Source: Ranitomeya imitator
Taxonomy: Eukaryota
NCBI RefSeq assembly: GCF_032444005.1
Contig: NC_091286.1
Span: 708,908,001 to 708,972,000, forward strand
DNA length: 64,000 nt
Direction: 5' to 3'
The notes beneath the pieces are model-generated. The model searched no databases. It was not told the origin of the DNA and was given only the letters and a program-made list of their open reading frames with translations. Shown here piece after piece: positions 1-64,000 of the stretch (position 1 is its first letter; each line of letters starts with the position of its first letter). Made by a program: the position numbers and the translations under genes.

Positions 1-2825
1 TACATCTGCCCCTCCTCCCCCTGTATACTGGATACATCTGCCCCTCCTCCTCCTGTATACTGGATACATCTGTCCGTCCTCCTCCTGTATACTGGATACA
101 TCTGCCCCTCCTCCCCCTGTATACTGGATACATCTGTCCCTCCTCCTCCTGTATACTGGATACATCTGCCCCTCCTCCTCCTGTATACTGGATACATCTG
201 CCCCTCCTCCCCCTGTATACTGGATACATCTGCCCCTCCTCCTCCTGTATACCGGATACATCTGCCCCTCCTCCCCCTGTATACTGGATACATCTGCCCC
301 TCCTCCCCCTGTATACTGGATACATCTGTCCCTCCTCCTCCTGTATACTGGATACATCTGTCCCTCCTCCCCCTGTATACTGGATACATCTGTCCCTCCT
401 CCCCCTGTATACTGGATACATCTGCCCCTCCTCCTCCTGTATACTGGATACATCTGTCCCTCCTCCTCCTGTATACTGGATACATCTGCCCCTCCTCCTG
501 TATACTGGATACATCTGCCCCTCCTCCCCCTGTATACTGGATACATCTGTCCCTCCTCCCCCTGTATACTGGATACATCTGTCCCTCCTCCCCCTGTATA
601 CTGGATACATCTGCCCCTCCTCCCCCTGTATACTGGATACATCTGCCCCTCCTTCCCCTGTATACTGGATACATCTGCCCCTCCTTCCCCTGTATACTGG
701 ATACATCTGCCCCTCCTCCTCCTGTATACTGGATACATCTGCCCCTCCTCCTCCTGTATACTGGATACATCTGCCCCTCCTCCCCCTGTATACTGGATAC
801 ATCTGCCCCTCCTCCCTCCTGTATACTGGGTACATCTGCCCCTCCTCCTCCTGTATACTGGATACATCTGTCCCTCCTCCCCCTGTATACTGGGTACATC
901 TGCCCCTCCTCCCCCTGTATACTGGGTACATCTGCCCCTCCTCCCCCTGTATACTGGGTACATCTGTCCCTCCTCCCCCTGTATACTGGGTACATCTGTC
1001 CCCTCCTCCCCCTGTATACTGGATACATCTGTCCCTCCTCCCCCTGTATACTGGATACATCTGTCCCTCCTCCCCCTGTATACTGGATACATCTGCCCCT
1101 CCTCCCCCTGTATACTGGATACATCTGCCCCTCCTTCCCCTGTATACTGGATACATCTGCCCCTCCTTCCCCTGTATACTGGATACATCTGCCCCTCCTC
1201 CTCCCCCTGTATACTGGATACATCTGCCCCTCCTCCTCCTGTATACTGGATACATCTGCCCCTCCTCCCCCTGTATACTGGATACATCTGCCCCTCCTCC
1301 CCCTGTATACTGGATACATCTGCCCCTCCTCCCCCTGTATACTGGATACATCTGTCCCTCCTCCCCCTGTATACTGGATACATCTGCCCCTCCTCCCCCC
1401 TGTATACTGGATACATCTGCCCCTCCTCCCCCTGTATACTGGGTACATCTGCCCCTCCTCCTCCTGTATACTGGGTACATCTGCCCCTCCTCCCCCTGTA
1501 TACTGGATACATCTGCCCCTCCTCCCCCTGTATACTGGATACATCTGTCCCTCCTCCCCCTGTATACTGGATACATCTGCCCCTCCTCCCCCTGTATACT
1601 GGATACATCTGCCCCTCCTCCTGTATACTGGGTACATCTGCCCCTCCTACCCCTGTATACTGGATACATCTGTCCCTCCTCCCCCTGTATACTGGATACA
1701 TCTGCCCCTCCTCCCCCTGTATACTGGGTACATCTGTCCCCTCCTCCCCCTGTATACTGGATACATCTGTCCCTCCTCCCCCTGTATACCGGATACATCT
1801 GCCCCTCCTCCCCCCTGTATACCGGATACATCTGTCCCTCCTCCCCCCTGTATACCGGATACATCTGTCCCTCCTCCCCCTGTATACCGGGTACATCTGT
1901 CCCTCCTCCTCCTGTATACCGGGTACATCTGTCCCTCCTCCTCCTGTATACCGGATACATCTGCCCCTCCTCCCCCTGTATACCGGATACATCTGCCCCT
2001 CCTCCCCCTGTATACCGGATACATCTGCCCCTCCTCCCCCTGTATACCGGGTACATCTGTCCCTCCTCCCCCCTGTATACCGGATACATCTGCCCCTCCT
2101 CCCCCTGTATACCGGATACATCTGTCCCTCCTCCCCCTGTATACCGGATACATCTGTCCCTCCTCCCCCTGTATACCGGGTACATCTGTCCCTCCCCCTG
2201 TATACCGGATACATCTGCCCCTCCTCCCCCTGTATACTGGGTACATCTGCCCCTCCTCCCCCTGTATACTGGATACATCTGTCCCTCCTCCCCCTGTATA
2301 CTGGATACATCTGTCCCTCCTCCTGTATACTGGATACATCTGTCCCTCCTCCCCCTGTATACCGGATACATCTGTCCCTCCTCCCCCTGTATACCGGGTA
2401 CATCTGTCCCTCCCCCTGTATACCGGATACATCTGCCCCTCCTCCCCCTGTATACTGGGTACATCTGCCCCTCCTCCCCCTGTATACTGGATACATCTGT
2501 CCCTCCTCCCCCTGTATACTGGATACATCTGTCCCTCCTCCTGTATACTGGATACATCTGTCCCTCCTCCTCCTGTATACTGGGTACATCTGCCCCTCCT
2601 CCCCCTGTATACTGGGTACATCTGCCCCTCCTCCCCCTGTATACTGGATACATCTGCCCCTCCTCTCCCTGTATACTGGGTACATCTGTCCCTCCTCCCC
2701 CTGTATACGGGTACATCTGCCCCTCCTTTCCCCTGTATACGGGGTACATCTTTCCCTCCTCCCCTGTATACTGGGTACATCTGTCCCTCCTCCCCCTGCA
2801 TACTTGGTACATCTCCCCATCCTCC
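1..2825. repeat. About 32-bp minisatellite (tacatctgcccctcctccccctgtatactgga), roughly 85-90 copies, continues left of the window
   Basis: Direct tandem repeat, with length variation in the C/CT run. Confidence 0.97.
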
Positions 2826-2829
2826 CCCT

Positions 2830-3947
2830 GTGCCTGCTATGTATTGGCTAATGGGCACACTGCAGTGAGAGCGATATAACTACTCCCACTCAGGCGGGAA
2901 CAATAATTATCAAGGCCGTCCGTCGCTGCAAAGCCTTCCTATTGGAGAGGACAAATTCTGCCACCAGCTCCGATTTCCTAATTATTAAGGGGTCCTGAGC
3001 CAAACCAGATTAGCATCGTAATTCTCTTCAGAAAACGCGACCGTACGTTATAGAGCAAGGAGAGACAAGCTAGTCATTTTATATTTTAGTCCAAAAAAGG
3101 TAGGCAGTATTTAGAGGTATAAAAAGATTTTATCAAGGAGACAAATATCATATGTACAATACAATTACAAATAAAATGGGATTAACGTTGAAAAATCACT
3201 TACATTTCGTTATGTCATCTTATCTCATGGCCGACCGTGTGCTGTGGGGGTTGAGCGAGCATATATCCAGATGCATCACCCCTGTATAGCAGCTAGACCC
3301 CAGACAAAGATACGTGAAGACTGCTGCTTCACTCACTTATTTCCTAGCCTAAACCCAAGGCACTCCCTCTGTGGTGACCTCATTTAGAGGCTGAAATCTC
3401 CCCTTTACTTCGAGTTATGGTAACTATTTTTATGCCTAGCTCGCTGCATGAATCTCGTATAAGAAAGACACAATGATCAGGATGTGCCCCACATCAGGGG
3501 GATTCTTTTAAGTGTAAACGCGGTGTAATTACATGACCCACTTCCGGAGAAATTCGCACTTTGCACTCGTTGGGTTTAGCTTCTAGCGATTTCACGGAGT
3601 TATAGATCCCTCGATGGACATCCAGAATATATAATTCTTATATCTCTAGCGCTGATCGGTGCCAATATATATAACCTTCAAAGAACAATAGAAGCTCATG
3701 CTTTGTATACCAGTTTTAACCAGTACCAGGTGGGAGGAAGAATGAGGGACTTTCACGGAGTCTGACTGTGCAGCGTAAAGCCATATAAATTCTTGAGGGA
3801 GGGGTGAAATGAGGGGTTTTGGATTACACACACAGATAGAGAAGAGAAGTGGAAGCGGGGGGTCGGAAAGGCCCACAGCATGTATCTGGTAAGCCATGGA
3901 ACTACTAGGTAGATGCTAAAACATGGCATATTCATATTATCATGACA
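2830..3947 (-). repeat. Gypsy-A 3' LTR (left end lost at the minisatellite)
   Basis: Ends ...tatcatgaca next to cctcccccttttt (reverse complement of the PPT); homologous to 26850-27860. Confidence 0.8.
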
Positions 3948-3964
3948 CCTCCCCCTTTTTGATC

Positions 3965-4880
3965 GTGCTACGGAGGCAGAACCTCACGATACTCCTCCAT
4001 GCGCACTTCAGCAGGTTTGCCCCAGCGAGACAACCCATCTGCATTGCCATGCTCTGCCTTCATGGAGCCCCCGCCTACTCGGTGCCCCAGGTAGTGGACC
4101 TCCCTCATGCCCGTCTGGCACTTTCCCGGCTTGGTGGTCAGACCAGCTTGGTGATTTCGCCTGAGTACCTCCTCAAGATGCTGCAGGTGTTCGTCTCAGG
4201 AGGAACTGAAGATGGCAATATCATCCAAGTATGCCACCGCGTACTTCTCCAGTCCCTGAAGCAGGAGGTTGACCATCCGCTGCAACGTGGAAGGTGCATT
4301 CTTCATGGCAAAGGGCATGATCGTGGACTCATACAGTCCAAAGGATGTGATAAAGGTGGACTTCTCCTGCGCCTCAGGCTCAGGGGAATCTGCCAGTATC
4401 CTTGACACAGATCCATTATGGTCAGATATTCTGCGCCAGCTAGCCTCTCAAGCAGCTCCTCGATGCGCGGCATTGGGTGCGTGTCAGAGGCTGTGATGGT
4501 GTTGAGCCCCTGTAGTCCACGCTCTCTTTGATCGTTGAATCACCCCCAGCTGTAACATCTCATCGATCTCCTGGCGCATAACCTGCTGCACCTGGTCAGA
4601 GATTCGATAGGGTGTTCGCCCTAGTGGGGCATGATTTCCGGTGTCCACCTCGTGGACTGCCAACTCATTCCTTTCAGGTCGGTTGGAGAACATGTCCTGG
4701 AAGGGTTCCAGCGTGGTCCGTAACTGCGACCGCTGTGGTCTGGTTAACAAGGCGCTTACCTCCATGTCCTCGTTGGACCCACCGGCCTTAGCTTGGGCCA
4801 GCATGTCCAGGAGGGGGTCTTCCTCCTTGTCTTTGGGCAGACTGCAGACCAGTAGGATGTAGGCTTCACATTCATGATGA
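3965..4880 (-). pseudogene. Gypsy-A RT remnant with internal deletions
   Basis: PFAMKNAPSTLQRMVN...YAVAYLDDIAIFS. About 600 bp of late RT/RNase H is missing at about 4062 relative to Gypsy-C. Confidence 0.85.
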
Positions 4881-4887
4881 GCCTTCA

Positions 4888-6420
4888 TCATATTGACATG
4901 AACGTCCTTTCGCCTACCCCGAGCGTGGTCAAGTGTGACCACGTAGGTGACCGTGTTGAGCTGTTGGTGGACGATATACGGACCTTCCCAGGCTGCCTGG
5001 AGCTTATCCATTGGTACGGGGACCAGCACCCACACCTTTTGACCCACGTGGTAGGTCCGCTCTCGGGCGTTCCGGTCGTGTACCAGTGCTTCTGATCAGC
5101 CTGAGCCTGCGTCATGTTGTCATGCACCAACTGCGTCAAGGTCTGCATGTTGTCACGGAAGCGCATGACATACTCCACTATGGACACTTCAGAAGGGTTC
5201 GGCTCCTCTTCCCAGGATTCTCTTACCAACCCAAGGGGTCCCCGGACTCGCCTGCCGTACAGGAGCTCGAAGGGGGAGAACCCCGTCGAGGCCTGCGGAA
5301 CCTCTCGGTAAGCGGACAGCAGGTGTGGGAGGTACCGCTCCCAGTCGCGCCCTTGAGTCTCAACCAGCATGCGTAGCATCTGTTTGAGGGTACCATTGAA
5401 GCGTTCACACAAGCCATTGGTCTGCGGGTGATACACACTCGATACCAGGTGCTTCACCTGCATTCTCTTACAGAGAGCCTCCATTAGGCGAGACATGAAT
5501 TGGGTCCCTTGATCAGTAAGTATTTCCCTGGGAAATCCTACACGTGAAAAGATAGCCAACATGGCATCTGCCACCTTATCTGCCCTAGTTGACGACAGAG
5601 CTACTACCTCTGGGTACCGGGTAGCGTAGTCTACCACAGTAAGGATGTATTGCTTTCCAGAGCTGCTGGGGACGGCCAGCGGGCCCACAATGTCCACCGC
5701 GATTGTCTGGAAAGGCTCCTCTATCACTGGTAAAGGGATCAGGGGAGCCTTAATAGCAGGCCCAGCCTTCCCCACTCTTTGACAGGTGATACAGGAGCGG
5801 CAGTAGTTTGACACATCTGTCCCCATCTTAGGCCAATAGATGTATTGAGACAGCCGGGCCTTAGTTTTGCTGATCCCCAAGTGTCCAGCTAGCAGGATCT
5901 CATGGGCAATCCGCAACAACTCACCCCGAAATTGCTGCGGGACGACCAGCTGTCTTTCCCTCAACCACTCCTTTTGGGATTCTCCGGGTACTGTCTCCCG
6001 GTACAACCTTCCTCGTTCCCAGAACACCCTCTCCTTATCAGTCACGGAGGTGGGCGTCTCGGCAAGTTGTCTCAAACTCTCTAGGCTCGCATCTGTGTGC
6101 AGAGCGGCCTGAAACTCCTGGCTAGGGGAAGCCAGAAGCGATGTCAGGGCCCCTTCCCCACGGGAACCCTCTTGGACCTGCTCTGGGTCCACCTCTGGTT
6201 CAGTCACAGTGATGACTGAGGAGGGTCCGGAAGGCCGACAGTTATCTGCGTTCCGGGCACTCTGACTGCGGGTGACAGCAGCTACGTAGGCTGTCTCCCC
6301 GGGGGTTTCTACAGGCCCATCAGCCGGCGCTGCTATGGGCTCTACCTCCCCATCCACCCCCAACACTCCAGGGGCAATGCTACTTATGGCGCAGAGTGAC
6401 GTGGCTGAGCACTCCTGTAC
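4888..6420 (-). pseudogene. Gypsy-A integrase (HHCC zinc finger and DDE core)
   Basis: HEILLAGHLGISKT...CRSCITC, IAVDIVGPL, VVDYATRYP, LTDQGTQF, HPQTNGLCERFNGTLK; frameshifts downstream. Confidence 0.9.
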
Positions 6421-6942
6421 CTGTGAACACATCATTCTTAGGAAATAAATGTTTAGCAGGTAACACATGCACATTTTCATCAGCAGCATCATGTGTATTA
6501 CCCTCGGCATTTTCAGAGAAATGATTACCAGGTACATCATTAAGTGGTAAAATATTGTCAGGTAACACATGCAATTTCCCATTGCTATCATCAGCATTCG
6601 ATCAGGGAGGGGAGTCAGGGACATAGTATGCAACCATCCTCCCCAAATCAGTCCCCAATAAAACATTAGTGGGCAAGTTATTGGACAGCCACACTGTCAC
6701 GAATGCAGAACGCTGCCACCAATTATCACGATTCACACCGTGACCATCACCCCCATGTCACGGATCGAGGTGACTTTAGGCCAACAGACGGCTATCACAG
6801 GTGCAGGGGGGCTTATCTTCGTTATCCCTCCACTGCGACAATGTGATGGAAAAACACACACAAGGCTATTGACCTCTTAGTTTACAGCAGGGGCTTATTT
6901 TAATTATCCCACTGCTCTTCAATATACCACAAACTGCAGGGA

Positions 6943-8315
6943 TCTATAATATAACGCTGGGAGCGTCACTCTGTCCGAAGCCTTTATAGACTGCGCAGGC
7001 GCAAGCGCCGGCGCAGTCTGGCCCCCACAGAGTGACGCTCCCAGGAGATCGCGGTATGCGCAAACACTGAACGCATACCGCGATCTCCACCGGAGAGTCA
7101 GGGACCGCCAGGAGGGTAAGTATATTCACCTTTTCCCGTTCCAGCGCTGCGTGCGGCTCCGTCTCCCGGCTCCTCTGCTGTGACAGTTCAGAGGGCGCGA
7201 GACGCGCTTAATGCGCGCCGGCGCCGCCCTCTGACAACCAGTCACAGGCAGAGGAGCCGGAATGTGTCTTCAAGAAAGTGGCGCCGGAAAGCGCGGACTG
7301 CGCAGGCGCCGATTCCTGCTGCCGGAATCGGCGCCTGCGCAGTCCGCGCTTTCTGGCGCCATTTTCTTGAAGACACACCTGCAGTGGAGCCGGACGATAG
7401 GTGAGTATGGTTTTTTTTTTTATATGGCAGCAGCATACGGGGGCATAGACACTGGAGCGTCTTATGGGGGGCATATCATACAATGGTGGCGCAGGATGGG
7501 AGCAGCACATGACAGAACGGAGGCAGGATGGCAGCAGCACATGACAGAACGGGCGCAGGATGGCAGCAGCACATGACAGAACGGGCACAGGATGGCAGCA
7601 GCACATGACAGAACGGGCGCAGGATGGCAGCAGCACATGACAGAACGGGCGCAGGATGGGAGCAGCACATGACAGAACGGGCGCAGGATGGGAGCAGCAC
7701 ATGACAGGATGGGAGCAGCAAATGACAGAATGGAGGCGCAGGATGGGAGCAGCACATGACAGAACGGGGGCGCAGGATGGGAGCAGCACATGACAGAACG
7801 GGGGCGCAGGATGGGAGCAGCACATGACAGGATGGGAGCAGCAAATGACAGAATGGAGGCGCAGGATGGGAGCAGCACATGACAGAACGGAGGCGCAGGA
7901 TGGGATCAGCACATGACAGGATGGGGGTGCAGGATGGGAGCAGCACATGACAGAATGAGGATGCAGGATGGAGCAGCACATGACAGAATGGGGGCGCAGG
8001 ATGGAGCAGCACATGACAGAATGGGGGCGCAGGATGGAGCAGCACATGACAGGATGGGGACGCAGGATGGAGCATCACATGTCAGGATGGGGATGCAGGA
8101 TGGGAGCAGCACATGTCAGGATGGGGATGCAGGATGGAGCAGCACATGACAGGATGGGGGCGCAGGATGGGAGCAGCACATGACAGGATGGGGACGCAGG
8201 ATGGAGCAGCACATGACAGGATGGGGACGCAGGATGGAGCAGCACATACCAGGATGGAGACCATATAACAATATAAATGCTCGCCACCCGGGCGTAGAAC
8301 GGGTTCAATAGCTAG
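6943..8315 (+). mobile_element. Helitron-1, non-autonomous (1373 bp)
   Basis: Starts TC, ends CTAG after a cccg...cggg hairpin. Inserted at an A^T junction with no TSD; the host LTR reads gggA^TTTATG in uninterrupted copies. Confidence 0.88.
7493..8245. repeat. About 32-bp minisatellite inside Helitron-1 (gcaggatgggagcagcacatgacagaacgggc)
   Basis: Tandem copies with variants. Confidence 0.9.
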
Positions 8316-9513
8316 TTTATGTATATCACGCTTACAGTTCCACTTCAAACTTGCAGCTCTCTGGCACCCCCCCCCCTTAATCTCAGGTCAGACTAGGTAC
8401 TGCACCCTGGGGTAATAGTCGTCAGAAAGGCTGCCTGCTATGTACTGGCTATTGGGCACGCTGCAGCGAGGAGATATAAATAATCCCACTCAGGCAGGAA
8501 CAATAATTATCATCGCCGCAGTCGCTACAATGACTCCCAACTACCCAGTACAAAGGTCTGCTGCCACCAGCTTTGATTAAACGGGTCTGAAGCTAACCCA
8601 AAACAGTAGCGTAATTCCCTTCAGAAGACTTAGGGTACATTTTAGAACAGGAAGAACGAATCTAGTATTTTAAATATTTTACTCCATTAAAATTAGGCAG
8701 TGTTTAAGAAAAGGTATAAAAGACGTTAAAATATGAGACAATTGAGAATATGTACAAAGGTAATTATAAAAAAAAAACACACAGGGATTACATGAGAAAT
8801 CAACACGTACATGTGTTCAGAGCATTGCAGGCAGAACCAGGCTAGTTCCCATATGTCCCAATACATCAGGACTGGCAGTCAGGCTCCTCAGGTAAAACTA
8901 AACTGCTGGGGCCTGGCAGAAACTTGTAAACTGCAACCCGTGACATCACCAACAGGGCTGGTTTACCCGGACCCTCCTCTCTCTTCAGTCTTAGTAAATT
9001 TCACACAAGTTTGTCTAATGCCTGTATCTCCGCTCCAGAACATGTCAGAATCATAACACACCCAGCATTCATCTTGTATTAAGATTTGCCCTCTATAGAT
9101 ACTAAATTCAGGCTAGTAGGGACACTCAGTTCCAGAGAAATCCGTACTCTGTCCCTGTTGGACTTGGAGGCTCCTGCTTACAGTGGCAGACCGATCCGCC
9201 GATGGACGTTAGCAATATGTATTTGTTATTCTACTAGCCCAAGTCGGTGGCCCAGAATCTTATCATATTAGAACAAAGACCCTCATGGATTTTGGAGAAC
9301 TTTTATACCAGTCCTAGCTAGTACAGATGGGAGGGGGACGAGTAAGTTGCTCCTAACCTGGAATTTATGGCCAGGGCAATAAACCCTTTCTACACACACA
9401 CATCTCAGAAACACAGAGGGAAGGGAGGGTTTTTTTTTTTTTTTTTTAGCCCGCAGCATGGGTCTGACAGGCAAACTCCAAAATCATATTATATTTCATA
9501 CAATCTCGTGACA

Positions 9514-10956
9514 CCCACGTCCTTCACCCCGCTCCCGGAACCCCAATCTATATGCACCCGGGCCATTGGCAGGGGACAGCTGATGCCCCCAATCCCAGTG
9601 ACAGTTAGGGTTTTCCCCGGAATGATCTCTTCAGGGGCCGCCAGCTCTTGTCGGATGAGGGTTCGTTCAGCCCCGGTGTCCTTGAGGCCTGTAATGACAT
9701 GGCCCCCTATGGTGACGTGCTGAACGTTGTCTCACACCCTCCCAACCACCTCACCCACCATAAGAACTGCTGCATTAGGTCCTGGGGCTTTGGCTGGGGT
9801 GTTCTTCTGCTTCTCTGGACAGTAGGTGCTGATATGACCAGTCCGTTTGCAGAAATAACACTGGTGAAGGTCAGGGTAGGTCTGATGCAGTTGGCAACGG
9901 GGACAGGACCTCCGTTGTGTTGGCTGGCATTGGTTGCAGGCTTACCCCCTCTCAAGCTGGTGGTGACTGGCTTTCGCCCTTCCGATCTACGGTTGGCCTC
10001 ATAGGCATCGGCAATCTTCGCTGCTTTCGTCACGTCTTTGGGTTCTCTGTCCATCACGAACTGTCGCACCTCAGCTGAGCAAAGATGTAAGAACTGGTCT
10101 TTGATCATGAGGTCTCGCAGCTGTGCAAAGGTGGTCACTGACAGTCTTTGGGTCTACTGGTCAAAGTGGGTCCCGAGTCCATGCATCACATCACTGTAAC
10201 TGTCGTGTGGGCCATGTTGGAGGTTCCGGAACTTTCTACAGTACACCTCTGGTGTAAGCTGGTACTTGGCTATCAGGGCCTGCTTGATGGCCTCTTCATC
10301 TTGGTCTGGATGGAGAGCAGCAAACGCCTCCAGAGCTTTGCATTTTAGCCCTGGGGTCAGGTATCGGGCTCATTCGTTCCCAGGCAGCCGATACTGTCTG
10401 TAGGCTTTCTCAAATGCCCTCAAAAACGTGTCCAAGTCCCCATCCTTTTCCATCACAGGAAAGTGCTTTTGGCTGGGGTTTAGGGGTCTGAGCGCTGTTG
10501 GGCTCACCGCTGGACTGGGACGACCTCGGCCCCTGGAGTCGGGCTAACTCCAGCTGGTACTGCCGGTCCGCTTGCCGCTCGGCTCTCTCCACCTCCCGCT
10601 CAGCTCGGCTTGGGCCTCCTGCTGGTATTGCTGGATCAACCTCAGACGTTCATCACGGTTGTCAGCGGGGAGTTGTTCCAAGGCCGCCTGCAGGTGGGGG
10701 TCCAATCCACCCTGGTTGCAAGTAGGGCCAGCATTCAGTGGTTGGTCCTCTGCTGCAGCACCATTTACGCTTGTGCTGGCTTCTGCAGCCACTGGGCTCT
10801 GAGACCGGGCTTAGTCTGCTTCAAATTGTACCAGTTCCGTGACCTTGGTTTTGCCATGGGGGTGCAGGCCGTGGTACGTGCATACTCCAACAAGTGTCCC
10901 TCTTCTGCTGGGTGTACCAGGCTTCACCTTTTGTGGCCATCAGTGCCAAATAAAAA
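9514..10956 (-). pseudogene. Gypsy-A gag-protease remnant
   Basis: Frameshifted homologue of Gypsy-C gag-PR (QLRDLMIKDQFLHLC, LKDTGAERTL). Confidence 0.85.
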
Positions 10957-11741
10957 GTAACATAGTAACATAGTAAGGCCGAAAAAAGACATTTGTCCAT
11001 CCAGTTCAGCCTATATCTACTATATAAAGCTGAATGTGTGTGTGTGTATGTCCGGGATTGGCATCTGCACCGTGGCAGCTACAGCCACAAAATTTTGCAC
11101 AGTCACACGTCTGGACCCTGAGAGTGTCATAGGCTACGTTGTGAGGTGAAATTTTAACTCCGCGCTTTCCAATTCACCAAACAATTTTCCCCCTATCTAC
11201 ATAATGGGGAAAAGTGAAAGGAAAAGTGTTGGAGGCAAATTGACAGCTGCCAGATGTGAACAAGGGGGTGTGACAAAACACTCTGGGATCGCCTTTGCTG
11301 GGGTCAAAGGACACGTGGTTTGTGCATTGAATCTGAGGCGTACAGCAGGTTTCTGAGCAGGCTGACCTCAGGTCAGATTTATTAACGTGAAAGCAACACA
11401 AAAAACAAAACATAAAAATAAATCCTAGCCTGTCCGGCACTAACTAAACAAATACGTAGCTATCTCAACAACTGGGGGGCTTCTCCCACCCAGCTAACAT
11501 CACACAGATCTTGAGCAGAGCTCTTCACTCACGTTTGTCTCACACAGGCAGGCAATCTGTGTGCCCCAGGCAGACACTGGAAACACCCAGCTGGTCATCT
11601 TTTATTCCTGCAATCATTAACCCATTAGCACCCTGAAGATACTGAGTGGCCTAATTCACATAGGACAAACACCTGGGTGAGATATACCTGCCTCCATCTA
11701 CCACACCAGCATGAGTCTTGCATATCCCCCCCCCTTGCTCA

Positions 11742-12940
11742 GACCACTCCGGTCGAGCAAGAACACTTTTGAAACAGTGCACTCGGGATAGGGCATCGGC
11801 GTTCCCCATCTGCACCCCAGGTCGGTGCTCCACCGTAAAAGAGTAAGCCTGCAGGGCAAGGAACCACCTGGTTACCCGACTATTACGGTCCTTGTGGAGG
11901 TGCATCCACTTGAGAGGGGCATGGTCTGTGACCAGCCTAAACTTCCTACCAGCCAGGTAATACTTGAGGGAGTCGAGAGCCCATTTAATGGCTAGGCACT
12001 CTTTTTCAACCACGGCATACCTTTGCTCATGTACATTCAGTTTCCGACTGAGATAGAGGACCGGGTGTTCGACTCCGTCCCTCACCTGGGAAAGTACAGC
12101 TCCGACACCAGTATCAGAGGCATCAGTTTGTACCACAAACTCGCTGCTGAAATCAGGAGTCACTAGTACGGGCTGACAGCACAAAGCCCGTTTCAGGCTG
12201 TGGAAGGCCTCTTCAGCAGCTGAGGTCCATTTTACCATGACGGAACCCTTCCCCTTGGTAAGATCCGTCAAGGGAGTAGCCATGGCTGCAAAATTGGGTA
12301 TGAACCGGCGATAATAGCCGGCAATCCCCAGGAAAGCCTGCACTTGTTTCTTGTTCACTGGTTGTGGCCAGCCCTGAATTGCCTGTATTTTGTCGATCTG
12401 GGGTTTAACCACTCCTCGGCCAATCACGTAGCCCAAGTATCGGGCTTCTTCAAGCCCGATGTGGCATTTCTTGGGGTTTGCCGTTAAACCTGCATCTCGC
12501 AGGTCATCAATCACCGCTTGTACCTTCTGGAGATGAGTTTCCCAGTCCATGCTGTAAATTACGATGTCATCCAGGTAGGCAGAAGCGTACTGTCTGTGAG
12601 GCCTCAAGACTCGATCCATCAATCTCTGGAACGTTGCGGGAGCTCCGTGAAGTCCAAACGGCATATAGACATACTGGAACAGACCTTCCGGTGTAGCAAA
12701 TGCCGTCTTCTCTCTGGCCGCCTCGGCCAGAGGAATCTGCCAGTACCCCTTTGTTAAATCCAGGGTCGTAATGTATCGGGCTTTACCAAGCCGGTCGATC
12801 AACTCATCGACCCGGGGCATAGGGTACGCATCAAATTTAGAAACTGCATTCAGTTTCCTAAAGTCATTACAAAACCGGATGGAGCCATCCGGTTTAGGTA
12901 TCAACACAATTGGACTGGACCAGGCGCTGTGACTCCTCAA
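11742..12940 (-). CDS. Gypsy-B reverse transcriptase and RNase H
   Basis: WSSPIVLIPKPDG, DLTKGYWQ, MPFGLHGAPATFQR, YLDD, VQTDASDTGVGAVL, EKECLAI, NADALSR. Confidence 0.92.
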
Positions 12941-13745
12941 TGACTCCTAAGTCCAACATTGCCATCACTTCCCGGGAGACGGCTTCACGGCGGGCTTCCG
13001 GAATCCGGTAGGGCTTCACATGAACAGTGACGCCAGGCTCTGTGACAATCTCATGTTTCACCAACTTCGTCCGGCCAGGTTTTTCGGAGAAAAACTGTCG
13101 GTTCTGTAACAAAAATTGCTTAACCTCAGATTTTTGTCGTTCTGAGAGAGTCTCAGCAACCTGCACCTCTGGTACAGTAGGTGAACAAACCGGACGGGGC
13201 AGATCCGCCGTTAGGGCAGAGCGGTCTTTCCAGGATTTTATCAGATTCACATGATAAATCTGTTCAGGTTTTCTCTTACCCGGCTGGTACACTTTATAGT
13301 TCACTTCACCAACTCTTTCTCGGACCTCAAATGGGCCCTGCCATTTCGCCAGGAATTTATTATCCACCGTAGGGATTAGGACCAACACCCTATCGCCGGG
13401 TGCAAATGTACGGACCTTAGCGCCTATATCATAACTTTGCCTCTGGGCTCCCTGGGCCTGTAACATATGGTCCCTAACAATGGGCATGACAGCGGCAATA
13501 CGATCCTGCATTTGTGTTACATGGTCGATCACCGTTTTAAAGGGAGTGACTTGACCTTCCCAGGTTTCTTTTGCGACGTCCAGCAGTCCCCGGGGACGAC
13601 GGGCGTACAACAGTTCGAAAGGCGAAAATCCTGTGGAAGACTGGGGAACTTCCCTAATGGCAAATAGGGTAACAAGTAATCCCAGTTCTTCCCATCTTTG
13701 TCTATCGCCTTCCGGAGCATCTGTTTTAAGGTTTTGTTGAAGCGC

Positions 13746-16010
13746 TCAACCAGGCCATCTGTTTGAGGGTGATAGACAGACGTACGCAACGGGTCTATTT
13801 GTAAGAGCCTGCAGAGCTCCTTCATTACCCTCGACATAAAGGGAGTCCCCCTGGTCGGTGAGTATCTGTTTTGGAATTCCCACCCGACTAAACACTTGTA
13901 CCAATTCCTTGGCGATCGTCTTGGTAGCTGTGTTACGCAAAGGGACGGCTTCCGGGTAACGAGTGGCATAGTCCACGATGACGAGGATATGTTGGTGCCC
14001 ACGTGCGGATCGGGGAAGGGGCCCAACCAAATCCATCCCAATTCTCTCAAAAGGGACCCAGATGATAGGAAGGGGTACCAAAGGGCTACGGAACTGAGAT
14101 TTAGGGGCCGCGATTTGGCACTCTGGACAGGACTCACAATAGTTACGCACATCACAATGTATTCCAGGCCACACAAAACAATGCAATATCCTTTCTGTGG
14201 TTTTCTGTACCCACAGATGTCCCCCCATTATATGTCCGTGGGCCAAATCCAGTACCTTCCGCCGATAAGGTTTGGGTACCACTAACCGTTGCACTGTGTC
14301 TTCCCCTTTTTTTTCTACCTGGTAGAGCAAATCATTTTCAAGAACCATATACGGGTACGCTAGCCTAGTGTCAGGTTCTACGGGTACCCCATCTATCATT
14401 TTTACATTTTTCCTAGCCGGAGTCAGGGTAGGATCTTTCATTTGCTCGCTGTGGAAGTCATCCACCTGGACTCCCAAATCTGGCAGGCAGGGTGCCGGAT
14501 GGCTGTCTGCCTCCGCCTCTCGCTGAGGTTCCTCAGTTTCCTCTGTTTCCCCCGCCATGACGGAGAAGGGGTACTGAAGGTTAGATTCACTAACCTCCCC
14601 AGCAACATCTTCCTGTGGGGTCTCCTCTAGGGACTCTGGACCTCCAGATGGCATGGGAGAAGATTCACGGGTACAGCTACCGTGAAGGAGTAACTGATTC
14701 TCCCACAACTGCCAGAAATAGGGAAAATCCCTGCCCAGGATTACATCATGTAACAATGCGGGAATGAGTCCCACTTTGTGCTGCACTGACCCATATGGAG
14801 TAGAAATCCATATGACCGCTGTTAAGTACGAGCGGGTGTCACCATGCACACACGTCACAGAAAACTTGTCAGACGGACCAGACGGAAGTGCCACCAGACT
14901 AGCTTTCACCAGAGTCACCACACTTCCAGAGTCTAGTAATGCCACAACATTTTTCCCATCAACAGATAATTCACACAGGTGTTTCACTGTATCATTTTGA
15001 CCCGCATTCACACTCACTAGCTGTGTAACCAAAGACATGCGTTTTCTAGAGTCTATAACGTCGCACTGCATGGGTTCAGCGGTAACAGGACAGTTCGCAG
15101 AAACATGACCCTTCTCATGGCATCGGAAACACCTAACAGGTCCCCTACTGAGACCACCGTCCAATACTCTTGGTCTCAGAGTGCGAGCAGTCCCGGACTC
15201 CTCCCCCACAGTTTTAAGCGATTTTCCTTCACCCGTGGTCCCTGGAACAGTCTTACCGGTTCCACGAGGAGGAGGCACAGTCCGGGGTTTGGCGGTGTCG
15301 TCGGGAAGTCCTTCTGCCACGGAATAACGCTCGACCAACTCCACAAGTTGATCCGCTGTCGTGGGATTTCCTTGGCTTACCCACCTTTTCAGCGCTGGGG
15401 GTAGTACTCTCAGGTACTTGTCCAGGACAACCCGCTGGATTATTTCGGGTATTGTCAGTACCTCGGGTTGCAGCCATTTCTTTGTCAAGTAGATCAGGTC
15501 GAACATCTGAGACCGCGCTGGTTTATCTTGCTGGTATGTCCACTGATGTACCCTCTGTGCACGGACAGCCGTCGTCACACCCAGCCGGGCCAGGATCTCA
15601 GCTTTCAGCTTCTCAAAGTCCTGAGCGACCTCCGGGTCCAAATCATGGTAAGCTTTTTGGGCCTCGCCGGAGAGAAACGGGGCAATCAAATCGGCCCATC
15701 GTGCCTTCGGCCACTTCTCTCTCAATGCCGTCCGCTCAAACGTTGTCAGATATGCCTCGACGTCATCTTCTGCAGTCAGCTTTTGCCAGTATCGACTCAC
15801 ATGGATCCTTCTGGACTCTGCTTCCGGGTCAGCATCAGGCATGCTCACCAGGCGCTGCGCCACCTGTTGGAGAAGTTGGCGGTCTGCAACCGTCATGTCC
15901 AGTAACTCCTTCAGCTGTGTGGCCATCAAGCGATTAGCTTCGTGCTGTGCGGCAGTGGCCTGCTGCTGTACGGCAGTGGACTGTACTAAGGCTTTCACCA
16001 CGTCTTCCAT
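13746..16010 (-). CDS. Gypsy-B gag-PR-integrase ORF (probable start MEDVVK at 16010; frameshifted near 13850)
   Basis: SCAN-like KKWLQPEVLTIPEIIQRVVLDKYLRVLP, CCHC CFRCHEKGHVSANC, protease LLDSGS, integrase H..H..C..C and DLVGPL...TDQG. Confidence 0.88.
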   Translation of the reverse strand: MEDVVKALVQSTAVQQQATAAQHEANRLMATQLKELLDMTVADRQLLQQVAQRLVSMPDADPEAESRRIHVSRYWQKLTAEDDVEAYLTTFERTALREKWPKARWADLIAPFLSGEAQKAYHDLDPEVAQDFEKLKAEILARLGVTTAVRAQRVHQWTYQQDKPARSQMFDLIYLTKKWLQPEVLTIPEIIQRVVLDKYLRVLPPALKRWVSQGNPTTADQLVELVERYSVAEGLPDDTAKPRTVPPPRGTGKTVPGTTGEGKSLKTVGEESGTARTLRPRVLDGGLSRGPVRCFRCHEKGHVSANCPVTAEPMQCDVIDSRKRMSLVTQLVSVNAGQNDTVKHLCELSVDGKNVVALLDSGSVVTLVKASLVALPSGPSDKFSVTCVHGDTRSYLTAVIWISTPYGSVQHKVGLIPALLHDVILGRDFPYFWQLWENQLLLHGSCTRESSPMPSGGPESLEETPQEDVAGEVSESNLQYPFSVMAGETEETEEPQREAEADSHPAPCLPDLGVQVDDFHSEQMKDPTLTPARKNVKMIDGVPVEPDTRLAYPYMVLENDLLYQVEKKGEDTVQRLVVPKPYRRKVLDLAHGHIMGGHLWVQKTTERILHCFVWPGIHCDVRNYCESCPECQIAAPKSQFRSPLVPLPIIWVPFERIGMDLVGPLPRSARGHQHILVIVDYATRYPEAVPLRNTATKTIAKELVQVFSRVGIPKQILTDQGDSLYVEGNEGALQALTNRPVAYVCLSPSNRWPG

Positions 16011-16030
16011 GCTGTCGCCTGTGCCACGGT

Positions 16031-16049
16031 ATGCCCGCGTTCTCCACCA
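16031..16049 (-). promoter_or_regulatory. Primer-binding site, tRNA-Ala type
   Basis: + strand atgcccgcgttctccacca matches the vertebrate tRNA-Ala 3' end as I recall it (ATGCCCGCATTCTCCACCA) at 18/19; 3 nt from the 5' LTR. Confidence 0.85.
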
Positions 16050-17391
16050 CAATGTGACAAAACACTCTGGGATCGCCTTTGCTGGGGTCAAAGGCCACAT
16101 GGTTTGTGCATTGAATCTGAGGCGTACAGCAGGTTTCTGAGCAGGCTGACCTCAGGTCAGATTTATTAACGTGAAAGCAACACAAAAAACAAAACATAAA
16201 AATAAATCCTAGCCTGTCCGGCACTAACTAAACAAATACGTAGCTATCTCAACAACTGGGGGGCTTCTCCCACCCAGCTAACATCATACAGATCTTGAGC
16301 AGAGCTCTTCACTCACGTTTGTCTCACACAGGCAGGCAATCTGTGTGCCCCAGGCAGAGACTGGAAACACCCAGCTGGTCATCTTTTATTCCTGCAATCA
16401 TTAACCCATTAGCACCCTGAAGATACTGAGTGGCCTAATTCACATAGGACAAACACCTGGGCGAGATATACCTGCCTCCATCTACCACACCAGCATGAGT
16501 CTTACAGGGGACTTAAAGAATGAGAGCGATGGCGCCAAAGAGTATATACCGATCAGTTGCTAAGGTGGGGCCCCGACATGAGATACTCACCACACATGGG
16601 GATATGAACACACACACAAAATGCGCCACACACTACCACGTGCTTGAACACATATTACCCTCAGCACACATTTCACCACACATACACCAACCTCGCCACA
16701 TAAAAGTCGAAACACAAAAGTCGCCGCTCAAAACTCACCACGCGCAAAACTCGCCACATGCAAAAACTAGGCTCACGCAAAACTCGCCACAAGTGCAAAA
16801 CTCACCTCATGGAAAACTCGCCACACGCAAAACTTGCACACGCGGAAAAATTGCCACATGCACAAAATTTGCAACACATGCAAAAGTTGCCTCACACAAA
16901 ACTTGCACATACTCAAATGGCACCAGACATAAAACTCACCACGCGCAAAACTCGCCATGCACAAAACTTGCTGCACACAACTTGCTACACTAACCTGTCA
17001 CATGCAACTCAACACACAAAAGTTGCTACACGCATGTTGCCACACAAAACTCATCTCACAAAAGTCGCTACATGCATGTTGCCACACACAACTCAACACA
17101 CACAACTTGACAGACGAAACTCGCCCTAAAACACACACAAGTCTGGTATTAGCCTTCAAAAATAAAAATCTGATTAATAAGCAGACAAACTACAAGAGCA
17201 ACAAATGTACCATATAGGAAATACAGCAGCTGTCAGTCACATGACCTGTCTATTATGTGTATGTGTGAGCTAATATATATACTGCCAGGGGGAGGGCTTC
17301 CTGTTGGCTGAGGATTTATCAGGCTGCCAATTTATCTTACAAATACTGAGGTAAAAATACTGAGCAAATAACGTGTTAACGAGGTCTAATA

Positions 17392-17682
17392 CAGGAGGAG
17401 ATGACACACAGGTATATACTATATACAGGGGAGATGACACACAGATATATACTATATACAGGAGAGATGACACACAGGTATATACTATATAGAGGAGGAG
17501 ATGACATACAGGTACATACTATATACAGGAGGAGATGACATACAGGTATATACTAAATACAGGAGGAGATGACACACAGGTATATACTATATACAGGAGC
17601 AGATTACCTACAGGTATATACTATATACAGGAGGAGATGACATACAGGTATATACTATATATAGAAGGAGATGACATACAGG

Positions 17683-17723
<41 letters not shown>

Positions 17724-17880
17724 AGGAGATGACATACAGGTATATACTATATATAGGAGGAGATGACATACAGGTATATACTATATACAGGGGAGATGAC
17801 ACACAGCAGGTATATACTATATACAGGGGAGATGACATACAGGTATATACTATATACAGGAGATGACATACAGGTGTATA
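17392..17880. repeat. About 34-bp minisatellite plus (TA)n (17687-17721) in Helitron-2
   Basis: gagatgacatacaggtatatactatatacaggag copies. Confidence 0.9.
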
Positions 17881-18760
17881 ACATATATAAGGGAGATGAC
17901 AAATATGTATATACTGAGGTGAACATGAGAGGTGTGAGTGCAAAATGAGAGGAGTGAGGGAAAATAGTGTAGTGATCGGAAAATGACAGATGTGAGGTTG
18001 AAATGACAAGTGTTAGGCGGGAATGAGAGGAGTGAGGGAGAAAATGAGATGTGTGAGGGAGAAAATGAGAGATGTGAGGGGGAAACTGAAAGATGTGATT
18101 GGGAAAATGAGAGGCGTGATGGGAAAATAAGAGAAGTGAGGTGCTATAACTAACTACAGATATTTACTATGCCCAGGCAACGCCGGGCTCTTCAGCTAGT
18201 TCCATCATAAATCCCCAGATCTACGTCCTTCTACAGAACCTAATAATTGTATGATACAATATTGTTCTGCTCCAGGAAGACATCCAGGCCTCTCTTGAAC
18301 CCCTCGACTGAGTTCGCCATCACCACCTCCTCGGGCAAGCAATTCCAGATTCTCACTGCCCTAACAGTAAAGAATCCTCTTCTATGTTGGTGGAAAAACC
18401 TTCTCTCCTCCAGACGCAAAGAATGCCCCCTTGTGCCCGTCACCTTCCTTGGTATAAACAGATCCTCAGCGAGATATTTGTATTATCCCCTTATATACTT
18501 ATACATGGTTATTAGATCGCCCCTCAGTCGTCTTTTTTCTAGACTAAATAATCCTAATTTCGCTAATCTATAGGATAGAAAAACGAAGAGAAGGGTAGGA
18601 GGTTATCGCAAGTACACACTATTGTTTTAGGACTAGTAAACACTACTAATAAACTAGTAAACAAGTTCTCCAAAACTTTTTTGCGCCAAGTCCTCTCCAG
18701 AACTGTGCAAGTTTTTTGTGAGAGGAATAATTGCTCAAACCCGAGCACTAATGCTCTATT

Positions 18761-18778
18761 ATCCCACTGCTGCCACCA
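18761..18778 (-). promoter_or_regulatory. Primer-binding site, tRNA-Leu type (Gypsy-A)
   Basis: atcccactgctgccacca versus tRNA-Leu(AAG/TAG) 3' end ATCCCACCGCTGCCACCA (17/18, from recall); 3 nt from TGTCAC. Confidence 0.82.
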
Positions 18779-20350
18779 ATATGTCACAGTTCACATGGAG
18801 AATACCTTTATCATCCCCACCACTCACACCAATTTGTCATGAACCGGGGTGTTTGGTTGCCCCTGGTTCTTTCTGAAGGTGAATTTATCTATATCCCACT
18901 TTCCAGTTCCGGTTTGGAACTTGCAGCTCTCTGGCGCCCCCTGTCACGATTCACACCGTGACCGTCACCCCTATGTCACGAATCGGGGTGACTTTAGGCC
19001 AACAGACGGCTATCACATGTGCAGGGGGGCTTATCTTAGTTATCCCTCCACTCCACAATGTGATGGAAAAACACACACAAGGCTATTGACCTCTTAGTAT
19101 ACAGCAGGGGCTTATTCTAGGTATCCCACTGCTCTTCAATATATCACAAACTGCAGGGATTTATGTATATCCCGCTTACAGTTCCACTTAAAACTTGCAG
19201 CTCTCTGGCGCCCCCCTTATTCTCAGGTCAGATTAGGTACTGCACCTGGGGTAATTAGTCGCCAGAAAGGCTGCCTGCTATGTACTGGCTATTGGGCACG
19301 CTGCAGCGACGCGATAAACTACTCCCGCTCAGGCAGGAACAATTATCAACGTAGCAGTCGCTACAACAACACCCAACTACCCAGTACAAAACGTATGCTG
19401 TCACCAGCTTCGATTAAACGGGTCCGAAGCGAACCCAAAACAGTAGCGTAATTCCCTTCAGGAGACTTAGGGTACGTTTAGAGCTTGGAGAAAGAACTAG
19501 TATTATATAATATACCCCACAAAATTTAGGCAGTGCTTTATCAAAATATTTTACAAAGATGTTACAAATGAGACAATTGCAAATATGTACAAGGTAATTA
19601 TAACATAAAGGGATTACAGGAGAAAGGATAACACTCACATGTTTTCAAAGCATTGCAGGCAACCAGGCTAGTGGAGTTTCCATACGTCCCAGCTCATTGG
19701 ACGTGCTCAGGGCTCTCCAGGAAAAAGACAAGAAGAAACTGCTGGGATCTGGGCAGACAGTTATAGCTCCAGCCTGTGACATCCCAGAAAGGGGTTGGAT
19801 CACTTCGTCCCTCCTACCTCTTCAGTTAACTAATTTTACCCTAACTTTTATCTAATTTCTATAACTCCGCTACAAAACATGTCATAGTCATAACAAACCC
19901 AGCATTCATCTCGGATTAACGTGGGCATTCTAATGAGATCAAATATGTCCTTTCTGTGATACATATTTACAGAGAAATCTCTACTTCTTTACCAGATGGA
20001 GTTAGAAGCCCGTGTTTAGAGTGATGGGTAGATCCACCGAGGGAGATTAAGAATATATATTTTCGTGTTCTTATCTTAAATGGTTTGCCTAATATCTTAC
20101 AAAAACAGAACAAAGAACTTTCATGGATTCTGGAAATTTCTAATCCAGTCATAGCTGGAAAAGAGTTGGAGCCTTCCAAAGCGATCGTAAATTCCTTTCT
20201 TCAATAAAACTCCCCCCAGTACATTGGCACGGCAGCTCTTGGCTGAGTGAAATGGGAAGGGGGGCTTTTTAGCCCACAGCCTGCTAGCAAGAGAAACTAC
20301 TTATATGATATTTCATACCATATCGTGACACCTCCCCCTTTTGGTGTGCG

Positions 20351-21775
20351 CTAGGGAGGTAGAACCCCACGGTATGCCTCCATGAGCACCTCAGTAGGTT
20401 CACCCTGGCGGGACAGCCCATCTGCATTCCCATGCTCCCTGCCCGTTTTGTGTTCAATGGTGAAGTCAAACTGCTGAAGGGCAAGGCTCCAGCGTAGCAA
20501 CCTGCCGTTGGTTCCACACATGGTGTTTAGCCAGTGCAGAGGGTCGTGGTCGGTCACCACAGTGAAGGTGCGACCGTACAAGTAGGGCTGCAAGCGCTGC
20601 AGGGCCCAGACTATGGCCAGGCACTCCTTCTCGATGGTGGAGTAGGCCACTTCCCTCGGCAAAAGTTTCCAGCTCAGGTATAACATGGGGTGCTCTTGGT
20701 CCTCTGAGTCAACCTGGCTGAGCACAGCACCAAGGCCAAACTCGCTGGCGTCAGTCTGCACCAAGAACGGTCGACTGCTGTCGACTGCTTTCAACACAGG
20801 GGCGTTGCACAGTGCGGTTTTCAACGCCTGGAAGGCCCCCTCACAGCCATCTGTCCAGTTGACAATGTGGGGTAGCTTCTTCCTGGTGAGGTCCGTCAAG
20901 GGTTTTGCCAGGCTACTATAGTGCGGTACGAAGCGCCTATAGTACCCTGCAGTGCCCAGGAAGGACATCACCTGTTTCTTGGTCACGGGAGTGGGCCTGT
21001 TCACGATCACTCCCACTTTGTCAGGCTCTGGCTTTAGGGTGTTTCCGCCTACCCGGTTCCCCAGGTAGTGGACCTCCCTCATGCCCATCTGGCACTTTCC
21101 CGGCTTGATAGTCAGTCCTGCTTGGTGAAGTCGCCTGAGCACCTCCTCGAGATGCTGCAGGTGTTCCTCCCAGGAGGAACTGAAGATGGCAATGTTATCC
21201 AAGTATGCCACGGAGTACTTCTCCAGTCCCTGAAGCAGGAGGTTGACCATCCGCTGGAAAGTGGCAGGGGCATTCTTCATGCCGAAGGGCATGACCGTGG
21301 ACTTGTACAGTCCGAAGGGCGTGATAAAGGCGGACTTCTCCTGCGCCTCGGGGCTCAGGGGAATCTGCCAGTATCCTCTACTCAGATCCATTATTGTTAG
21401 GTAATCTGCCCCAGCTAACCTATCAAGCAGCTCCTGGATGCGCGGCATTGGGTGCGTGTCAGAGGCTGTGATGGCATCGAGCCCCCTGTAGTCCATGCAG
21501 AACCGGGTGGTCCGGTCTTTCTTTGGCACGAGAACTACAGGTGAGGCCTACGCGCTCTTTGACCGTCGAATCACCCCCAGCTGTAACATCTCATTGATCT
21601 CTTGGCGCATAATCTGCTGCACCTGGTCAGAGATTCGATAGGGTGTTCGCCGTAGTGGGGCGTGATTCCCGGTGTCCACCTCGTGGACTGCTAACTCAGT
21701 CCTCCTAGGTCGGTTGGAGAACATGACCTGGAAGGGTTCCAGTGTGGTTTGCAACCGGTAGGACGAAAGGTTCAC
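20351..21775 (-). pseudogene. Gypsy-C RT-RNase H (disrupted at its N-terminus)
   Basis: DLSRGYWQ, MPFGMKNAPATFQR, YLDN (YxDD altered), QTDASEFGLGAVL, EKECLAI, NADGLSR. Confidence 0.9.
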
Positions 21776-21793
21776 GTTCGTGATGAGCCTTCA

Positions 21794-23323
21794 TCATGTT
21801 GACGTGAAAGGCCTTTCGCCTACCCCGAGCGTGGTCAAGCGTGACCACGTAGGTGACCGGGTTGAGCTGTTCGTGGACGACGTAGGGCCCTCCCAGGCTG
21901 CCTGAAGCTTATCCTTTGGTACGGGGACCAGCACCCACACCTTTTGACCCACGTGGTAGGTCCGCTCCCGGGTATTCTGGTCGTACCAGTGCTTCTGGTC
22001 AGCCTGAGCCTGCGTTGTGTTGTCATGCACCAACTGCGTCAAGGTCTGCATCTTGTCACGGAAGCACATGACATACTCCACTATGGACACTTCAGAAGGG
22101 TTCGGCTCCTCTTCCCAGGATTCTCTTACCAACCCAAGGGGTCCCCGGACTCGCCTACCGTACAGGAGCTCGAAGGGGGAGAACCCCGTCGAGGCCTGCG
22201 GAACCTCTCGGTAAGCGAACAGCAGGTGTGGGAGGTACCGCTCCCAGTCGCGCCCTTGTGTATCAACCAGCATGCGTAGCATATGTTTGAGGGTACCATT
22301 GAAGCGTTCACACAAGCCATTGGTCTGTGGGTGATACGCAGTCGATACCAGGTGCTTCACTTGCATTCTCTTAAAGAGAGCCTCCATTAGGCTAGACATA
22401 AATTGGGTCCCTTGATCAGTAAGTATTTCCCTGGGAAATCCTACATGTGAAAAGATGGCCAACAAGGCATCCGCCACCTTATCTGCCCTAGTTGACGACA
22501 GAGCTACTACCTCTAGGTACCAGTTAGCGTAGTCTACCACAGTAAGGATGTATTGCTTTCCAGAGCTGCTGGAGACGGCCAGCGGGCCCATAATGTCCAC
22601 CGCGATTTTCTGGAAAGGCTCCTCTATCACTGGCAAAGGGATCAGGGGAGCCTTAAGAGCAGGCCCCGCCTTCCCCACTCTTTGACAAGTGATACAGGAG
22701 CGGCAGTAGTTTGACACATCTGTCCCCATCTCAGGCCAATAGATGTGTTGAGACAGCCAGGCCTTAGTTTTGCTGATCCCCAAGTGTCCAGCTAGCGGGA
22801 TCTCATGGGCAATACGCAACAACTCACCCCGGAATTGCTGCGGGACGACCAGCTGTCTTTCCCTCAACCACTCCTGTTGTGGTTTTCCGGGTACTGTCTC
22901 CCGGTATAACCTTCCTCGTTCCCAGAACACCCTCTCCTTATCAGTCACGGAGGTGGGTGTCTCGGCGAGTTGTCTCAAACTCTCTAGGCTCGCATCTGCA
23001 CGCAGAGCGGCCTGAAACTCCTGGCTAGGGGAAGCCAGAAGCGATGTCAGGGTCCCTTCCCCACAGGAACCCTCTTGGACCTGTTCTGGGTCCACCTCTG
23101 GTTCAGTCACAGTGATGACTGAGGAGGGTCCGGAAGGCAGACAGTTATCTGCGTTCCGGGCACTCTGACTGCGGGTGACAGCAGCTACGTAGGCTGTCTC
23201 CCCGGGGGTTTCTACAGACCCATCAGCCGGCGCTGCTATGGGCTCTACCTCCCCATCCACCCCCAACACTCCAGGGGCAGTGCTACTTATGGGCCAGTTA
23301 CCTTCCTCGGTGGCACTGGTCAC
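21794..23323 (-). CDS. Gypsy-C integrase (same frame as gag-PR, after a TAA stop)
   Basis: HEIPLAGHLG...CRSCITC, AVDIMGPL, TDQG, TNGLCERFN; frameshift near the C-terminus. Confidence 0.88.
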   Translation of the reverse strand: MTSATEEGNWPISSTAPGVLGVDGEVEPIAAPADGSVETPGETAYVAAVTRSQSARNADNCLPSGPSSVITVTEPEVDPEQVQEGSCGEGTLTSLLASPSQEFQAALRADASLESLRQLAETPTSVTDKERVFWERGRLYRETVPGKPQQEWLRERQLVVPQQFRGELLRIAHEIPLAGHLGISKTKAWLSQHIYWPEMGTDVSNYCRSCITCQRVGKAGPALKAPLIPLPVIEEPFQKIAVDIMGPLAVSSSSGKQYILTVVDYANWYLEVVALSSTRADKVADALLAIFSHVGFPREILTDQGTQFMSSLMEALFKRMQVKHLVSTAYHPQTNGLCERFNGTLKHMLRMLVDTQGRDWERYLPHLLFAYREVPQASTGFSPFELLYGRRVRGPLGLVRESWEEEPNPSEVSIVEYVMCFRDKMQTLTQLVHDNTTQAQADQKHWYDQNTRERTYHVGQKVWVLVPVPKDKLQAAWEGPTSSTNSSTRSPTWSRLTTLGVGERPFTST

Positions 23324-25201
23324 TTACATGGCATCACCTTCCTCACGGTTCCCATGCATCTCCCCATTTCCTGTAGCACCGACACTTGCCCCTGTTAGGG
23401 GTTCCTCAGCCGTCTCACTCCGCAGAGCGACGTGGCTGAGCACGCCTGTACCTATGGACACATTAACCTTCACAGAAAAATCATTATCAGGTTCAGTTGG
23501 CACAGGTACAACATTTTCACCATCAATCCTAGGGAAAAAATGGTTATTAGATGCATCATTACAAGATAAAGCATGATCAGGTAACACATGCGATTTCCCA
23601 TCATCATCATCATCAGGGTTAACGTTACCCTTATTAGCAGATTGGGGAGGGGTGTCAGGGACGTAGTATGCAACCATCCTCCCCAAATCAGTCCTCAACA
23701 AAACTTCAGTGGGCAAATTATCAGACAGCCCCACTTCCTTCACCCCGCTCCTGACTCCCCAATCAAGATTAACCCGGGCCATCGGTAAGGGACAGCTGAT
23801 GCCCCCAATCCCCATGACAGTTAGGGTTTTCCCCGGAATGATTTCTTCAGGGGCCGCCAGTTCGGGTCGGATGAGGGTTCGTTGAGCCCCGGTGTCCTTG
23901 AGGCCTGTAGCAACATGGCCTCCCACAGTGACGTGCTGTACGTTGTCACACACCCTCCCAACCACACCACCCACCAAAAGAACTGCCGCATTAGGCCCTG
24001 GGGCCTTGGATGAGGGGTTCTTCTGCTTGTCTGGACAGTTGGGACTGATATGACCCGGCCGCTTGCAGAAGTAACACTTGCGGGGTTCGGTGGTAGGCCT
24101 GGGGTTGTTGGCCACGGGGACAGGACCTCTGGTGTGCTGGCTGGCAGGGGTACTGGCGTTGGTTGCAGGCTTACCCCCTCTCCAGCTGGTGGTGACTGGC
24201 TTCCGCACTTCCGATCTACGGTTGGCCTCATAGGTATCGGCAATCTGTGCTGCTTTCGTCACGTCTTTGGGTTCTCTGTCCATCATGAACTGTCGCACCT
24301 CAGCTGGGCAAAGATGAAAGAACTGGTCTTTGATCATCAGGTCTCGCAGCTGTGCAAAGGTGGTCACTGACAGTCCTTGGGTCCACTGGTCAAAGTGGGT
24401 CCCCAGTCCATGCACCACATCACTGTAACTGTCGTGTGGGCCACATTGGAGGGTCCGGAACTTTCTACGGTACACCTCGCGTGTAAGCTGGTACTTGGCT
24501 ATCAGGGCCTGCTTGATGGCCTCATAGTCTCCATCTTGTTCTTGAGGGAGGGCAGCAAACGCCTCCAGAGCTTTGCCTCTCAGCCCTGGTGTCAGGTATC
24601 GTGCCCATTCATCTGTAGGCAGCCGGTACTGTCTGCAGGCTTTCTCAAAGGCCCGCAGAAAAGTGTCCAAGTCCCCGTCCTTCTCCATAACAGGAAAGTG
24701 ATCGGGCTGGTGCTTCAGTATCTGAGCGCTGCTGGGCTCACGGCTCTGGACGGGGGAGGGCATCCCCCCCTGCCGGAGCATCTCCAGTTCATGTGCTCGC
24801 TGGGCTTGGCGCTCGGCTCTCTCAGCCTCCCGATCGGCTCGGGCCTCTCGCTCGGCTCGCTCCTGGTATTGCTGGATCAGCTGCAGACGTCTCTCTAGAT
24901 CATCTGCGGAGCCTTGATGCAGAGCCAGCTGCAGGAGGAGGTCTGCGCCCCTCTGGTTGCCAGTAGGGCCCGTATTCAGTGGTTGGACCTCTGCTGCAGC
25001 ACCATGTTCGCTTGTGCTGGCTTCTGCGGCCTCTGAGCTCTGTGGCCTGGCTTGGTCTGCTTCAAATTGCACCAGTTCAGCGACCATTTGAGTCTTGGTC
25101 TTACCCTGGGGGTTCAGGCCATGGCACGTGCATATCCCAGCAAGAAAGTCCTTCTTCTGCTGGGTGTACCAGGCTTCCCCTTTCGCAGCCATGGTTGCCA
25201 A
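23324..25201 (-). CDS. Gypsy-C gag-protease ORF (625 aa)
   Basis: Capsid DGDLDTFLRAFEK, SCAN-like region, CCHC CYFCKRPGHISPNC, protease LKDTGAQRTL. Confidence 0.88.
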   Translation of the reverse strand: MATMAAKGEAWYTQQKKDFLAGICTCHGLNPQGKTKTQMVAELVQFEADQARPQSSEAAEASTSEHGAAAEVQPLNTGPTGNQRGADLLLQLALHQGSADDLERRLQLIQQYQERAEREARADREAERAERQAQRAHELEMLRQGGMPSPVQSREPSSAQILKHQPDHFPVMEKDGDLDTFLRAFEKACRQYRLPTDEWARYLTPGLRGKALEAFAALPQEQDGDYEAIKQALIAKYQLTREVYRRKFRTLQCGPHDSYSDVVHGLGTHFDQWTQGLSVTTFAQLRDLMIKDQFFHLCPAEVRQFMMDREPKDVTKAAQIADTYEANRRSEVRKPVTTSWRGGKPATNASTPASQHTRGPVPVANNPRPTTEPRKCYFCKRPGHISPNCPDKQKNPSSKAPGPNAAVLLVGGVVGRVCDNVQHVTVGGHVATGLKDTGAQRTLIRPELAAPEEIIPGKTLTVMGIGGISCPLPMARVNLDWGVRSGVKEVGLSDNLPTEVLLRTDLGRMVAYYVPDTPPQSANKGNVNPDDDDDGKSHVLPDHALSCNDASNNHFFPRIDGENVVPVPTEPDNDFSVKVNVSIGTGVLSHVALRSETAEEPLTGASVGATGNGEMHGNREEGDAM

Positions 25202-28186
25202 ATAAAAGAGGATAGAAAAACGAAGAGAAAGGGAGGGGATAATTACCAGTACACAATTGTCTCAAGACTAATAAACACTGTTCGTTCTCCAAACTTATTT
25301 GCGCAGAGTCCTCGCAAGAACTTTCTGCAAGTTTTTAGTGAGGGGAATGATTGCTCAAACCAAATCGCTAATTCTCTAATATCCCATCCCCTTGCCACCA
25401 ATTTGTCACGATTCACACCGTGACCGTCACCCCTACGTCACGGATCGGGGTGACTTTGGGCCAACAGACGGCTATCACATGTGCAGGGGGGCTTATCTTA
25501 GTTATCCCTCCACTCCACAATGTGATGAAAAAACACACACACGGCTATTGACCTCTTAGTTTACAGCAGGGGCTTATTCTAGGTATCCCACTGCTCTTCA
25601 ATATACCACAAACTGCAGGGATTTATGTATATCCCGCTTACAGTTCCACTTAAAACTTGCAGCTCTCTGGCGCCCCCCTTATTCTCAGGTCAGATTAGGT
25701 ACTGCACCTGGGGTAATTAGTCGCCAGAAAGGCTGCCTGCTATGTACTGGCTATTGGGCACGCTGCAGCGACGCGATAAACTACTCCCGCTCAGGCAGGA
25801 ACAATTATCAACGCCGCAGTCGCTACAACAACACCCAACTACCCAGTACAAAACGTATGCTGCCACCAGCTTCGATTAAACGGGTCCGAAGCTAACCCAA
25901 AACAGTAGCGTAATTCCCTTCAGGAGACTTAGGGTACGTTTAGAGCTTGGAGAAAGAACTAGTATTATATAATATACCCCACAAAATTTAGGCAGTGCTT
26001 TATCAAAATATTTTACAAAGATGTTACAAATGAGACAATTGCAAATATGTACAAGGTAATTATAACATAAAGGGATTACAGGAGAAAAGATAACACTCAC
26101 ATGTTCAAAGCATTGTAGGCAACCAGGCTAGTGGAGTTTCCATACGTCCCAGTGCATTGGACGTGCTCAGGGCTCTCCAGGAAAAAGACAAGAAGAAACT
26201 GCTGGGATCTGGGCAGACAGTTATAGCTCCAGCCTGTGACATCCCAGAAAGGGGTTGGATCACCTCGTCCCTCCTACCCTCTTCAGTTAACTAATTTTAC
26301 CCTAACTTTTATCTAATTTCTATAACTCCGCTACAAAACATGTCATAGTCATAACAAACCCAGCATTCATCTCGGATTAACGTGGGCATTCTAATGAGAT
26401 CAAATATGTCCTATCTGTGATACATATTTACAGAGAAATCCCTACTTCTTTACCAGATGGAGTTAGAAGCCCGTGTTTAGAGTGATGGGTAGATCCACCG
26501 AGGGAGATTAAGAATATATATTTTCGTGTTCTTAACGTAAACGGTTTGCCTAATATCTTACAAAAACAGAACAAAGAACTTTCATGGATTCTGGAAATTT
26601 CTAATCCAATCATAGCTGGAGAAGAGTTGGAGCCTTCCAAAGCGATCGTAAATTCCTTTCTTCAATAAAACTCTCCCCTGTACATTGGCAAGGCAGCTCT
26701 TGGCTGAGTGAAAGGGAAGGGGGGCTTTTTAGCCCACAGCCTGCTAGCAAGAGAAACTACTTATGATATTTCATACCATATTGTGACACCCCCCTTACCC
26801 TCAGATCAGACCGGGTACTACACCTAGGATAATTAGTCGCCAGAAAGGCTTCCCAACTACTGGCTAATGGGCACGCTGCAGCGAGGGCGATATAACTACT
26901 CCCACTCAGGCGGGAACAATATCAATGCCGCCAGTCGCTGCAACTACTCCCAAACGCTCAGGACAAATCCGCTGCCACCAGCTCCGATTTCTTAATTATT
27001 AATGGGATCAGAGCCCACGCAGATTAGTAGCGTGATTCACTTCAAAAAAACGTGACCGTACATTATAGAGCAAGGAGAGACAAGTGAGTAATTTTATATT
27101 TTACTTCAAAAAAGGTAGGCAGTGTTTACAGAGGTATGAAAAGATGTTATAAAGAAGACACGTATCGTATGTACAGTACAGTTACAAATAAAATGGGATT
27201 AAAGTTGAAAAGAGCACTTTCATTTTGTTATGTCATCTTATCTCATGGCTGTCCGTGTGCTGTGGAGGAGGGGACACATCTAGATGCATACCACACATCT
27301 GTATAGCAGCTAGACCCCAGACAAAAGACACATGAAGACTGCTGCTTCACTCACTTATTTTCCAGCTTAAAACCAAGGCACTCCCCCTGTGGTGACCTCA
27401 CTTAGAGGCCGAATCCTCCCATTTTCTTAGAGTTAAAGCATTTTTATGCCTAGCTCGCTGTACAAACCTTGTATATGAAAGACACAATGATCAGGAGGTG
27501 CACCACGTCGCGGCGATTCTTTTAAGTGTAAACAGCGCAGTTACACGACCCGCTTACGGAGAAACCCACTCTTTGCACTCATTGGGTTTAGCTTCTAGCG
27601 ATTTCAGGGAGTTATAGATTCCTCGATGGACATCCGGAATATATAATCCTTATATCTGTAGCCCTGATCGTTGCCAATATATGTATAACCTTAGAAGAAC
27701 AATAGAAACTCAAGCTTTCTATACCAGTTTTTGCCAGTATTAGATGGGAGGGGCGGAATGAGGAGTGTAGGGAGACCTCCTTGTAGCTTAAAGCCATAAA
27801 ATTTCTTGAGGAGGGGAAGTGTATAGGATTACACACACAGGGAGAAGGAGTGGCGTAGAATTCCAGCCTTGTGTTGGCAGGCAGAGAAAACTGCAGCTGA
27901 TGGCTCTGTATGTGTAAGTGAAGTAATGAGAACTTTTCTATTACCTGACAGTCAGGCTTCCAGTCGGCTAGCCACTTTCATATTTTGAGGCTCCTGGTCC
28001 ATACATCTCCTGAATACCAGGTATATTTGCCCCCCACGTATATCGGATACATCTTCCTGTCAACCCGTATGCTGGATACCTCTGCCCCCCATACTATGTC
28101 CATCCGCTTTCGTCCACAGCGGGGTGACGAGTCGCATTCTCTTCTCACTTTCTCCTCCTGAGATCTCGCTCTCCCATTACTGCTAG

Positions 28187-61530
<33,344 letters not shown>

Positions 61531-61556
61531 GTGAGTGGCGGCTGTGCCGTGTGATT

Positions 61557-62150
61557 CACTGCCTCGAAGAAGTCTTCACACACCCATGAACTTTTTCACA
61601 ATTTTTCACAAACGTGCATGTGTTTTATTGTGATTTTCTGTGATACAACACAAAGTAACAAGTATTTGTGACGTGACGCTTGCGTTTGTATTCATCCCCG
61701 GAGTCAGTACTTTGTAGGACCACCTTTCTCTACAGTTACTGCTGCAGTCTTTGGGGTCGGTCTTGCACATCTAGAGGTGACATTTTGCCCCGTCATCTTT
61801 GCACACTCGCTCTTGTTCAGTAAGATTGGAATGGAGACGTCTGTGATCAGTAACTTTCACGTCTTGTTACAGATTCTCTGGAATTTTCCAGGATATTTAG
61901 GGTTGTTGTCCTGCTGGCATTCTGCCGCCTTGTCTTGCAGGTTTTCCTTTATGATTACCCTGCATTTGGCGCCATTCATCTCCCCATCACCTCTCACCAG
62001 CCTCCTTACTCCTGCTGAAGAAAAGCCTCCCCACAGCAGGATGCAGCCACCACCATGTGTGATGGTGGGGATGGTGTTTTAAGGTGATGTGCAGCGTTAG
62101 GTTTTTTTTTTTTTTTCACACAATGCATTTTGCATTTAGGTAAAAAGTAA
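61557..62150. mobile_element. Tc1/mariner remnant (TIR plus decayed transposase sequence in antisense)
   Basis: cactgcc...gaagtcttcacacaccc-atgaactttttcaca resembles fish/frog Tc1 termini; cagcaggatgcagccaccaccatg is typical of Tc1 transposase read antisense. Confidence 0.65.
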
Positions 62151-62348
62151 AAAAAAAAAGTTTGATACCATGTTAGTCAGTTGAAAAAATAAGTCTGTGC
62201 TAAATATTTTTTACATTAAATATAAACTCTAAGGAGTCCTCTTTTTAAATGCTGCATTATCACACATCACTGCAGTCATATCTCATAGACAAGAAAAAGA
62301 AACTGCACTGACTTCGACAGGAAGCAGGACCAGTGGAGGTCCTCCTAA

Positions 62349-62666
62349 GGCTAGGTTCACATTAGCGTTGTGCGGTGCTGCGTCGGGCGCAGCCGCGGCG
62401 ACGCATGCGTCATGCGCCCCTATATTTAACATGGGGGGCGCATTGACATGCGTTGTCTTGCGTTTTGTGACGCATGCGTCATTTTGGCGCAAGCGTCAGG
62501 GCGCAGAGGACGCTGCATGATGCAGTTTTTTCTGCGCCAAAAATAATGCAAAAATGAACGCATGCGTCACAAAAACGCATGCAAAACGCAGCTTTTTGTG
62601 ACGCATGCGTTCATTTTTGCATTTTTCGCCGACGCAGCACCGCACAACGCAAATGTGAACTTAGCC
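62349..62666. mobile_element. PIF/Harbinger-type MITE (318 bp)
   Basis: About 38-bp TIRs ggctaggttcacattagcgttgtgcggtgctgcgtcgg; exact TAA TSD. Confidence 0.9.
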
Positions 62667-62699
62667 TAAGCAAAACAGCATGGGGCCAAACCGCCAGAA

Positions 62700-63390
62700 G
62701 GGCACAGGTAAAGTCAGCTGTGTAATTATCATCTCACAAACCCACCAAACTAGAACTCTGTGTGCTTTCAGGAGGTCTCACATCTTGTCCTACGAAACCT
62801 CTAGACAAAACAGAACTTTGTGGTGACATGGGACAATATTTCAGGGGACTGAGACTGGAGCAGTTCTTTGATGGTAAAGAAGACTTGAGGCTTCTAAGCA
62901 GACTAGAGGACAAGAACAAATATCCTGGCCGCAACATCATTGTGGACCAATATATTGACTCATTTAGACATTTGGTGCAGTCCATGATATTGGACAAGAA
63001 AAGACAGGAGACGCCTAAAATCAGTGTGCAGGACAGAAGGCAATTCACAGCCTGAAGAACAAGGAGATCGCTATTTAGCCAGCAGGTAAAGGTGGTGCCA
63101 TAGTCCTTCTGAACATGGACGACTACATTACAGAAGCACACAGACAGCTGACGGACTTTACACCAAACTGGACAAGGACCCAACTCCAAAATATATGAGG
63201 GAGTTGAAAAGAGTCATCAGAGGTCTGTGTACAGATTCCACAAACCTTCTAGACTTTATCCCTGAGATCACAGAATTTTCTACATGCGTCCCAAGATTCA
63301 TGAGCCAGGTAACCCAGTGAGGCCAATCATCTCAGGGGTGCGAACACTCACTGAATAGGTCTCAGGGTAGGTAGAACATGTCCTTAAACG
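62700..63390 (+). mobile_element. Penelope-like element RT N-terminal remnant
   Basis: LSGGLTSCPT; IAI*PAGKGGAIVLLNMDDY (PADKGG motif); FYMRPKIHEPGNPVRPIISG; stops present. Confidence 0.8.
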
Positions 63391-63914
63391 ACTGTCGATA
63401 CGCCATTTAGCGGCAGTTAAGGGTACTTATTCCTCGGAGCTGAGAAATGAGGTTTATAGCGCCCCCAGCATCGGAAAATCTCCGGTGTCTCTACTACCAA
63501 GAGTAGCCGAGACCCCGGAGAGCTTGAGCAGTTTTTACCGTCCCCCGTCTTGTGATTGCCGTTATTCACCGAATATTGACGTTTGCAAAGAAAAAAAGTC
63601 AGATTTCCCATTTATTTCTCTCTTTTCTGATATGATCTAGCACACCAGAGTAGACAGAAATGGGGTCCACCAAGCCCCCCCCCCCATCCCCGGTATCTCT
63701 GCCATCCTCAGACCCTCCAGCTCTGGCCCCCGGTCCTCGGCGTCTTCTTCCTTGAAGAAAATGTCGGAAGCATGCATAGCGCACACGCCAAGATCTGCCG
63801 GCCGGCACCCGGCAACAATAGGAGATTTTTCCAACTGGTTCATTTTGATCACTGTGATAGACCCTATCACAGACGGACAGTGAGAGCACCAGGAAGTTCA
63901 AGAACCTCCTCCAG

Positions 63915-64000
63915 AGGCAGTTAGGGCACTAGGAACCTGCTCCAGAGACAGGGCGGGCACTAGAAACCTGGTCCAGAGACAGTGTGGGCACTAGGAAGTT
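63915..64000. repeat. Start of another tandem repeat of about 30 bp
   Basis: ctccagag(a/g)cag...gggcactag(g/a)aac recurs three times up to the window end. Confidence 0.6.

Follow-up and report, generated by a model that had tools for sequence, protein, structure and literature searches.

The ends of long terminal repeats (LTRs) are treated as fixed since integrase needs them, and changes in LTR length are poorly explained. The U5-IR stem of retroviruses has a role in initiation and integration, and Voronin and Pathak (2004) reportedly observed dual initiation in engineered vectors carrying two primer binding sites (PBSs). This stem is described as a hairpin at the U5 end beside the PBS (PMC3601003). 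For Ty1 and Ty3 it is reported that the first plus-strand strong-stop DNA is tRNA-tailed and a dead end, transfer taking place by R-U5 homology so that the primer is not inherited (PMC5371799). In HIV-1, aberrant plus-strand transfer leaves a copy of the tRNA at the junction of the misplaced jump (PMC12657518), and the natural, fixed partial PBS duplication of the MAL type, 23 nt in length, occurs in 14% of isolates (PMC3185550). Among gypsy elements, rGmr1 has the integrase-first gene order (PMC3601003), and Gmr1-like copies have been reported in frogs (PMC4131045).

The window discussed here is the whole stretch of 64,000 nucleotides that was analysed, positions 708908001-708972000 within a genome of 5.96 Gb. 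It contains a solo LTR of a Gmr1-like gypsy element which reads on the minus strand, and position 6695 is therefore its U5 (3′) end. The features of this LTR are as follows:

6695..9513, minus strand: solo LTR, Gmr1-like gypsy, with the U5 end at 6695 and the U3 start at 9513
6690..6694: left copy of the target site duplication (TSD), CACAC (original target CCCAC), from flank and host copy
9514..9518: right copy of the TSD, CCCAC, from flank and host copy
6695..6723, minus strand: captured unit of type 1, aged, with the new U5 att at 6695-6700, a tRNA-Leu 3′ copy at 6700-6721, and a spacer
6711..6721, minus strand: 11-nt perfect inner PBS match, CGCTGCCACCA, to the tRNA-Leu 3′ end plus CCA
6724..6755, minus strand: C-type terminal 32 nt with the previous att; an older unit, since remodelled, with a hairpin fold
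6756..6761, minus strand: still older att, TGTCAC, with only the type-4 unit outside it in the "old" subfamily
6824..6846, minus strand: decayed tRNA-copy/att junction ending internal module 1; the equivalent site is a junction in L219 (p 0.02-0.06 per site, related LTRs)
6906..6929, minus strand: decayed tRNA-copy/att junction ending internal module 2; the equivalent site is a junction in L208
6943..8315, plus strand: insertion that entered the LTR later, ends TC...CTAG, located between A and T, no TSD

The LTR was inserted into the gag-pol region of an older gypsy copy, the split halves of which align to 23421-23735 and 23730-25207. Both termini are present, the far one being GTGACA at 9508-9513, with no internal region between them and a 5-bp TSD on either side. 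CCCAC occurs once in the related uninterrupted host copy, at approximately 23730, and CACAC/CCCAC is thus the true TSD, altered by one later substitution. The initial annotation had described TGTCAC at 6695-6700, CGCTGCCACCA at 6711-6721 and a C-type end behind them, and the sequence reads in this way. It had also held that the extension was part of the integrated DNA, which the position of the TSD outside the unit confirms; a TSD at 6725, where the preceding 5 bp are CAATT, is ruled out. The extension had been put at 30 nt. It exists, but in this copy it measures 29 nt, the previous (inner) att being TATCAC at 6724-6729, and in relatives it measures 30-32 nt.

The 11-mer is identical to the 3′ end of the tRNA-Leu(AAG/TAG) genes of this genome with CCA added, which agrees with the tRNA-Leu type first assigned to it. 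The tRNA-Leu 3′-end pattern has 20 genome matches, tRNA-Leu was called at four of six loci, and the match of the unit extends to 18 of 21 tRNA positions. The proposal that this LTR equals the C-type LTR plus an extension holds for the U5 220 nt, which are 93% alike, but not for the remainder, which is 76% alike to C and nearest (89-92%) to the LTRs bearing type-1 units; the copy at 6695 is accordingly an aged type-1 copy. The type-1 LTRs (L077/L298, L305 and 6695-9513) form a mosaic, having the U5 220 nt in common and several different U3 regions and U3 ends. The 1.4-kb insert at 6943-8315 has an internal minisatellite and a short subterminal inverted repeat and, judged by end rules, is presumably a Helitron-like non-autonomous element.

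The C element, with which the solo LTR was compared, and two further extended LTRs are located elsewhere in the window:

18942..20330, minus strand: 3′ LTR of the C element, without extra unit; polypurine tract (PPT) at 20331-20342
20354..25174, minus strand: coding region of the C element, gag (SCAN, CCHC), integrase, then RT-RNase H
25381..25400, minus strand: outer (genomic) PBS of the C element, with the 2-nt insertion of the family
25404..26789, minus strand: 5′ LTR of the C element, without extra unit, 2.0% from its own 3′ LTR
40396..40447, minus strand: 52-nt re-copied end plus 18-nt tRNA copy (40427-40444) in a sister B-type LTR
58756..60189, minus strand: second solo LTR with an extension, of type 3, in which the inner att and PBS are mutated; flanked beyond the unit by TSD CCGTC on either side

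The integrase domain (rve, 21797-23323, minus strand) is upstream of RVT_1/RNase H (20354-21547, minus strand), which is the gene order of Gmr1-like elements, and the gag product has a SCAN domain (PF02023, E=2.4e-10), which we take to be a further link to that group. Domain order and SCAN together suggest that the C family is a Gmr1-like (Osvaldo clade) member of Ty3/gypsy. The C element was inserted at a C-run within the 5′ LTR of a B-type element (18761-18941 and 26790 onward), and members of the family are often found in one another's LTRs (also L102, L084/L085 and L096). Tandem elements with a common LTR, having the PBS on one side and the PPT on the other, are present at L132-L134, L155-L156 and L302. 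Window positions 11269-16506 hold a different young gypsy element with 454-bp LTRs that are 98.7% identical.

Exact pattern searches of the genome, in which zero mismatch was allowed so that all counts are lower bounds, gave at least 44 matches for unit type 1, at least 760 for type 2, at least 1,862 for type 3 and at least 61 for type 4, together with at least 27 for units identical to the tRNA (hereafter "fresh" units). The bare or inner core end was matched at least 1,147 times and the leader beside the PBS at least 1,567 times. Backwards patterns gave 0 matches in all of these searches, and five solo LTRs (L072, L073, L079, L082 and L092) have perfect TSDs outside the same unit; the unit is therefore not a chance resemblance. 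An assembly artefact or one-off accident is ruled out by the thousands of copies with unique flanks, and a nested second element beside the PBS by inspection, no element body lying between the PBS copy and the new att.

As an unselected sample we used the first 100 leader sites listed (L097-L196), all on contig C1. Their 5′ LTRs, by classification and inspection (which reassigned L151 and L167), comprised 62 of type 3, 20 of type 2, one of type 1 and 17 without a unit. Among the 42 elements of this sample for which both U5 ends and a TSD were resolved, 41 have the unit on both LTRs, the TSD outside and a separate outer PBS, the sole exception being L194 with a 19-nt non-unit addition on its 5′ LTR. 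The type-1 element L003/L019 likewise has the unit on both LTRs, within the TSD CTGAG, and a separate outer PBS. The unit has thus been integrated as part of the element DNA and is inherited on both LTRs, which is what the initial annotation had asked of full-length copies.

The outer PBS of the family has a CT insertion of 2 nt relative to tRNA-Leu in 89 of the 100 leader loci (L097-L196) and is tRNA-exact in eight. A unit containing the CT-form PBS has 0 matches genome-wide, from which it follows that new units were copied from the tRNA and not from the chromosomal PBS. The expression "old PBS", used at the outset, is in this respect incorrect, since what the unit contains was copied from the tRNA primer. 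Those 61 units that have a 2-nt insertion belong to a single GC-type form (type 4) or its decay variants, and since the GC insertion is shared by a few outer PBSs (L038, L127), some units are not pure tRNA copies. Unit types 1, 2 and 4 also carry insertions of 1-2 nt, and imperfect PBSs seem to be favoured, conceivably, as a guess, as an escape from silencing by tRNA fragments or zinc-finger proteins.

These data bear on whether the unit could have been made in the chromosome, where slippage or unequal exchange would have duplicated in tandem the sequence spanning the 5′ LTR/PBS junction before normal retrotransposition from the outer PBS spread it. Formally the unit is a tandem duplication with junction microhomology, settled units form arrays of two or three (L028, L056, L196), and L303 and L178 show contraction of the 5′ LTR by microhomology. 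Such an origin would, however, have placed the CT insertion in approximately 89% of the units, which the absence of any genome match contradicts for new units. Furthermore, the CT-form PBS lies directly beside an exact-tRNA unit in L202, L206, L217 and L219, and L206, L217 and L219 lack the new att, TGTCAG, at the end of their own 3′ LTR. We consider this origin of the unit improbable, while the expansion of existing arrays, such as the settled-unit arrays 22, 222 and 11, could be due to slippage.

Fresh units are found on C-core, type-1, type-2 and B-type ends, and in mixed arrays they are always outermost. They lie on 5′ LTRs at 14 of 27 sites, compared with 5 of 30 unselected ends (p=0.01). 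Both ends could be resolved in just 10 elements around these 27 sites; the added sequence is longer on the 5′ than on the 3′ LTR in six, all with matching TSDs (L220, L212, L202, L217, L206 and L219), equal in four, and longer on the 3′ LTR in none (sign test p=0.03). The frequency of discordance, 6/10 versus 1/42 in the unselected elements, differs at p=7e-5 (Fisher). The outermost position and 5′ bias of exact-tRNA units point to a mis-transfer of plus-strand DNA. At L178 the unit is on the 3′ side only, in a pair with an unresolved TSD and 5.5% divergence, and at L210 the 5′ U5 end is seemingly deleted. No LTR partner was found within 8-20 kb for L197, L200, L201, L203, L205, L207, L209, L211, L213, L214, L222, L302, L304 and L306; L011/L299 (13.9% divergence, no TSD) and L103 (11-12%) were not accepted as partners.

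Another possibility is that integrase accepted an untrimmed right end, with the primer unremoved and the PBS attached, and that the extra att arose afterwards. Untrimmed ends bearing the PBS are known from retroviral circle junctions. Extensions of this kind should be on the 3′ LTR only and would not be heritable as U5 comes from the 5′ LTR, whereas the observed asymmetry is 5′-only (6:0) and every unit ends in a complete att; we regard this explanation as very improbable indeed.

In L219 and L208 exactly 18 nt of tRNA are fused at an internal ATCCC site, and approximately 100 and 200 nt of the LTR's end, respectively, have been copied again. A tRNA copy of 18 nt corresponds to the usual stop at m1A58 (PMC12657518). 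In L219 the fused tRNA join is followed by a CT-form PBS, and the extension is absent from the 3′ LTR. The B-type LTR at window positions 40396-40500 has a duplicated 52-nt end module, joined through a copy matching 17 of 18 tRNA-Leu positions, in the same geometry as L208 and L219.

The inner PBS had been called a fossil, which is not so for type 1. There the inner site consists of the last 21 nt of the tRNA and one extra base, and its predicted 18-nt duplex with the tRNA has an energy of -35.5 kcal/mol; the outer PBS and the type-2 site both reach -33.9, the type-3 site -25.9 and that of the copy at 6695 -23.0. Nine type-1-like 5′ ends were found, of which L011 was excluded and three were unresolvable. 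The unit is on both LTRs in L003 and L307 (TSD of the latter not seen), and on the 5′ LTR only in L077 (TSD GACTG) and L305 (TSD AGCAG); L303 is unit-free. Two of the four resolved type-1 elements thus lack the unit on the 3′ LTR, as expected from priming at the inner site. An extension on one LTR only had been named as what would refute the initial reading; 41 of 42 elements have the unit on both LTRs, and these two type-1 elements have it on the 5′ LTR alone. Duplex energy and the 5′-only elements indirectly indicate that the type-1 inner PBS is still able to prime. The type-3 inner PBS is probably inactive, to judge from its weaker duplex, its burial in a stem and the absence of any TSD-verified 5′-only element of type 3. 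On this indirect evidence the inner PBS would be dead solely in type 3, the youngest subfamily, and in the 6695 copy it would have decayed after insertion.

A longer 5′ LTR also follows from inner priming in a unit-bearing parent, and most discordant elements consequently do not separate gain from partial loss. Clear gain is limited to L219 and the solo LTR L208. Discordance as such indicates that a tRNA copy annealed at an inner site; the net outcome may be either gain or loss.

The C-type end, which had been taken as a baseline, is not one. At 7 of 30 inspected type-4 loci the type-4 unit abuts the att found 32 nt inward from the C end, and in an alignment with the terminal 32 nt of C this unit shows seven differences; hence the C end is an older capture. 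Further inside the LTR, two internal modules of approximately 85 nt show homology to each other (score 40, against a maximum of 34 in 1000 shuffles); a decayed junction ends each of them, and a third module is weak and not significant versus module 1. The deep internal fossils are individually weak (p 0.02-0.47). In the B-type LTRs a fossil is clear at 52 nt inward from the end (score 36, higher than any of 300 shuffles), and there are additional nested units. A tRNA-Leu-like 10-11-mer, TGCTGCCACCA, is located deep in the C LTR at position ~456 (window 25859-25868) and is kept in C, type-3, old and B LTRs; alone it is not significant (p 0.06-0.8).

A tree of LTR bodies (77 rows, with 28 low-coverage rows and 6 ambiguous loci dropped and bootstraps unconverged), rooted with six old-type LTRs as outgroup, gave a grade of no-unit and type-1 LTRs, then type 2, then a type-3 clade (96/97). 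The median LTR-pair divergence is 0.46% for type 3 (n=37) and 1.4% for type 2 (n=5); L003/L019 is at 2.6% and the C element of the window at 2.0%. The fold of the terminal 55 nt, assessed in 11 natural copies with 200 shuffles each, gave z values of -3.8 and -4.2 for core ends, -2.4 for type 2 and -3.6 and -3.5 for type 3, and values from -0.9 to +1.6 for the old and type-1 ends, the 6695 copy and a fresh unit. Settled ends are predicted to form a terminal stem, which fresh, type-1 and old ends lack. By inspection, five of the seven changes from old to core create stem pairs, and in type 3 the inner att has become GGTCAG, which pairs with the unit, the old CA end being gone. Selection may lie behind this remodelling of the hairpin.

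It could be argued that only one or two ancient captures took place, and that present variation reflects priming at the inner PBS with tRNA-templated repair and recombination between co-packaged RNAs, with no ongoing gain. Fresh TGTCAG units on bare cores and some unit-free copies do fall within the type-2 grade of the tree, as inner priming would give; the type-1 elements L077 and L305 carry a settled unit on the 5′ LTR only; and type 4 is present on two LTR lineages. Against this, the outgroup polarity demands at least two successive captures in the C lineage, and repeated gain is needed both for the three-unit array of L222, in which the two exact-tRNA units are outermost, and for the private long extensions (L208, L219 and window 40396) and nested older B-type units. 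This makes a history without ongoing gain unlikely, though less so than either of the two alternatives above.

We therefore favour, as the likely source of the added end (the tRNA-Leu 3′ copy and re-copied att), tRNA-tailed plus-strand strong-stop DNA which re-annealed to a PBS-like site in U5 rather than to the true PBS. Plus-strand synthesis would copy U5, the spacer and 18 nt of the primer. The 3′ end of this plus strand would then pair through microhomology (GGGAT/GAT) with an older unit or with the end of U5, the minus strand being an extended or a second one, so that the att end and PBS are re-copied and the 5′ LTR alone is lengthened. Transcripts primed at the outer PBS would place the unit on both LTRs, integrase using the new att, while priming at the inner site would drop it from the 3′ LTR, leaving early units in a balance of gain and loss. 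The copy at 6695 would be an aged product of this stage. Finally, lineages in which the former att and PBS mutate so as to form a terminal U5 hairpin would lock the unit in and amplify, as in type 3.

The evidence is about evenly balanced on a broader proposal, that four or more successive captures of the tRNA primer and re-copied end, in modules of 30, 52 and ~85 nt, produced the outer 200-260 nt of U5. Each time, selection would destroy the old att and the old PBS would fold into a new terminal hairpin, the bulged PBS making the mis-jump frequent. If this is true, LTR boundaries and integrase att sites are renewable parts, and chromosomal copies record rare intermediates of reverse transcription stage by stage. 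Within one genome the family displays every stage of one route by which LTRs change length: first products with the unit on the 5′ LTR only, intermediates with two PBSs, reversion, fixation accompanied by compensatory changes in the hairpin, and buried older rounds. It is a natural setting in which to test models of plus-strand transfer for a gypsy element of vertebrate type, and it offers an example of dual priming in nature. It is also a warning to annotators, as an LTR may extend beyond the first PBS that follows TG...CA.

The literature searched, the coverage of which was partial, with subscription journals mostly outside it, yielded no description of primer capture moving the LTR end outward heritably and repeatedly. 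Each step has a precedent in HIV or Ty1/Ty3, and heritable, repeated LTR growth appears to be the new part. With Gmr1-like elements the family has in common the integrase upstream of RT-RNase H, SCAN in gag, TG...CA ends, the 5-bp TSD and the PPT; it differs in its growing, PBS-containing LTR ends, which the available portions of the sources do not describe for that group. The aberrant HIV-1 jump is downstream and yields defective deletions, whereas here it returns to U5 and the product is a longer LTR, viable and heritable. The MAL duplication is downstream of the PBS and outside the LTR, moved no att and happened once, unlike the frog unit. Compared with the U5-IR of retroviruses, the stem is here rebuilt from the captured primer copy after each extension. 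The persistence of a bulged PBS in 89 of 100 loci, with eight tRNA-exact, would fit transfer of the Ty1/Ty3 type, in which a tRNA copy is seldom inherited, although selection for the bulge could give the same pattern. With Ty1/Ty3 as a guide, the U5 acceptor would come from an extended minus strand (PMC5371799); the difference is that the tRNA-tailed strand, a dead end there, is here apparently sometimes rescued into the LTR.
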